From IMG/VR virus record IMGVR_UViG_3300037010_000424, positions 6,463 to 70,462 of that record: DNA of 64,000 nucleotides, one strand, 5' to 3'. The notes below the pieces were generated by a model, which ran no database searches, was not told where the DNA came from, and saw only the letters and a list, made by a program, of their open reading frames with translations. This document shows, piece after piece, positions 1 through 64,000 of this stretch (its first letter is position 1; each line of letters opens with the position of its first letter). Both the position numbers and the translations under genes were made by a program. Source of the DNA: a virus.

Positions 1-299
1 ATATCGCTTATACTGGAAATTGTATTTTCCTCCATAGCTAACACGTGGGTAGTTTCAAATAAAACTTTATCACGTATGTTTTCAGTTGTATACGGATTAG
101 TGATAGGTTCGTATGCCATTTTCGCAACTACCACTTCTTCTTCTGGTTCTTCTATTGCTTCTTCAGGTAATTCACCGTAGACTACTTCTTCTGGTGCATC
201 GTGGTTCCACGCATCTTCCTCAAGTAAAGGTTGTTCACCTTTTATTCTCACGGTTCGCCCACCTACCGTACTAGTTGGACCATTATATTCTTGTGTCAT
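1..299 (-). CDS. Hypothetical acidic protein, partial (runs off the left edge)
   Basis: Read by hand: ATG at 299 preceded by GGAG, MTQEYNGPTSTVGGRTVRIKGEQPLLEEDAW..., open to position 1; overlaps the end of the upstream ORF. Confidence 0.7.
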   Translation of the reverse strand, partial: MTQEYNGPTSTVGGRTVRIKGEQPLLEEDAWNHDAPEEVVYGELPEEAIEEPEEEVVVAKMAYEPITNPYTTENIRDKVLFETTHVLAMEENTISSISD

Positions 300-939
300 C
301 TGTATTCTCCATTGATTGGTTTTGTTTAATTTCAAGTTCTTTATAGTGTTTTTCGATTATAGCTTGTGCAACGTACATATTTGCTTGCATTGGAGCTAGT
401 ATCTTTAGGGTGTCATCAGATAAAGAATCTAACTCTGACATAGCGGCATTGTAACGCAAGAAACTTTCAGCTGTAACCCTTCCATGGTCATTAATTACTT
501 TGATGTTAATGAGCTTGTTACTAAAATACTGTATGTCACTAAGGTAGGTTTTAAGGATAGATGGTGTTATTTCAGTGAGGGCTAATACCTCAGCTGGTAA
601 TGAGGCAAAATAGTGTGCACTTCTTGTAACATCCTGTACAATAGAACTTTGTTTAGCGTAGTCACTCTTTAGTACATTCCAGTTGTCACTAGACTTAACC
701 ATTTTTTTAGCCTGCTTGTGACTAATTTCAGACGAACTACGCTGTGTGATTTTAATAGTAACCTTTTCTAACCGCTCTCTTTTTAATGGGCTTAAGTTGT
801 TAATCGCCATTACTGGATCCACTTCATCAAATTTATGATTAATTGGCTTAGGTTGAGACGTGGTTACACTTGGTAATTTTGATACCTTGAATAATGTGGC
901 TACATCTTCAATCGGCTTTTCTGTTTGTGGCATACGCAT
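283..939 (-). CDS. Hypothetical phage protein
   Basis: 218-aa ORF with GGAG upstream; no recognisable motif. Confidence 0.65.
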   Translation of the reverse strand: MRMPQTEKPIEDVATLFKVSKLPSVTTSQPKPINHKFDEVDPVMAINNLSPLKRERLEKVTIKITQRSSSEISHKQAKKMVKSSDNWNVLKSDYAKQSSIVQDVTRSAHYFASLPAEVLALTEITPSILKTYLSDIQYFSNKLINIKVINDHGRVTAESFLRYNAAMSELDSLSDDTLKILAPMQANMYVAQAIIEKHYKELEIKQNQSMENTDDTRI

Positions 940-1067
940 ATTCTCCGTCGTGGATATTGTAGGTTTAGTGTTTCGTACATTGAATTTTAGTAAATCATTT
1001 TATTTTATTTATAAGTGTGCTTATATATACGATGTGAGTAATTCTTTTTTAATCTTAGGTGAAATTA

Positions 1068-1913
1068 ATGGACCCTGAAAACAATTTAATTCTTCCTCAT
1101 TTTGAGGGAATGCACACGTTCTTATCAGAACAGGTACTCCAACATTTATATGAAGTTGAGCATATATTTAACGATGTGGATTACGACGGTCACATTGATG
1201 ACATTACAATGTTAAGTAACACGTACCCACATGCAACTAGTTCTGAAAGAGCCAACATGACACTTTGTGTATACCGTGATAACATGGATTTAGTGTTAGC
1301 AAAACAAGGTGTGTTTTTAGCAAACCCATTTAGCGACAAACTCTCAGATATAATTGAGTTATTAAAAGGTTGTACACTTTTAGGAACGCGTCCATTAAAC
1401 GAGTTATTGGCATTTGCTCATTTTGATAGCGATGTTGTAGTTGAGGAATACTTTGCTAGTATCATTTCTGAACTAACCAACTTGGAAGAACATGTAGCGT
1501 ATGAGTTAATACAGCGTGTTTCAGAATCAACTATTGAATACTTACACCAAAATATTCCACTACCTCATGTCGAAGTACACAGTGTAAATTTACATAGGGG
1601 TAGATTTTTAAAACATTTACCTGATGTCGAACACAGTTCTATTGTTGTAGAAATGATAAAATCGATTAATAATTTTGACTATAGCCCGTTTGTCTTTATT
1701 CAAGCGATACGTGACCAATTACTTGAATTAAATAAATATGAAATGGCTGATGAAATATATTTACTGATGTTAGGTAGCCACACTGTTACCCCAGAGTTAC
1801 AAAAGACAACTGTTGCAGTAATCGATACCGTAATGGATTCGTTGAATGACAAAATGGAGTTAACTGGTATGGTAATTAATAAACTTAGAAAACTGGTTCA
1901 GGACGATGAATAA
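1068..1913 (+). CDS. Conserved jumbo-phage protein (phiKZ gp79-like position)
   Basis: ~281-aa ORF overlapping the start of the vRNAP beta' gene; assignment by synteny. Confidence 0.6.
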   Translation: MDPENNLILPHFEGMHTFLSEQVLQHLYEVEHIFNDVDYDGHIDDITMLSNTYPHATSSERANMTLCVYRDNMDLVLAKQGVFLANPFSDKLSDIIELLKGCTLLGTRPLNELLAFAHFDSDVVVEEYFASIISELTNLEEHVAYELIQRVSESTIEYLHQNIPLPHVEVHSVNLHRGRFLKHLPDVEHSSIVVEMIKSINNFDYSPFVFIQAIRDQLLELNKYEMADEIYLLMLGSHTVTPELQKTTVAVIDTVMDSLNDKMELTGMVINKLRKLVQDDE

Positions 1914-3168
1914 ATTAGATTTTTTTATACACTCTATTGGTTCAGAACTATACTTGTATCGTGGGTGGATAGAAAGTGTGTTCTTTATACTAGTTGAAAA
2001 CTCACCAAATAGTCATCTCCATGACCATGGTGTGCATTTAAAGGACAAGAAACTATACGGTTTAGTAAATGGTAAAGAAGTTCAAATTACAGACTTTGTA
2101 TTTGGAGAACCTTTATATAAACCAACCGAACAACTGGTTATTAAGGCACACCAGTTTAAGTGTGTTAAACACGATACAGTTACTAGCTACGGAATAGCCA
2201 TCATAAACGCATTTTATATTGAGTACCCATACAGTGGAAAGTGTGACTTTATAAATCCACCACCAGGTAAATCAATTAAAGCATCTCAGTTAAACGATGT
2301 GGCATTACACATGTTAGTCACAGATAAAGCAACAGTGGCTGAACATAAAAAATTTGAAAACGCTGTGTGTTCAACTACACCACTTGTGGAATGTTGTTTA
2401 GTTCCGGCAACAGAGAAGTCGTACGTTAATAATAAACAGATCGCTATTAGACGAGATGAATTAATAAAAGAGAACGAAGGGCAATTAAATGATGGAGCAG
2501 TAATCGCCAAAATACAAGCCGAGCTGGAAAAGTTAGATGTCGAGTATTTAAAAGGAGATCCATCTGAATTTTATAATAGCACAAAAAAGGCTAGGGCTAG
2601 TAGGACACGCACACAGTTAATGTTTGGTGGAGAACAAGATTATTTCGACGCCACTAGCACTAACTTAATATCAAACTCATTGCAGGAGGGTATGCAGTTA
2701 AAAGATATTCCAATGATGGCTAATAGTATACGGAATGCATCTCGTAGACGAGCTGTTGCTACTGCTAACGGTGGAGCTAAAGTTAAAGAGACCACGCGAG
2801 TAATTGCTAACTATAGAATCCTATCGACTGACTGTAAAGCAAAACGCGGTATACGTAGAGAAATGAATAAGGATAACTATTCACTTTACATAGGTAGATA
2901 TTTAGTGGGTAGCAATAAACCTTTAACGGAAGCCGAATTACGAAGTTTAATCGGAAAGAAAATCCATTTGCGATCTAACCAATGGTGTGACTCACCAGGT
3001 AATACTGTGTGCCCAATCTGTACAGGCGACACTATCTACGCCACCAAATTGGGTCTATCTGCTTTAGCTAATACATTAACTAGTACACTTATGTTGATTG
3101 ATATGTCAGCAATGCATACGTCTGGTTTAAAAACAGCTAGATATGATTTTTCCACGAGAATATCATAG
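1906..3168 (+). CDS. Virion RNA polymerase beta' subunit, C-terminal part (phiKZ gp80-like)
   Basis: beta'-like features: NSLQEG, bridge-helix-like RRRAVATANGG, Zn site DC...LRSNQWC-x6-CPIC-G, trigger-loop-like MSAMH. Confidence 0.88.
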   Translation: MNKLDFFIHSIGSELYLYRGWIESVFFILVENSPNSHLHDHGVHLKDKKLYGLVNGKEVQITDFVFGEPLYKPTEQLVIKAHQFKCVKHDTVTSYGIAIINAFYIEYPYSGKCDFINPPPGKSIKASQLNDVALHMLVTDKATVAEHKKFENAVCSTTPLVECCLVPATEKSYVNNKQIAIRRDELIKENEGQLNDGAVIAKIQAELEKLDVEYLKGDPSEFYNSTKKARASRTRTQLMFGGEQDYFDATSTNLISNSLQEGMQLKDIPMMANSIRNASRRRAVATANGGAKVKETTRVIANYRILSTDCKAKRGIRREMNKDNYSLYIGRYLVGSNKPLTEAELRSLIGKKIHLRSNQWCDSPGNTVCPICTGDTIYATKLGLSALANTLTSTLMLIDMSAMHTSGLKTARYDFSTRIS

Positions 3169-3242
3169 GCAAGAAATACGGATTACAATTAAATACAAAT
3201 ATCGAAATATCCACCAACCCCAACCATAGAGAGATAAATAAC

Positions 3243-3941
3243 ATGGCACAACAACCACAAACCAATAAACAAATCCCAGTAGTCGATACAACTAAACCCA
3301 ATGTACAACCGCCAGTGCTACCGGAGGTCACAGTGACTGCTGCCGAAACTGAAATTAAAGGTACGGAAGAAAAAATTGACGGTAAAGCCGCCGAAGGAAC
3401 TTTACTGGACAATCCACTCGAACAATCAGCCGCCATTGATAAACCGGAAGTAGCCACTGGCGATTCGGATACAGAAAACGCTCCTCTGGAAGAAGAATTA
3501 ATCCTTTGCCCAGATGCACTCATCAATAAACAGTTAGTTCGTGGTCTGGAAGGTATCCGTGAACTATTTGAAACGAGTCAGATGTCTAATGTCGGCCCAT
3601 TCCATGTGGATACCTATAACTCGTTGTCTCGCGCTTTAACAGTGCTTTCATGGGAAGATACTAAAACAACACTGGACAACTTGTTTTTGTATATGGAAAA
3701 ATACAGTGAGGGACATTGTCACCAAAATAACATTCTCCAAAATGTAACATTTTGTAAGTTGTCGAAAAGTGCACAACTCGAGTACACTAAACTTATAAGT
3801 TTATTCGTGTCATTACAGAACCCAAGTAGTCGTGGTGTAACAGCTAAAGCCATCAACTGGAACACAGTCCCAGCCGGGTTTACAGCAGCCCACGGCAATG
3901 ATTACACTGACAAGTTTAAACGCTACTTCAACATTCATTAA
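3243..3941 (+). CDS. Hypothetical phage protein with low-complexity acidic N-terminus
   Basis: 232-aa ORF directly after the vRNAP subunit. Confidence 0.7.
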   Translation: MAQQPQTNKQIPVVDTTKPNVQPPVLPEVTVTAAETEIKGTEEKIDGKAAEGTLLDNPLEQSAAIDKPEVATGDSDTENAPLEEELILCPDALINKQLVRGLEGIRELFETSQMSNVGPFHVDTYNSLSRALTVLSWEDTKTTLDNLFLYMEKYSEGHCHQNNILQNVTFCKLSKSAQLEYTKLISLFVSLQNPSSRGVTAKAINWNTVPAGFTAAHGNDYTDKFKRYFNIH

Positions 3942-3992
3942 AAAATAATACACGCGCTTATAGTCTGTAAGAACTCATCGGTAAGATAAACA

Positions 3993-4002
3993 TACATTAT
4001 CT
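3993..4002 (+). promoter_or_regulatory. Early-type phage promoter, variant TACATTATCT
   Basis: One mismatch to the recurring AAACATATATTATCT motif; intergenic. Confidence 0.55.
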
Positions 4003-4132
4003 TTGGGTAATACAAATCTCCACTTACTCTGGAGTTGTTAACTAGCGTTAAAGTTAACTGTAGATTCGTCTACATTCGCATTGTTGGTTAGTACAATAAC
4101 TATTTTTTCATTTATTATAAAAGGTTAAAGTT

Positions 4133-4204
4133 ATGAGAAAATCACACTTGTACACTGGGTGCGGTTATGGGTCTAGTAAAAGTCCCGTGGCTACAACGTG
4201 GTAA
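4133..4204 (+). CDS. Putative 23-aa small ORF MRKSHLYTGCGYGSSKSPVATTW
   Basis: AAAGG ribosome site upstream; lies between the promoter motif and a terminator. Confidence 0.35.
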   Translation: MRKSHLYTGCGYGSSKSPVATTW

Positions 4205-4259
4205 ATTCGAAACTACGGCTTCATACCAAGTCGCAGTCTCGGCGTAGCATCTAATGAAA

Positions 4260-4285
4260 CACCACAGCCTGAAACGGCTGTGGTG
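4260..4285 (+). terminator. Hairpin terminator
   Basis: CACCACAGCC-tgaaac-GGCTGTGGTG followed by a T-rich stretch. Confidence 0.65.
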
Positions 4286-4305
4286 CGGAATATTACGTTT
4301 ATTTT

Positions 4306-4884
4306 TTGTTGAGGTATAAAATGCTACAACCTTTACTTGAGTTAAATGAGGACGTGATGGTGTGGAATTCCACTACCCGTCGTAAACTATTGAGTTTCTT
4401 TGATTACCCAATAGCCAAATCCTCAGACGGTTTTCCACTAGTGGAAAATAAATATCATAGAGTTGTGTCTGCTGATGACACATTTACAATAATGCGACCT
4501 TCCGATTGGGGCAACCCGTATGCAGTGTGTGACTATGAAGAGTATAACAAAGACGACCAGCGTGAAATTGTCGTAGCTATGCATATACTAACCCTACTAT
4601 GCAATGCACACGCCATCATTGTGTGTAGTAAAACTATGCGTGGTAAACGGCTACTATGCTGCTGCTATCCTAAACTTTGCCACGGTAATATACTAGTGTT
4701 ACTTTCAAACAACCCTTTGTTCTTTGTACAGGGACTCAAAAGGTTATGCGATTACATAACTGCACAAAAGAACTCCGGAAACCCGGTGGTCAGTGACAAT
4801 ATGCACACTGCCATTTACGCAACGTATCTAGATGTTAAACCGATACTCGCACCAAGATTAAAACTCATTTCTACTAAAGGTTAA
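4306..4884 (+). CDS. DUF4326-family protein
   Basis: Motifs RPSDWGNPY and RGKRLLCCCYPKLCHGNIL match the DUF4326 pattern; start may be ATG 4321. Confidence 0.8.
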   Translation: MLRYKMLQPLLELNEDVMVWNSTTRRKLLSFFDYPIAKSSDGFPLVENKYHRVVSADDTFTIMRPSDWGNPYAVCDYEEYNKDDQREIVVAMHILTLLCNAHAIIVCSKTMRGKRLLCCCYPKLCHGNILVLLSNNPLFFVQGLKRLCDYITAQKNSGNPVVSDNMHTAIYATYLDVKPILAPRLKLISTKG

Positions 4885-4887
4885 GCT

Positions 4888-5052
4888 ATGTCAGATTTTG
4901 TCAAGGGTACACCGTACAGAAACAAATCTTCTAACAATGTTGTGTCTATTGTTAGTGTAAGTGCAACAACAGTCACATACACTGTTAAAGGTATGTCAGC
5001 CCCACAGCGGTTAGCCGTTAGTGTATTCAACAATTTATTTGAAAAGGTTTAA
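4888..5052 (+). CDS. Small 54-aa protein, DUF4222/SH3-like
   Basis: Not in the ORF track; MSDFVKGTPYRNKSSNNVVSIVSVSATTVTYTVKG...FNNLFEKV; AAAGG upstream; fills the gap exactly. Confidence 0.65.
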   Translation: MSDFVKGTPYRNKSSNNVVSIVSVSATTVTYTVKGMSAPQRLAVSVFNNLFEKV

Positions 5053-5055
5053 AAA

Positions 5056-5787
5056 ATGTACGAAACAATAGTTAGCTATATTAACAACACTCTATTCTCA
5101 CCAACAGCTATAGCGTTCGATTTCCACCCTTGGATGGCGTGGTCGGCTATCGTGTTTATTGTCCTAACAGCATATCTTTGTAAAAAACTAGATATGGCTA
5201 GAGAAAAAACACGAACCGACAAACACAACGCAATTGTTACTTCTTTAAAAGAAGATAATGCCGCGTTACTAACCGACCTATCTGCTGCACTCCTTGAGGT
5301 TGATACAATGGTGAAACAGGTGGATTTACTTAATAGAAACCACCGTGTCGTTTCTGATGAACTAGCGTATTTGAAAACTAAACTAGCTCATGACACTGAG
5401 TACAAAAATAACGTTTATCGCGCAATCGTTAATTTTTATCAAATCACACACTCCATGATATGGCGCGGAAGCTTAAGCAAAATCGTAACTGAATTATTAA
5501 CAGCACAAAGTTTGAGTGGGACAAGTGTCGAAACACAACGTTGTGTTGATAATTTGTATGAACTTAAAAACCGATATGTGGCGTTAGATTCCGAGCTACG
5601 AACAATATTGGTTGGAGTACCTGCGTATCTAGATGCGCTCACAAGCAGCTTAGTTACATCGGATGAAATGGTTGAAGTGGCAGTTGTTGTACCCGTGGGC
5701 GATGCAACAGCATTGCACCAATATACCATGAACCTTCGTAAGGTTTACGAAGGGACTAAACCGGCACCATTGTTAGAAGAGGCGTGA
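5056..5787 (+). CDS. Membrane-anchored coiled-coil protein
   Basis: N-terminal hydrophobic helix WMAWSAIVFIVLTAYLC followed by a heptad-rich region. Confidence 0.7.
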   Translation: MYETIVSYINNTLFSPTAIAFDFHPWMAWSAIVFIVLTAYLCKKLDMAREKTRTDKHNAIVTSLKEDNAALLTDLSAALLEVDTMVKQVDLLNRNHRVVSDELAYLKTKLAHDTEYKNNVYRAIVNFYQITHSMIWRGSLSKIVTELLTAQSLSGTSVETQRCVDNLYELKNRYVALDSELRTILVGVPAYLDALTSSLVTSDEMVEVAVVVPVGDATALHQYTMNLRKVYEGTKPAPLLEEA

Positions 5788-6047
5788 TGAACAGCGTTGT
5801 GTCTTTTATGGCTATTTTTATTTCAGTGCTATCTATCTGTATCAACGTAATAGTGTTAAGTCGGTTGCATCAAGTTCGTAAACAATTAGATAAACTACAC
5901 ACGGTGTATGTAGATGAATATGATAGTAGATTGTGTGCTATCGAAAAAGATTATTTCAGTTTAGATTTACGCACAAATAGTATCGCCACTAATGTAGAAA
6001 GTGTTATTGCAAGACTTAAGCACATAGTGGGTATTTTAAAGGGTTGA
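5784..6047 (+). CDS. Small membrane protein
   Basis: N-terminal TM helix and coiled-coil tail; overlaps the upstream stop. Confidence 0.65.
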   Translation: MMNSVVSFMAIFISVLSICINVIVLSRLHQVRKQLDKLHTVYVDEYDSRLCAIEKDYFSLDLRTNSIATNVESVIARLKHIVGILKG

Positions 6048-6050
6048 CAA

Positions 6051-6088
6051 TGTGTCACCACCAAGACAACTGTCTTGGTGGTGACACA
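6051..6088. terminator. Long inverted repeat (18-bp arms, 2-nt spacer)
   Basis: TGTGTCACCACCAAGACA-ac-TGTCTTGGTGGTGACACA right after a stop codon. Confidence 0.8.
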
Positions 6089-6120
6089 CGTTTAAACAAT
6101 ATTCATTTTTTATACATTTA

Positions 6121-6130
6121 TATATCATCT
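6121..6130 (+). promoter_or_regulatory. Early-type promoter TATATCATCT with leader hairpin at 6165-6183
   Basis: Recurring intergenic motif resembling the phiKZ early promoter TATATTAC. Confidence 0.7.
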
Positions 6131-6204
6131 GATTGATAGACGTAATTTAATTTAAATAAAAGTCGCTAATCCTTTTGATTAGCTAATTAACTAGGGGGTT
6201 TACC

Positions 6205-6840
6205 ATGTCAAAAACAAATGTAGCTGAATCACGAGTAACCGTTGATGTAGCGTTTCTGATTGATTTATTTGACCACCACAATGTGGACTGGAAATCGTGG
6301 AAGGTTAAAACGCTGGATAACCTTGTTGACGATTTATCAAAATCTGAAAGAACAATTACCTATACCAACGGTGAAATTGCGTTGAACTCCCGGGTGGTTT
6401 CGTGTGAAATATATTTTGGTGGTAAACAATTAATCGAAACACAATTAAAGTCGCCAACTGGAACACTTAACCGAAATATCCCATGTGGTGGAAAACTGGC
6501 GTTACGTGAAGATCCAAGAGGTGGTATGATACGAGAGCTAAAAGAGGAACTCGGATTAGACTTAGAACCTACATATCTAGGTGTGACTAAAGAAGAAAGA
6601 CACCAGTCGTATTATCCTGGTCTCCTAGGGGTTGTAACACATTACCGTTTTGCTACACCTTTACACCCAAACCAGTATAAAGAATCGTACGTCCACACTG
6701 AAGGTGATATCACATTTACGTTTAACTGGGTAGATGCAAATGATTTACTAGTCGTTCATCATACACCGCAACGTGACAGGATACTTTCTCCACAACTGAG
6801 TAATGTGAAAGCTGTGCATGTTGCAGAATGGATGGGTTAG
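6205..6840 (+). CDS. NUDIX hydrolase
   Basis: Nudix box GGKLALREDPRGGMIRELKEELGL. Confidence 0.85.
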   Translation: MSKTNVAESRVTVDVAFLIDLFDHHNVDWKSWKVKTLDNLVDDLSKSERTITYTNGEIALNSRVVSCEIYFGGKQLIETQLKSPTGTLNRNIPCGGKLALREDPRGGMIRELKEELGLDLEPTYLGVTKEERHQSYYPGLLGVVTHYRFATPLHPNQYKESYVHTEGDITFTFNWVDANDLLVVHHTPQRDRILSPQLSNVKAVHVAEWMG

Positions 6841-6844
6841 TCAG

Positions 6845-7003
6845 ATGGAGATTAAGAAGATAATCGGTAACGAAACACTTTTGGTTGCCAGAACTAATTT
6901 TATGATTGGTGGGTGTGAAAGTATGGATGACTCTCCGGCTGTAACAGTTATAGCATTTGATAAGTTGGTTGATAACAAAGTGTTAATATGGGTATCTGTT
7001 TGA
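6845..7003 (+). CDS. Small hypothetical protein
   Basis: 52-aa ORF from ATG 6845, 4 nt after the NUDIX stop. Confidence 0.45.
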   Translation: MEIKKIIGNETLLVARTNFMIGGCESMDDSPAVTVIAFDKLVDNKVLIWVSV

Positions 7004-7049
7004 ACGTCCCAAATTTCAGTGAATAAATTGACAAACTGATAGATGTGTA

Positions 7050-7089
7050 GTACAGTGTGGGAGTCGGTTAACCGACTCCCACACTGTAC
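7050..7089. terminator. 40-bp perfect palindrome between convergent genes
   Basis: GTACAGTGTGGGAGTCGGTT|AACCGACTCCCACACTGTAC followed by a long T run. Confidence 0.85.
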
Positions 7090-7114
7090 ACTGTTTTTTT
7101 TTTTACTTTTTAAT

Positions 7115-7469
7115 CTAGTGTAACTCTACCAGATTAGAATCTACGTTTAAAACATCTTTTTCAAATTCCGCATAAAATACATCAAGTGACGGCATACCAT
7201 AACACGACATACCTAGTGAAACTGGGTTAGCAACAACTGATGTTAAGTTAATACCTATTTCTCTTTGTTGATACTCTACCAAACCATCAATAGCACAGAG
7301 TACGAATACGTTTGTTCCTTTAGACACATTGCCAATTTCCCCACCTGATGGATAAGCGCCTGTTAAATCTATATCGGATGCAAATAACATAATGTTAGTT
7401 GCCATTTCTGGAAACTCTTTAATTACACACACTCCGAGTCCTTCTTCTAACTCTGCGGCTAAAGTAATG
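7115..7469 (-). CDS. Family-B DNA polymerase subunit (phiKZ gp82-like), exon 2
   Basis: Contains PolB motif-A-like DIDLTGAYPS; in frame with exon 1 after intron removal (W-I-I-T-L-A-A-E-L). Confidence 0.85.
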
Positions 7470-8232
7470 CCTTTTGTCCCATTAGCTCGTTACACTAATG
7501 CGGTGTGCTAAGACACCCGCCTACACTCTCGTGTAGGAGCAGATCATATCACCATCCTCTGAGATTAACCCAGGCGGGATGTGTACTATTTCTTCCTCAT
7601 TTTATAACTAGAGGCTCTACACCCAGTTACGGGTTGATCGTTGAACGTTCTCCATATCACATAGTGACTTAGGAGCTTCGCTGCTGATTGTCTCTACCTA
7701 ATCATTTTCAAACATTCATGTTCTAGATATAAATATCTAGTCTCACTCTTTCGAGAACATTGTAGTTGATTAGTCTAACGAGTTATTCCAGCAATTAAGT
7801 ACATTTTCATCTACCGATTCCTCGATAGGGGGACCTAAATTATCTGTTAGATAATATTTAATAAAATGAACACCACTTAAACATTCCACTGGTTGACTAA
7901 ACGCGTAATACACATTGTCAAATTCTACATTGTTCGGATTGTTATCATGGTACATGGGCTTTATATAAACCCATTGAGATATAGGTACCGATATGTTATA
8001 TTTACACACCGCAACCAAACTACCATACTCAAACTTACCAACCTCAGGTAAATCTGCGTAACATTTACCGCCCACACTTATTACAGGTAAAGAAGCATCT
8101 TTGTAATACACTTTACCGTTAAAGAATTTTAACCCATGCACATTTTCATTTTTATTAAACATAACGAACACCATATAGTTGATAAACGTACTATAGCAAT
8201 AAAATGTTCGTGTATAACATATACCTTATTTG
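7470..8232 (-). ncRNA. Group I self-splicing intron (763 nt, IA-like)
   Basis: Minus strand: 5' splice after U (GGAU|C) paired to IGS GGUCC (7831-7835); P AATTGCTGGAA, Q AATCAGCAG, R GTTCAACGATCA, S GATATGATCT; P3 TGTACT/AGTACA; terminal omega-G. Confidence 0.92.
7770..8174 (-). CDS. Intron-encoded ORF, truncated or degenerate HNH homing-endonuclease-like
   Basis: Lies in intron loop L1 and reads into the ribozyme core; HNH-like YHDNNPNNVEFDNV; only 134 aa. Confidence 0.6.
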   Translation of the reverse strand: MVFVMFNKNENVHGLKFFNGKVYYKDASLPVISVGGKCYADLPEVGKFEYGSLVAVCKYNISVPISQWVYIKPMYHDNNPNNVEFDNVYYAFSQPVECLSGVHFIKYYLTDNLGPPIEESVDENVLNCWNNSLD

Positions 8233-9599
8233 ATCCAACGTTCAGTAGTTGGGATTAATGCATCCAACTTACTAACCATGTTTTTAGCTGTACTACCTAT
8301 TACTAAACCCTCTTCCATTTCCTCGATGTGTAAATCCGTCGCTAGACGTCTAGGGTTACTTTTAAACTTATCAAAACTAGATGTGTCAACTTGCGGTCTA
8401 ATGGTTTCACACAAGTCTTTTGTTTTCTCATCTAGAAGCTCCATAAACACACCGTCACCGAATAAATATGCCATATACTCAGGTTTGTATTTACTCTGCA
8501 TAATTTGATGCCACAGACGTCCAGATATCTTACTAGAGATAGCTTTAAATTTCATCTTACCAATCTGTAAAAATTCATGTAAGATTGCATCTAAACCGTA
8601 GCCATTTCTCTGTTGTTCTCTAGCTCTAACCGTTCTAAATGTTGACATAGCGCAGATACAGTAGAAGCTAGCTGGCGCGTATACAGTGTGCCATCTTTGA
8701 GATGGAACGGTCGCCATCCGTTCACCATTAGACTTAACTTTAAATGGGGCTTCTTTATTCCATCTAAAGTGTTTGTAATTATCCGGTACAGACGGGTCAC
8801 TAAATATTAATGCTGGGTCTATATCTTCTTCTTTTAACGCCGCTAACATATGTTCAATATCACCCTCCATGTTCCAGAACGCTAAGAAGTCCGGTTGGAG
8901 TTTATGAACTGTTTTCATTAAAGCAATAACTACTTTAGTTTGGTTAGCATGTACAGTGATTCTAAGGTCGATGTTTCTATTTTTCAGTAAGTCTTTATGG
9001 TGGTACTCACACACCTCTCTTACTTTCTTCTTTATTAAGTCAGGTGGCCAATCCCACCATTTAGCACTGATTGCAATATGTACTACGTTCTTCATACTGA
9101 CTATGCCAGATATGATTGGTTCTTTAGGGTCTTCCATAGACCACTCATAATCCATTACTGCAACAGTGCTTTTACTAAACATCTTACCGTATCGTTCGGC
9201 GTAGTCAGCTTTAAGTAAATCTTCCGAAGTAATGTCTGTGCCATATACGTACGGGCTACTATTAACGTCTCTTAACTGTGGTACACGGTCAGGTCTAAAC
9301 CCATTTATCTTTTCAAATACACTTTTGGTTAAGTTACTTTGTGTACTATAAAACTTATCTAGTTTACGATCCTCTTCAAACTCACGTTTATCTTTGTGAA
9401 CACGATACTGTTTCTTAGTAATCCAATATGGACGTTTGTAGTTTTCAATCGTGCGGAGTCTTCGTTTAGGTTCAGCCCCGGGTTTATGTATAATTTCCTT
9501 AATAATCAGTGCGTCATTATTCTTGTTATATCTATCTCTTACGAATGTAGAAAAAACATATTCGCGTTTAACATCGTCTTTCTTTTCTGGAGTGCTCAT
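8233..9599 (-). CDS. Family-B DNA polymerase subunit with 3'-5' exonuclease (phiKZ gp82-like), exon 1
   Basis: Exo I MDYEW, Exo II FWNMEGD, Exo III YLFGD; spliced product is 573 aa from ATG 9599. Confidence 0.87.
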
Positions 9600-9778
9600 G
9601 TTTATAACCACGCTAACGTTTTATTTTTGTGAGAAGTTAAAGTTTACATTGAAAAGGTATTAACTACACCTTCCCACTAGTCGTATTATATCGAATAACG
9701 ATATATTAGAAATTCAGTGTAGAATGATATGTTTGAAACGAGTTATAATGTATGGTAACATACCTATGTGGAGGAGTG

Positions 9779-11062
9779 ATGAGTAGGTTAAAATTAGAAG
9801 GTTTTGGTATTGAGGGCATTGACCACCAGTACAATTCTGAGTTAGGGGCAAGGTTAGAAGACTGTTTTACTGAGTTACGTAAGTCTCGTAATGTGACTTC
9901 TCGGACTTTAAAAGATTCACGACTATCCGCTATAGTGGCAGATTGTACAGATGGGATGAAAGTGACATTCGATGTTGATATGGAACAAGCCGATAACCTA
10001 TATGTATTTATGCCAGATTTAAATCGAAACCATGTACTACATGACAAGATTAGAACCATGGTGTATGAAGAACACGATGTTAAACCATTTTTAGAAAAGA
10101 AAGGGTTTTTATCTGGGGCTGTCAATTTAAAGCGAGGAACAGTATCAGGCGACTACACCAAAGTTGAAGCTAACGTGTACATAGGGGTGGGTTTGTTGTC
10201 ACAAGGCTCATGGTGTACAATTAAGGAGCTTGTAGCAGGGGTTCTACATGAAATAGGACACTTCTTTAGTTACTTAGAATTGTTAGGTCGATTCTTAAGA
10301 ACAAACTATCTTTTAGATGAGTTTGTGTCTAAGATGTTAAAGGTGGAATCTAAAGAACAACGAACTGTTTTATTGACACAATTAGAAGAAAACACCAAGA
10401 CAAAAATTGCTAAGAAAACCGATATTGCAGAAACTGCAAGAACAGCTGAAGCGTATAACGTTTTAGTGTTAACTCAAGCCGCTAAAGCTAGTGAATATGA
10501 ACTTGGTGTGAATGTATACGATGTTCGTGCTTGGGAACAGTTGGCTGACAATTATGCAGCTAGACATGGGTATGCAAAACATTTGGCTATTTTTTTAGAT
10601 AAACTATTTAGAACTTATGGACACCAACAATATGATTCCCCAACATACAGAGTGTTTTGTGAGATAACAAAAGTGTTATGGTGGATGTTACCTCTATATG
10701 CTATTCCGACTATGGGGTTTGCATTAGGGTACGGTTTATTAACAGGACTTATGTTAGGTAATCCGTGTGCTGAAGACTACGACCCACCAGATAAACGATT
10801 TATGAAACTTAAACAACAAACCGTTGATGCACTAAAAGATAAGAAATTATCTAAGGCACAAAAGATAAAATACCTTGAGGATCACGAAACAATTGAATCA
10901 CTAATTAACAATCTAAACAGTAAGTCTGAAACCGCATGGTATATGTGGTACACCATGTTTCCTTTTGGTAAGAAAGATGTTAAAGATGCTAAAAGTTTTC
11001 AGGAAACAGAAGGGTTACTTAACAATGACCTATTCGCTACAGTCGCATTGATTTCAATTTGA
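9779..11062 (+). CDS. Virion/head protein with zincin HExxH motif (phiKZ gp83-like)
   Basis: VLHEIGH and downstream EQLADNYA; hydrophobic segment; GGAGG before ATG 9779; divergent from the polymerase as in phiKZ. Confidence 0.75.
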   Translation: MSRLKLEGFGIEGIDHQYNSELGARLEDCFTELRKSRNVTSRTLKDSRLSAIVADCTDGMKVTFDVDMEQADNLYVFMPDLNRNHVLHDKIRTMVYEEHDVKPFLEKKGFLSGAVNLKRGTVSGDYTKVEANVYIGVGLLSQGSWCTIKELVAGVLHEIGHFFSYLELLGRFLRTNYLLDEFVSKMLKVESKEQRTVLLTQLEENTKTKIAKKTDIAETARTAEAYNVLVLTQAAKASEYELGVNVYDVRAWEQLADNYAARHGYAKHLAIFLDKLFRTYGHQQYDSPTYRVFCEITKVLWWMLPLYAIPTMGFALGYGLLTGLMLGNPCAEDYDPPDKRFMKLKQQTVDALKDKKLSKAQKIKYLEDHETIESLINNLNSKSETAWYMWYTMFPFGKKDVKDAKSFQETEGLLNNDLFATVALISI

Positions 11063-11068
11063 TACACC

Positions 11069-11100
11069 TACATATCCACGCATTAATGCGTGGATATGTA
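11069..11100. terminator. 32-bp perfect palindrome
   Basis: TACATATCCACGCATT|AATGCGTGGATATGTA. Confidence 0.8.
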
Positions 11101-11121
11101 AATTCAAAAAATACTTACTTA

Positions 11122-11131
11122 TATATCATCT
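11122..11131 (+). promoter_or_regulatory. Early-type promoter TATATCATCT
   Basis: Recurring motif; 11119-11144 is identical to 49815-49840. Confidence 0.7.
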
Positions 11132-11203
11132 ATTGGAGTTAACAATAATGTTTCTCTCTTTGCTATTAGGATTTAATAGTTAATTATAGTTAGGGTATTT
11201 ACA

Positions 11204-11869
11204 ATGAAAAATCAAATCGCTTTACTGAAAACTTTAATACAAAACAACGACGCAGCCGCGTTGAATGTATTTAACACAGCAACAGCAGAAATGCTGTTAT
11301 CTGGAGATAAGGGTGTTAAAACCCAGCTAATGGCTGGGTGGTGGTTACGCCTTCAGAAAGAAGTGGCAGGGATGAGCTCTTCTATTGATTTGTTCCAGGT
11401 TATTAAACTGGGATATAGTTTAAAAACAAAGTTAGACAGATTGTCTAATGAACAAGAAGACGTTATCGCTTTTGCGATAACGGATGCTGTAGCGGATGAA
11501 ACGTGGCGCAAGGAGTCAGCCGTAGTATTCCTCGAATACACTGCTGGAAGGATTCAGCTGGGGACACTTATAAAAACATTGGTGAACTCGGCACTTATAC
11601 GCCTAGGTGACATTGAGGTGTTGAACCCGTTCATGGGTGACATTACCCACGTTTTAAAGTTAGCGTTGCCCCTTCTAGTGACGGCCGTAAAGGCCACAGA
11701 CATACTTTTGGAGTGGAGCGATAAAGATGAAGAAATGGATGAAGATGAAGATGAAGATGAAGAAATTGATGAAGATGAAGAAATGGCTTTTTCTCCAGCT
11801 AGACGAGATATAAAAACAACAAAAGTTATTAAACTAGGGTCAGTTGGAACTAAAGGGTCCTTTATATAA
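11204..11869 (+). CDS. Accessory hypothetical protein with a D/E tract
   Basis: 221 aa; GATGAA-type repeats encode DEEMDEDEDEDEEIDEDEE. Confidence 0.7.
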   Translation: MKNQIALLKTLIQNNDAAALNVFNTATAEMLLSGDKGVKTQLMAGWWLRLQKEVAGMSSSIDLFQVIKLGYSLKTKLDRLSNEQEDVIAFAITDAVADETWRKESAVVFLEYTAGRIQLGTLIKTLVNSALIRLGDIEVLNPFMGDITHVLKLALPLLVTAVKATDILLEWSDKDEEMDEDEDEDEEIDEDEEMAFSPARRDIKTTKVIKLGSVGTKGSFI

Positions 11870-11877
11870 CAACACGT

Positions 11878-11913
11878 GTGTGTAGCTGGTCCAACCTTGG
11901 ACCAGCTACACAC
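11878..11913 (+). terminator. Intrinsic terminator (17-bp arms, 2-nt spacer, T9)
   Basis: GTGTGTAGCTGGTCCAA-cc-TTGGACCAGCTACACAC then a T run. Confidence 0.85.
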
Positions 11914-11965
11914 TTTTTTTTTGCATTTTATACTATGTCACTAAAATCAATGGGAGTAGAACCAA

Positions 11966-14164
11966 ATGTTTATGTTAAAGGATCGCCAGTTACCAGAGTC
12001 TGATGAGAACGTTCAACGAATAAAAGAATACCTATCACGTGCAAATGTAAAGTGTAAAATCGACATACTCACTTACGTTATAGGTACGCGTATTAAAGTT
12101 ACAGACGTATTAATCGGAGCTTCACGTGAAGAGATAATTAAAGACTTCGATACGATACACAGTCCGACTATTTGTGCACTATTTGATAGACTTTCTAGTT
12201 ATGGAATAATATTTCCACACCTTGTAGTTTTGAATAATATAAAGAATGTGTATGTTAGCAGATTACAGTTAAGCCGCCATGACTTATATAGAGTTTTTAC
12301 TGATAACGGTACACATTGGTTGTCGTTTATTAAGTTACCGAATGAAATGTCAGTGGGGCAACAAAGTAACACTATGTTAGCAGTTGGTGTTACAGTGTTG
12401 GAAATATTTGATTATGTATTAGCACAAAAAAACGAAAGTGGTAAATACAGATATGACCTTCTATCGAATGATACTTTTTGTAACTTGGTAGATGAAGCCA
12501 TCGACCAGTTAAAACATGATGTGGCATTTAATTTATCAGTTGCAGACTGGAGACGGTTAGTACACAGCGTTAAGTCATATTTAGTTAGATTACAGATGGG
12601 CATAGAGTCGCCAGAGGAAACACAAATCACAGCTACGTTTGTGGCATATAGTTTGAAAACCGCCAATGGAGCGTATGATTCCACAAGTGTTAAAACTTAC
12701 ATTGAGGCCGCTGAAATTTTAGAACTAATGGATTCCGAACCAGAACATGGTACGATTGGAAATGTTGGTTTAGAAGACATCGATGTGAAAGGTCAGGAAG
12801 AGGTGTTTTTTTACTCTGATGGTCCTGAGGACGCCATCGATAGAGAAAAACTCAAAAACTTATCCCGAGCAGTAGTGTGTTCGTTTAAGTCCTATACAGA
12901 TGACCATAAACAAATGGTGGAGGCTTTTGAAAACGACCAATTTGTCGGGTACGAAAGTCTTGAAGAGTATGGTGAGAAAATTCAGAAGTTTTTTGAATTT
13001 ATACAGCGGCACCAAAATGTTATTTTTGGTGCTGTTATAGCATTAGTTTTAGCATTTGTTGGGTATCTTTTAAAAAAGAAATTCGATGAGCGCGGAACAG
13101 CCGCAGAGGAAAGTATTAAACAGTTCACCGCTATTATTCAGGAGATTGAGCAGAAGACGGGTGGGAGGGTCGATTTTGCTAAATATGGCGTTGTCCAAGA
13201 GTCTCTAAAAACAGCACATGCTTTTAGTACCGCCCATCGTTCAACCTTAGACGATGCGATACTACACATGACACATGGGTACGACTTAAATGGTCTAACT
13301 GCTACTATAAATGGCCATGTCGAAGCTATACGCGAATGTATGTCAGTGCAAGGTTCTATGATGACACTTATATCAGATGCGTATTCAGATTTACATGATT
13401 GGCGGATGGTGTCTGAGAAACTCAAAAGTATAAAGGCGTTATATATACAAAACGATTTTCATAAAATACCATACACGAGAAAACCATTATACGAGTTTAT
13501 ATCCACGAAGAATCAAGGGCATGCACCTTGGAACACCCCAGAAAATAAAGATTACAATATAGCCACCCCAGATATCAGTACGACCACTGATTCGATGGAC
13601 TGCTTTTGGAATACGAAATTCACCAGTGGAGGCCGCCCAGCTAACACCGTACCCTCTACTCTACGTCCATATAGTAATTTAGGTCCAGATAAACCCGAGA
13701 ACCGTGAAGCAATGGATCTAGGGTTTAATTTATTGAAAGTGTACGGTAAAAACGGGGTTAGTGGGTTGAACAAATTACTCTCTGGTTCAACAGCAGTTCA
13801 GAAACAATTTGAAACTCTAAATAAAAACCACATAGGTCACAGTTTTTCTAATACAGATGACCCCTCAGCTCCACTGTGTTGGCCCATTGGTGCTAAGGGG
13901 TATGGCACTGAAAAACCTACTATATACAGTGGCCGGTACCCTGGATTAAACGCACATCACGCCATGCACGGTGTTATGAAAGGAGGGCTATTTAGTAGCA
14001 GATTTAACGCAGTTTCACAGATTGCAAACTCTATAGTGGATTTACGGTCCGTGGTGAGTAGAATCAGCGCAATGTTAGCAGTGACTGAGAAATACAATGC
14101 GGAACGTGTATCTGAAAGTAAACAATTGCGGGCAGCTATGAAAAAAGCTGGCGATTTAGATTAA
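11966..14164 (+). CDS. Putative internal head protein with a TM helix (gp84/gp86-like position)
   Basis: 732 aa; acidic central region with GIE/GLE/SLE protease-type sites, then TM segment VIFGAVIALVLAFVGYLL. Confidence 0.55.
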   Translation: MFMLKDRQLPESDENVQRIKEYLSRANVKCKIDILTYVIGTRIKVTDVLIGASREEIIKDFDTIHSPTICALFDRLSSYGIIFPHLVVLNNIKNVYVSRLQLSRHDLYRVFTDNGTHWLSFIKLPNEMSVGQQSNTMLAVGVTVLEIFDYVLAQKNESGKYRYDLLSNDTFCNLVDEAIDQLKHDVAFNLSVADWRRLVHSVKSYLVRLQMGIESPEETQITATFVAYSLKTANGAYDSTSVKTYIEAAEILELMDSEPEHGTIGNVGLEDIDVKGQEEVFFYSDGPEDAIDREKLKNLSRAVVCSFKSYTDDHKQMVEAFENDQFVGYESLEEYGEKIQKFFEFIQRHQNVIFGAVIALVLAFVGYLLKKKFDERGTAAEESIKQFTAIIQEIEQKTGGRVDFAKYGVVQESLKTAHAFSTAHRSTLDDAILHMTHGYDLNGLTATINGHVEAIRECMSVQGSMMTLISDAYSDLHDWRMVSEKLKSIKALYIQNDFHKIPYTRKPLYEFISTKNQGHAPWNTPENKDYNIATPDISTTTDSMDCFWNTKFTSGGRPANTVPSTLRPYSNLGPDKPENREAMDLGFNLLKVYGKNGVSGLNKLLSGSTAVQKQFETLNKNHIGHSFSNTDDPSAPLCWPIGAKGYGTEKPTIYSGRYPGLNAHHAMHGVMKGGLFSSRFNAVSQIANSIVDLRSVVSRISAMLAVTEKYNAERVSESKQLRAAMKKAGDLD

Positions 14165-14176
14165 TGGGAAATTATA

Positions 14177-14551
14177 ATGATTTTTATAAACGATGAATGG
14201 GAATTGCACAATGTCATTGGTGATGTAGAGGGGTTTTCTTTAGAGAGTATTACCGATGATAACGCTCAGTTATTAACAGTGTTTGAAACAAAGAAATTAT
14301 TCAATGAACAATACTTCACTGATATGAAAAGGGTAATTGAAGTTAGTAAACTTATAGGGTTGGAGGGGATGAATGTTTCGTTAGCTAGTATACTTGATGA
14401 AATAATTCCAGGTTTTATAAATGACGAGATGCCAATTTCTGCGTTTACTAAAGACCCAACGATTATACAAAAGCAATACGCTTTTAAGAAACTATCAAGT
14501 TATTGTAAACAAGCGTTAACCGAACCTAAATACAGAACCGACCCAGCATAA
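14177..14551 (+). CDS. Small putative virion protein (gp85-like position)
   Basis: 124 aa with FSLES and IGLEG sites; synteny. Confidence 0.5.
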   Translation: MIFINDEWELHNVIGDVEGFSLESITDDNAQLLTVFETKKLFNEQYFTDMKRVIEVSKLIGLEGMNVSLASILDEIIPGFINDEMPISAFTKDPTIIQKQYAFKKLSSYCKQALTEPKYRTDPA

Positions 14552-14554
14552 AAG

Positions 14555-14592
14555 ACATCACCATGTCGAGGATATCCTCGACATGGTGATGT
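14555..14592. terminator. 38-bp perfect palindrome between convergent genes
   Basis: ACATCACCATGTCGAGGAT|ATCCTCGACATGGTGATGT. Confidence 0.85.
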
Positions 14593-14605
14593 ACTTATTT
14601 TTTTG

Positions 14606-17509
14606 TTACTCGTCTGAATCGTAGAGTATAGAAATTGAATCCACCACATCTAACGTGTTATCGCTTTGTACCAAAATTTTACTACCTATGGAAAAGGTTT
14701 GCGTCTTATCCAATATAGTTATCATAGTGGCACCGTTCGGTAAATATTTATCTATAGAATATGAAATGGCTTGGCTTGGCAAAACGGTTTTAACTAACTC
14801 CATTAACTGAGAAACACTTAACACCGATTTCTGTAATTCTGCACTAATAACTTGACGACATAGATTTGTGGTTTGTGTTTGTAGTGATGTGTTCTCAAGT
14901 CCATCACGATTCATATAAATGGTAATTTGTACATCTAATAAACCCACCACGTTAGTAATTATTCCGTTACCTAAATTAACGTTTACGCTGAATGACTCAC
15001 CAGATGGTTTGTACCAAAGTTTAGTTTGTTCGTTTAATAATTTTGTTAATGGTTGAATATCGTTGTCTAAATACGATAAAAACATACTGGGTAACGTTTT
15101 CGCATACATGGTAGTCGTAATGCTAGATGCGTACTTACACTTTGCGTCTATCATGGTTACACCAATGTTGTATGAAACACCATTAGTATAATTCGATGTC
15201 GGTATAACTAATCCGTTCGAAAGTATATAATCCCCAGACCGGTGTAAGTAAACCACATTACCTAAATCGTCTAGTATAGGATCACCAACGTGATGTAGTA
15301 TCTGTAAATCCACATTACCTGATGCGTCAATAGTAAAGCTAGGTCCGTCTGGGCCACTAACATAAACTATATCCTCGTACACAGCAGGAACATCATCTGG
15401 GTACGTCAAATATTCTCCAGCTGTAAGGTTTTCATAAACTGGACAATACAAATTAGGTAAATGTTTTCCAAAGTAAACACTTATAGTTTCATAAGTGGCA
15501 CCAATAACACCTGTGGATCTGTTTAACCTAGGTGTGGTAAACATAGTGTCAAACGCAGTGTGTAGATTACTGTTATCGCCAGGTACCAAATAGAAAACAT
15601 TAAACGTAGTTGTCATATCAAAGAACAAAGGTTCATTCGAACCCGATGCATTCTTAAAATTTAAAAACTTTAACTGGTTAGCTGTATTAATATCAAAGTT
15701 TGTTAATATATCAAATTCAAATGTAGCTTGATTAGAATACACAGCTGCTAAAGAATCTAAATACACTGTGGTGCCACTTCCTACATCGAAATACGATATC
15801 TGACATAACACCGTTTGTAAATTAGATGGAATTGCTGCTGTGAGCATTAACTTATAGGTATTTCCAGATAATGTAACGCTACTGGACATTGTGGCTATGT
15901 TATACACACGTTGTGTGTTTTGTAGTAATAGGTTTCTACCAGTGACTTTAGGGTCATCTAAGTAATACGCCCTTCCAACAAATACGCGGTCGCTGTAATC
16001 CAAAATGTACGTGAAAGGGGTGTACATATATATGCCGCTATTAAGTTTGTCACATAACTGTTTACCTGATAAAGAATTTATTTCGTTAATTTCAGTTGGT
16101 GTTAGTAAACTAGCGTCACCGTTTGATATTGAAAATAGAGCACCCGGAAGAATACTCGTCCTTCCAGAAGAGTGTACAATAACCTCACCGCTTGTATCAT
16201 TGAGCGTATAGTTACTAATCGTAACTTTAACTACGTTATTGGTGGCTAATGGAGAGGCTGAAAAACCAGCCACTGTATTAGCGGGTAAGTTCTTACTAGC
16301 TAAATACATTCTACTTGATACGTTATTGAGTAACACCTCAGTTGAGTAACCGCGAGTTGATAATTCAGCGGTTATATCAGTCGGACGGATTGGGGCTTTC
16401 TTAGAGTTAATTCGGTATATAACACGTTGAGACACCTCGTCGAATGTAAGTGGGTTTATACCACCGGTCACAGAACCGGTACCCTGGATGACTATATCGT
16501 TAATTTTATTAAGTGCTGCTACAGCGTTGATATTTGCATTATTTAAAGTGTCATAATTATCGAATGTGGCACTAAAGTTATTGTAGGTTACTTGAGATAG
16601 ATCTGTTGAAATATCACCCAGTGTAGTGTAAATGTCAACTCGTATAGATGTATCGACTGTGTTTAATGTTTGGTATATATCAGGTAATGTAACAGACAAT
16701 GTATTGTCTGTAAGTGAAAGTAACATAGTTGGTTTTTCTACATCGTACACTTTGTCAGAGAATGTAGTTAACAGTTCAACCCAAGAGCTAGTTCCGTTAC
16801 TCATAAAAACTCTAGCGTAACAGAAATGGTTAATAAAACTAATCGATTGATAAAACGATGCAGTTTGACCCAAGGTGAATTTCTTGCTAAAACTAGACAC
16901 TTGTATAACTGGTAATTCAAATTGTAAATATTTAGTGCCTTCGTAGGTTAAATAATTGTAAGCTATGACGTTGGCTAAATATGGCACTAGGGGGTTTGGA
17001 ACACTTGTGTCGTAATAAACCTGTATTAACTCACCTGGTAAAATGTTAATGATTACAGCGTATCCAATCTGCATAGTTAAATCGTTAACAAAAATTTTAG
17101 TGTCTCTTGGAATGATAACTGTTTTTACAGCCGAACCAGCGACTAGCGGTATAGCGTCATTAAGTAATTGGTAAAATGGAATCATCCAATTTAAAGTGGA
17201 TTTCCCACCAGTTGCAAAAATACCAATGTAGTCCGTATCAGACATGTGGTGATACAAGTCATCCATAGATTGTGCTAAGTACGGATATTGTTTTCTTGAA
17301 AGAGCTTCACTTTTTGCGATCGATACAGCAGATGCACACATCGCTGTTTCTAATAGGTAAACAAATGGGTTACTTGGGTCTACAATGTCCACACCCTTTA
17401 AAGCTAAAGCCAACCCATTGGTAGCGACCTGCATCATACTACTTGGGTTCATATAGAACCTATCTAAGTTACTTACCAAATATTTGGTAAGTGTTGTTTC
17501 AGTTGTCAT
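14606..17509 (-). CDS. Virion structural/baseplate protein (phiKZ gp87-like)
   Basis: 967 aa; N-terminal DPSNPFVYLLE...YPYLAQSMDDLYHHMSD recalled for this family; synteny. Confidence 0.8.
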   Translation of the reverse strand: MTTETTLTKYLVSNLDRFYMNPSSMMQVATNGLALALKGVDIVDPSNPFVYLLETAMCASAVSIAKSEALSRKQYPYLAQSMDDLYHHMSDTDYIGIFATGGKSTLNWMIPFYQLLNDAIPLVAGSAVKTVIIPRDTKIFVNDLTMQIGYAVIINILPGELIQVYYDTSVPNPLVPYLANVIAYNYLTYEGTKYLQFELPVIQVSSFSKKFTLGQTASFYQSISFINHFCYARVFMSNGTSSWVELLTTFSDKVYDVEKPTMLLSLTDNTLSVTLPDIYQTLNTVDTSIRVDIYTTLGDISTDLSQVTYNNFSATFDNYDTLNNANINAVAALNKINDIVIQGTGSVTGGINPLTFDEVSQRVIYRINSKKAPIRPTDITAELSTRGYSTEVLLNNVSSRMYLASKNLPANTVAGFSASPLATNNVVKVTISNYTLNDTSGEVIVHSSGRTSILPGALFSISNGDASLLTPTEINEINSLSGKQLCDKLNSGIYMYTPFTYILDYSDRVFVGRAYYLDDPKVTGRNLLLQNTQRVYNIATMSSSVTLSGNTYKLMLTAAIPSNLQTVLCQISYFDVGSGTTVYLDSLAAVYSNQATFEFDILTNFDINTANQLKFLNFKNASGSNEPLFFDMTTTFNVFYLVPGDNSNLHTAFDTMFTTPRLNRSTGVIGATYETISVYFGKHLPNLYCPVYENLTAGEYLTYPDDVPAVYEDIVYVSGPDGPSFTIDASGNVDLQILHHVGDPILDDLGNVVYLHRSGDYILSNGLVIPTSNYTNGVSYNIGVTMIDAKCKYASSITTTMYAKTLPSMFLSYLDNDIQPLTKLLNEQTKLWYKPSGESFSVNVNLGNGIITNVVGLLDVQITIYMNRDGLENTSLQTQTTNLCRQVISAELQKSVLSVSQLMELVKTVLPSQAISYSIDKYLPNGATMITILDKTQTFSIGSKILVQSDNTLDVVDSISILYDSDE

Positions 17510-17532
17510 TTTACATACCTTTCAATAATTGG

Positions 17533-18801
17533 TTATCTACCTTTTTTATCAGGGGGTAGTATTAGGTTTGGGGTTAGTATAGAAGACCCAACAGATGAGT
17601 TCTGTACCATGCTAGCCAACCCTTCGACACCGACTTTTCCACCAGTTGGTTGTGTTTTAGGTTGTGTTTGTGTACCGGTTTGTTGCGAAGACTTCTTTTT
17701 AAGTAGCTCATCTACTCCGGCTAATATACGCTTAATCTCTTTTATTTTAGTATCGTATATTTGTTTCTCAACCCACCACTCCAATTCAAGTGTATCTATG
17801 TTAATATAAGGGTACGCTTCAAAGTCAAATATTTGTTTAAGATTATATTGGACCTCAGATTTACTCTGATCTAATTTAACCATATTTGATTTACTACCAG
17901 CCATATCTACATTAAATAACTCTACAGTTTCATTAAATTCGTATAATAGAATACTTCGGTTCTTTTCAGCACCAACGCAGTGTAGGTTTATTTGAACCTT
18001 ATTGTTTTCACTATTATACACGTCTGTTCTATTGTATCCGAATTTTGAACCATCTGGATTAGTTGTTGGTATAAAGTACCCCGGTGCAGCAATGTTCTGT
18101 ACAAAGGTTCTAGTCTTATCCATGATTAAACGGTAGTACCTCGATGTATAATCCATCTCGTTACAAATCAAGAACACTGGAAACGGACACACCGTACCTT
18201 CAACTACTCTATTGCCCCACTCTATCCACGCCCCAAACATAGCGCAGATAAAGTCCCCGTCCATGTTGTCAAATGTAGCGGTGATATCGAATACACCATT
18301 AAACTCAGAGTATCCATCGTAAAAGGTAATCTGCTCACCCCGTTTACCTTCGGCACTATTGTAGGTGTCCATCTGTGTGTCAGGCATAGAACTCAGCGAT
18401 TCTAAAAAGTTACTAATCGGTAAAAACGCTTGTTTATCATTTATAAGTTTAGATCTTTGTAGAATTTTAGAATCTTTTAACGCTGAGGCCGATAACGTCT
18501 TAATGTCAGGTTCACCAAATAGATTGGGTGATAACATACATCGTATAGCGTTTGCCATAGAGTTCTCTCTGTCGTCCGCTAGAAAGTCCAATTCGCTTAT
18601 AGCCTTAACATTATTGTATGTTAGGTTACACGCGGGTTTTGTAAAGAATACATACCCCTGATGGTCGGTGTTGTGTGGAATAGGAAGTAGACCTTTGTTA
18701 ATGCTCAAACCATATAACATGGACATTGCAGAACTTCCAGAAGGTCCAAGTCCGTGTTCTAAATTACTTAGATTTAAAAAATCGTTAATACTTAACGCCA
18801 T
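17533..18801 (-). CDS. Virion structural protein (phiKZ gp88-like, tail/baseplate)
   Basis: GYVFFTKPACNL and EMDYTSRYYRLIMD motifs; adjacent to the gp87-like gene. Confidence 0.75.
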   Translation of the reverse strand: MALSINDFLNLSNLEHGLGPSGSSAMSMLYGLSINKGLLPIPHNTDHQGYVFFTKPACNLTYNNVKAISELDFLADDRENSMANAIRCMLSPNLFGEPDIKTLSASALKDSKILQRSKLINDKQAFLPISNFLESLSSMPDTQMDTYNSAEGKRGEQITFYDGYSEFNGVFDITATFDNMDGDFICAMFGAWIEWGNRVVEGTVCPFPVFLICNEMDYTSRYYRLIMDKTRTFVQNIAAPGYFIPTTNPDGSKFGYNRTDVYNSENNKVQINLHCVGAEKNRSILLYEFNETVELFNVDMAGSKSNMVKLDQSKSEVQYNLKQIFDFEAYPYINIDTLELEWWVEKQIYDTKIKEIKRILAGVDELLKKKSSQQTGTQTQPKTQPTGGKVGVEGLASMVQNSSVGSSILTPNLILPPDKKGR

Positions 18802-18832
18802 TGTTTACACCATTATTTGATAGGACACTTAT

Positions 18833-20035
18833 ATGAGTACGAAGAACGATATAACCCACACGCCGCTAGAAATTGCAGCGTCGGTAGCCCACGCTGCTCA
18901 CAATATCACGAGTAATTCACTTGCTGAGTATACACGACCAGCCAGATTAGAACCAATTGCATTAATTGACAAAAGTTTGATGAACAGCTTAAGTGTGGAA
19001 CACATTGTGGCTTTAGAGCAAACCATGGTGTCTGTGTTTAGCGGTATGTATTTGATGGCTATTGGAATGACTATGAAAGTCGGAGACATTGTCCCATTGA
19101 CGATTCTAAGTCAATTCTCAACAAACCGTAGTTTGACATTAGCTGCTGGTAATTCAGTTTACTGGGCGTTTGAAGGACTGATGGATAAGGCTGTTAGCGA
19201 GTTCACACACATGCCAACGTCAGAAGAATTAAGTCTGGTAATGGACACTAACATGAATAACGCATCCTATGGTTTAGAAGCCTGGGGTGATGTGTCAAAC
19301 GTTTATGGTGTCGGTGTAGCCACTGACCCAAAAGCGACAAGTGCGAAAGAAAGTGTAGACATAGATAAAACTATTCACAACATCATGGATGAGTCTAACT
19401 TAGTTGTAGGTAAAATCTTAAACGTACCTATTAGTTACGGTGACCATACCACGACTATTCAAACAACGGTCACTCTACGCCCTAAATCTATCGCTAGCAG
19501 CGATTTAGTTACAATCTGTAGACATAACTCAAGAGACTTGTCTTGGGCTGCTAGATGGCACGCAATGCGTTCTGGTGAAATTTCATTTGTAAAAGACTGG
19601 TTATTAAACCAAGATGTAATTGAGGAATACCGTAGAGGTCTTCATTCAGATAAAACCGGTATATTAATGAACTTGAAATCTAGCCATACGAAAAATATTT
19701 GGGCGGCAATTATCAGCGGCAGAGCTTCACCAAACGCTATCTCTGCAATGATGTTTATAGCCAAAGAAACAGCTATGGATATACAGCGTGCCACTGGGCA
19801 TAAGTTACAGAATTTCCACGATAGAGAAAAAATATTTGAAGGAACCTCTTCCGCCTGGTTAATCGTGGTCGATTCTATTCGTGAGACGTTTACAATTTAT
19901 ACCCGTGGAATCGAGGACACAGTTGATAGCAGCTTTGTTCATATTAAGGGTAATGCAAAGAACCCTAAAGGCGTTGACATTAATCAAGTTATGGAAATGT
20001 TCAAACTTGGTAAAGTCAGCAATATGTTAAACTAA
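18833..20035 (+). CDS. Inner-head protein (phiKZ gp89-like)
   Basis: SLAEYTRPARLEP, NLVVGK, SGEISF motifs; YGLE cleavage-type site; synteny. Confidence 0.78.
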   Translation: MSTKNDITHTPLEIAASVAHAAHNITSNSLAEYTRPARLEPIALIDKSLMNSLSVEHIVALEQTMVSVFSGMYLMAIGMTMKVGDIVPLTILSQFSTNRSLTLAAGNSVYWAFEGLMDKAVSEFTHMPTSEELSLVMDTNMNNASYGLEAWGDVSNVYGVGVATDPKATSAKESVDIDKTIHNIMDESNLVVGKILNVPISYGDHTTTIQTTVTLRPKSIASSDLVTICRHNSRDLSWAARWHAMRSGEISFVKDWLLNQDVIEEYRRGLHSDKTGILMNLKSSHTKNIWAAIISGRASPNAISAMMFIAKETAMDIQRATGHKLQNFHDREKIFEGTSSAWLIVVDSIRETFTIYTRGIEDTVDSSFVHIKGNAKNPKGVDINQVMEMFKLGKVSNMLN

Positions 20036-20053
20036 CTTAACGTTGAGGCGTTT

Positions 20054-20944
20054 ATGACTTATAGTTTTGAAGCGTTCTTCCACTCATTAACACCAATGAT
20101 ACTGCGTAGTGATTTAGAGCGTAATGTGGATTTGGATTTAGGTGAGTTAGAAAATAGAACCCTGCCTATGTTTGAGCGTGCACAAGGTGTTAATTTAACG
20201 AGTGTCGTTGAACAACGCATCCATAGTGCCATCATGGGTAGATCCAATAAAAAAACAGTTTATGATTTGTTATTTGAGACCATTCAAACGGTGGTTGATA
20301 ACAGAGCCCTAATCCTAAAGATGGTATCAACTGAGTTTAATAAAGAAAACCCAAAAGAAGTAAGTGATTATTATAAGTTGAATATATTGAAATACTTAGA
20401 AGCGTTCCGTTTCTTATCGAGATATTCAATTGAGTATATCACTGTCATGGTAATTGAAGCCATGACGGACCATGACTATTTAAAGTTGCCAGACGTTAAG
20501 TTTTCTACAAAGTTTATAACTGACAACGATAACATGGCGCAAATTGCTCAAGTTTGTAATCAGTTAAATCGACCACTACACGAGTTCCTTAACGAAATAA
20601 AATCGTTAAAAGGACATCAGTTCGTGGAATATGACTGGAAAGCAAATGCCGAAGCTACATCCAAAAGAGTAGATGTGTTTAAGTCAGGTTTAATTCCCAT
20701 TAGTTGGAACCCACTTTATCATGCGCAACTTATGTTTGCCACATGGTCGTCTGAAAATGATACAAAGACTCAACATGAGTATGATCGTTTGCAGTATCTT
20801 TTGTTACAACTAAAAGACCAACAAGAAAACACAACTGATAAAACTGTATTAGAACGATTGAAAAAACAAATCTTATATCGAAGTGACCAAGTTAATAAGT
20901 TGCAAGTTTCGATGGAGAAGATTGAGGAGCGGTATGGTGTATGA
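20054..20944 (+). CDS. Inner-head protein (phiKZ gp90-like)
   Basis: 296 aa; WNPLYH followed by a C-terminal coiled coil; synteny. Confidence 0.72.
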   Translation: MTYSFEAFFHSLTPMILRSDLERNVDLDLGELENRTLPMFERAQGVNLTSVVEQRIHSAIMGRSNKKTVYDLLFETIQTVVDNRALILKMVSTEFNKENPKEVSDYYKLNILKYLEAFRFLSRYSIEYITVMVIEAMTDHDYLKLPDVKFSTKFITDNDNMAQIAQVCNQLNRPLHEFLNEIKSLKGHQFVEYDWKANAEATSKRVDVFKSGLIPISWNPLYHAQLMFATWSSENDTKTQHEYDRLQYLLLQLKDQQENTTDKTVLERLKKQILYRSDQVNKLQVSMEKIEERYGV

Positions 20945-21606
20945 TAGCTGTAACTGAACTTGCGTGTAAGCGTATACATGAGATTTACACACGGTCACTA
21001 AAGGTATGTAACAGTGACGGTAACACTACTAATCCAAATTTTATGGATGTATTAGAGTTAAATAAACTGATGTCTACACATAGTGTGTTAATCCCCACAT
21101 TGTCGGATAACCCAATGTACTGGAGGTTTTTACATAACTGGCTAGATTATATGCGTACTGGGTATTGGTCTATGGTACCGCGTGTGTGGTATGAAACCAT
21201 GTGCGACTCTATGAACGACCCTGGGCTTGATAAACATCAAATAGATGTCGAGTACAGCAAGTATTTAATTAAACGAAAAGAGACGTGTATAGCTTTAAAT
21301 ATAGACTCAGCTAGTAGCGCCGATAGTTTAGTGAAGTTGCATTGGATTCAGCGAAACGACGGGGTTGGTAGTTTTATATCGGTAGCTCATGTTTTAATGA
21401 GAGTCTTTCTGTATAACAACAAATTACATATATCGGGTTTACGTACCAATGCTAGTACACCAACTGACGATGTGGTAAAGAACTTAGACCGTAGTTTTAA
21501 TTCGGCTGCCCAAAACGAATGGCCGGTTAAAGGTAATACTAGTTTGGAACGTATGGTTCAGCAAACTGGCACTGAGGAAACTGTTGGTGAGTGGATGACG
21601 ATGTAG
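20941..21606 (+). CDS. Conserved jumbo-phage protein (gp91-like position)
   Basis: 221 aa, overlaps the upstream stop. Confidence 0.55.
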   Translation: MIAVTELACKRIHEIYTRSLKVCNSDGNTTNPNFMDVLELNKLMSTHSVLIPTLSDNPMYWRFLHNWLDYMRTGYWSMVPRVWYETMCDSMNDPGLDKHQIDVEYSKYLIKRKETCIALNIDSASSADSLVKLHWIQRNDGVGSFISVAHVLMRVFLYNNKLHISGLRTNASTPTDDVVKNLDRSFNSAAQNEWPVKGNTSLERMVQQTGTEETVGEWMTM

Positions 21607-21707
21607 ACAATAAACCGATTGTCGGTTTATGGATTTTGTAATTATATGTACATTAAAGTGCAAATTAATATTAATTTTTTAAACAATTGTTATAAGGTAA
21701 AAATATC

Positions 21708-23042
21708 ATGGCTGGATTTACATTGTTAGATGATGAAGAAGTAAGCGTAGAGCTTTCTAATGGCGATTTACTGGAAATTATTCCAGAAGAAAACCTGGAC
21801 GATCACGCTCCCGATGAAGCGTTAGAGTCTGACGTTGAAGACGTTGGTGAAATTGCCGAAGGTCTTGAAGCGTGTCACGATATGTTGGCACAAGCCGCCG
21901 CTGCAAACGCAATGAACCCACAAGCTGCACAATTTGCAGGTTTAGCTATTCAATTAGCCGAGCGCAACATTCGCGGTAACTTTAGCAATGGTTTAGGCAA
22001 AGCTTTAGAAGGCAAAGGTAAATATGGTTTAGAAGACTTCGAAGACAAAGCTTCTGGTACAGCATATGCGTCATACGCCATGTTGGGCATTATGGACACA
22101 CTCGGTAACGTCTGGGAAAAAATCGTTACCTTCTTAAAGAGCTGGTTTGATAAAATCGCAGCTTGGTTTAACAAATATTTATCGGGTGCAGCTTTTGCTA
22201 AGCGTAAAGCTCAGGCTGTAATTAATAAGGCTGAAAACGTGAAAGGTAGTTTAAAATCTGAAGAAATGAATATTTCTCCGATGGAGTATATGAATTTGAC
22301 AGTCGGAACAAAGTTCTCACCAGAAAAAGCTATCACCGATACTTTAGCCGCATTAAAAGATGTTAAAATTGGCGAAATCTCAAAAACTGTGGAGAGTATG
22401 ATTGCTGAAATTAAGATTATTAAAATTAAGGATTCTGGTTCCGCACTCAAACTAGACAAGAAGACTGAAAATACATTAGCAGGCTGGGCGTCGAAAGTTT
22501 CTGGAACTGGGTTTTCTGAGTTCAACGATTCAAGATATAAATCGAGTCCAACTGAAAAACACTTTAAACTGGGTAACATTGGTGGTGGTTTAACTTTAAT
22601 TATGACACTTTCAGGAAAAGAGGCCGACAATGTGGTCTGGTTTACTCGTGCCAGCATGAGCTCTACCAAAACGAAACCTGACAGTACAGGCGAAAAGAAA
22701 ATTAAGGGGCTACAAGGTAGTGCGGTAATCTCTTTAGCAAAAACTGCATTATCCGCATGTGAAGATTTAATTTCGCAAAAAGATATGTACCGTGCCGGTA
22801 AAGGTAGTATTTCAAAATTAGACGGTGAATTAAAAAGTGTTATTGCAAGCCTAAAAGGTTCTGTAGGTGGCGGTAAAAATGGAGAGTATGTAGGCGTCAT
22901 ATCCGGGTTTGTGAATGGTTTGGTGTCAACCGTTACGGTACCTTACAACTACCATAAAACTTTACAGTCACAAACTTTAACCTCTGTAAACTCCGCATTG
23001 AATTATTGTTTGAAATCACTGAGCCATCATAAAGTATCCTAA
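21708..23042 (+). CDS. Internal head/ejection protein with acidic propeptide (phiKZ gp93-family)
   Basis: Acidic N-terminus with ALE/GLE sites, amphipathic WEKIVTFLKSWFDKIAAWF, basic mature domain. Confidence 0.78.
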   Translation: MAGFTLLDDEEVSVELSNGDLLEIIPEENLDDHAPDEALESDVEDVGEIAEGLEACHDMLAQAAAANAMNPQAAQFAGLAIQLAERNIRGNFSNGLGKALEGKGKYGLEDFEDKASGTAYASYAMLGIMDTLGNVWEKIVTFLKSWFDKIAAWFNKYLSGAAFAKRKAQAVINKAENVKGSLKSEEMNISPMEYMNLTVGTKFSPEKAITDTLAALKDVKIGEISKTVESMIAEIKIIKIKDSGSALKLDKKTENTLAGWASKVSGTGFSEFNDSRYKSSPTEKHFKLGNIGGGLTLIMTLSGKEADNVVWFTRASMSSTKTKPDSTGEKKIKGLQGSAVISLAKTALSACEDLISQKDMYRAGKGSISKLDGELKSVIASLKGSVGGGKNGEYVGVISGFVNGLVSTVTVPYNYHKTLQSQTLTSVNSALNYCLKSLSHHKVS

Positions 23043-23061
23043 AGCTTCGGTGTACTAATCT

Positions 23062-23095
23062 GGTAGGACCCACGGGAGTTCCCGTGGGTCCTACC
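23062..23095. terminator. Inverted repeat (16-bp arms, 2-nt spacer)
   Basis: GGTAGGACCCACGGGA-gt-TCCCGTGGGTCCTACC. Confidence 0.8.
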
Positions 23096-23160
23096 TCTAT
23101 CACGTCATTTAATATTTTTATTAAAAATCATATAGACTCAACCATGACAGGTGTACACCA

Positions 23161-24678
23161 ATGACAAACGTAGCTGTTCCATTAAGAGAAAGTAGTAGCG
23201 CAATAATTCGTCCTATCGTCAAAACAGTGATAGAACAAATTCTGTTTATTACAGAAGCTGAACATGTAAAGAATATAATTTACACACAGAGAAGTAACAA
23301 AAGCAAACAAAAGCAAACAAACGAACTTCACGAGCCATTACGTTTAGAAACAAACGAGTTAATAAAAGTTGAATACAGCGTAACGCCCAATGTCACAGTG
23401 GCCGATAATGGTAGATACTTACGTGATTATTTACCCATTTATACAAATAAAAAATTAGGTATAACTTTAACCCCTATGCACGCACACATGGTAATCGAGA
23501 TGAATGTTACATATCGATCACAAAGTTATGACGAACTACTTATCTGGTTAACAAACTACGCTAGAGCTACATTGCGTATCTCTGCTAGCGCCCACCACAA
23601 CATTTTATATAACATAACTATACCAGACGCAGTTTACAATTATTTATACGATGTATGGGGGTTAACTGAAACAGTTGCCCCATACGGTAATACATTTGGT
23701 GAGTTTTTAACAGAGGGGTTTGTTACAGGGTTATCCTTACGTTCTAATAAAAGTGAAACTGCTGAAAAGTTAATACTAGCTGTTAAAAACACATCGTGTT
23801 TAGGAATGTATACACAACTACCACCAGATGTTCCTACAACTCAAGGAGAACCGCCATTCTCTGAGATAACATTCACGTATACGCTTAATTTTGAACAACC
23901 CACTGCTATCCTACTACGTTTTCAAAAAATCATCCACAATCGACTTGTAGACATTAAACATTTATATAAATATGCTGATAGAAATTTACACGATGATCCA
24001 ATGAGAGGACAACAGACATTGTCTGGGGTTGTGTACGATAAGATAAAAAATCAGCAAAATGTTGTAACCTTTCCTGAAAGAAGTGTTAATGAATCGGATG
24101 GGTGGCAGCCGGAGATTGTATACCCTGGGCATAAAATTTATTTACACGTTCCGATTAGATTAGATTTAGATGACCTACATAGTGTAATTACGTTTTCCGA
24201 AATAGTAAATATGGGGTTCCCAGATTGGATGTTACCTTTAGTGATGTCCGATATAGTCGCTCCAGTGACACCGTCGAAATGGTTTTATTTGTTCACTTTA
24301 TATGAAGTGAATGAAACTGAAAACCTTGTACCGGTTTATATAGATGTGGCGTCTGGGGAAATAAAATCTATGATTGCATTGGACCCAAGAAGTAGACACT
24401 ATCTGTGTATCTATAAAAACTTTAAGTTAGGCACAGTGGATTTATCTGTCTTACGTAAAGACCCGGTATTATTAACACAAATTTTTAACCAATACATAGC
24501 CGGTACACAGTTTGTCACAATCGGAAACGGTAGCTATGTAGTGTCCGATAGCTTACTAAAACAAGTGAATAACGTTTTAGATTTATTACAACAGCCTGGG
24601 GCTAACCCAAGCTATAAGCCGTATAAAGTCCTACGTGACGGTACGTTTACATCTACAGTTGTTAGAAACCAACATTAA
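23161..24678 (+). CDS. Virion structural protein (gp98-like)
   Basis: 505 aa; synteny within the conserved gp98-101 block. Confidence 0.65.
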   Translation: MTNVAVPLRESSSAIIRPIVKTVIEQILFITEAEHVKNIIYTQRSNKSKQKQTNELHEPLRLETNELIKVEYSVTPNVTVADNGRYLRDYLPIYTNKKLGITLTPMHAHMVIEMNVTYRSQSYDELLIWLTNYARATLRISASAHHNILYNITIPDAVYNYLYDVWGLTETVAPYGNTFGEFLTEGFVTGLSLRSNKSETAEKLILAVKNTSCLGMYTQLPPDVPTTQGEPPFSEITFTYTLNFEQPTAILLRFQKIIHNRLVDIKHLYKYADRNLHDDPMRGQQTLSGVVYDKIKNQQNVVTFPERSVNESDGWQPEIVYPGHKIYLHVPIRLDLDDLHSVITFSEIVNMGFPDWMLPLVMSDIVAPVTPSKWFYLFTLYEVNETENLVPVYIDVASGEIKSMIALDPRSRHYLCIYKNFKLGTVDLSVLRKDPVLLTQIFNQYIAGTQFVTIGNGSYVVSDSLLKQVNNVLDLLQQPGANPSYKPYKVLRDGTFTSTVVRNQH

Positions 24679-24690
24679 GGGAGTTTTATT

Positions 24691-25989
24691 ATGCCTACAT
24701 TTGACCACAGTGAAAATTATTACACGGAGGTACCGCACCATGTGGAACCACTTGCCCCCACTGAATTTGATGAAATTATAAATATAAATATAGACAGCGC
24801 TAGCGTATATAAAACGTTGCAATACGATGGGTCCGTTTTATTAAGTTTAAATGGAAGCCCAAACAATGTAACGTACTACTCCAAGTTACTACAGGCAGAC
24901 GATTTAGTTGTTAATACAAACGACGTACACGATAGGACTATAAAACAGTATCGTCGTATTAACAACTTAGAGATACGTGTTACGCAGGGTTATAACATGG
25001 CGTTAGACGATGCATCTAACACATCTGCAATAACTGGCGCAGCTAACTTCTACCCGGTACTCACACCGCATTTTGGTGATGTGTTTGTAATGGACATTGA
25101 TTCCACCGAGGGAACATACGGGGTTTTTCAAGTTACCGATGTGCAAAGAAAGTCACCATATCACATGTCCTCTTGGGGGATAACATATTCGCAAATCAGA
25201 TACTCTACAACGTTCCGGGATGAAGAGTCTGAACGTTTTGTAATTGACGAGTTAGACTTTGAAATTGATAATTTGGAACTGGGTAGAAACCCATTAGTCC
25301 CGGTAGTCACAAATATCAAATTACAAACTAAACAGCAAATACGGTCTGAGTTAATACCGTTGTATTACAGAACATTTTATAACAAACCCATTGGAACATT
25401 TTTAGTGCCATTAATAGACAGTGGTATGGTGTATGACCCATACCTTGTAAACTTCTGGAACTCGACTGTAGGTTCGAATGAGTATTCCCCGTATGCAGTA
25501 CCGCTGGAGTATCAAACTAACAATGGGTTTCATGAAAAAGAATATAACACTGTATTCGACGTGTACCTTAAGCAACAAAAAGGTTTGATACAGAATGCTG
25601 TAAAACACATGGATAAAATTTCAACTATGTATTTTTCAGCACAGCTCCTAAAGATAACAGCGTTAGCAACTGGGTTAGATTATATTCTACATCCACCAAT
25701 GGGTACTGATTACACCGAGATGCCGATGTTTCACCAAGAAGCGACAGCACCTTTAATCCCACCAGCAGTTCCAGTAGTTCTACCAGAAACCTATATTTTT
25801 AGTAGAAACTTTTACGATAACGGTTTACCTGATACGCTTTTAGAGAAATTAATATTAAATGTGATATCGCGCAAATCGATCACTACGAAAGATGTAAATG
25901 TCGCATTAGAGATAGTTAAGACTGGCTCAAAGTTAGAACAGTTTTATCACATACCCTTTATACTTTCCTTATTGCAGGTGTCACGATGA
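24691..25989 (+). CDS. Virion structural protein (gp99-like)
   Basis: 432 aa; VTYYS, PHFGDVF, YDPYLV motifs; synteny. Confidence 0.68.
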   Translation: MPTFDHSENYYTEVPHHVEPLAPTEFDEIININIDSASVYKTLQYDGSVLLSLNGSPNNVTYYSKLLQADDLVVNTNDVHDRTIKQYRRINNLEIRVTQGYNMALDDASNTSAITGAANFYPVLTPHFGDVFVMDIDSTEGTYGVFQVTDVQRKSPYHMSSWGITYSQIRYSTTFRDEESERFVIDELDFEIDNLELGRNPLVPVVTNIKLQTKQQIRSELIPLYYRTFYNKPIGTFLVPLIDSGMVYDPYLVNFWNSTVGSNEYSPYAVPLEYQTNNGFHEKEYNTVFDVYLKQQKGLIQNAVKHMDKISTMYFSAQLLKITALATGLDYILHPPMGTDYTEMPMFHQEATAPLIPPAVPVVLPETYIFSRNFYDNGLPDTLLEKLILNVISRKSITTKDVNVALEIVKTGSKLEQFYHIPFILSLLQVSR

Positions 25990-26654
25990 GTGTAGATATA
26001 GGTAGTTCGGAAGCATTAGAAAAATACACGCAAATTATATTCGACCGCACTTATCGATGTATGTGCGATTTAGTGAGTGTGTCGATTATCCAAACATTAC
26101 CGGAGATAGATATACCCCAAACGCCGTTTATTGAAACGGTGGGAGTACACGGTTTTAATATGGGTGTCACTAGAAGTGAAACCAATAATACTTATGAATT
26201 ATTAGAAGTCGCTTATGGCAGGTCTAGGGACTTAGCTGGATATGAATTTTCACAACATAAAGGGGAGGGTAGTGTAGAATCCCATAATCTTACCATAGTG
26301 CAGATTGCTGAGATTGTAGCTGGGTATGGTAGGGTTGACTTAACCTCGATTAGTGACGGGCGTGAAATCGCCTTTAATATAAGTAAATTTCTAGAAGTGG
26401 AAGAAAATCATTCACGAATAGACTTACATCATAAAAGACCACCCGCTGAAGATTTACAAGGTCTAAAAAACCTATTAGCTTTAGTTGACGCCTTCTTAGA
26501 AAAAGCTCCAGTAAAAAACTTTAATAATCGTAGACCAGTACGTTTCGGGAACGCCTCTGCGTCAACTGTAAATAACAGTATGACAATACGCAGACAACAA
26601 GAGTACCGAGATGACCCCCGAACTCACAGCAACCCATTTAATTTTTCAAGATGA
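25986..26654 (+). CDS. Conserved jumbo-phage protein (gp100-like)
   Basis: 222 aa; PPAEDL motif; synteny. Confidence 0.55.
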   Translation: MSVDIGSSEALEKYTQIIFDRTYRCMCDLVSVSIIQTLPEIDIPQTPFIETVGVHGFNMGVTRSETNNTYELLEVAYGRSRDLAGYEFSQHKGEGSVESHNLTIVQIAEIVAGYGRVDLTSISDGREIAFNISKFLEVEENHSRIDLHHKRPPAEDLQGLKNLLALVDAFLEKAPVKNFNNRRPVRFGNASASTVNNSMTIRRQQEYRDDPRTHSNPFNFSR

Positions 26655-28000
26655 TAATTGACGATAAGGTATTTCAAAGCCAGTTCCTTAAAGTGGGAAC
26701 TAGTAAACAGAAGCCAGTTAACTTTACTTACAAAGCGGAGTTTGTAGACGGTGACAACAATGTAATACCCGTACACAATGTTTTACGGTTATCTATCGCT
26801 GCTAATTACGTTGAGCATTTTAGCGACATAATTTTCTACACGATGGATATGTTTAAAAGTAACTACTTTAAGTTATTAAAGACTAATCGTAAAAGTTTAA
26901 TGTTACGAGTTACTAAAACCGAATGCTCTTACACTGGTATCATAAACCAAAACGCTACATCATCAAGCAGGTTATATGACGTAGAACTAACACACACTTC
27001 ATCTGAGGCAGTGGAGACTAGACCTGGTAAATTAACAGGGACTGAATGGGATGACCTAGGTGCGTTTCATGAATTAACCGTTCAGGTTATTGAACGTGGA
27101 TTAAATGAATTTAGAAATTGGGATTGTCCAGCTAGGGTTTATAAAAACTGTGACCTGACAACATTGATGCAAGGCTTTATGTCGATGCCAATTAAGTCAT
27201 TAGACCCTAATATGAAAACGGGATATGGGTGCACCATACATCCACCGGATAACAAAGTTAAGTTTTTTCAAAAGATTATCCCATCTGGTATTAGGGTTTA
27301 TAAATTCCCAAGGTACATGCAGAATACAGTTGGGGTCTATGGTAATGGGTTAGGATCTTATTTGACTAATTCGATGTGGCACGTATTCCCAACGCACAAT
27401 GTAGACCGTTATAATACCGGTTCTAAAAAGATGACAATTATTAACGTACCACGAAATGAAATGATGGGAAACAATAATAGTTATTTTTTAGATGCTAACG
27501 ATGACGAGCTGTATGTTTATGCAACTGGAGACACATCACATATTGATAACTCAGATAGAGCCATGAATAAAGTGGGTACTGGGTTTACTACTGTAAACTC
27601 CAATAATCTGCTAGATGGTTTTGTTAAGAATGACAAAGGTACACTGACTATTCCAAAAGGTCAAAATTTAATGAGTGTTAACTTTGACCCTCGAGATAGA
27701 GACGTTAACAACATTAAGACTAGTAAACCTATATCGGGGAATCGTTTTAATGAAGCCTCAAAAATAACTCGTTCTATGGTTAACACAATTGTAGTAACCT
27801 GGGAGTATTCCAATGTAGATTTATTATACCCCGGCATGCCTGTTAAATTCATTTATAAGAACGGCGCCACTGCATATATGTTACACGGCATATTAGCGGG
27901 TCATCATACGGAATCAATAACACCTATGCAATCTGTAACCGACCATAGATATAAATCAACCACACAGTTAATCTTAACAGTTGAACGAGCTAAAAACTAA
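26651..28000 (+). CDS. Virion structural protein, baseplate-hub-like (gp101-like)
   Basis: 449 aa; GVYGNGLGSY and LLYPGMPVKFIY motifs. Confidence 0.7.
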   Translation: MIIDDKVFQSQFLKVGTSKQKPVNFTYKAEFVDGDNNVIPVHNVLRLSIAANYVEHFSDIIFYTMDMFKSNYFKLLKTNRKSLMLRVTKTECSYTGIINQNATSSSRLYDVELTHTSSEAVETRPGKLTGTEWDDLGAFHELTVQVIERGLNEFRNWDCPARVYKNCDLTTLMQGFMSMPIKSLDPNMKTGYGCTIHPPDNKVKFFQKIIPSGIRVYKFPRYMQNTVGVYGNGLGSYLTNSMWHVFPTHNVDRYNTGSKKMTIINVPRNEMMGNNNSYFLDANDDELYVYATGDTSHIDNSDRAMNKVGTGFTTVNSNNLLDGFVKNDKGTLTIPKGQNLMSVNFDPRDRDVNNIKTSKPISGNRFNEASKITRSMVNTIVVTWEYSNVDLLYPGMPVKFIYKNGATAYMLHGILAGHHTESITPMQSVTDHRYKSTTQLILTVERAKN

Positions 28001-28019
28001 TTCGTTTGATTTGTAAACA

Positions 28020-28029
28020 TATATTATCT
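28020..28029 (+). promoter_or_regulatory. Early-type promoter TATATTATCT
   Basis: AAACATATATTATCT upstream of an accessory operon. Confidence 0.72.
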
Positions 28030-28087
28030 TGGTGATGTAGTTACCTTAATTACATTCATTTAACTTAACTTTATATCGGAGAGTACC

Positions 28088-29029
28088 GTGGCTAAAAACA
28101 CTATCACAAAAGACCAAGAAGCTTATATCATAGCCTTAATTGAAAACGGAGGCTTTTTAACTGCGGACGATTTGCAATACAAAGACGTGCTACGCGCAGT
28201 TGGATTTGTCATAACTCGCGACAAAGACGACTTATATTTAACTGGAACGACATACAGTCAGTGTAGCATCTTAACTAAGTTCCGAACCGAGGCACTTTAC
28301 AAAGCGATGCTAGCCAATGGACATGACGTCCCTATAGATGTGGTGTCGGCACTTGAGAAACAACCACACAAACAGGTGTATCCAGTTTTGTTTCAACTAG
28401 GGGTGGTTTTTACAAACGACGCTTTATTAAAGCATTTTCTCCGAAACCCACTGTTTTTATGTGGTGAAGTTTCGGAAAACTCTATGTACGACTACGAAGA
28501 CTGGTTACAAAGAACAACGTCTATTGCCACAACCTTTCAGTTCCAAGAAATACTGAAAGCTAACGATTTAAAGTTGTTAGAAACCGCGGTTGACAAAGTC
28601 CATACCCAGCTGAATGGTGTTATCAACTTTATAAAGTATGAAAAACCAAAAGGGTATCTGAGATACAACCAACCAAAATTACGGTTGGGAAACTTATGTA
28701 TTAAAGAAATCCTCGAATACGGTAAAGACTTCACTGAGGAGGCGGAGTGGGTGCTTAAGCAACATTTGAAATTAGAAAACTGTAAGTTTCCATACTTACT
28801 GTGTAGTAAGAAAAAACGTGAATTAAACGAACCAGATGAAGTCGTAGTTCTCCAAAAATACACTACTGCACATGAAGCACTAAGAGAGTGTCAAACGCAC
28901 TCTGGGCGTCTGATAGTAGTCCTCAACTACAATCGAAATAAACTTGGCTGGTTTGAGTTACATGAGCACATAACTGGCAAATATGTGTACGTGGGTTCAG
29001 AAGACCGTTTAACTACACATAAGGGGTGA
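28088..29029 (+). CDS. Hypothetical accessory protein
   Basis: 313 aa, GGAG plus GTG start. Confidence 0.7.
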   Translation: MAKNTITKDQEAYIIALIENGGFLTADDLQYKDVLRAVGFVITRDKDDLYLTGTTYSQCSILTKFRTEALYKAMLANGHDVPIDVVSALEKQPHKQVYPVLFQLGVVFTNDALLKHFLRNPLFLCGEVSENSMYDYEDWLQRTTSIATTFQFQEILKANDLKLLETAVDKVHTQLNGVINFIKYEKPKGYLRYNQPKLRLGNLCIKEILEYGKDFTEEAEWVLKQHLKLENCKFPYLLCSKKKRELNEPDEVVVLQKYTTAHEALRECQTHSGRLIVVLNYNRNKLGWFELHEHITGKYVYVGSEDRLTTHKG

Positions 29030-29032
29030 TTT

Positions 29033-29500
29033 ATGTTATCTACTGAAGAGAAAGCAAAACTGCTAGATGCATTATCGACACTAGTTAATGCAATTGGGCA
29101 AGTTTCTATTATTCGAATTGATATAAATTTAGGTAAGGTGCAGTTGTCTTCTGTTGGGAGTTTTAATCGACTATGTAATGCACTTCACGATTTAGTTGAT
29201 AACGGGTATGTTTTTACACAGCTCAGTGCATACACGTTTGAACTTACACAGTTGTCAATCAAATCACCCCACTCCGACTTAACTGTGTTCGATCTAAATA
29301 TCCCTATGGTCACCAAAAAAGCATTAATAACAACATTTGGAACGATTTATAAAGGGCGATATAGGGTGAATATGTCTGTACAAGACCTGATTAAATTAAC
29401 ACCGTTGCAAATCAGTTCGGCGCACAATGTCGGAAAGGTTGGCATTTACAAAATAATCAGAGCTTTAAATGATTACGGCCTAACACTAGCGGAGTATTAA
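29033..29500 (+). CDS. Protein with a C-terminal RNA polymerase alpha-CTD-like (HhH) domain
   Basis: VQDLIKLTPLQISSAHNVGKVGIYKIIRALNDYGLTL parallels alpha-CTD [37 protein letters not shown]. Confidence 0.7.
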   Translation: MLSTEEKAKLLDALSTLVNAIGQVSIIRIDINLGKVQLSSVGSFNRLCNALHDLVDNGYVFTQLSAYTFELTQLSIKSPHSDLTVFDLNIPMVTKKALITTFGTIYKGRYRVNMSVQDLIKLTPLQISSAHNVGKVGIYKIIRALNDYGLTLAEY

Positions 29501-29580
29501 ACCAGATGTATACATTTTGGAGAACACCGTGAATAAAGAACAATTGATGTTAGCAGCACTCATTAGAGTACAGTGAAACG

Positions 29581-29850
29581 GTGACCTACCAATTGCTTCC
29601 ACAACCCCAGCTAGGTGAATCAATTGTGACAAGCACCCAATTAGTGGAATTGGAGAAACTATTACAGCGTGATGACTGGCATTATGGATATACCGATTCT
29701 CGTCTAGTCGGCCACATTGACCCCAGTGTATATGCGGCTATTAAAACGTTAGCCAAAGAAATCGGTGAGAGTGGTATCTCACTATGGCAAACTTATCACG
29801 ACAAAGTGTATTGTTCACCACATTTCACTAAATCAAAAGTGGGATCGTAA
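29581..29850 (+). CDS. Hypothetical phage protein (possibly frameshifted from GTG 29529)
   Basis: 89-aa ORF with DWHYGYTD motif. Confidence 0.5.
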   Translation: MTYQLLPQPQLGESIVTSTQLVELEKLLQRDDWHYGYTDSRLVGHIDPSVYAAIKTLAKEIGESGISLWQTYHDKVYCSPHFTKSKVGS

Positions 29851-29858
29851 CAGTTACA

Positions 29859-29890
29859 GTGTACGAGATGGGAATTCCCGTCTCGTACAC
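29859..29890. terminator. 32-bp palindrome with one G-T mismatch between convergent genes
   Basis: GTGTACGAGATGGGAA|TTCCCGTCTCGTACAC then a T run. Confidence 0.82.
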
Positions 29891-29908
29891 ATCTGTTTTT
29901 TTTTTTAA

Positions 29909-30238
29909 TTAATCAAGTTTAAACCAGTAGTCCAAATAACTTTTATCTCCGTAGGTTGTAATGTGACTGAACTTAGGGTGGTTTACCATTGGCGATAAGT
30001 GATTCTTCTGACGGTATATACCGTCCCTAGTCTCCACTACAATAAATCTTCCAGATATTACTTTTTCACCAAATGATACATAATCGCTATTAACTCGAGG
30101 ATCGTAATCCTTTACACACACACAACGAAACCTACCTAGGTCGTCTTCTTTTAATTGTAGTTTACATAGCAGTTCTCTAGCCTCATCATCATACTCATAA
30201 AACTCAGTTTCGCCATTTGGAACAAGTTGATATTTCAT
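29909..30238 (-). CDS. Hypothetical protein
   Basis: 109-aa ORF directly downstream of dnaB. Confidence 0.6.
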   Translation of the reverse strand: MKYQLVPNGETEFYEYDDEARELLCKLQLKEDDLGRFRCVCVKDYDPRVNSDYVSFGEKVISGRFIVVETRDGIYRQKNHLSPMVNHPKFSHITTYGDKSYLDYWFKLD

Positions 30239-30250
30239 AACACACCCATT

Positions 30251-31768
30251 TTAATCATCAAATAAATTTGCAGATGACATAGAGTTTGAATTAGGTAGTC
30301 TAAACAACGCTCTAGAAACTTCACCCACATCTGGTTTAATACCACCCAATTCGAACTTGTAATAAAAATCTCTACGGTTCATAGGGATAAAGTCCCCCTC
30401 TCTTCGTTTGCCTCTTGAGACACACCAGTACGAACTACCGTCAATGTGCTTACATACATTTGAAAGAATCTCCATATCAAGCTCACTGTAGATACTTTTA
30501 GAGTTTTCGTACCAACTACCCTCTGCGAATAACTTTGTGCAATTACTGGGGTTTTCTTTTGCTATAGCTCTAGCTTGAGAGTCTAACTGCGCACCAGTGG
30601 CTAAAGCAATACCTTTAGGGTAGCAGTATGCACGCATAATGTCATATGTCAATGCTAATTTTATATCGTCTCTTGGAGCTGGTGTATGTTTAGCTATTTT
30701 TGTGGCGTAATCAAAGTTACACATGTGAATTTCATATCCGTCTGCAATAATCTTATCTAGTAAACTGATAAGGTTAAATACGCTAAATACGTTAGGGTTA
30801 CATTTGATAAGAAAGACTTTGTAACCAGTGTCATCAAAATACTCCCTTATGTATTCACTTGCTTCATCTTTTACAATTTTACCTAACGGCGTGTAGTTTC
30901 CAGTCTCTCTCCAATGTGCACGTTGGTATAAAACAGGTACATCTTGTTCAGTGGTGGTTTCAACACTGACTCGAACAATGGCTGGAATTTTGGTTGGGTC
31001 AAATAACCAAGGTTTAGTAAATTTAGGGACATTTAAAGTTAAGTCTAATAGGTGTCCAGTCTTATATCCAAATGACACAGCCCCGATGTTATACGTCCAA
31101 CCTCTAATTAACCCCCCGCCAATAGCATCGTTTAAACCTTGGTATCCAGTGTTTAACATACCCTTTTCATCGTTCATGGTAATACCACGATCTAATGCTT
31201 TAGCGATGTCTGCAATGTTACCAAAGTCAACAATAGTTTCAACTCCTGGAATTTCTTCTTGACTCATCCCAGTATTAAGGTCTGATAACTCTGCAATAAC
31301 TTCATTTAGGAAAGGCTGCATTTCTAAGAATTCACCACTAAAACTAATTTTAGCGTTCGCCTTCTGTAATGCTTTTCTTGCATTATCTTTTTTAGTAATG
31401 AATCGTAGCTCATTGATGATAGATGAAATACGCCCATCTAACTTGTCTGGATTAACCTCTACGCGAAGTACCTTTTCAATAACAGCCATGTATTCTGGAT
31501 TATCTCTACAGTTAATTCGCATTCTACCGATGACATCTTCTACATCGTGTTTAGTGTCAATAGTGTAGAGCATCCATTCAGCTGAGTCCCTAAGGTTTTC
31601 TATAATGTTTTCATCACTACCAACCCCCATTGTAAACTTAGGGTCAATTTTAATCTTATCTAATATCCGTTTTACCTCATCTTTAATGTGATGTGAACCT
31701 CCCTCTTTATAACCACATAAGAACAAAAGGGTAATGACTTTAATTAATCTTAAAACTTCGTTATCCAT
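30251..31768 (-). CDS. dnaB: DnaB-like replicative helicase (phiKZ gp118-like)
   Basis: LNTGYQGLN, Walker-A-like GAVSFGYKT, SVE, Walker-B FDY, TGAQL, RGKRR; divergent from the capsid operon. Confidence 0.88.
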   Translation of the reverse strand: MDNEVLRLIKVITLLFLCGYKEGGSHHIKDEVKRILDKIKIDPKFTMGVGSDENIIENLRDSAEWMLYTIDTKHDVEDVIGRMRINCRDNPEYMAVIEKVLRVEVNPDKLDGRISSIINELRFITKKDNARKALQKANAKISFSGEFLEMQPFLNEVIAELSDLNTGMSQEEIPGVETIVDFGNIADIAKALDRGITMNDEKGMLNTGYQGLNDAIGGGLIRGWTYNIGAVSFGYKTGHLLDLTLNVPKFTKPWLFDPTKIPAIVRVSVETTTEQDVPVLYQRAHWRETGNYTPLGKIVKDEASEYIREYFDDTGYKVFLIKCNPNVFSVFNLISLLDKIIADGYEIHMCNFDYATKIAKHTPAPRDDIKLALTYDIMRAYCYPKGIALATGAQLDSQARAIAKENPSNCTKLFAEGSWYENSKSIYSELDMEILSNVCKHIDGSSYWCVSRGKRREGDFIPMNRRDFYYKFELGGIKPDVGEVSRALFRLPNSNSMSSANLFDD

Positions 31769-31855
31769 AATACCGAACTACCTCTATATTTTTTGTTTGT
31801 TATATTTATGTAACAACCGCTAACCTATCTAACACGACACTAGGAGCTATAGGAT

Positions 31856-32329
31856 GTGAAAAAACTATTATATTTAAACGGCACACAACTCGCATTGCTT
31901 TCACAGCAGGGTGTTAACCTTAATACTCTAACAGTTGATAAATTAAAAGACATTCTCGTAGATAGTGATTTTATTAGTATCTGCGAGGCGACTGCCACGA
32001 TGTGTTCAAAATTCAGTTTTATTAATAGACTTGGACTAGAACTAGACCTAGATTGGTTACAGAGTATCTGCTCCAGCTTTTATCAAAAAAATACAGAACC
32101 AGATATACATGGTTTAACCACACCACCAGCAGGAACTATCTTTGGTGCCAATTGTACAACCGACAACGTTCTGTTACTGTACCCTATGGAATCCGAATAT
32201 ATTAATGAGTATGATATGTGCAAGCATTCGCGATTAAACGTCTTGTCTGCTTTAACGAAAATCATGATTTTTAAAGAACTTAAACAGTTAAACATATTTA
32301 AGTCTGCATTTATAGCAGAAGGAAAATAA
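31856..32329 (+). CDS. Putative virion protein upstream of the capsid gene (gp119-like)
   Basis: 157 aa; synteny. Confidence 0.55.
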   Translation: MKKLLYLNGTQLALLSQQGVNLNTLTVDKLKDILVDSDFISICEATATMCSKFSFINRLGLELDLDWLQSICSSFYQKNTEPDIHGLTTPPAGTIFGANCTTDNVLLLYPMESEYINEYDMCKHSRLNVLSALTKIMIFKELKQLNIFKSAFIAEGK

Positions 32330-32331
32330 CA

Positions 32332-34626
32332 ATGGCCTACTTCGGACAGAAAACAGTAGATAGCGCATCTGTATTAGCAAGATCCGCTATCAAAAATATC
32401 GTGTTAACTAACACCGCTCTACTTAACAAAGAAGATATACACGGGTTTTGCGGATTGGAAGCACTTACCGACAGACGAAAAATGCCGGAGTTCCTTGGCA
32501 AAGTGAACGAGATGGTCGATGTGTTAAAACGCGATAAAGACGTCTCGGCATGGATTAGAAGTTTAGCCGTACCTGACCGTAACTCGGTGTACTTTGGTTC
32601 AAGCGCAGCCCAAGCTGTCGCAGGTATGGAATCGATTAGAGACAGTTGGCTCGATGACGCATTCCAAACATTAGCAGTTTCAGTAATGTCACAGATGGCA
32701 CCACATGAAACAGTAAAACAATACAATGGTCTTTGTCCACAAGCCGGCAACGAGCGCATTGCTCATAGCTTTCAAGGTTCACCATCATTGGCTAACTTGG
32801 ACAACCCTGCTTGGGGCGAGAAATGGGGCTTAGAATCATTTGACCCAATTCAACATTTAGATTTTATTGCATCTTCAGCAATGATTAATGCACAAACTTC
32901 TATTCCTGGTGGGTTTGAAGATGTTTGGTTTCCAGCCATTTCATTACCACCCGGTCAAGCTGGTTATGATGTTCAGATCCAAGTTCCTAAAATTCTGATT
33001 ACACGTTATCGCAACACTTCTTCTGGAGCACCGTTACTGTTGCAAAAAGTGAACTTGGTTGAAGCTTCGTATAACCCAGCAATTATGGCTTCGAACAGCA
33101 TTGACATCGTCCCAATTGCCACCTCTGCCACGGAACCTTCACAGCTAACTCCGGAATCCAGAGTTCCAGCGTGGGACGTTGAGATCTTAGGTGAGAAAGT
33201 TAAAACTCGTCCAATCGTATTCAATGAAGAAGTTGGTTTAATCGAACTCGCTACCTTTAGAGGCATTGAGAACGGTGGTACAATGGATACAACCGACTCC
33301 CTATATACCAACATCGGTATCAAAACTATCTTCTTTGAACTGACCGTAACAACTGGTAAAAACACAGCTACTCCAGTTGTTAAACGCGCCGTAATTAAAA
33401 ACGATGTAACTAATGTCGTTGGTACACTACTGCAACAAAAGACGTTGGGTCGCCCACAAGGTTTACAAACCACCGCCGATGTACCGATGTACATTAGTAG
33501 CGATTTTATTCCTGTCTCAGGTGACACAAACGCTGACATTATAAGCGCACTCCGTAACATTTTAGGTTTATCAGCGGGTGCGAAATTTACCGTACAAGGT
33601 TCCGTTCGTTTATCTTCTACTGCTGATTCTGAAATCGGTAGCATGAACGTTGACCAAGCGCAACCAAAAGTCGTTAGCGTATTCGGTCCGATTAAATCTG
33701 GACAAATCCCAGTAACGTATGACATTTCTGCATTAAACACAGCTTCCACTAGTGTAACCATCACTATGGATAGTTGGTATCCTTCAGCCAAACGTACTAA
33801 CTCAAACTTACGTACCAACGGCACAATTATTGATGCAAGTAACGTTGTTAACTATCGTTTACCCATTAACGTGTTTCCACCATTTACTGCTCGTACAGCA
33901 CTTAACACAACCGACCAAGTTACATTTGAAACATTAGCAAATGTTACCCAATTGTGGGTGTCTGGACAATGTGTTGAAAAACTGATACAAATGGAAGATT
34001 GGTTAACTGAAGTGTCTGGCACCCCAATGGGTGTTGGCGTAATGACTAATCAGTGCCCAATTATGGGTGGCGAATTTGTTATACCAACTATTCGTAATGA
34101 TTTTGTCGATTTACAGGCGTTGGTGAAAAACTGGCAGTCTAAAGATACATTGGTTAATATTCGTTCTGCTATTCAAGGTAGCATTATGTATAACTCTTTG
34201 TCGTTGTACATGGACTCAGGTTATTCTTCTGCGATGCAAATGTTGTTATCTGATTTGGATGCGTATGAAACAATCGTCGTAACTGATCCTTTGATCGCAC
34301 AATACTTTATGGAACCCGGTGACATCAGAACTTTCGGTGACAATCGCAAGTACATCATTACCAAATCTAACAACAAAGACATTCGTGGTAAAGTGTATTA
34401 CTCGTTCCGTTTAGTTGGTTCAGGTGATTTAGTGCATCCGATGACATTTGGCTGTAGATTACAATCTCCAAACATCACGTATGAAGTGGTGCCAATGGCT
34501 CGTAACGGCGCAACATACCGCGAAATTCAATCTATGCCACGTGTAGTACCTTACGCTAACTTACCAGTGTTAGGCGTTATGCACATTCGTGGTCTGGATA
34601 CATTCGCTAGCTCACCTGCGCCATAG
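32332..34626 (+). CDS. Major capsid protein precursor (phiKZ gp120-like)
   Basis: 764 aa; propeptide ending WGLE|SFD; RTNSNLR, TDP...GDIRTFG and C-terminal NLPVLG; strong codon bias. Confidence 0.92.
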   Translation: MAYFGQKTVDSASVLARSAIKNIVLTNTALLNKEDIHGFCGLEALTDRRKMPEFLGKVNEMVDVLKRDKDVSAWIRSLAVPDRNSVYFGSSAAQAVAGMESIRDSWLDDAFQTLAVSVMSQMAPHETVKQYNGLCPQAGNERIAHSFQGSPSLANLDNPAWGEKWGLESFDPIQHLDFIASSAMINAQTSIPGGFEDVWFPAISLPPGQAGYDVQIQVPKILITRYRNTSSGAPLLLQKVNLVEASYNPAIMASNSIDIVPIATSATEPSQLTPESRVPAWDVEILGEKVKTRPIVFNEEVGLIELATFRGIENGGTMDTTDSLYTNIGIKTIFFELTVTTGKNTATPVVKRAVIKNDVTNVVGTLLQQKTLGRPQGLQTTADVPMYISSDFIPVSGDTNADIISALRNILGLSAGAKFTVQGSVRLSSTADSEIGSMNVDQAQPKVVSVFGPIKSGQIPVTYDISALNTASTSVTITMDSWYPSAKRTNSNLRTNGTIIDASNVVNYRLPINVFPPFTARTALNTTDQVTFETLANVTQLWVSGQCVEKLIQMEDWLTEVSGTPMGVGVMTNQCPIMGGEFVIPTIRNDFVDLQALVKNWQSKDTLVNIRSAIQGSIMYNSLSLYMDSGYSSAMQMLLSDLDAYETIVVTDPLIAQYFMEPGDIRTFGDNRKYIITKSNNKDIRGKVYYSFRLVGSGDLVHPMTFGCRLQSPNITYEVVPMARNGATYREIQSMPRVVPYANLPVLGVMHIRGLDTFASSPAP

Positions 34627-34653
34627 TTTTAACTGTTAGTAAGTAGATATATG

Positions 34654-34685
34654 CACCCACTCAGACAGTAGTGTCTGAGTGGGTG
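34654..34685 (+). terminator. Hairpin terminator after the capsid gene
   Basis: CACCCACTCAGACA-gtag-TGTCTGAGTGGGTG. Confidence 0.82.
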
Positions 34686-34707
34686 TTATTCGTTTTTATC
34701 TTAAACA

Positions 34708-34717
34708 TATATTATCT
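34708..34717 (+). promoter_or_regulatory. Early-type promoter TATATTATCT
   Basis: Recurring motif. Confidence 0.72.
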
Positions 34718-34763
34718 AAGTGAACTAATTACTAGTTTACATTTAACTCAATAGGAGAAGCGT

Positions 34764-35330
34764 ATGAAATATGTATTTCAAAGATTTACAATGGCTATAG
34801 TGTTTACAATGGCGTCTTTTAGATTTTATAAAGATAGCATTGTAAATGAACAACCGTCTGCACTATGTTTATACTGGGCGTTCATTGCAACAATTTATGT
34901 AAGAGAGTTGGATAAAATAAAACCCGCTAATAAAGTTTTTACTAAATCAATCTTGTCTAATGCAACACATGACGTTAATGTACATAGTGCAAAATTAGAT
35001 ACATTAACTGACGAACAGGTGTTGGTTTTGTGTAAAATAATTAAGTACGAAATGGCACCCTTAATAAAAAGATACATACGTGGAAAAATTTCTATATTCA
35101 AACTATATAGAGTTTTTGATTACCATTTACTTGATACCGAAAGTGTTTACCACAATCGATTGTTGGACCTTGGGACTAGTGTGGATACGTTGAACTCCGT
35201 CCACGCATATTTATATTCGACAATGCGTTATATCGTGTTAAGTGGTTCTGTTGAATGGTTTCAGCGTATAACAACGCTGTATTCAGAAAACGTAATTAAA
35301 TTTTCACAACCGTTTAATTTTATAGCTTAA
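34764..35330 (+). CDS. Accessory hypothetical protein with a hydrophobic N-terminus
   Basis: 188 aa, AGGAG ribosome site, own promoter and terminator. Confidence 0.7.
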   Translation: MKYVFQRFTMAIVFTMASFRFYKDSIVNEQPSALCLYWAFIATIYVRELDKIKPANKVFTKSILSNATHDVNVHSAKLDTLTDEQVLVLCKIIKYEMAPLIKRYIRGKISIFKLYRVFDYHLLDTESVYHNRLLDLGTSVDTLNSVHAYLYSTMRYIVLSGSVEWFQRITTLYSENVIKFSQPFNFIA

Positions 35331-35367
35331 TACACCCACCAGACTATTTCTGTCTGGTGGGTGTATT
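35329..35367 (+). terminator. Hairpin terminator
   Basis: AATACACCCACCAGAC-tatttct-GTCTGGTGGGTGTATT then a T run. Confidence 0.82.
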
Positions 35368-35391
35368 GTTTTTTCAGTAATTTAACAGACA

Positions 35392-35401
35392 TATATTATC
35401 T
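35392..35401 (+). promoter_or_regulatory. Early-type promoter for the gp122/nvRNAP operon
   Basis: TATATTATCT upstream of the operon holding the non-virion RNAP subunit, as expected for an early promoter. Confidence 0.75.
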
Positions 35402-35432
35402 AAATGACACTAGTTAGACATTGGATATTAAA

Positions 35433-36503
35433 ATGGAAGTTGTAAAAAGTGTACTCTCAGAAAAGAAACTAATACTTAATAACGCTAGAGGATGTTCAGT
35501 AAGTTCTACATATGTTAACTTTTCAAGTTACTATTTAGCAGTGTGTTTCAGAGATGGAACTTACACTATTTTGTCACCTAATGCAAACGGGGTAAGTGCA
35601 GATTTATTAGTTATCGAGCATAACAAAACGAATCACGTAGATGGTATCTTAACGATAGATGGGGATGAAGACCCTATCTTAAACCACATACGTGACGGTC
35701 TATCAAAATCTAACGGGAAATATGTTACATGGGAAGAAAGAGTTAATATAGATTGTATTATAAAAGCACGTGGTGGTGTGTACATTTCAAACTTAGACGT
35801 CTATGTTGGGATAGCTACCCAAATGGAAAGTATACACTTCCACCCTTATAGTTATCAACACGCTTTAAATTCCATGTTAAATCATGGAGAGGACTTTGAT
35901 ACCGCATCACAGATAAGCATTCGATTGCAAATAATCGACAACCAAAAACCAGGTGTAGATTACTACACTATATTAAATAGCAACATCGTTCATTTAAAGA
36001 GCGAAAGGAGTCTTATAAAGGGTAATGGATTTTATATAAGTGGAATGCCGGAATTGCAATCGGCGCAGGCAAACAAACTACGATGTGTACAAATCGTTAG
36101 TTTAGAAAAAGCTCTGTCTAAAGAATCGTTGTTTACACTGTTTACGACCCTAGCTGAAGCTACAGTGGCTGTAAATGAAAACATAACCCGTACATCTCAA
36201 AACAAGTTAGATACCACACAACATGAAAAGGTTATACTTGAAATAAAAAGAGAGGTAGAAATATTGCAGCAAGAGAACCAATTGTTAAACACTAAACGGG
36301 TCCAGAAAGAAACTGAACTTAAAGACTACAAGGTTGAGCAGGAGAAATTACAACAAGATATAAAATTTAACTATGATCTACGGTTACAACAACTGAAGGA
36401 GGAAGCTACAGTTAAAAGTAGTGAAGCAAAATCAACGATGGAGTATTATAAACTAGCAGGGGCTATATTGGGGTTCGGGTTAATAGTGGCGAAGCTTATA
36501 TAA
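35433..36503 (+). CDS. Conserved protein with coiled coil and C-terminal membrane anchor (gp122-like)
   Basis: GGVYISNLDV...HPYS, long coiled coil, terminal hydrophobic helix; precedes nvRNAP. Confidence 0.68.
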   Translation: MEVVKSVLSEKKLILNNARGCSVSSTYVNFSSYYLAVCFRDGTYTILSPNANGVSADLLVIEHNKTNHVDGILTIDGDEDPILNHIRDGLSKSNGKYVTWEERVNIDCIIKARGGVYISNLDVYVGIATQMESIHFHPYSYQHALNSMLNHGEDFDTASQISIRLQIIDNQKPGVDYYTILNSNIVHLKSERSLIKGNGFYISGMPELQSAQANKLRCVQIVSLEKALSKESLFTLFTTLAEATVAVNENITRTSQNKLDTTQHEKVILEIKREVEILQQENQLLNTKRVQKETELKDYKVEQEKLQQDIKFNYDLRLQQLKEEATVKSSEAKSTMEYYKLAGAILGFGLIVAKLI

Positions 36504-36561
36504 ATTTTAAAGGACGTTAACCATGATGTGTTTGTCTAAATTACATTTATAGAGGGGCTAT

Positions 36562-38160
36562 ATGGATTCGAAGATGTTAAAGTATTGTAATGAAAGAGTT
36601 GCACAGTTAAATACGGATATTATTACCTGTGTGGCTACTACTCAGTTAAACAAAGTGGAGGTGTATGTTGACTGGGTGTGGAAGTGTGCAGCCAAGGGTT
36701 TTCCTGAGGGGTTAAAGTATAAGGGTGGTAGACGGTGCACTCCGCGTGAAACGTTTGCTGAGTTAACTAAAACCGGTACACCTAGCCGTATTTACGATAT
36801 GGCTAGATCTGATGTATACTTGATGCGGTATGACTTCGAATACAAGGGTGTAAAACTAAAACCTAAACATATATTTTTACCCTTTATAAACGAAGGTGGA
36901 CTAATGTTTATCCGTGACACGCAGTATAGCGTGACACCAGTTATCAGTGGGAGAGTATTTAACATAGAACAAAGTAACATTTACTTGCCGTCCACCCGAT
37001 TACGTATGGGGTTTTGGCAAATAAACATTTCATGTTTAGTAAATGACATGGAAATTAACCCATACGCAGTAGGCAGTTATCTCTTTTCAATTTATCCGGA
37101 AACAGATAGATCCCCATTAAAACCACTATTAATACACTATTTGTTAGCTAAGTATGGGTTGGCTAAAGTTTTAAAGTTTTACAAACTGAATGCAAAAGTC
37201 GGTGGACCAGAATTAGATGAACTGGATAAATCAAAATGGTTCGTCTTCAAAAGTAAATTAATACATACTGCTGCGTTATATGAGGGTAGGGCACCAGAAA
37301 CAAGAATTGCTGTGTCTTGTGAAACGTATTACACGTTGGCAAGTAACATTGTCGCTAGCATATTTTACATAATGGACAACGCTGCTGAGGCAACAGCAGA
37401 GTTAGATGAGTTAAACAACCCTAATCTATGGCTTCGGTTATTAGACTTTTTCATATACAAGGAGCAGTGCGGCGAAACAAAACTGAAAGAACGAATGACA
37501 AAACATTTGGAGTCAATGGAATCTACCATTGACTCCATTACAATTGATACGTTTAGACGAGCCGGAGTGGACTCTAACACAATCTTTGAACTGTTCCGAC
37601 ACCTTACCCTTAACTTTCAAGATATGTGCGTACATTACGACTATGGAACGATGTATGACTTGCAGTTGTGTACAGTGGAACCAGTGACATTTGGTGTAAG
37701 AAAAGACATTTTTAACACGATGTACATCTTACAGAAAACGCCGGATATATATCTAGAAGAGGCTAAGATAACTAGTATAATTTCTAAAAATATAAAACGT
37801 GACAGGATTTTAGATTGGAAAGGACATGGGGAACTGGAACCAGTAAGCGTGGCATCGTCTTGCATGGTATTTGGTCCATCGGCTGATTTAATCACACACA
37901 GAAAAGCAACAGGGGTCTCTGGTGATGGAATGGTAGACTTGAATGATAGAGGTCTATTAATGCACCAGAGTTTATTAGAAATCGCATCAGTGCACGCGTG
38001 TACAGGTAAGGATTTTACGGGGAGATCTATAGCCAACCCGTATCAGAAGTTTTCAAATGGCTATGTTACACAACCGTCACCAGATACTAAAGGTCAATTA
38101 GATAGACTTGGTGCACAATTAAAACGAGGAAAACATTTCAATGAGGTTAATATATGCTAG
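36562..38160 (+). CDS. Non-virion RNA polymerase beta subunit, N-terminal part (phiKZ gp123-like)
   Basis: FPEGLKY, RCTP, ARSDVYL, IFLPF..GG.MFI..TQY.V.PV, terminal GR...NPY. Confidence 0.85.
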   Translation: MDSKMLKYCNERVAQLNTDIITCVATTQLNKVEVYVDWVWKCAAKGFPEGLKYKGGRRCTPRETFAELTKTGTPSRIYDMARSDVYLMRYDFEYKGVKLKPKHIFLPFINEGGLMFIRDTQYSVTPVISGRVFNIEQSNIYLPSTRLRMGFWQINISCLVNDMEINPYAVGSYLFSIYPETDRSPLKPLLIHYLLAKYGLAKVLKFYKLNAKVGGPELDELDKSKWFVFKSKLIHTAALYEGRAPETRIAVSCETYYTLASNIVASIFYIMDNAAEATAELDELNNPNLWLRLLDFFIYKEQCGETKLKERMTKHLESMESTIDSITIDTFRRAGVDSNTIFELFRHLTLNFQDMCVHYDYGTMYDLQLCTVEPVTFGVRKDIFNTMYILQKTPDIYLEEAKITSIISKNIKRDRILDWKGHGELEPVSVASSCMVFGPSADLITHRKATGVSGDGMVDLNDRGLLMHQSLLEIASVHACTGKDFTGRSIANPYQKFSNGYVTQPSPDTKGQLDRLGAQLKRGKHFNEVNIC

Positions 38161-39668
38161 ATAGATTTCGTACGGGGAATAACTCAGGTGGCAGTACACA
38201 ATCCACAACGTTGTTAGCTGACACAATAGCACACTTTGCAGACAAGTATAAGCTAAATGAACAGGAGTATCGTGACTTCATTACAGTTATTGAAACGCAG
38301 TTTGTAGAAGTGTGGGAAGATTTAAGTCCATCGGTGGGGGCAAACACCGATAGTTTCATGGATGCGTTAGTTTTAAGTATGTTAGGTACAGCGATTCCGG
38401 AGTTTACAAATCCAAGTAGTCAGTGGTATTCCCCAGAGATTGTAAAGTCTGCCACTATGGTTAACTCGTTAGATAAAGCTAGAGCCCAACAGCGGCAACC
38501 ACAAAGAAGTAGCAAGCATTTGTCTAACGTAGGTGTAGCTCGTAATGTCCAACAAAGTCACAGTCGTGGTGGCGGAGCATATTCTACGCACGGTAGTCGT
38601 AGAGGGGAAAATAGAAAATCGAGTAACTTAACCCAGGATGAAGATATGTTCGACAAAAAACATTACCACGGCACCGTTGGACTACCGCACACATCGGTTC
38701 CATTAAAGCAAACTCCCGGTGGAACAAAACCTGTACCGAATGTTATTGTTAGACGTGTAGCTGTTCCGGTAGTATCTGACAGAAGTGAAGAGTTTGAAAA
38801 GAATGACAACTCTAACATAGACCAACTAACACACGAACCCAGTGTCGTAAGTTACCAATTAGATACAGCTAACGATTTACTAAATTCTGATACACCATGT
38901 TTATATAAGTGGTGGGTAGAAGAACACATGGTATATGGTAAAAACACAGCTACTCCAGAGTCCGATGAACGCATAACCAGCATTTTTAATTCGTTTGCTG
39001 AGATTGACAATTATGATACGTTGATCGATCTAATAAGGGAGTTAGGAGCATTGGGTAAGTCTGAAGTCATAATGTGGCTTTCTAACAGAATCACTGATGA
39101 AATATTACAGTTCATCCAACGCAATTACGAATGTAGTGAAAATTTGGTATGCACACATTACCTACGAAAACCAGAAGAATCGTTAGCCGAGTTAGGCACG
39201 TTCGGTATTAAGGACATCGTAGTTAGTCAAATATTATTTATTTTTCGTAAACTATTTAAAGATTGGGCATTCCTAGTTTTACGTCCAGTTGACACAGTCG
39301 TATCTGAACTAGCTGAACTCAATGCGGAGTCTGGCATTGGATCAGCAAAGAAACATTCAGTTACAACCACTGTAATTTTACGGTACCCTAAATCGATACT
39401 CACTATTCCGATAATAGCTTTATATTACAAACATGGAGTTGCAGAATTGGAGATTAATGATAAATCGCTGTACGTACTAAATGCCAACCCTGTGGTTAAG
39501 ACTGATGCGATTGACGCATTAATCCAGAACGTGTTTAGTAAAATAGACCATCCGTATGACCACGAGTTATTAATAATGGATAAAACATTAACACTTTACA
39601 GAACATTTAAGTTGCGGGATGAACCGCCAACAGAAGTGTTTTATGAAATAGAACGTTTGACGTTATAA
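38154..39668 (+). CDS. Hypothetical conserved phage protein
   Basis: 504 aa, overlaps the nvRNAP stop; disordered central region. Confidence 0.65.
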   Translation: MLDRFRTGNNSGGSTQSTTLLADTIAHFADKYKLNEQEYRDFITVIETQFVEVWEDLSPSVGANTDSFMDALVLSMLGTAIPEFTNPSSQWYSPEIVKSATMVNSLDKARAQQRQPQRSSKHLSNVGVARNVQQSHSRGGGAYSTHGSRRGENRKSSNLTQDEDMFDKKHYHGTVGLPHTSVPLKQTPGGTKPVPNVIVRRVAVPVVSDRSEEFEKNDNSNIDQLTHEPSVVSYQLDTANDLLNSDTPCLYKWWVEEHMVYGKNTATPESDERITSIFNSFAEIDNYDTLIDLIRELGALGKSEVIMWLSNRITDEILQFIQRNYECSENLVCTHYLRKPEESLAELGTFGIKDIVVSQILFIFRKLFKDWAFLVLRPVDTVVSELAELNAESGIGSAKKHSVTTTVILRYPKSILTIPIIALYYKHGVAELEINDKSLYVLNANPVVKTDAIDALIQNVFSKIDHPYDHELLIMDKTLTLYRTFKLRDEPPTEVFYEIERLTL

Positions 39669-39669
39669 A

Positions 39670-39707
39670 TATGAGACCCATACTCACTAGTGAGTATGGG
39701 TCTCATA
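39670..39707. terminator. 38-bp perfect palindrome between convergent genes
   Basis: TATGAGACCCATACTCACT|AGTGAGTATGGGTCTCATA. Confidence 0.85.
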
Positions 39708-39718
39708 ATTAACAACAC

Positions 39719-39991
39719 TTATTTTTTTTTGTTACTACCAGATAACTTTTCTATCATCTGGTTAATCTTTTTCTCATCCTTACGTTTACCCCACCATATA
39801 GTAAACCGTCTATACCCATTGTATAACTGAGCTACACCCAAAAACATACCCACCACATACTTAAGTACATCCGAGACTTCCCCAAATTGGTAATTGTCCG
39901 TTATCGTTTCATGCACTATGTGCACATAATCCAAACCAGATTTTACTTGGTCTAAACTATCTGGCGGTAATGAAAGCTTATTTAGATCCAT
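39719..39991 (-). CDS. Small membrane protein (holin candidate)
   Basis: One hydrophobic helix and a highly basic C-terminus. Confidence 0.5.
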   Translation of the reverse strand: MDLNKLSLPPDSLDQVKSGLDYVHIVHETITDNYQFGEVSDVLKYVVGMFLGVAQLYNGYRRFTIWWGKRKDEKKINQMIEKLSGSNKKK

Positions 39992-40002
39992 ACAACACCC
40001 CG

Positions 40003-40542
40003 TTATGAAATGCTATTAAGCACCCCGCATAAATATAACCCCACAGCAACTGCGTCTATGCTATCGGGGTCTAATGTGTGTGTATTCCCGATAACGTTTT
40101 TTATATTCCTTTCTAAAATCGCTGTCCTGACTAAAGATTTATCTCCAGACCCCCCACTCACACCTAAGTTTTTTTTAACTAATGCCGCAGGTACACGCTC
40201 GAACAACAACGCTTCATCGTATTGAAACACAGTATTCTCTAACGTTGTCAAAACGGTAACTAAACCCTCAAATGCCGCAGGGCGTTTAGGGTTCCAGAAT
40301 GGAATCTCAGACCCAACTAAAGTCGGATTAAATAGATTTAGAATTTCCTTAAATTTTATAGTTAAAGCGTTTAATCTAGCATACCTTTCACCATGTGTAT
40401 CGACTATATATCCCGACTCCTTTATTAAAGCGTCAGTGAATATAGTTTCAACAAACAGTATAACTATTTCACCGAGTTCATCGAGTTCTAATATAGCAAC
40501 TCCACATTTGTGTAATCCGGGGTCTATAGATAATATTTTCAT
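40003..40542 (-). CDS. ruvC: RuvC-like Holliday junction resolvase
   Basis: ILSIDPG...G, catalytic E in SEIPF, VKKNLG...GDK, DSIDAVAVG. Confidence 0.92.
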   Translation of the reverse strand: MKILSIDPGLHKCGVAILELDELGEIVILFVETIFTDALIKESGYIVDTHGERYARLNALTIKFKEILNLFNPTLVGSEIPFWNPKRPAAFEGLVTVLTTLENTVFQYDEALLFERVPAALVKKNLGVSGGSGDKSLVRTAILERNIKNVIGNTHTLDPDSIDAVAVGLYLCGVLNSIS

Positions 40543-40546
40543 TGTG

Positions 40547-41386
40547 TTAAATTGACATCAATAAGGGTTGTGCAATTCCGATGTTAATACCTTCGGTTAT
40601 GCTTGGATTAGGGTTAGCGTTAGCTGGATAAACGATTGAAATAAAGTTAGCTACTTGTGCACATTGTACTTCAGTGTATGTAGCTTGAACACCATTCACT
40701 AGCAACTGGGATTCTATATCAAAACCGTGTACTAGAGCTAACTCTGATATTGTTGCTGCATTAGCTGTACCGTACAGAAGTATACATGCGTCAATAATTC
40801 CGTTTAAATCAGCTTCACTTAGATGTATACTGGTGTCTATGGTGGTAGCAATGTGATTGCCTGACACTAGGTTTAAAGAAATATTTGACGAATCAATCAT
40901 ATTGGGGTTTTGTGTAGCAAGTGTTGGAACGTACACCTGCTGATTAACAACTTCGCCACCTTCCAATTTAAAAGTGCTATACCCAATGTGCATAGGTGGA
41001 AAATCTATTACCTTTAAATAGTACGCTATATATGGGTTTCCGCGTATAACCATTGGTACACGTATTCTATACTTCGCCATTTCAACTAAAGTTAAGTCGT
41101 TGTTAGCTGGCACAACTATCCATGGTAACTGGTTTTTTAAGGCTGAATCTGTACAGCTGTGCATTAAACCGCATACAAAATTGTCACCAGTTATAACAGC
41201 GTGACCACCGTTTCCTACAGCGAGATATTTTATTTCCGGATAACCCTCTGTCGGTGGTGCCGCATAATTTATACCAAATTTGTCATTTAGTGTGGTGCCT
41301 GCTTCTGGTGTAAACGGGAGTTTATATTTACTTGCTAATGTAGCGTATTGGTCGTAGATTGTTGTTACAGCGTTCGACTTTGACAT
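40547..41386 (-). CDS. Virion structural protein (gp127-like)
   Basis: TTLNDKF, YLAVGNGGH, YIAYYLK, ISELAL motifs; synteny. Confidence 0.75.
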   Translation of the reverse strand: MSKSNAVTTIYDQYATLASKYKLPFTPEAGTTLNDKFGINYAAPPTEGYPEIKYLAVGNGGHAVITGDNFVCGLMHSCTDSALKNQLPWIVVPANNDLTLVEMAKYRIRVPMVIRGNPYIAYYLKVIDFPPMHIGYSTFKLEGGEVVNQQVYVPTLATQNPNMIDSSNISLNLVSGNHIATTIDTSIHLSEADLNGIIDACILLYGTANAATISELALVHGFDIESQLLVNGVQATYTEVQCAQVANFISIVYPANANPNPSITEGINIGIAQPLLMSI

Positions 41387-41397
41387 ATCGCGGGTTC

Positions 41398-43530
41398 CTA
41401 TTCGGATTGAGTTGTAATTTGTGGACTGTTACCACCAATGTAAGATTGGTGGTGTCCCTTAAACTTGGAATTTAGTGAAACAAAACTTTCTATATTGGTA
41501 ACGTATTGTGCACCGGTAGCTTTTACTGTATAAACGATACCGCTATCTAATATGTTAGAAGAATCTTCAACATGTGTAAACCGTGGCATCACATCGACGG
41601 ATACGTCTATAGCCGTAGAGTTATTTATATCGACATACGATACTCGACAGTCAGGTAAGTTTGCTAGTAGAGGGGTGTTATAGTTAGTGGCTTCACCAGC
41701 TACAAATGTCACTGTGTAACTACATAGTTGACTAAGTATATCTAACATATTTGAATATGGTGATTGTAGCGTAGCTGTTTCAATTTCAATTGCCATAAAC
41801 TTATTTGAGACCTGTACAAGTAATTCCTTATATGTAAAATCGGTCCATGTACTTGTATTTAATTTAATGCGATTTAAAAAATCGGCATAAGTGGTCTCGA
41901 CACAAAATGTGCATTTAACATCATTATAAAAAGCCCAGATTAAAGATAATGCTTGGGACCTAGCTATGTAATCAGACTCTTGTGCCACCACAATTAAATG
42001 CAGGAATTTGTTAGCCACAACTTTATCCATGTGACTAGAAAATTCAGATAACGAATATTGCTTTTTAGCAACAATTTGATACTTGTTTATTGTGGAGTAT
42101 ACATCAAAGTCCCTGCCATATTGAAACTTATTCTCTAATAAGCCACGAATCCTAGATTCCGGAAAGTTAGGTTTAACCATGATATCCTTTACCCAAAACT
42201 CAGGGATGTTAACATTATCGTTTTTTGATAACATTGCATTTGCATACAGGTATAATACAGCAGCGTCTTTTGCAGTAAGTAGCATGTTGGTTATTCCAAC
42301 GTCAACTAAATCCACAGAAATCTTAAACTTAATATAATCAATACTAGTTAAATAAAACCAATTATTGACATGCTCTAGAGTTTTATTAACTAAATCCAAT
42401 GCAACGTTGTTTGCAACATTTCCTTCAATTACCCCAGTTAATATATCGTTTGATACAGAGCCATTAGAGCCCGTAATTAAAGCCTGGGTATCCAACTCTA
42501 TTACTTTTTTATTATCGACGCCTGTAGAGGCTAATAGGTTGATAAAATCACTTGGTGTTAGCTGAGTTACATTTCCATATTCTAATATGGTTTCACCGTA
42601 TGGAAATTTATAAACCCCAACATCTCCGAGTAGAGCATTTAATTTACCTTGTTCCAAATGTTTATGTGCTGTGGTAAAGTTTTTTCTTACAGTGAATGCA
42701 GATAGGTCTAAGTTAAATGGTTTAGCAAACCCTTCATTTAAAAAATCTAAAGCCTTAGTGGTTCCAGAATTAGCAATAATGTATTCGAGGTTTCTATATA
42801 GAAACAGGGCTTGTCCATACGGGATAATTCCTTTATGTTTAGATAAGTCAAAATACCCACTAAGGTAGTTCCAAACGTGCCACTCGTTTACATACGGGGT
42901 TTTACAATTCTCTAATCTAATGTTAACTATCTCCATTGGTAGTGACACAAATAAAATTCCAATTAGAGCGGCAGGGTACAGTTGGTCGGTTAGACTATAA
43001 TTGACGTTATCGAATCTATACACGAAACGGTTTATGTACTCTTGTACTTTTGGCATAACATTTGTTTCATTATAGTTTAATAGAGAACTGTTATAATGTA
43101 GGATTTGGTAATCGTCTGCTTCTATGGAAACCTCAACAGGTATGGGATCGATTATCCCACGTATTAAAATTTCATTGTCTGGGTATTTTAATAGTAAATT
43201 CTTAAATGTGTCACCAAGTGTACGTAACTCTGATAAAGTTTCAGGGTTAGTAAGTAACGACTGCACTGTGAACGGGATTATTTCATCGGTGTCCAATGAG
43301 TATACCACCATGTCAGTAGGGTCACTGTTATACACTTGTTGTCCAACGTAAGCTATACCTGCTAAGTTTAAGTAATATTTCCACCCTGTACGTTGTACTG
43401 TTACAACTTCGTTGTTTAGTTCTAAAATGGTGTTTAATGCTTTAGCGGTGTAATTAGATTTTACAATAAAACTATCCACCAATCGAATAATACCCGACAT
43501 ATAGTTAAAGTATTCAGTTGATACTAACAT
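41398..43530 (-). CDS. Virion structural/baseplate protein (gp128-like)
   Basis: WKYYLNLAG, YP..EILIRGI, RLENCKT, QALFLYRNL; divergent from the portal. Confidence 0.78.
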   Translation of the reverse strand: MLVSTEYFNYMSGIIRLVDSFIVKSNYTAKALNTILELNNEVVTVQRTGWKYYLNLAGIAYVGQQVYNSDPTDMVVYSLDTDEIIPFTVQSLLTNPETLSELRTLGDTFKNLLLKYPDNEILIRGIIDPIPVEVSIEADDYQILHYNSSLLNYNETNVMPKVQEYINRFVYRFDNVNYSLTDQLYPAALIGILFVSLPMEIVNIRLENCKTPYVNEWHVWNYLSGYFDLSKHKGIIPYGQALFLYRNLEYIIANSGTTKALDFLNEGFAKPFNLDLSAFTVRKNFTTAHKHLEQGKLNALLGDVGVYKFPYGETILEYGNVTQLTPSDFINLLASTGVDNKKVIELDTQALITGSNGSVSNDILTGVIEGNVANNVALDLVNKTLEHVNNWFYLTSIDYIKFKISVDLVDVGITNMLLTAKDAAVLYLYANAMLSKNDNVNIPEFWVKDIMVKPNFPESRIRGLLENKFQYGRDFDVYSTINKYQIVAKKQYSLSEFSSHMDKVVANKFLHLIVVAQESDYIARSQALSLIWAFYNDVKCTFCVETTYADFLNRIKLNTSTWTDFTYKELLVQVSNKFMAIEIETATLQSPYSNMLDILSQLCSYTVTFVAGEATNYNTPLLANLPDCRVSYVDINNSTAIDVSVDVMPRFTHVEDSSNILDSGIVYTVKATGAQYVTNIESFVSLNSKFKGHHQSYIGGNSPQITTQSE

Positions 43531-43566
43531 GGCTAACTCTTCTTAATTAAGTAAAGGAAAAAATAT

Positions 43567-46323
43567 ATGAAACCAACAACTGCGCTAGATAACACTGCTG
43601 CTACAAAAGATTCTTTAAATCGATTAAACAGAGTGGCGAAGCTTCCGATTACAGATATGGTAACTCCAACATTACGACAAAAAAGTAGTAATGTGAATAT
43701 GGTTCTCCCACATTTACGTAGTATGGTTGAACAACATGCTGAGCAAAATGCAGATTCAGAAAACATCTTCCACCTGTTACCAGATTTAGAAATTGCTAAG
43801 CAAACATTAATCGACAACATTTTATCTCCAACTGATTTACAGGAGGGTAACCTTAGTATCGGTTTACATAAAGAAGCCCCTGCTGAAATGAATGAAATGA
43901 TTAGAGTGCATTTTAGTTCTGATGGAGGATACAACTACAACAAGAAACAACCAGTTTTTATTGAACAGTCTTTAGTGACCATCGGAAGTGTCGCACTACT
44001 TCCAGTCCCACCTAGTGCAGTACGTAAAGTGATACACGATAACACGTACGGGTTAGAAAGTGTAGATGGAACGTTCAAATTTAATAAAGGCGTTTACAAC
44101 TGTATACCACTAGGTACACTGGCTAACATTAAACCGAATCAAACAGCAGCACAAGCGTTATATTCTACGACATCAGAAAAGATTAAGTCTTATTCATTAG
44201 AAGGTGCCTTAGATGACACCGCTACAGCTCTTATAAAAGGCGTGGGTGCAGAAGAAGTAGTAAATAATACAACTGCTACCGAACTACTTAAAAGCTATAA
44301 AGGAATTAAAGATGAAATAACCAAAGCAAATGCAGACCAAACCTTAGTTGAACTCACGGATAATCCAGCGTACATTTTCCACGGCATGATTTCTAAATCC
44401 GTTAAAGACTATAACATTAAGACAAAGTTAGCTTTGGGCTGGGGTATGGAATCGGTAAATGATAAAAATAATCCACTAGCAGAATACCGCGATAGAAGTG
44501 TCAGTATGTTACCGTATCTGGAACTACTGTTTAATAAAGATAAAATTGACACATTAGACCCAATCGTAATACACTGGCCATCAGAATCAGTTATCCCTAT
44601 ATTAAACCCAACAACAAGAGAACACATTGCGTATTATTTAGTTGCGGATTTAGACGGGCAACCTTTACGGTGTGGTAATTATCAGAATCGTTACCGTCAA
44701 TTAAGTGACAAATTGGATAATACTGTCCACGACCAGGCTATGACAGTTAACTATACGTTTGGTGTATCGTATCCGGGCTCAAACACAGTCGCTATGAACG
44801 AAAGAAGTAATTCAGCAATTCTACTTTCAGCTTATCAAGAACGCTTTGAGCGTGAGTTAAAAGAAGTTATTGCGAATGGTGACCTAGGTGTGGAAGTAGA
44901 CATCGCTAAAGTTCCAGACATTTATAGAATGATGTTTACTCGACAATTGGAAAAGCAAGCCACACGTGTAATTTACGTTCCGGCTGACAGATTGTCATAT
45001 ATGGCGTACAACTATTCGCCTGAAGGAATTGGTGTTTCTCTAGTTGAAAAAACTAAGTTGTATTCGTCATTTAGAGCAGTTTTAATATTTGCGCAGTTAA
45101 TGGCAGCAGTTAAATCTTCAATTAACCGAAGTCACTTAACTATCACTTTGGACGATAAAGAAATTGATCCACGCGGTACGGTCGAGATGGTTAGAAACGA
45201 AATGGCTAACCTACAGGCAGACGGGTTTCCTGTGTATAAGTTTCAATCACAAGATATTATCGACAGCATACTCAAAGCAGGTATGCAAACCACAGTCAAT
45301 GGTGCGCAGTACCCAAATACCAGTGTTGAATTAGTTGAGAGTAAACGTGACGTGTCTGCTCCCGCCACAGACCTCCAAGATATGCTTAAAGAAATGCAAT
45401 ATCAGGGTTGGGGGTTATCGTTAGACTTATTAGAAAAAGCTAATCAGATTGACTTCATGGGGCAAATTGACAATATCAATCTGCTACAGTCAAAACGGAT
45501 GTTGGGTAAACAAGCTATAACCTGTGAGCGTGGTGCTAACTTCATTAAAACATATTTACGTTGTGGTGGTAAATTTTATAATGAGTTAAATGCTATTCGT
45601 GAATCCAACAAGTGTAATCTCACTATGGAAGAAATAATCGACAGCCTTACGTTAATTTTACCTAAAGCAGATTATGCTCAGCATAAAGCACAAGCTACAG
45701 CGTTTACAGATTACACTACGTTTATAACTGACGTAATGGATGCAGTAGTTTCTGATTCTGAATTAGGTAGCCTTTTAAAAGGTGAGAATGTTTCAGGCGA
45801 TATAGCTGGAGTCAAGACTATCTTGATAAATGAACTAAGAAGAAGATATTTAAAATCAAGAAACATATTACCAGAGTTGTTTGAATTAGTAAGTGATCCA
45901 GAGAAAACACTAAAAGGTATTCTTGAAGAGCATGTTAAAACTAATGTCTCTATAGTTGGTGATTTGGCAAATATGGTAGCAAAGGAAGAAAAGAAAGCAG
46001 ATGATAAAATACAATTGGCGGCAGACAAACTAAACCCCCCGCCACCAGAAGATGACGCAAGTGACGATGGTGTTATAGATGGTGACGCTGGTGATGAAGG
46101 TGGTTCTTCTGACGGCGATGTTAATGACATGGCTGGAGACGATGCGGAACTGGATGTAGATGGCGCAGGTGACGATATGTCAGTAGATGAAACGGATTCT
46201 GCGGATGACACAGATACACCAGATACCGCTTCTTCTGAAGAAGATAATCCAGATGATGAAACTGAAGAGGGTGATGAAGACAAGGTAGTTAAAGACGATG
46301 ACGATGATACAAAAGACAAATAA
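43567..46323 (+). CDS. Portal protein (phiKZ gp129-like)
   Basis: 918 aa; LLPDLE...ILSP, PSESVIP, YMAYNY...GIGVSL; long acidic tail; synteny. Confidence 0.82.
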   Translation: MKPTTALDNTAATKDSLNRLNRVAKLPITDMVTPTLRQKSSNVNMVLPHLRSMVEQHAEQNADSENIFHLLPDLEIAKQTLIDNILSPTDLQEGNLSIGLHKEAPAEMNEMIRVHFSSDGGYNYNKKQPVFIEQSLVTIGSVALLPVPPSAVRKVIHDNTYGLESVDGTFKFNKGVYNCIPLGTLANIKPNQTAAQALYSTTSEKIKSYSLEGALDDTATALIKGVGAEEVVNNTTATELLKSYKGIKDEITKANADQTLVELTDNPAYIFHGMISKSVKDYNIKTKLALGWGMESVNDKNNPLAEYRDRSVSMLPYLELLFNKDKIDTLDPIVIHWPSESVIPILNPTTREHIAYYLVADLDGQPLRCGNYQNRYRQLSDKLDNTVHDQAMTVNYTFGVSYPGSNTVAMNERSNSAILLSAYQERFERELKEVIANGDLGVEVDIAKVPDIYRMMFTRQLEKQATRVIYVPADRLSYMAYNYSPEGIGVSLVEKTKLYSSFRAVLIFAQLMAAVKSSINRSHLTITLDDKEIDPRGTVEMVRNEMANLQADGFPVYKFQSQDIIDSILKAGMQTTVNGAQYPNTSVELVESKRDVSAPATDLQDMLKEMQYQGWGLSLDLLEKANQIDFMGQIDNINLLQSKRMLGKQAITCERGANFIKTYLRCGGKFYNELNAIRESNKCNLTMEEIIDSLTLILPKADYAQHKAQATAFTDYTTFITDVMDAVVSDSELGSLLKGENVSGDIAGVKTILINELRRRYLKSRNILPELFELVSDPEKTLKGILEEHVKTNVSIVGDLANMVAKEEKKADDKIQLAADKLNPPPPEDDASDDGVIDGDAGDEGGSSDGDVNDMAGDDAELDVDGAGDDMSVDETDSADDTDTPDTASSEEDNPDDETEEGDEDKVVKDDDDDTKDK

Positions 46324-46342
46324 CCGAATACAAACTTAAACA

Positions 46343-46352
46343 TATATTATCT
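46343..46352 (+). promoter_or_regulatory. Early-type promoter TATATTATCT followed directly by a 16-bp GAAA-loop hairpin (46352-46387)
   Basis: Recurring motif, then TGATAGAACCATGTAA-gaaa-TTACATGGTTCTATCA. Confidence 0.68.
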
Positions 46353-46410
46353 GATAGAACCATGTAAGAAATTACATGGTTCTATCATTTACTGTTACAT
46401 TGGAGATAAC

Positions 46411-46836
46411 GTGGAAGAAAACGAATTTAAGTTTAAAAAGCTAGTTGTTGGTTCAGCTATAACCACCCAGCTAAATTTAAAAACAAAACCAAGAACCGGC
46501 ATTGACGAAGTGCCAATTGTAATAAACCAATGTATGCCAGTAGGTGCTTTACCAATCGCATACCCCATACGGATGTTTGCCACTGAAGAAGATGTCTGTG
46601 GGATACTTACTGGTGATGTAGGTAACTGTATTGTCATTTGGTCAACTGGCACTGTAAAGTGTGTTGCACGGCGTAATCACACAGACGTCACAATTCAGCC
46701 TCGCTATATTTGGACTGCACAGCTAGATAGAGAAAGTGTTGTTAAACTTGAAAACTATTTGCATCAAGTCGAAAGGATTATGACAGAGTGTTTACAAGAA
46801 TTAACATCTACAGAAACAATCACTTACTCAGTTTAA
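46411..46836 (+). CDS. Hypothetical protein
   Basis: 141 aa, GGAG plus GTG start. Confidence 0.65.
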   Translation: MEENEFKFKKLVVGSAITTQLNLKTKPRTGIDEVPIVINQCMPVGALPIAYPIRMFATEEDVCGILTGDVGNCIVIWSTGTVKCVARRNHTDVTIQPRYIWTAQLDRESVVKLENYLHQVERIMTECLQELTSTETITYSV

Positions 46837-46864
46837 TTACACTAGCCCTATAATAGGAATCATA

Positions 46865-47464
46865 ATGAAAACAACACTATTAATTTTATTAACCCTTTTA
46901 TCAACCTGTGTAGCGGAATTTAGTTACGGTAAATCTATTAAGTCCCCCGTAACAGAAACATACAAAACGGTTATTGCAAATAAGCAATATGATAACGACT
47001 TTAAGAAACATGGTAACCCGAATCACTATGCAAATGCCAAATTGTTAAAGTCGGTTTGTGGAGTCGAATCAAAATTCGATCTGAAAGCAAAGTCTAAAAA
47101 AGGTGCTAGTGGCATCTGCCAAATCATGCCTAAAACTTGGAAGTATATCGCAGGTAAAAATAAAACAATACCGGTGAAAGACACAAGTGTGCCAAGTCAA
47201 TCAATTGAAGTGGCATCGTTGATAATAGATGATGCTGCGATAACATGGAACAAACTGCCAAAAGGAAAAAACAAAACGTCTATGGTTTTAGCATCATATA
47301 ACGCTGGTCCAACTAATATTAAGAAAGCGTCTAAACGATGCAATAGTACGAACTTTGCAGTTCTACAAAAATGTTTAGCAAAAGTGACATCTAAGTCACA
47401 TGCAAAAGAAACCATCAACTATGTAGTCTCTGTACAAGAGCTATATAAAAAACTACCGATGTAA
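46865..47464 (+). CDS. Lytic transglycosylase (SLT, MltF-like) with an N-terminal signal
   Basis: Catalytic VES, GASGICQIMPKTW, LASYNAG, KETINYV; hydrophobic N-terminus. Confidence 0.9.
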   Translation: MKTTLLILLTLLSTCVAEFSYGKSIKSPVTETYKTVIANKQYDNDFKKHGNPNHYANAKLLKSVCGVESKFDLKAKSKKGASGICQIMPKTWKYIAGKNKTIPVKDTSVPSQSIEVASLIIDDAAITWNKLPKGKNKTSMVLASYNAGPTNIKKASKRCNSTNFAVLQKCLAKVTSKSHAKETINYVVSVQELYKKLPM

Positions 47465-47477
47465 ATAGGAGAAAGAT

Positions 47478-47903
47478 ATGAAAAAGCCAAGTCGTAATGG
47501 GATGGATAATTTAATTGGTAGAATAGTACGTTATAAAGATATAGCTAATCGCCATCAGCTATCTGAACCAATGTGGGTGCTAGCTTGGTACATCGATAAC
47601 TGTGTGAAACTGATTCTGGTTGATAAAAATAATGACACCTATGAAAAAGATTTATCGGCATGTATATTCGAGTCATTGCTTTTACCTAAAAAACCAGATG
47701 ATAACACTGTGCATCATGCAGGTCTAAACTCTTTGATTGGTAAAAGGGTTTCCCATCCAAGTCCATCGGGTCCAACCGTAGAGTCCACAGTGTTTGATTG
47801 GAGTTCACACCCTGATATTGGTCCGTCTTTAATTCTATATAATGAACATGGGTTTTTAAAGTATCCGGTCAGTGTATGTGACTGTAAAATCGTAGACGAA
47901 TAA
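47478..47903 (+). CDS. Hypothetical protein with an internal duplication
   Basis: Two related halves: GMDNLIGRIV...W...LIL...C and GLNSLIGKRV...W...LIL...C. Confidence 0.65.
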   Translation: MKKPSRNGMDNLIGRIVRYKDIANRHQLSEPMWVLAWYIDNCVKLILVDKNNDTYEKDLSACIFESLLLPKKPDDNTVHHAGLNSLIGKRVSHPSPSGPTVESTVFDWSSHPDIGPSLILYNEHGFLKYPVSVCDCKIVDE

Positions 47904-47908
47904 AACCT

Positions 47909-47940
47909 TGTGATAGGGAGCATTAATGCTCCCTATCACA
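47909..47940. terminator. 32-bp perfect palindrome between convergent genes
   Basis: TGTGATAGGGAGCATT|AATGCTCCCTATCACA then a T run. Confidence 0.85.
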
Positions 47941-47959
47941 TACGTCTTTTTTTTACAGT

Positions 47960-48433
47960 TTAGATTATTGGGATTGGTAAGTCGGCTAATGCAGAAGTAA
48001 TGTCCGGGTATGATAACTCCTTCTCTTTAATTTTATAAGCACGTATATTACAATCGATTACCCACTTATTTACAACTATAGCTTCATCTTGATATTCGTT
48101 ACTAAACATCGCTAATGTACTAACTTCATTAACATCTTTAAATTTAAAATGGTCGTTTGTAACCGTTTTGGTAACGAACGTTTCAATTTCCATTGCTAAC
48201 GTTAAATGTAAACGATTGTTTTCCGATGTAAAAGGTTTACCATCGGTACCAACTTCTAACGTCCTACCTGCACTCAATTCATTTCGTATAGTTAAATATT
48301 CGTCAGTTGTGATTGCGACTGAGTCTTCAGGAAACGATTTGTGAATTTTAGAACTGTAGAACCCGAATGTGGTTTTAGAAAAGAATAACTCCTCCCCAAT
48401 ATCACCCAATAATTTATCTTTTACTACACTCAT
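47960..48433 (-). CDS. Tail fibre assembly chaperone (Tfa-like)
   Basis: FFSKTTFGFY...FPEDSVAIT..EY..I......G..L....DGKP; ATG 48433 overlaps the fibre stop. Confidence 0.75.
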   Translation of the reverse strand: MSVVKDKLLGDIGEELFFSKTTFGFYSSKIHKSFPEDSVAITTDEYLTIRNELSAGRTLEVGTDGKPFTSENNRLHLTLAMEIETFVTKTVTNDHFKFKDVNEVSTLAMFSNEYQDEAIVVNKWVIDCNIRAYKIKEKELSYPDITSALADLPIPII

Positions 48434-49749
48434 ACCACTCTCCCCATTGCAAACAGCCAGCCTGCCAAACTCTGTGTACCCGTGGTTGCAATATAGCATC
48501 CTGAATTAGGGTATGGAAAATTAAACTGATCGACACCAATTTGTGAATCTGCGTTACTGACAACTCCAGCGTTACACCACAGTACCGGTGGTGAAACAAA
48601 TGCTAAATTAAACCACACGGTAACCTGGCCGTCCAAATACGAGATGTTTGGGGTTATAAGCCACTGTATACACCACCCACCATACAGGTATTTAACTCCA
48701 CCATTTGGTAAATCGGCAGCGTCAAAAGCATAATGGATTTCACTTCTGATAGTATTGTCCCGATTGACTAAATCGTTATATAGGCTGGTATCCCTATCAA
48801 ATAGAATATTATACAAACTTGTGGCTCTGCTGTAATTGGCATTATAGTTATCGGTTATGTTTGTGTTAAGTGTGGTTACGGCTGTATCGATTCTTGTGTT
48901 AAGTGTGGCTACAGCATTGTTTATCTTACTAAATAACGTATCATAATTGGTGGAGATGAGAGTGTTAATTGGAGCTATAAGTCTGTTAAATGCAGCTGTT
49001 GCATTTTGTACAATACTTAAAGAAGTCCATGCTCTAGGTGTAGTGTCAGTGCCGGCTTCTGCCACAGCTTGATTAGGTACACTAGATTTTAACACATACC
49101 CACTTAAATCCGGTGGTGTGTAGTCAAGGGTTAAAGAATCCAATTTACCTTGAATAAACCCTAAGTCTCCAGCAACAGAATCGATTCTATCTATTAGGTC
49201 GTTAAATATAACCGTTGGGGAAAGTGTAGTTCGAGAAACTGTACCGAGTAATCTACTCAATAAAAAGATAGTTCTTCCGTTATTAAAGATATCTGGACGA
49301 ACCGTGTCTGCACTTACAACATAATCACCCTGTACTAATTTCCACGAATTAAAGTCTAATCTATCAAAACTACCTAAGTCAATAATTTGCTGTAAAAGGA
49401 TAGCGTCATTTTCACACCCTACAGCCTGATAATTAATTGTAGCACTAGTCCATAGACTAACATCTTTTAAAAGGATGTAGCTATATACAATCGCCCCAAT
49501 GACATCAATTTGTTTACTGTATGGTGGGGACCACTCAAAGTCTATATTCGGAACCAATTGGACCGTTACATTGTCAGACAACCGTACAGCGGTTACAGTG
49601 AATCCGTTTTGATAAAATGCACCTTGTTTTGGAAAAATAGCACATTGTGTTATTGGAAACACAACTTCATTTTTAATATTATTCCCTATTAACGTACCAC
49701 TAGGGTCATAGACCACAGTAATCGCATTGGGTATTGGTGGTGTAGGCAT
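48430..49749 (-). CDS. Tail fibre protein
   Basis: Jumbo-phage fibre N-domain YDPSG...NE...P..GAFY, 11-residue coiled-coil repeats, C-terminal GGWCIQW tip domain. Confidence 0.8.
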   Translation of the reverse strand: MPTPPIPNAITVVYDPSGTLIGNNIKNEVVFPITQCAIFPKQGAFYQNGFTVTAVRLSDNVTVQLVPNIDFEWSPPYSKQIDVIGAIVYSYILLKDVSLWTSATINYQAVGCENDAILLQQIIDLGSFDRLDFNSWKLVQGDYVVSADTVRPDIFNNGRTIFLLSRLLGTVSRTTLSPTVIFNDLIDRIDSVAGDLGFIQGKLDSLTLDYTPPDLSGYVLKSSVPNQAVAEAGTDTTPRAWTSLSIVQNATAAFNRLIAPINTLISTNYDTLFSKINNAVATLNTRIDTAVTTLNTNITDNYNANYSRATSLYNILFDRDTSLYNDLVNRDNTIRSEIHYAFDAADLPNGGVKYLYGGWCIQWLITPNISYLDGQVTVWFNLAFVSPPVLWCNAGVVSNADSQIGVDQFNFPYPNSGCYIATTGTQSLAGWLFAMGRVV

Positions 49750-49817
49750 CTAAGGCTCCTAGGGTTAAGTTATGTAACACATGATAACCTTGTAATAACT
49801 CAATTTCTTTTCATTTA

Positions 49818-49827
49818 TATATCATCT
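49818..49827 (+). promoter_or_regulatory. Early-type promoter TATATCATCT with leader hairpin at 49860-49878
   Basis: Recurring motif. Confidence 0.7.
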
Positions 49828-49897
49828 ATTGGAGTTAACACATTAGTTTAATTTATCTTGCTATTAGATTGTAATAGCTAATTACTTGGGGAATGAA

Positions 49898-50431
49898 ATG
49901 AACTACGTTAAGTTATTAAAAGAGTCGTTTGTTGCTGTGTTAAATACATACAAGTGGGTGATGGATATTCAAGTGAATAGATTTACGACTTTTAAACCAT
50001 TCACTGACTGGAATGGAATTCCAGTTATAAAGAGCACACACCTGATGCGATTACGATTAGGTGATTACCATTCGCCTATGAACAACGCCTGTGCATCAGC
50101 AGGTGAAAACATCATAGTTATCCCAGACCATTGGGATGAATTACCAGAAGAGTTTAAACTCTTCATGTTATACCACGAGGAAGGACATATTCGAGGTAAA
50201 CACTTCTTGACTACACCAACTGAAAACGCTGGTAAGGCGCGTTCAAAGTTTATTAAATGTGGGTTAGTTATGCCAGAGGAATTAGAAGCTGACAAATTCG
50301 CTTTTGATAACTTAGGATTAGACATTAGTGTATCAGCATTACAAGTTTGTAAAACTCTAGTAGCAAATGATGCACGTGGTAGAATCCATAGTGAAATCGA
50401 TATGCGTATTGAAAAACTACGTAGTTACTAA
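49898..50431 (+). CDS. Zincin-like metallopeptidase (M48/M56-like)
   Basis: FMLYHEEGH, then EELEADKFA and a C-terminal RI..L. Confidence 0.78.
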   Translation: MNYVKLLKESFVAVLNTYKWVMDIQVNRFTTFKPFTDWNGIPVIKSTHLMRLRLGDYHSPMNNACASAGENIIVIPDHWDELPEEFKLFMLYHEEGHIRGKHFLTTPTENAGKARSKFIKCGLVMPEELEADKFAFDNLGLDISVSALQVCKTLVANDARGRIHSEIDMRIEKLRSY

Positions 50432-50442
50432 AACGTTAAGTT

Positions 50443-50474
50443 ATCTAATTCCCCCGAATTCGGGGGAATTAGAT
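50443..50474. terminator. 32-bp perfect palindrome between convergent genes
   Basis: ATCTAATTCCCCCGAA|TTCGGGGGAATTAGAT. Confidence 0.85.
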
Positions 50475-50496
50475 TTCTCTTCCAATCGTTTTTTTT

Positions 50497-50724
50497 TTAT
50501 TCAATCACCAGTTTACCATTTGGACATTCGATTTTAAATTCTTCAATCTTTATTACCAGTGTTCGTTTCTCAACTACGTTCATTGTATCTGTTGCTTCTT
50601 TAGGTGGAATCGTCAATCCACGAGAACAGTCAATTGTTTCACACCCGCTCAAGTTAAATATCATGTTCAGAATTAGACACGGTAGATACAGATTTGTTAA
50701 TCTCATCGAGTTCACCTTTGACAT
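50497..50724 (-). CDS. Small lipoprotein
   Basis: Hydrophobic signal ending in lipobox LSG|C; further Cys residues. Confidence 0.62.
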   Translation of the reverse strand: MSKVNSMRLTNLYLPCLILNMIFNLSGCETIDCSRGLTIPPKEATDTMNVVEKRTLVIKIEEFKIECPNGKLVIE

Positions 50725-50727
50725 TAA

Positions 50728-51312
50728 TTAAAGTTTTGGAAATTTATACAAATGAAAGTTTACATTTGTGTCTGGAAATAAAACATGGCTATTTGATGAA
50801 ACCAGTTTTATCAATTTACTAAAGCCACACTTTGTAAAGTTTGGCGTGTCGAATAACACAAGTGTCACATCTGTTTTAAGGTCAGCTGAAATACACCTGA
50901 GGAAATCTACATCAATCGCTAATAAGCACGATACCCAGCAGCCAATCCCGCTGGAGTATGCGATTACAGTTGCAAAGTCATCTTGTCGCATTTCTTTCAG
51001 TACACTGTATAAATTTGTTTCTTTTACAGAACTGTAAATGTTATACGCATCTAAATACGTATAAATATCACTGTCTGAAATATCTAATTTTCTAAGTGTT
51101 GAGTAGTTGTGTTTGGTTAACAACTGAAGTTTTTCGACGTGTGGGTGTATTTGGTCTAGATGTATAGATATGACAATTGTTTTATCAACGGCATATACTT
51201 TAACTGAACACTCCGTTCGTTCTAGTGCTTCATTGCATTCACACTGAACAACCGATGCGTATGTATATAATGCCGTTAAATCATTTACGGAGTCTAACAT
51301 ACGCCAACCCAT
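50728..51312 (-). CDS. Divergent alpha/beta-hydrolase (class-3 lipase-like) protein
   Basis: VIAYSSGIGCWVSCLLAID...LVLFDTPNFTKCGF parallels lipase_3 VTGHSLGGALASLAALD...YTFGQPRVGN..F. Confidence 0.45.
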   Translation of the reverse strand: MGWRMLDSVNDLTALYTYASVVQCECNEALERTECSVKVYAVDKTIVISIHLDQIHPHVEKLQLLTKHNYSTLRKLDISDSDIYTYLDAYNIYSSVKETNLYSVLKEMRQDDFATVIAYSSGIGCWVSCLLAIDVDFLRCISADLKTDVTLVLFDTPNFTKCGFSKLIKLVSSNSHVLFPDTNVNFHLYKFPKL

Positions 51313-51318
51313 TATAAT

Positions 51319-51741
51319 TTATAAAAACATATCGTCAGACATAACTGTGTCTAAATTAAGAACTGTGTGTAAAAACTCTTGAACGTTTGGGTCTGAATAC
51401 GATATGGCACCATTACACTCCCAGGTTAAACGAAATATATTAGATCGTGGTAAAGTGTCAATGTAAGTAAAGATATCGTCCAGGAAACGATATTTGTCTA
51501 AGTTTAAACAAAACTGTAATTTTGGAACTGATAACGCGTTACGTTTCTCATCACTCGATAACTCGGGTGGAGTAACTACTATTGGGCTACCATCTTTATC
51601 AGCTGAAATAATTTTCCCTAAACTTTGCTGCATCAATAAAAACGCATGATGCTCTAACTCTACTTCAACTAAATCATCTGGTAATTCAGCGTACTGAATG
51701 TCGTTTGGAAAAAACCCGTTGAGGCTTGCACTATATCTCAT
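51319..51741 (-). CDS. Tail fibre assembly chaperone (Tfa-like)
   Basis: YSASLNGFF......LPDDLVEV...H..LL..Q..GKIISADKDGSP; directly after a fibre gene. Confidence 0.8.
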   Translation of the reverse strand: MRYSASLNGFFPNDIQYAELPDDLVEVELEHHAFLLMQQSLGKIISADKDGSPIVVTPPELSSDEKRNALSVPKLQFCLNLDKYRFLDDIFTYIDTLPRSNIFRLTWECNGAISYSDPNVQEFLHTVLNLDTVMSDDMFL

Positions 51742-51742
51742 G

Positions 51743-53158
51743 TTAGTTTCCTATTGCTACCCAATATCCATTAAGTGGATTTGGTGATACTGCGTTAAAT
51801 AAAACTGATGTTGCTACATTAAAACCTGCCAATGTAACTTCGCCCGTAGTTACATCAACGAAACATATCGCACCACCACCGCCAATATGCGTAGCCACTA
51901 TAGATTCCACAGCTTGTGGGAACATAATTGGAAATGTAATATGTAGTTTTCCATTGGACCCAGTTATAAAATTACCACGTTGCGTTATAGTCCCTTCTGG
52001 TGTGCGAGAATATCCAGTACCACTTTTAAAACTATCGCTATAATGAAGTGCCCCACTTCCAGAAATCGCATGGTATTTCACTCCGTCGCTTAATAAAGTG
52101 ATATTGTCCCCCGGTAGTAAAGGTATTCCACTTAATACATTTGCACCAATAACAATGGGGTCTCCATAGATGGTGACCGGGCCAACACCCTCGTTGACGT
52201 ACTCAGTTCTTTTTCCTGACATTGCTACTACGTCTGGGACTCGTATTGAAATTGCGTTAATTTGTTGACACAACACTGTGCCGCCAGCAATAAAACTCTC
52301 TAACGAGACATCAGTCGTAACTACGTTGATACTAGATGACAATACCCCATTTTTAAGAATAGCGTCATATACTCTTTTTGAGCTCCAAGCTCTTGGTAAA
52401 ATAGACAGCCCAGCTTCAGCTTCTGACTGGGTTGGCATATCAGATTTTAGTAAATATGGAGACAGATCTATCGGTGTGGCCGCTTGTAGTAGCATAGCCT
52501 TAAGTGAATCTATCTGTGCTTGTAATCCAGAAATAGTCGTTACCATCCCATTAAACTCCTGCTTAATGTATTCTAACCATTCAGCTGGTGTATCTAGGTT
52601 TTTACTGATTAACTCTAATTCTCTGGAGAGTATGTACACGTTAGAAGTTTGACTAAGTAAATCATCAATGTTTAATTTATTAAACGCCTCGGCATCACCA
52701 ACCAAACTAGCCCACACCGTTAAATCGTTTTGGTCAAACACACCAAGTCTACCAATCTCCGCCATTAGCACTTGGTCAACAATAGCACCAACCGCATGGT
52801 AAGATAAGTGTATAGACATCCATTTACTTTTGTCTATTAAGATGATGTAGCTATATGCGTCGAGTCCTAATAGTTGTTTAATGATATTAAACTGTGGAGA
52901 ATAGATATAGTCTACACCTAGTTCCAACGTAATTAAAGTTGGTGTGGGAGAGACATCTGTTTTAAGGGTACCTTTAACCATAAGTCCGCCACTATAGAAC
53001 GGACCGTTTTTTGAAAACACTACAGGTGATAAAGTCGTAGTAGATATTTCGTTAGGGAAGTAGTTACCTGCTCGTAAACCCGTTGGGTCAAATAACACTC
53101 CTGGGTCAGAGCCCATTCCATCCTCGTCAAAATCACCATTGAATAATTGTGTGCTCAT
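51743..53158 (-). CDS. Tail fibre protein
   Basis: Start at ATG 53158 (AAAGGA upstream); FDPTG...NE...GPFY N-domain; C-terminal GYSRTPEGTITQRG...ITFPIMFP...YWVAIGN tip. Confidence 0.82.
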   Translation of the reverse strand: MSTQLFNGDFDEDGMGSDPGVLFDPTGLRAGNYFPNEISTTTLSPVVFSKNGPFYSGGLMVKGTLKTDVSPTPTLITLELGVDYIYSPQFNIIKQLLGLDAYSYIILIDKSKWMSIHLSYHAVGAIVDQVLMAEIGRLGVFDQNDLTVWASLVGDAEAFNKLNIDDLLSQTSNVYILSRELELISKNLDTPAEWLEYIKQEFNGMVTTISGLQAQIDSLKAMLLQAATPIDLSPYLLKSDMPTQSEAEAGLSILPRAWSSKRVYDAILKNGVLSSSINVVTTDVSLESFIAGGTVLCQQINAISIRVPDVVAMSGKRTEYVNEGVGPVTIYGDPIVIGANVLSGIPLLPGDNITLLSDGVKYHAISGSGALHYSDSFKSGTGYSRTPEGTITQRGNFITGSNGKLHITFPIMFPQAVESIVATHIGGGGAICFVDVTTGEVTLAGFNVATSVLFNAVSPNPLNGYWVAIGN

Positions 53159-53198
53159 TTTACATCCTTTAGTTATTAAGGTGGTCGTGTTTAAAGAA

Positions 53199-53232
53199 TG
53201 TGGCAGCCAGTGGATATCCACTGGCTGCCACA
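53199..53232. terminator. 34-bp perfect palindrome
   Basis: TGTGGCAGCCAGTGGAT|ATCCACTGGCTGCCACA. Confidence 0.82.
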
Positions 53233-53257
53233 CCATATACGGTACTAATGTAAAACT

Positions 53258-53926
53258 TTAAACTGATCGACGATCTGCTTCCAACGCCACATTTGAAATG
53301 TTGAAAACCGGATTGACTACAGCTGTATCATTTCCACCAGTACATCCATAGTCTACGCCGCCAGACATAATCCAGTAGTGGTCAGTTGAATTCCATGTCG
53401 CCGTATGGAAAATTAATGCGTAAGATGTACCAGTGAAACGGATACTATCGAATGAAACAGATTTATCATATTCAAATACAATTGTGTCCCAACCAGTACC
53501 CAGGGTACTATCTGTGCCCCAACCAACAGCTTCGTTGACAGTGAATGGAACTGTAGCCACAACTGCGCCACCTAACAGTAGATCTATAGATGGGGTTGTA
53601 ATTGAATAGTCAATACCGTTAGAACTACCGACGAGTCTACCATTAGCAATCCCAATGGCAGACTGCCACTTCGAAGCACTAACTGTAGAAATTGCATCTT
53701 GTGCTTCAGAGATAGCGATTTCAAGTATACCTGAGTTTGCAGTTAGCGTTTCTACAGCTGACACTAGACTGTCGGTCACAGGAATTGTTGTGAATAAAGC
53801 AGTTACAGCATTTAATACAGGGTTTGTTGAGGTGTTTGCCACTTTAGATACCACGGCGCCAGCGCCAGAGAGACCTACTGCTAACGCATCAGCGCGAGAT
53901 TTAATTTGAGGATTTGTAGAAGACAT
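53258..53926 (-). CDS. Fibre-like module protein with a C-terminal beta-rich domain
   Basis: First ~82 aa paralogous to 54049-54297. Confidence 0.68.
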   Translation of the reverse strand: MSSTNPQIKSRADALAVGLSGAGAVVSKVANTSTNPVLNAVTALFTTIPVTDSLVSAVETLTANSGILEIAISEAQDAISTVSASKWQSAIGIANGRLVGSSNGIDYSITTPSIDLLLGGAVVATVPFTVNEAVGWGTDSTLGTGWDTIVFEYDKSVSFDSIRFTGTSYALIFHTATWNSTDHYWIMSGGVDYGCTGGNDTAVVNPVFNISNVALEADRRSV

Positions 53927-54302
53927 TTTTTATTTACCAAATGTAATGTAAAAATTGGTTTCAAAAAGCATACTGTCGAGGTGTGCAGGGTTACCCAACA
54001 CACCCCTAGGTACATTTCTTGCGTGAGGTTTGACCGTTACACTAACAATTACATTGTAGCGATTGCGTCTTGCACTTCAGATACAGCTTGAGACAAAACG
54101 CCGTCAGTGGCAACTAAGTTTTCGATAGCTGAAACCAAACCATCAGTCACTGTAACTTCTGTAAAGGTACTATGCATGAAGCTTGAAATACCACCAACTG
54201 AACGACCAGCAACCGATGTTACAGCGGCACTATGTGCATCCATATCTGTGATTAACGCATCAGCGCGAGATTTAATTTGAGGATTTGTAGAAGACATTTT
54301 TT
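53882..54302. repeat. Identical 50-bp direct repeat (53882-53931 and 54253-54302)
   Basis: TAACGCATCAGCGCGAGATTTAATTTGAGGATTTGTAGAAGACATTTTTT, encoding MSSTNPQIKSRADAL on the minus strand. Confidence 0.92.
54049..54297 (-). CDS. 82-aa minimal fibre-like module protein
   Basis: ATG 54297 with AAAGGA upstream; paralog of its neighbours. Confidence 0.72.
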   Translation of the reverse strand: MSSTNPQIKSRADALITDMDAHSAAVTSVAGRSVGGISSFMHSTFTEVTVTDGLVSAIENLVATDGVLSQAVSEVQDAIATM

Positions 54303-54379
54303 TATCCTTTTGAATAAAAGTATTTAAAATAAGTTTATAGGTGGCACTAAAGTGTGCCACCGTTTAAATCCGAGTGATA

Positions 54380-55639
54380 TTAGATACCGGCCAATGCGTC
54401 TTGTAATGCGCTTACTTGTGTAACAAGTGTCAAGATGATAGTGTTTTGTGCTTCCAATGCAGCCATCATACTGTCAGCAGTTTCTAATGTTGCATAGTTA
54501 GCTGTACCGAAGTCAACAATAGCTTTGTTAGATGGGAATACGGTTTCTGATGCAATGTTAGTGCCGTCGATAACTGTAGCGCGGTCAGCAATGTTAACGG
54601 GAACATATGACAGCGGAGTGTTCAGACCAGCCCAATTTGCATCAGCTTGACCAGGCGCGTCATTTGTAGCGAACATGATATCGCCGACTGTGTACAACAC
54701 ACCGCCAACTGTAACTTCTTCACCAACAAACCAGAAATCTGATTTTGCAACTGAACCACCAGCACCTGAACCACCAATGCCAGAAGTGTCAGTTGGGTAG
54801 TTAGTGCCTTCAGATACAGGAAGGAACACGCCACGGTTGTCTAACAAACCGGCTGATTTGGCATCTGCGTACGCTTGAGCAGCAGCAATAGCTGAAGCAA
54901 CACCAGAATCAGTGTAAGTGGCAGAAGCAGCTAATACAGAAGTAGCGGAAGTAGCAACTGCATCGGTAGCAAATGCTTGAGCAGCAGCTTGAGCAGCGAG
55001 TGCATTAGCAGCAGAAGTGCTGTTAGCAGAAGTTAAAGTCAGAGCATCTTTTGCGTCAGCATATGTTTGTGCAGCAGTTTGTGCAGCAGAAGCCGCGCCA
55101 TCAGCATATGTGTTTGCAGAACTAATAGCATTAGCTACGGCAGAAGTTGTGTTGTTGTTAGCAGCAGTTAATGTAGCGGCATCACCAGCAGCCAACTGTG
55201 TGTCAGCATAAGCTTTTGCAACGACTACACCAGCGGCGACAGCGGCGTCAGCATATGTGTGTAATTCGGTTGTAGCATTTTGTACAGTCAAGTTTGTATA
55301 CGCCTTAGCGTCTAACAACACTTGTGCGCCACCATCACCAACCAATGTGGTTAACACTGCAATTTTGCCATCAGTGTAACTGTTAGCAGAACCTAAAGTG
55401 GTGGTATCGTTTGCATCTGAATGCGAGTTAGCAGAAGCTAAAGCGGCAGCGATTGCAGCAGCTTGTGGAGTAGAAACAATCTTCACTGCATCAGCAGTGT
55501 TATCAACGTTAGGCAAACCAACAGTTTGTTTGACAATGTGTGTTGGATGTTTACCACCCACCGTTGTAACCAAAGCAGCTTGTGCTGCTAATGTAGCTAA
55601 AATTGCTGTTGCACGGTTTTGTGAATCTACGTTTGACAT
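54380..55639 (-). CDS. Ala-rich trimeric coiled-coil fibre protein
   Basis: VGLPNVDNTAD fibre repeat, repeated A..YAD/YTD stalk motifs, globular LLDNRG...GDIMFA...PGQ...NW insert. Confidence 0.75.
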   Translation of the reverse strand: MSNVDSQNRATAILATLAAQAALVTTVGGKHPTHIVKQTVGLPNVDNTADAVKIVSTPQAAAIAAALASANSHSDANDTTTLGSANSYTDGKIAVLTTLVGDGGAQVLLDAKAYTNLTVQNATTELHTYADAAVAAGVVVAKAYADTQLAAGDAATLTAANNNTTSAVANAISSANTYADGAASAAQTAAQTYADAKDALTLTSANSTSAANALAAQAAAQAFATDAVATSATSVLAASATYTDSGVASAIAAAQAYADAKSAGLLDNRGVFLPVSEGTNYPTDTSGIGGSGAGGSVAKSDFWFVGEEVTVGGVLYTVGDIMFATNDAPGQADANWAGLNTPLSYVPVNIADRATVIDGTNIASETVFPSNKAIVDFGTANYATLETADSMMAALEAQNTIILTLVTQVSALQDALAGI

Positions 55640-55737
55640 GGTTATACCTCTAAGATGTAATTACAAGTGTAGGTTATCTTTAACCCACATAATAGACAAA
55701 TTCATAAATATAGTTTTTGTATAGGTTACATCTATAT

Positions 55738-56163
55738 TTACACTGGTGGACTGCCAGTTATTGCATTTTGGATAATTAATACCTCCTCTGCTAATATTTT
55801 AAAATCCGAACTTTGTTGCTCTAATATATCAAGTATTGTATCAACGACCACACTAGATGCGTAATGCGTGTCTACAAATGACACAACCGCTTCTTCTGTG
55901 GGGTACTGTGTATTAGATGGTGCCGTTAATGTAGAGATCGCAACTATTTTATTTGCTACATTTTCTGGAGTGTATGATAATGGGTTATTTTGATCGCCCC
56001 AGTTTATACCATTCTGTGATAATTCGAAAGAATCTACTTTAGCTTGTAAGATTGACATCTGTGCCATCATACCCGTTAATAAAGTAACTAATTCTACACT
56101 TACACCGCCAGCCCCACACTTGGCTATAATCTCATCAAGTTTATCATTTAACTGTGGATTCAT
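55738..56163 (-). CDS. Fibre-like module protein
   Basis: NPLSYTPENVANK...YPTEEAVVSFVD shared with the 419-aa neighbour. Confidence 0.68.
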   Translation of the reverse strand: MNPQLNDKLDEIIAKCGAGGVSVELVTLLTGMMAQMSILQAKVDSFELSQNGINWGDQNNPLSYTPENVANKIVAISTLTAPSNTQYPTEEAVVSFVDTHYASSVVVDTILDILEQQSSDFKILAEEVLIIQNAITGSPPV

Positions 56164-56175
56164 TTAAACACCCGT

Positions 56176-57150
56176 TTAGTTGCCGATAGCAAAATAACTA
56201 ATTCTTCTGTCACCAGTATAGTTATCTAAAGTCAAACTTATTTTGACTCTATCATTCTGCGGAGCTGATGTTACCACTTGGTCATTAGTCGGCGCTACAA
56301 GTGGATCGGCTGGAGATACCCAACATTGGGCCAATGTGCAAGCGTTAGGGAATGGGTCCCCCGCAAATCTAATTTCACTAGGTCTAATGTTAGATGCAAA
56401 TACATGGAAACCAAATTTCACAGTAAACGACCCCAGCGTAAGTGTGTAATGTGGCAGTCCAACTGGTTTAATTAATTTATTCCTGTCTCTGGTTAATGCG
56501 ATGTAAGTATTAACAAACGCATTGTTACTTTTGTTCATTGAAGTAGCCATCTCCAATATAGGGACTAGTGTCGAATTAGCCCACACCCCAACAAAGCCAT
56601 CAATTTCATTAACACTGATATTATCTTGTTTGTGTCTAACTGCGGATGCTAACTGCATAATGGTTTCACAAATCAACGGGTATTGTGCCACAGCGTTTGT
56701 GTTTAAAGAATGTGGTGTCGGCGGAAAGCTAGTTGGGGCAGAAGTCCAGTCAACTGAAAGGTATGTGGTGGCTAATTCCATAAACCCGTCAGCTATAGCA
56801 TTAGCTTTATTAGCTACATACTCCCCGCCGATAGTGTGATAGTTAATTAGGTATCTACCCACTGGGTTTCTACCTAACATCGTAATACTTCCATACACAG
56901 GTAACCCTATAGCGTTATCACTAGAAGCCTGTTCCCAGTAGTGACTTAAATAATAGTCAACGTTTTCTTTTAATGTGATTCCGTCAGAGTTAACAATTGA
57001 CAACCCTGCTGAATAAAACGGTGCTGCTTCTGGAACAAATAAAAAAGCGTTAGTTGGACCAATGTTAGAAATATTGTGTTGTTCATTAGGAACAAAGTTG
57101 TCTGGTAAAGTACCAGTCCCATCAAATGGGTAAAGTATTGGATTAGACAT
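56176..57150 (-). CDS. Short tail fibre/baseplate-associated protein
   Basis: YPFDGTG...N.VPNEQH...VP.AAPFY, YHTIGG, FPPTPH; C-terminal YFAIGN tip. Confidence 0.78.
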   Translation of the reverse strand: MSNPILYPFDGTGTLPDNFVPNEQHNISNIGPTNAFLFVPEAAPFYSAGLSIVNSDGITLKENVDYYLSHYWEQASSDNAIGLPVYGSITMLGRNPVGRYLINYHTIGGEYVANKANAIADGFMELATTYLSVDWTSAPTSFPPTPHSLNTNAVAQYPLICETIMQLASAVRHKQDNISVNEIDGFVGVWANSTLVPILEMATSMNKSNNAFVNTYIALTRDRNKLIKPVGLPHYTLTLGSFTVKFGFHVFASNIRPSEIRFAGDPFPNACTLAQCWVSPADPLVAPTNDQVVTSAPQNDRVKISLTLDNYTGDRRISYFAIGN

Positions 57151-57200
57151 AATGGTTTACTTTTATTGTAGTAAAAAGATAACTCGTGAGGAATTAGGTT

Positions 57201-58412
57201 ATGTTGAGAGCAATTAGTGTAGTACAACGAGTAAAATACGACTGGGTAGAACTCCCAGTCACCACACTATTATCCAATTTAGATTGGACATGTAGAACAC
57301 TTGTAACCGTACTTAACGAAGAGACAGGTGTTGAAACACAGCACAATTTAAGTATGTTACCGAATGTACAGAGTTTAGCAGCATACTCGCCGGTGGCTAC
57401 AATTGAGAATATATTTTCCACATACACTGGTGGTTTACCACCAGAAATTCTACCAAAGATAGACGTAGCTAACAAGAAATGTTTATCATATTACACACTT
57501 TGGGACTATCAACTAAATGCCACTAGAGTTAATACATCAAATTCATCTCTGTCATTTAATATAAACGATACCCCGGATTTAGAAATTACTCCGTCAAAAT
57601 TCTTTACTGGCACTATAGACGGTTTAAAGGATAAACTCTTATTTGTAATTAATGGAATGGTTGTCTTTGCCGAGTATATAAATGGTAAGGTGATTATTAT
57701 ACATGGTGGTTTAGATTTAGACACTGCAATTGAACAAAACATCGGTGTAATTGATTTTTCTAATTTTAATGGATTTACACCTATTAAATTTACACAGCAG
57801 AATACCACAGTGTTTTTTAGAGACGATGAAGTAACCACGTTTCATGTTACATTAAACGACCCCATTAGTAATGATTTCATGGTCGTGGTAAACGGTAAAC
57901 TCCACATGTGTAACGACATATACACTCTGGTTGATAACCGCACTATAGCGATTCAGGTGCGTCATCAAGATGTATATAAAGAAGCATTGTATTCTGAACC
58001 ATCTACGTTAAATTGGATAGATAGAATCTCACCAGACAGTAATGGTTATGACATTTCTACATTCAACCCGATGAGATATATAACTTCAGTCACTAATAGA
58101 TTATTATTATTGTCAGTTAAAGGAGTTAGTGTTAAACATCTACCACTTGTTACCACAGGGTTCCCATTAACATTTTTTACTAATCATGATACGACCGATT
58201 TAATATTCTCATCAGATGGAACAGTTGGGTATTACATAGCAAATGAAATGTTATCGGATAATGCAATTGTTATATCCGTTGCTAAACCAAGGGTGTTTGA
58301 TGCAATATACGACACAACCGATGTATTAAATGAAAATATCATCGGAACTGGAACTTTGTCCTCTGCGTACGATACTCGAACAGCAAAATTAAAACGAGTA
58401 TATGTATTGTAA
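57201..58412 (+). CDS. Conserved virion-associated protein (gp153-like position)
   Basis: LFVINGM...IGVIDFS...VVNGKLH; precedes RNase H as in phiKZ. Confidence 0.6.
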   Translation: MLRAISVVQRVKYDWVELPVTTLLSNLDWTCRTLVTVLNEETGVETQHNLSMLPNVQSLAAYSPVATIENIFSTYTGGLPPEILPKIDVANKKCLSYYTLWDYQLNATRVNTSNSSLSFNINDTPDLEITPSKFFTGTIDGLKDKLLFVINGMVVFAEYINGKVIIIHGGLDLDTAIEQNIGVIDFSNFNGFTPIKFTQQNTTVFFRDDEVTTFHVTLNDPISNDFMVVVNGKLHMCNDIYTLVDNRTIAIQVRHQDVYKEALYSEPSTLNWIDRISPDSNGYDISTFNPMRYITSVTNRLLLLSVKGVSVKHLPLVTTGFPLTFFTNHDTTDLIFSSDGTVGYYIANEMLSDNAIVISVAKPRVFDAIYDTTDVLNENIIGTGTLSSAYDTRTAKLKRVYVL

Positions 58413-58466
58413 AATAAACCACATTAGCGATAGTGTAGGTGGTAAACTATAAAGGATAAATTGATA

Positions 58467-60248
58467 ATGTCTGTTAAAAAAATAAGTTGGTCTAAAGCAA
58501 AAGGTTATGAGTGTAGTTCACAGGGAGACTCTAGGTTCTCTGCACTCAATGCACTTATGGAAGATGGTAGAACGTTAGAACAACATTACCAATGTGATGT
58601 AAAAGGATATGATGTTGGTGGAACAAATTGGAAATTAGGTAAAGGTAAACCGCCTTTAGATACAACTCAAAAAATGTTTCCATTATATTTAAACTTGTGG
58701 AAACGATGGTGTAACATTGGTGATAACTACTCTTCTCTTTTAGAGCTTAAAGACCTAGCTGCAAATAACGATTTCTATTTACGAGATTCGTTTGCTACAT
58801 CGCCAGTCAATCAGGCACATGCGTTATCCGTTATACTTAACGATTTGGATAAAGTGTCCAAATCTAAAGTTATCGTTGAGTTATACACGGATGGTTCAGC
58901 TAGACCAAACCCTGGTTCAGCTGGGTATGGGTTTAATGGTACAGATTCACTTGGAAACGTGTATATCGGTTGGGGACCTGTAGCTAGTAGGTCCACTAAT
59001 AACGTAGCTGAGTTATTAGCTGTAGCTTACGGTATCCTCAGAATGCGAAGTGTTATACCCAACTTAGGTAAGATTAAAATATTTTCAGACAGCGAATATG
59101 TCATTGAAAATATGAAATCGGTAACAAAATGGATTGGTAACGGTTGGACTACTGACACTGGAAGACCGGTAGCTAATGTTGAGGTGTGGAAGTTTTTAGA
59201 TTCTACAATTATAGACGCTAGAAGTGCAGGAATCGATATAAGCTTACAGTGGGTCAAAGCACATAACGGCAATGTAGGTAACGAGCTAGCTGATGTAAAA
59301 GCCAACGAGGGTCGTTTAATTGCGTTAGAAACACCAATTGATTTACACTTTGAACTTACAGACCTACATAAGTTTGAAGTTACTAAATTGTTAAAGGTTA
59401 AAACTGTTTCTAAAGTGGTTACACCATTAAACAAACTGCTAGCGGCTAAACGGTGGTTCTTCTTTACAAATGTTCCAGAATTAATTGAAGGAAGACCTTT
59501 CTATTTTGCATCAGTGTACGAAGATAAGAAAGAATACAATAATCGTAATTTAGGTAAACGTGCTCCAGACAGTATGTATGTATTGCTGTTAACTGATACA
59601 CGAATAACGGTGTTAGATACGATACGTGATTCATTCAATAAAAAGTTTGCTGGAGAGACTTTACCGATTATCACATACCTTACAAAGATTCAAAGTGCTA
59701 AGGTGTGGGCAAAACTGGTTGAGTCTATAGATGAAGTTTTAGTGTATAAAGGTAACAGCGCAATTACAGTGGGTGGGGAATTACTTGGTAATTTACACTT
59801 CCCACCAAAGTTAGCTTGTAAAGTCCCCAAGATAATTACATTAGGGTACAATTGCATTAAAGAATACAAGTCTGGAAAGAGAGGTGCTCACTACTATGAT
59901 ATAACCGATAAGATTTATACAACTGATGCTAAAGGTAAACCGGCTATTAGCCCAGAGTTTACAACAAGCACTAAGTTTTTAGATATTCCAGTGGTTATAC
60001 CGTACACGTCTGATATGGGTTTGATTACACCCGAACATGCAGATATCATGCGACTGACAGTTAACATCGATCTGCCGACTAGAAACACATTCTCCGCATT
60101 ACTTAAACAAACTAAAAACCCTGTTAAAGTTACACTGATGGTTACAGAGAGTTTAGAGCGTAGTTGTAGAGTATACGTGATAGTTGAAGTGGATACTGAC
60201 ATCTGCATTTATTACAACCCCGATTCAAATTTTAGAATAAAGAAATGA
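58467..60248 (+). CDS. rnhA: RNase HI (phiKZ gp155-like) with an N-terminal NADAR/DarG1-like domain
   Basis: RNase H: LYTDGSARPNPG, TNNVAELLA, SDSEYV, WVKAHNGNVGNELAD; extra ~130-aa N-domain YECSS...FSALNA...LEQHYQCDVK...LRDSFA...NQAHAL. Confidence 0.88.
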   Translation: MSVKKISWSKAKGYECSSQGDSRFSALNALMEDGRTLEQHYQCDVKGYDVGGTNWKLGKGKPPLDTTQKMFPLYLNLWKRWCNIGDNYSSLLELKDLAANNDFYLRDSFATSPVNQAHALSVILNDLDKVSKSKVIVELYTDGSARPNPGSAGYGFNGTDSLGNVYIGWGPVASRSTNNVAELLAVAYGILRMRSVIPNLGKIKIFSDSEYVIENMKSVTKWIGNGWTTDTGRPVANVEVWKFLDSTIIDARSAGIDISLQWVKAHNGNVGNELADVKANEGRLIALETPIDLHFELTDLHKFEVTKLLKVKTVSKVVTPLNKLLAAKRWFFFTNVPELIEGRPFYFASVYEDKKEYNNRNLGKRAPDSMYVLLLTDTRITVLDTIRDSFNKKFAGETLPIITYLTKIQSAKVWAKLVESIDEVLVYKGNSAITVGGELLGNLHFPPKLACKVPKIITLGYNCIKEYKSGKRGAHYYDITDKIYTTDAKGKPAISPEFTTSTKFLDIPVVIPYTSDMGLITPEHADIMRLTVNIDLPTRNTFSALLKQTKNPVKVTLMVTESLERSCRVYVIVEVDTDICIYYNPDSNFRIKK

Positions 60249-60331
60249 AAGAACAAAACGAACGCACTAAGTACCTTTACACAATCCTAATTGTATTAGT
60301 GTTGTGTAAAGTCTGCCAATTATTATTTTAA
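60245..60331 (+). CDS. Putative 28-aa hydrophobic peptide
   Basis: MKEQNERTKYLYTILIVLVLCKVCQLLF; ATGA overlap with the RNase H stop. Confidence 0.4.
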   Translation: MKEQNERTKYLYTILIVLVLCKVCQLLF

Positions 60332-60347
60332 CTGTATAGGTTTACAG

Positions 60348-60785
60348 ATGTTTACAATGCAAGGTGATTTAATCGAACTCGCTAAAACTGGTGAATTCGA
60401 TGTAGTGTTACATGGGTGTAACTGTTATAATACAATGGATAAAGGAATTGCCGCCCAGTTTAAAGAACATTTCCCAATGGTGTATGAAGCTGATTGTAGA
60501 ACGCTAAAAGGAAACCCACAAAAGTTAGGAACATATAGCCGTGTTACACTTCCAAATGGTGTTATTGTACTTAATTGTTATACGCGATATCGTTACGGTC
60601 CAAACAGTGTAAATTACCAAGCAGTACGTGAGGTTTTACGTGGTGTTAGAGACGAGTTTGTTGGTAAAAAAGTAGGTATGTCGATGATAGGTGCTGGGTT
60701 GGCTGGAGGAGATTGGGAAAGGATTTCTAAGTACATTGACAAATATTTACCAAACTCAACTGTTGTGGAGTGGGATAATGGATGA
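60348..60785 (+). CDS. Macrodomain ADP-ribose hydrolase (DarG/Poa1/T4 Tk.4-like)
   Basis: GDLI...HGCNC...M.KGIA.QFK..FP and IGAGLAGGDW. Confidence 0.92.
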   Translation: MFTMQGDLIELAKTGEFDVVLHGCNCYNTMDKGIAAQFKEHFPMVYEADCRTLKGNPQKLGTYSRVTLPNGVIVLNCYTRYRYGPNSVNYQAVREVLRGVRDEFVGKKVGMSMIGAGLAGGDWERISKYIDKYLPNSTVVEWDNG

Positions 60786-60963
60786 GTACACGCACCTAGT
60801 ATACGACGGTAACCTCGGTGTAGTGGCTGTGTTTACTGCGTGGGAAAAAGCCAATGCGTGGATAGCTGCCAATACTGCAAATTCTATCTACGGTTTGCGA
60901 TGTGAGACTAAACCGGTAAATGTAAATTTTGAATACAAACCTAAACAAAGACCAGTGTATTAA
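60778..60963 (+). CDS. Small hypothetical protein
   Basis: 61 aa from ATG 60778, overlapping the macrodomain stop. Confidence 0.5.
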   Translation: MDEYTHLVYDGNLGVVAVFTAWEKANAWIAANTANSIYGLRCETKPVNVNFEYKPKQRPVY

Positions 60964-60988
60964 CTAAACGATTTAAAAAGGAAACACA

Positions 60989-62257
60989 ATGTCAAACCCA
61001 ATATACGGTTTCTTAAATATTAACCGATTTTTTAATGGTCAGGCTGGAATAAATCCAGTCGGACAAATAAGTCCTAAAGGCATGACGTTCGGAACAAGCT
61101 CCGAATACTCAGCCGATAACTCCAATTCACAATTAATTATATTCCAACCAAACCTATTACCTGTTGTTGCAACAATTGAATGGATAACTGGTTTAGCCAC
61201 ACAACTCAGTGGGGTAGTGAATTACACCGTTTCACAGTCGTCGTTGCTGAACAACATTATTACTGCGCTGGGGACACGATTTACAAATATCACGATTGGC
61301 ACTGTAGTGATGAACCCAGTCGATGGTAAGGGGTATCCGACATTTATAAAATTCACGTATACCACTACACTTGGTTCAGCCACTTTTAAAGTTTGGTTAG
61401 CAAATACAAACTTTATAAATGAGTATCCGGACGGTGACATAACTGTAGTAACGCCGATTATAAACGTAAGTGATTTGTTTAACAACTTTGCTGCATGTAA
61501 AGCTGTGGTTGACAAACTGACAGTTATGTCGATAATTAACGAGGTAGCTACGCTAAACCTACCTATTCCAGAAACGGGAATTTATACCAACACATTTCGT
61601 GTAAATAACCGAGCAAATGTTGCGCTGTGGTTTGACCTACCTGTGGCGTTTGTTTATCATGGTGGGACGATGTATAATAACCCGACATCGTTTTTACAAG
61701 CGTTTGTTGATTACTTAGTTAAGAACAGTACAATCACTCTAGCGCAGTGGGAAACTGTTATACCGTCTTTGCTACCAACTGATAAATTTTACGTGATACC
61801 AGCCTGGAATAACGTGGCTGTTTCAGTCGGTGTTGATATAGGTAGTCCCACCATTAAAGTTTTTGACAATCCAGGAATGGTAATCGCCGAGACATATTTT
61901 CCAGAGTTATTACCAGCAGATGTAAATGGTGTATTAGACTACACCACTTTACAGTTCGGGTCATATGGCGCATATATAGTTCCAGACATTAGTAACGCAG
62001 ATGGTCGTATTCCATTCAGAACTAAATTTAACGATTACTTTTTAGTTCCAGTTAATGATGTTTTGATTAATAGACAGTCAGTTGAAACACAAAACGCGAT
62101 TGTATTGTTAACTAATCTGGTTCGTTATGCAAGTGACCCTGCGATTCTAGTTACACCACCCTCTGGATATGAACTAGAAATTAAAGGTAGTAAGACTTAT
62201 TTATTGGGTACGGTAAACCGTATTACATTCGCTGTACTAATTAACACGGGGGTGTAA
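60989..62257 (+). CDS. Virion structural protein (gp157-like)
   Basis: GQISP.G.TF, FKVWLAN..F..EYP, W..VIP.L.....FYVIP.W; synteny. Confidence 0.68.
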   Translation: MSNPIYGFLNINRFFNGQAGINPVGQISPKGMTFGTSSEYSADNSNSQLIIFQPNLLPVVATIEWITGLATQLSGVVNYTVSQSSLLNNIITALGTRFTNITIGTVVMNPVDGKGYPTFIKFTYTTTLGSATFKVWLANTNFINEYPDGDITVVTPIINVSDLFNNFAACKAVVDKLTVMSIINEVATLNLPIPETGIYTNTFRVNNRANVALWFDLPVAFVYHGGTMYNNPTSFLQAFVDYLVKNSTITLAQWETVIPSLLPTDKFYVIPAWNNVAVSVGVDIGSPTIKVFDNPGMVIAETYFPELLPADVNGVLDYTTLQFGSYGAYIVPDISNADGRIPFRTKFNDYFLVPVNDVLINRQSVETQNAIVLLTNLVRYASDPAILVTPPSGYELEIKGSKTYLLGTVNRITFAVLINTGV

Positions 62258-62258
62258 T

Positions 62259-62885
62259 ATGGCATTGTCAATTCTAATTGGTACTGTTGGCATATTCACT
62301 TTATCATCACCATTTACAATTGGTAAAGTAAATTATACCATAACCAAACTCAACCTTATTAAACCATTATTGGCGTCTGGCGTAGATGTATTTAATACGT
62401 ATTATGCACCAGCCAATATATCGTTGATTAAATTCAATGAAGACGTGGCAAATGGTCACGCTATAGTGACCCTAGAGTCTGATGATGGTCCAACAATCAA
62501 CGTACCCAGTGGTTACATAGCCTTGGCTCCAATCGAGCCAGCAGTGTTGTATTCTCATGTAGTTTTGTCTGTGGATTTAGGTGACCTACCAGATGAAATT
62601 AATCTAGCGCAAATGAAAGAGGACATAAAAACTATTACTGATGGTTCAGTTGGGACTGACACTATAGTCAGCTTGCATATCCTACCTGCATCAAAGGTGT
62701 ATAGCCATGAGGATTACGTTGCATCTGAAATGGAACGTAACGCTAGGGTCATAGAGTACGTTTCATTCTACACAAGTAAAGTCTCGGCTGATGACGAGTT
62801 GGCTTTGGCTAAAACCACAATAAATAAATATTCTAAAATTATCATATCTTTAAAAGAACAACTCAAAGTAGCACAATCGTCGTAA
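62259..62885 (+). CDS. Conserved jumbo-phage protein (gp161-like position)
   Basis: G.F.L..PF, VPSGYI, VLSVDLGDLPD, C-terminal coiled coil. Confidence 0.6.
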   Translation: MALSILIGTVGIFTLSSPFTIGKVNYTITKLNLIKPLLASGVDVFNTYYAPANISLIKFNEDVANGHAIVTLESDDGPTINVPSGYIALAPIEPAVLYSHVVLSVDLGDLPDEINLAQMKEDIKTITDGSVGTDTIVSLHILPASKVYSHEDYVASEMERNARVIEYVSFYTSKVSADDELALAKTTINKYSKIIISLKEQLKVAQSS

Positions 62886-62897
62886 GTTACATTAACT

Positions 62898-62931
62898 TGA
62901 CGAGTATCACAGGAATCTGCGATACTCGTCA
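62898..62931. terminator. Hairpin with one mismatch
   Basis: TGACGAGTATC(a)CAG-gaat-CTG(c)GATACTCGTCA. Confidence 0.7.
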
Positions 62932-62943
62932 TTAAAACAAACA

Positions 62944-62953
62944 TATATTATCT
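62944..62953 (+). promoter_or_regulatory. Early-type promoter TATATTATCT
   Basis: AAACATATATTATCT. Confidence 0.72.
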
Positions 62954-63006
62954 ATGTGGTAATCTTAACAAATTACCTAATCATTTTTTTAAAAAAAGGA
63001 GTTCCC

Positions 63007-63576
63007 GTGTTTAAATCTATTCGTACAATCGCCCTACTGTATATGTTAGTCGTACTATATTGCTGGCAATCTAGTATATTGAATGCTGGTGGTTTACAAG
63101 GAATATCACATAGTTGGTATTTCATTTTTGGTCACATAGTGGCTGGTTTGTTTATCGTTTTATCATTACCAGTTTTATGGGATTTTAAAACCAAAACTAC
63201 AATACCACCCCAATGCCATGACATGCTTTACAAGTGTTTAAGTTTAATGTTCCCAGCAGTTGAACGAAGACACTGTGTAATCACTGAACAGTATTTCTCA
63301 TCAGATAAATGGACTGTTACATTAGAACATCAATTTTATCATATTTACAATGGCGCATTCAGTGTACGTGTTACGATTGCGTACACTGGTGCAATTGATA
63401 TACAGTGTGAATTAACTGTCAATGAACGTATGTTACCCAAAGCGTCAATCAACACACTAGGTCGTAGCGTGTCCATGTACGTGGTAAAGTGTCCATTTCG
63501 TACACGTGAAGAGTTTGATTCAATATTGCGTGATAAGTGCATAGAGTATTCACTCCCAGTCACCACACTTAAATAA
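63007..63576 (+). CDS. Membrane protein (two N-terminal TM helices)
   Basis: AAGGAG before GTG 63007; two hydrophobic segments. Confidence 0.65.
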   Translation: MFKSIRTIALLYMLVVLYCWQSSILNAGGLQGISHSWYFIFGHIVAGLFIVLSLPVLWDFKTKTTIPPQCHDMLYKCLSLMFPAVERRHCVITEQYFSSDKWTVTLEHQFYHIYNGAFSVRVTIAYTGAIDIQCELTVNERMLPKASINTLGRSVSMYVVKCPFRTREEFDSILRDKCIEYSLPVTTLK

Positions 63577-63599
63577 AACATTTATAATAAGAGGTTATT

Positions 63600-64000
63600 A
63601 TGTCACAAAAAACAGTTACATTAGGTCTGAACAAAGAAAACATGATTGGTGCATTGAAAAATTCATTTACCAATAAGGAAACGTTCCTTGGTGAATTAAT
63701 GCAGAATGCACGTCGTGCTGGTGCAACAAAAATCAAATTTAAGTACGACGAAGAACATAACACACTAACTATTGAAGATGATGGTTGTGGGTTGGATAAC
63801 TTTGAAACACTTTTAACAGTTGCCGAAAGTGGTTGGTCAAAAGAAGTAGTAGAAGCGGAAAGTCCATTTGGCGTTGGGTTTCTGTCTGCTATATTTTCTT
63901 GTGAAGAGGTACAGATTGTTTCAAAGTGTGGAGTGTTACATTGTCTTACCGAAGATTTGTTGCAATTTAAACCATGTACAGTTATCCCCGAAGGTGGTAT
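63600..64000 (+). CDS. GHKL (HATPase_c, Hsp90/MutL-like) ATP-binding protein, partial
   Basis: Read by hand: ELMQNARRAGA (N box), LTIEDDGCG (G1), SPFGVGFLS (G2); GAGG upstream; runs off the right edge. Confidence 0.85.
   Translation, partial: MSQKTVTLGLNKENMIGALKNSFTNKETFLGELMQNARRAGATKIKFKYDEEHNTLTIEDDGCGLDNFETLLTVAESGWSKEVVEAESPFGVGFLSAIFSCEEVQIVSKCGVLHCLTEDLLQFKPCTVIPEGG

What the first reader, a model, noticed from the sequence alone, without database searches (positions are those of the whole stretch)
58467..60785. Candidate dual anti-DarTG module: NADAR-like domain fused to RNase H, next to a macrodomain
Seen: the gp155-type RNase H has an extra ~130-aa N-terminal domain (YECSS-x5-SALN...LEQHYQCDVK...LY...RDSF...NQAHAL), and a macrodomain gene follows about 100 nt later on the same strand. 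Established: DarT1-associated NADAR antitoxins (recalled pattern E-x-SS, SAxN, E-xx-FQ-xx-K, D, N-x-QA) remove guanine-ADP-ribose from ssDNA; DarG-type macrodomains remove thymidine-ADP-ribose; phiKZ gp155 RNase H is imported into the phage nucleus and can carry fused cargo. Inference: one locus erases both DarT1 and DarT2 marks, and the NADAR domain uses RNase H as an import tag and to reach lagging-strand ssDNA. I do not know of a described NADAR-RNase H fusion. The NADAR call rests on motif recall only.
Basis: partly seen in the sequence, partly recalled or inferred. Interest (0 to 1): 0.85.

Follow-up and report, generated by a model that had tools for sequence, protein, structure and literature searches.

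The report
NADAR-fold domain fused to phage polymerase subunit
A giant phage has joined a small domain shaped like the enzymes that strip ADP-ribose off DNA bases to the RNase H-clamp subunit of its DNA polymerase, so it may clean a host defence mark off DNA at the replication fork; neither this activity nor that of the neighbouring macrodomain gene has been tested.

Summary
ORF 58467-60248 (+) is an ortholog of the chimallivirus RNase H-clamp protein Rhc (phiKZ gp155 type), a DNA polymerase subunit. It carries an extra N-terminal domain of about 130 aa. A macrodomain gene follows 99 nt later.

Its fusion partners elsewhere are DUF4326, SLOG/YAcAr and Macro, the ADP-ribose network. In phiKZ-like phages the same domain sits directly behind the DNA polymerase gene gp82, often without a start codon.

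Best reading: a divergent mini-NADAR glycohydrolase tethered to the replisome. The activity is untested.

The "dual module" is only partly supported. The macrodomain is in the same PHROG as AdfM but has Arg where DarG and AdfM have the catalytic Lys. It is a lineage-specific insertion, absent from a relative that keeps the fusion.

Earlier notes of this scan report the same fusion on other genomes.

The parts
58467..60248 (+). Gene for a three-part protein (593 aa): NADAR-fold domain, RNase HI domain and clamp-like domain. It is an Rhc ortholog with an N-terminal addition.
   Evidence: TTG 58461 is an alternative start, but AAGGA at 58452-58456 fits ATG 58467 better.
58467..58856 (+). N-terminal domain (aa 1-130) of the phrog_9995 family. 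It has a predicted NADAR/YbiA-like fold. Residues conserved in at least 94% of 305 aligned family segments include Y14, E15, S17, D21, R23, S25, R35, E38, Y41, K46, K59, Y74, W78, D107 and Q116. N115 is invariant in the 35 rows of A1 but falls below the 85% cut-off in the 305.
58875..59312 (+). RNase HI domain (aa 137-282). The carboxylate motifs are present: D142, E182, D208, D276.
   Evidence: Pfam PF00075 E 1.4e-25; PDB RNase HI chains at E down to 2.6e-15; motif positions
59313..60245 (+). C-terminal domain (aa 283-593) homologous to the clamp-derived domain of chimallivirus Rhc.
   Evidence: phrog_3265 covers 169-593. tblastn to phage 'ribonuclease H' genes extends to residues 584-593. 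The clamp fold itself is taken from the preprints read and was not modelled here.
60275..60311 (+). Perfect 10-bp inverted repeat with a 17-nt loop, in the gap between the two genes.
   Evidence: fold of the 99-nt gap: -19.9 kcal/mol, z -2.0, 5 of 200 shuffles fold as well. Function unknown.
60348..60785 (+). Macrodomain gene (145 aa) of phrog_335, the same PHROG as phiKZ AdfM. N25 is conserved. R80 stands where DarG and AdfM have the catalytic Lys.
60778..60963 (+). Small ORF (61 aa) whose ATG overlaps the macrodomain stop (ATGGATGA). It lies within the same inserted segment and matches no family.

Best explanation
The gene encodes the RNase H-clamp subunit (Rhc) of a chimallivirus-type split DNA polymerase. 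A compact (~125 aa), very divergent member of the NADAR fold class has been added to its N-terminus.

Inferred mechanism: the clamp domain takes the protein into the replication compartment and docks it on the polymerase. The tethered NADAR-like domain then acts as an N-glycosidase. It would remove ADP-ribose (most likely the guanine-linked adduct made by DarT1-type toxins) or a similar bulky base adduct from single-stranded template DNA at the fork or in R-loops. The likely catalytic residues are E38, K46 and D107.

The downstream macrodomain is a later, lineage-specific insertion. It may remove a second kind of ADP-ribose linkage, but it is not an obligate partner.

Shown: the domain architecture, the fold similarity, the family's conservation, its fusion partners and its gene neighbourhoods. 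Inferred: the enzymatic activity, the substrate, and nuclear or replisome localisation in this phage.
For: Fold:
- In both searches the three NADAR chains were ranks 1-3 of 48,161.
- Foldseek on model 1 also put 8bat first (TMq 0.51 against about 0.17 for the rest, E 0.47).

Active-site plausibility:
- E38 and K46 are 99% conserved in 305 family segments. E38 lies on the first core helix, H37-45, and K46 directly follows it.
- D107 (99%) directly follows the last strand, E104-106.

Context:
- Of 121 fused family members of 200-900 aa, 33 carry DUF4326, 22 YAcAr/SLOG, 9 RNase H, 1 Macro and 1 an AlkB-like oxygenase.

Replisome link:
- The domain is fused to Rhc in this window, in 7 further protein clusters and in 2 of 80 viral loci.
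- A separate RNase HI + domain fusion exists in the reverse order (P0148).
- In 23 of 80 loci, and in phiKZ itself, the domain's gene abuts the end of the DNA polymerase gene gp82/DNAP-N.
- Rhc, gp82 and gp50 form one polymerase complex, and the clamp domain localises to the nucleus (passages).

Other:
- Within the fused clade the N-domain is more conserved (59-92% identity) than the RNase H (46-91%) or clamp (43-90%) parts.
- Both relatives that carry the fusion encode a chimallin-family protein (phrog_4795, E 7.8e-10 and 2.0e-9).
- Precedent: the T4 NADAR AdfN counters DarT1 and the phiKZ macrodomain AdfM counters DarT2 inside the nucleus (passages).
Against: No sequence method connects the domain to NADAR:
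- Pfam NADAR and Phage_30_3 give no hit at E<=1.
- The family profile against PDB sequences finds nothing (best E 0.2, unrelated proteins).
- hhalign against T4 AdfN gives probability 0.09%. Against a YbiA-like profile it gives 0.17%, although the alignment is collinear over 112 columns.
- hmmsearch with filters off gives negative scores.
- The protein atlas gave no usable hit.

Other weaknesses:
- Foldseek on the better model listed no NADAR at all.
- The Glu-Lys spacing is x7, not the x6 of YbiA, T4 AdfN and the solved NADARs.
- I could not superpose residues because no coordinates were available.
- The two helices that carry phosphate-binding Arg/Trp in P. nicotianae NADAR are replaced here by a Gly/Lys-rich loop (my reading).
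- The SLOG and DUF4326 partners fit a small-molecule ADP-ribose role equally well.
- Chimallin was not found in the window's own record, which is a 25% fragment.
- No host, DarT system or activity is known.
Confidence: 0.5

Rival explanations
1. The domain is a NADAR-like enzyme, but its substrates are soluble ADP-ribose derivatives or NAD-derived immune signals or toxins, not adducts on DNA. The fusion to Rhc would only ensure co-expression or co-import.
For: The commonest partners are DUF4326 (33 of 121) and SLOG/YAcAr (22 of 121). The 2021 and 2022 surveys interpret these as processing low-molecular-weight ADP-ribose derivatives and argue that most phage NADAR and Macro domains do the same (passages). 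In N4-like phages the domain is a stand-alone gene in the early region.
Against: The domain is repeatedly attached physically or translationally to DNA-handling proteins: Rhc, RNase HI, the DNAP-N gene and an AlkB-like oxygenase. Every NADAR subtype tested so far removes guanine-ADP-ribose from DNA in vitro (passages of PMC11125620). Immune signals are made in the cytoplasm, while Rhc works inside the nucleus.
Confidence: 0.2
2. The NADAR resemblance is only a shared arrangement of helices. The domain would then be a non-enzymatic accessory of the replisome (DNA or protein binding, or an import determinant), or an enzyme of unrelated chemistry.
Against: Polar and charged residues (E15, D21, R23, R35, E38, K46, K59, D107, Q116) stay at least 94% conserved across 305 segments that are only 40-92% identical, which is typical of an active site. 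All three NADAR representatives, and nothing else, stand more than 3 Z units above the background in two independent models. The partner domains belong to the ADP-ribose network.
Confidence: 0.2
3. One reading: the locus is a dedicated dual anti-DarTG module. The NADAR part erases DarT1 marks, the macrodomain erases DarT2 marks, and the two are selected together.
For: Both families are plausible ADP-ribose erasers. A Macro + N-domain fusion protein exists (P0149). One further viral locus (L062) has the two genes about 800 nt apart. AdfM and this macrodomain fall in the same PHROG.
Against: A macrodomain lies within 4 kb of the domain in only 2 of 80 viral loci. The syntenic relative L007 goes straight from the fusion gene to the next structural gene, and its whole record has no Pfam Macro match. 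The macrodomain lacks the DarG/AdfM Lys (R80 here, Gln in L006 and L062). It is only 35% identical to gp104 over 46 aa.
Confidence: 0.1

Closest known systems
NADAR superfamily: E. coli YbiA (2B3W), the DarT1-linked antitoxin of Geobacter lovleyi (8BAT), P. nicotianae NADAR (8BAU), T4 AdfN/gp30.3
   Same: The predicted alpha+beta fold and the order of secondary-structure elements match. There is a conserved Glu and Lys on or next to the first core helix and a conserved acidic residue right after the last strand. The domain is phage-encoded and keeps the same company as NADAR (Macro, SLOG, DUF4326).
   Different: There is no detectable sequence similarity. The domain is about 125 aa against 150-220. 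The region between the catalytic helix and the next core helix is a Gly/Lys-rich loop instead of two helices. The E-K spacing is x7, not x6. No activity has been tested. The domain has its own PHROG (9995) and no Pfam model.
Rhc (RNase H-clamp; phiKZ gp155, Goslar gp190), subunit of the chimallivirus split DNA polymerase
   Same: It has an RNase HI domain with the carboxylate motifs plus the C-terminal domain of phrog_3265. The surrounding genes are phiKZ-like: a DnaB-like helicase, a major head protein and an RNA polymerase subunit.
   Different: It carries an extra N-terminal domain that none of the 40 listed relatives among 794 phage records has. It is only about 24% identical to the Pseudomonas phage proteins.
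AdfM (phiKZ gp104), the DarG2-like macrodomain anti-DarT2 factor of chimalliviruses
   Same: It is a macrodomain in the same PHROG (335), of similar size, with the catalytic Asn conserved (N25, equivalent to N23). It is encoded by a chimallivirus-type phage.
   Different: R80 replaces the catalytic Lys (K78 in AdfM, K80 in DarG). The pairwise match to gp104 is weak (E 5e-5 over 46 aa). The best solved relatives are BT1257-type proteins of unknown function (2fg1, 2afc), just ahead of the DarG macrodomains.
Polyvalent and multi-domain phage proteins of the NAD/ADP-ribose network (Iyer, Burroughs, Aravind and co-workers, 2021/2022)
   Same: The same domain is embedded in giant proteins of 1,000-6,146 aa and fused to DUF4326, SLOG and Macro.
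   Different: Here the partner is a core replication protein, not another conflict domain.

Membership tests
NADAR superfamily | YbiA-like alpha+beta fold: a helical core flanked by small beta-sheets | tested here: met
NADAR superfamily | Match to a family sequence model (Pfam PF08719 NADAR or PF08010 Phage_30_3) | tested here: inconclusive
   No hit at E<=1, and profile comparisons are not significant. However, the validated NADAR T4 AdfN also fails PF08719 at E<=1, so the models do not span the superfamily.
NADAR superfamily | Catalytic Glu and Lys on the first core helix (E88/K95 in E. coli C7 NADAR; E36/K43 in T4 AdfN) | tested here: inconclusive
   E38 and K46 are 99% conserved. E38 lies on the predicted helix 37-45 and K46 directly follows it. 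The spacing is x7, not x6. No residue-level superposition was possible.
NADAR superfamily | [quoted passage not shown] | tested here: inconclusive
   D107 (99% conserved) directly follows the predicted last strand 104-106. Equivalence was not verified in 3D. hhalign instead paired D107 with the Asp of the ND-YWG motif.
NADAR superfamily | N-glycosidase activity on guanine-ADP-ribose | not testable with these tools
   Needs biochemistry.
Rhc (chimallivirus RNase H-clamp) | N-terminal RNase HI domain with catalytic carboxylates | tested here: met
   PF00075 E 1.4e-25. D142, E182, D208 and D276 are present in the expected motifs.
Rhc (chimallivirus RNase H-clamp) | C-terminal clamp-derived domain that binds DNAP-C and DNA | tested here: inconclusive
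   Homology is shown by phrog_3265 (169-593, E 4.3e-60) and by tblastn to phage Rhc genes. The fold and the binding were not tested here.
AdfM / DarG2-type macrodomain | Macrodomain fold or family | tested here: met
   PF01661 at 25.2 bits against a cut-off of 22. phrog_335 E 1.4e-47, and phiKZ gp104 matches the same PHROG at E 8.2e-43. NCBIfam DarG E 2.8e-9 but 36.7 bits against a cut-off of 250. PADLOC DarG E 1e-9.
AdfM / DarG2-type macrodomain | Active-site Asn (DarG N22, AdfM N23) | tested here: met
   N25 is invariant in the 5-sequence alignment that includes gp104.
AdfM / DarG2-type macrodomain | Active-site Lys (DarG K80, AdfM K78) | tested here: not met
   R80 aligns with the Lys after the conserved Thr. 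L006 and L062 have Gln there. The residue identities for DarG and AdfM come from the Figure 1 legend of PMC13309987.
Conserved two-gene anti-DarTG module | Co-occurrence of the two genes across relatives | tested here: not met
   A macrodomain is near the domain in 2 of 80 loci. It is absent at the syntenic site of L007 and from that whole record.

The most novel reading that the evidence does not exclude
The phrog_9995 domain is a previously unnamed mini-NADAR that serves as a built-in DNA de-ADP-ribosylase of the chimallivirus replisome. Different lineages would attach it to the polymerase in different ways:
- as an N-terminal fusion to Rhc, as here;
- as a C-terminal extension of DNAP-N, made by -1 ribosomal frameshifting at a C_CCA_AAG or G_GGA_AAG heptamer abutting the stop codon (phiKZ type), or by read-through of a single in-frame TAG;
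- as a translationally coupled stand-alone gene (PhiPA3, TAATG).

phiKZ itself would then encode an unannotated anti-DarT1-type factor behind gp82.
Probability: 0.3. Interest if true: 0.8.

Novelty: new variant of a known kind. Interest (0 to 1): 0.62.

Why it matters
DarT toxins block phage replication by ADP-ribosylating single-stranded DNA. In 2026, chimalliviruses were shown to need a nuclear macrodomain (AdfM) against DarT2 despite their protein shell. A NADAR-fold domain wired into the polymerase complex would be the matching answer to guanine ADP-ribosylation, and the first case of a defence-mark eraser built into a phage replisome.

It also gives a name and a testable activity to a large family: 806 cluster representatives that are still unannotated or labelled 'hypothetical protein' wherever a name was shown. 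The family is present in phiKZ, PhiPA3, N4-like phages and giant polyvalent proteins.

The idea can be tested directly in phiKZ, where the homologous reading frame behind gp82 is almost unannotated. That frame may be expressed by recoding, which bears on the recently solved polymerase complex.

Tried and rejected
Sequence routes from the domain to NADAR all failed:
- Pfam at E<=1.
- NCBIfam and PADLOC, which gave no hit on residues 1-136.
- The family profile against PDB sequences.
- hhalign against T4 AdfN and against a YbiA-like profile.
- hmmsearch with filters off.
- The protein atlas.
- PF08719 in the window's own record.
- HMMs and phmmer for the domain family, YbiA-like NADAR and T4 AdfN against the six-frame window. 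These found only the one domain copy and no canonical NADAR.

Foldseek against PDB gave no match at E<=0.001 with either model, and with model 2 it listed no NADAR.

megablast of the locus against phages found nothing.

A single-sequence search with phiKZ chimallin found nothing in the three records. The PHROG profile then found it in two of them.

Genome-wide TAG=Gln recoding was considered for the loci where one TAG separates DNAP-N from the domain. It was not supported, because the long neighbouring genes of L068 and L084 contain no in-frame TAG.

The idea that the window's macrodomain is a close AdfM ortholog was set aside because the pairwise match is weak and the Lys is missing.

Supplements were closed. 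Figure S1 of PMC13309987 (the list of chimallivirus AdfM proteins) and the supplementary NADAR lists of PMC9503650 and PMC7824862 could show whether this macrodomain clade or this domain family was already counted there. I could not see them.

What I saw of each paper:
- PMC13309987: outline, section 7 and passages.
- PMC11257639, PMC11543638, PMC11125620, PMC7824862, PMC9503650 and 10.64898/2026.09.30.755723: passages only.
- 10.64898/2026.10.01.755736: outline with abstract, and passages.
- All others: search listing only.

The statement that no NADAR-RNase H/Rhc fusion is in print rests on searches. Search 88 asked whether frameshifting at phiKZ gp82 is in print. It returned a single paper, on Pbunaviruses, which I judged unrelated from its title and abstract in the listing without opening it.
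Full report
**What is there**

The + strand carries an ORF from ATG 58467 to the stop at 60246-60248 (593 aa; an in-frame TTG lies at 58461). An AAGGA sits 10 nt before the ATG.

- Pfam finds one domain, RNase_H, at residues 137-282 (E 1.4e-25). It finds nothing for residues 1-136, even at E<=1.
- PHROGs splits the protein three ways: phrog_9995 (unknown function, 124 positions) on residues 6-126 (E 9.2e-38); phrog_531 RNase H on 131-286; and phrog_3265 'ribonuclease' on 169-593 (E 4.3e-60).
- The RNase HI carboxylate motifs are intact: D142, E182, D208 and D276 (PDB RNase HI matches).
- The stop is followed by 99 nt that contain a perfect 10-bp inverted repeat (60275-60284 / 60302-60311).
- A 145-aa macrodomain gene follows at 60348-60785. 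Its Pfam Macro score is 25.2 bits against a cut-off of 22.

**What the carrier is**

tblastn of the whole protein against 50,697 phage records hit 794 records. In the 40 rows listed, the match begins at residues 111-177 and runs to the C-terminus. The matched genes are annotated 'ribonuclease H' in Vibrio, Erwinia, Klebsiella, Salmonella, Xanthomonas and Pseudomonas jumbo phages at 23-28% identity. Only one record covered 80% or more of the query, and that match also starts at residue 111.

Two October 2026 preprints describe this protein as Rhc (RNase H-clamp; phiKZ gp155, Goslar gp190). I read the outline and passages of one and passages of the other. According to them:
- Rhc is an RNase HI domain plus a sliding-clamp-derived domain.
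- The clamp domain binds the split B-family polymerase DNAP-N (gp82) / DNAP-C (gp50) and stimulates it.
- The clamp domain is the part that localises to the phage nucleus.

The window has phiKZ-like neighbours: a DnaB-like helicase, a major head protein and a 'polymerase' of phrog_2943. The window's own record also holds a gp82 homolog.

That record is a 70-kb fragment, estimated 25% complete, and shows no chimallin. The two other viral contigs that carry the same fusion each encode a chimallin-family protein of 647-654 aa (phrog_4795, E 7.8e-10 and 2.0e-9; 0 of 14 control genomes matched). A single-sequence search had missed both.

**What the extra domain is**

It belongs to a large family.
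- 332 proteins of 74-237 aa matched at E<=0.001 among the 339 candidates scored. None of the 120 listed has a Pfam domain.
- An exhaustive profile search found 806 cluster representatives at E<=0.001, of which 223 were at E<=1e-30.
- In the phage collection the domain is a stand-alone gene in 83 records: 69 Pseudomonas, 8 Achromobacter, and others. They include PhiPA3 gp084 and the early region of N4-like Achromobacter phages.

The family is unusually conserved. Across 305 aligned segments, identity to the window's copy is 40-92% (median 53%). Y14, E15, S17, G20, D21, R23, F24, S25, G34, R35, E38, Y41, Q42, D44, K46, K59, Y74, W78, D107, F109, A110, Q116 and A117 are each conserved in 94-100%. 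That pattern points to an enzyme.

**Sequence methods do not connect it to NADAR**

- Pfam NADAR and Phage_30_3 gave no hit.
- The family profile against all PDB sequences gave only unrelated chains at E>=0.2.
- hhalign against T4 AdfN gave probability 0.09%.
- hhalign against a profile of 96 or fewer YbiA-like proteins gave probability 0.17% (E 0.34). The low-stringency alignment was nevertheless collinear over 112 columns. It paired FSAL with FSNF, DGRT with DGK, the E38...K46 segment with SEHYFQAQK, and D107...N115 with ND-YWG...KN.
- hmmsearch with all filters off gave negative scores.

I give these negatives full weight. However, Pfam NADAR also misses the experimentally validated phage NADAR T4 AdfN, which has its own Pfam family.

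**Structure does connect it**

An AlphaFold2 model from 35 sequences had pLDDT 86. A second model from 61 more diverse sequences had pLDDT 96 and pTM 0.89. The two have the same secondary structure. Each was aligned to all 48,161 PDB cluster representatives.

| Model | 8bat (G. lovleyi DarT1-linked NADAR) | 2b3w (E. coli YbiA) | 8bau (P. nicotianae NADAR with ADP-ribose) | Next chain | Call |
|---|---|---|---|---|---|

In both searches these three chains were ranks 1-3.

Foldseek put 8bat first for model 1 (E 0.47, TMq 0.51 against about 0.17 for every other row). It listed no NADAR for model 2.

The order of elements also matches YbiA. The conserved Glu opens the first core helix (37-45) and the conserved Lys directly follows it. 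Two long helices follow, then a last short strand (104-106) followed by invariant D107, and a final helix.

The NADAR literature names a Glu and a Lys (E88/K95 in E. coli C7 NADAR; E36/K43 in T4 AdfN). [quoted passage not shown]

Two differences remain:
- The Glu-Lys spacing here is one residue longer.
- The two helices after the catalytic helix are replaced by a Gly/Lys-rich loop (GGTNWKLGKGKPP).

I could not verify residue equivalence in 3D because no coordinates were available to me.

**Context**

I took all family members of 200-900 aa (121 proteins). The shorter stand-alone forms and 36 proteins above 900 aa were left out. Their Pfam partners are:
- DUF4326: 33
- YAcAr/SLOG: 22 (DNA_processg_A, 10, and cpYpsA, 1, are further SLOG-type models)
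- RNase_H: 9
- DUF488-N3a: 2
- One each: Macro, an AlkB-like 2OG-Fe(II) oxygenase, guanylate kinase, DUF7831, RVT_3 and AAA_33

[quoted passage not shown] This family therefore occupies the slot those authors assign to NADAR.

P0149 is a Macro (phrog_335) + domain fusion. P0148 is an RNase HI + domain fusion in the reverse order and without a clamp. The domain is also embedded in giant proteins of up to 6,146 aa.

**The replisome link**

The Rhc fusion occurs in the window and in seven further protein clusters of 591-615 aa. It also occurs in 2 of the 80 best viral loci, L006 and L007. Within this clade the N-domain is more conserved (59-92% identity) than the RNase H (46-91%) or clamp (43-90%) parts.

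Separately, in phiKZ the homologous frame lies at 79882-80235. That is directly behind the stop of gp82 (DNAP-N, 77960-79876). Only its last 39 codons are annotated. In 23 of the 80 viral loci a gp82 homolog ends exactly where the domain begins.

So the domain is fused to one subunit of the polymerase complex here and is glued to the gene of another subunit in the phiKZ group. This is the strongest argument that it works on replicating DNA rather than on soluble signals.

**The macrodomain**

Points in favour of an AdfM/DarG-like role:
- It matches phrog_335 (E 1.4e-47), and so does phiKZ gp104 (E 8.2e-43).
- PMC13309987 shows gp104 to be AdfM, a nuclear anti-DarT2 enzyme (section 7 and passages).
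- It gives weak but consistent matches to DarG models: NCBIfam E 2.8e-9, far below the full-length cut-off, and PADLOC E 1e-9.
- It matches solved DarG macrodomains 5m3i and 5m31 at E 7.8e-6 and 7.7e-5, just behind BT1257-type proteins of unknown function.
- N25 aligns with the catalytic Asn.

Points against:
- The position of DarG K80 / AdfM K78 is R80 here, and Gln in the two nearest relatives.
- Direct BLASTP to gp104 aligns only 46 residues.
- The family is common, present in 2,818 phage records.

The gene is also a recent insertion. L006 (92% identical domain) has it. L007 has the same upstream gene, the same fusion gene and the same two downstream genes, yet goes from the fusion gene's stop to the next start in 4 nt. 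Its whole 181-kb record has no Pfam Macro match. Only 2 of 80 loci have a macrodomain within 4 kb.

The 'dual module' is therefore an occasional pairing, not a unit.

**Mechanism, with its status**

Shown:
- the architecture;
- the fold similarity;
- the conservation;
- the partner statistics;
- the adjacency to polymerase genes;
- chimallin in the two relatives.

From the literature:
- Rhc docks on the polymerase and enters the nucleus through its clamp domain.
- DarT enzymes modify ssDNA and stall replication.
- NADARs remove guanine-ADP-ribose.
- AdfM is needed inside the nucleus.

Inferred:
- The N-terminal domain is an active glycohydrolase.
- It rides on Rhc to the fork or to R-loops.
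- It removes ADP-ribose from template bases.

My probabilities are about 0.8 for the fold relationship and about 0.5 for the full statement. The main rivals are a role on soluble ADP-ribose derivatives (0.2) and a fold resemblance without that chemistry (0.2).

**Novelty**

Phage NADARs (AdfN) and chimallivirus macrodomains (AdfM) are known. I found no paper that describes this domain family by name, a NADAR-type domain on Rhc, or one behind gp82. The Rhc preprint does not contain the word NADAR. The 2021 and 2022 surveys may have counted the family among their NADARs in supplements I could not open.

Earlier notes of this scan report the same fusion on other genomes, and one follow-up reached the same reading. 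I read them only after my own fold and context calls, and I do not count them as evidence.

I class the finding as a new variant of a known kind.

Noticed in passing
phiKZ NC_004629 79870-80235 (L088 3866-4245); viral loci L031, L034, L055, L057, L059, L065, L066: In phiKZ-type phages the domain's frame is -1 relative to the DNA polymerase gene gp82/DNAP-N. It opens a few codons before that gene's stop. In six loci a C_CCA_AAG or G_GGA_AAG heptamer abuts the stop (TAA/TAG); in L065 it lies one codon earlier. The heptamer pattern is kept even where the encoded residues differ (VPK, PPK, NPK, LGK). In 5 of the 6 loci there is no ATG, GTG or TTG before the conserved GYECSS motif. PhiPA3 instead has TAATG. 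This looks like programmed -1 frameshifting that would extend DNAP-N by the NADAR-fold domain. One literature search returned no paper that I could relate to it.
   Followed up: partly
L068 3986-4030, L071 (same sequence), L084 3974-4010: In three viral loci the domain is in the same frame as DNAP-N, separated by a single TAG followed by CT, again without a start codon. Long neighbouring genes contain no in-frame TAG, so genome-wide recoding is not indicated. Read-through of that one stop is the alternative.
   Followed up: partly
L029, L032, L037, L040-L042, L044, L046 (about 3980-4020): In eight loci the domain is in the +1 frame and overlaps the last ~20 nt of DNAP-N. Where I read the junction (7 of the 8; L040 not resolved), the codon at the usual start position varies: GTG, TTG, CTG, ACG. 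Overall, 11 of the 22 junctions examined lack a canonical start before the motif.
   Followed up: partly
window 60778-60963 (+): A 61-aa ORF whose ATG overlaps the macrodomain stop (ATGGATGA). It lies inside the inserted segment and has no Pfam match. L006 has a shorter gap at this place (about 118 nt against 204 nt), so it may lack the ORF.
   Followed up: partly
window 7163-9611 (-): The gp82/DNAP-N homolog of this phage is in at least two open frames (window 8226-9611 and about 7163-7465), with about 760 nt and a TAA between the matched parts. PhiPA3's gene is similarly interrupted. This could be an intron, a homing-endonuclease insertion or a frameshift. No NADAR-fold ORF follows it here.
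   Followed up: no
window 62259-62885 (+): A 208-aa protein of DUF7194 / phrog_3241 with a weak PCNA_C match (E 0.039, below the cut-off). It is conserved downstream of the fusion gene in L006 and L007.
   Followed up: no
proteins P0203, P0215, P0223, P0235-P0238, P0243-P0246, P0255-P0257, P0262, P0290, P0295, P0296 and others; loci L054, L067, L072, L079, L080, L082, L085: The same domain is embedded in giant proteins of 1,000-6,146 aa (polyvalent-protein style). One 889-aa protein (P0192) gave 4 partial matches to the domain model.
   Followed up: no
window 60275-60311: A perfect 10-bp inverted repeat with a 17-nt loop lies between the fusion gene and the macrodomain gene (fold of the 99-nt gap: -19.9 kcal/mol, z -2.0). 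It is possibly a boundary of the inserted cassette or a transcript-end hairpin. The simple terminator scan did not call it.
   Followed up: partly
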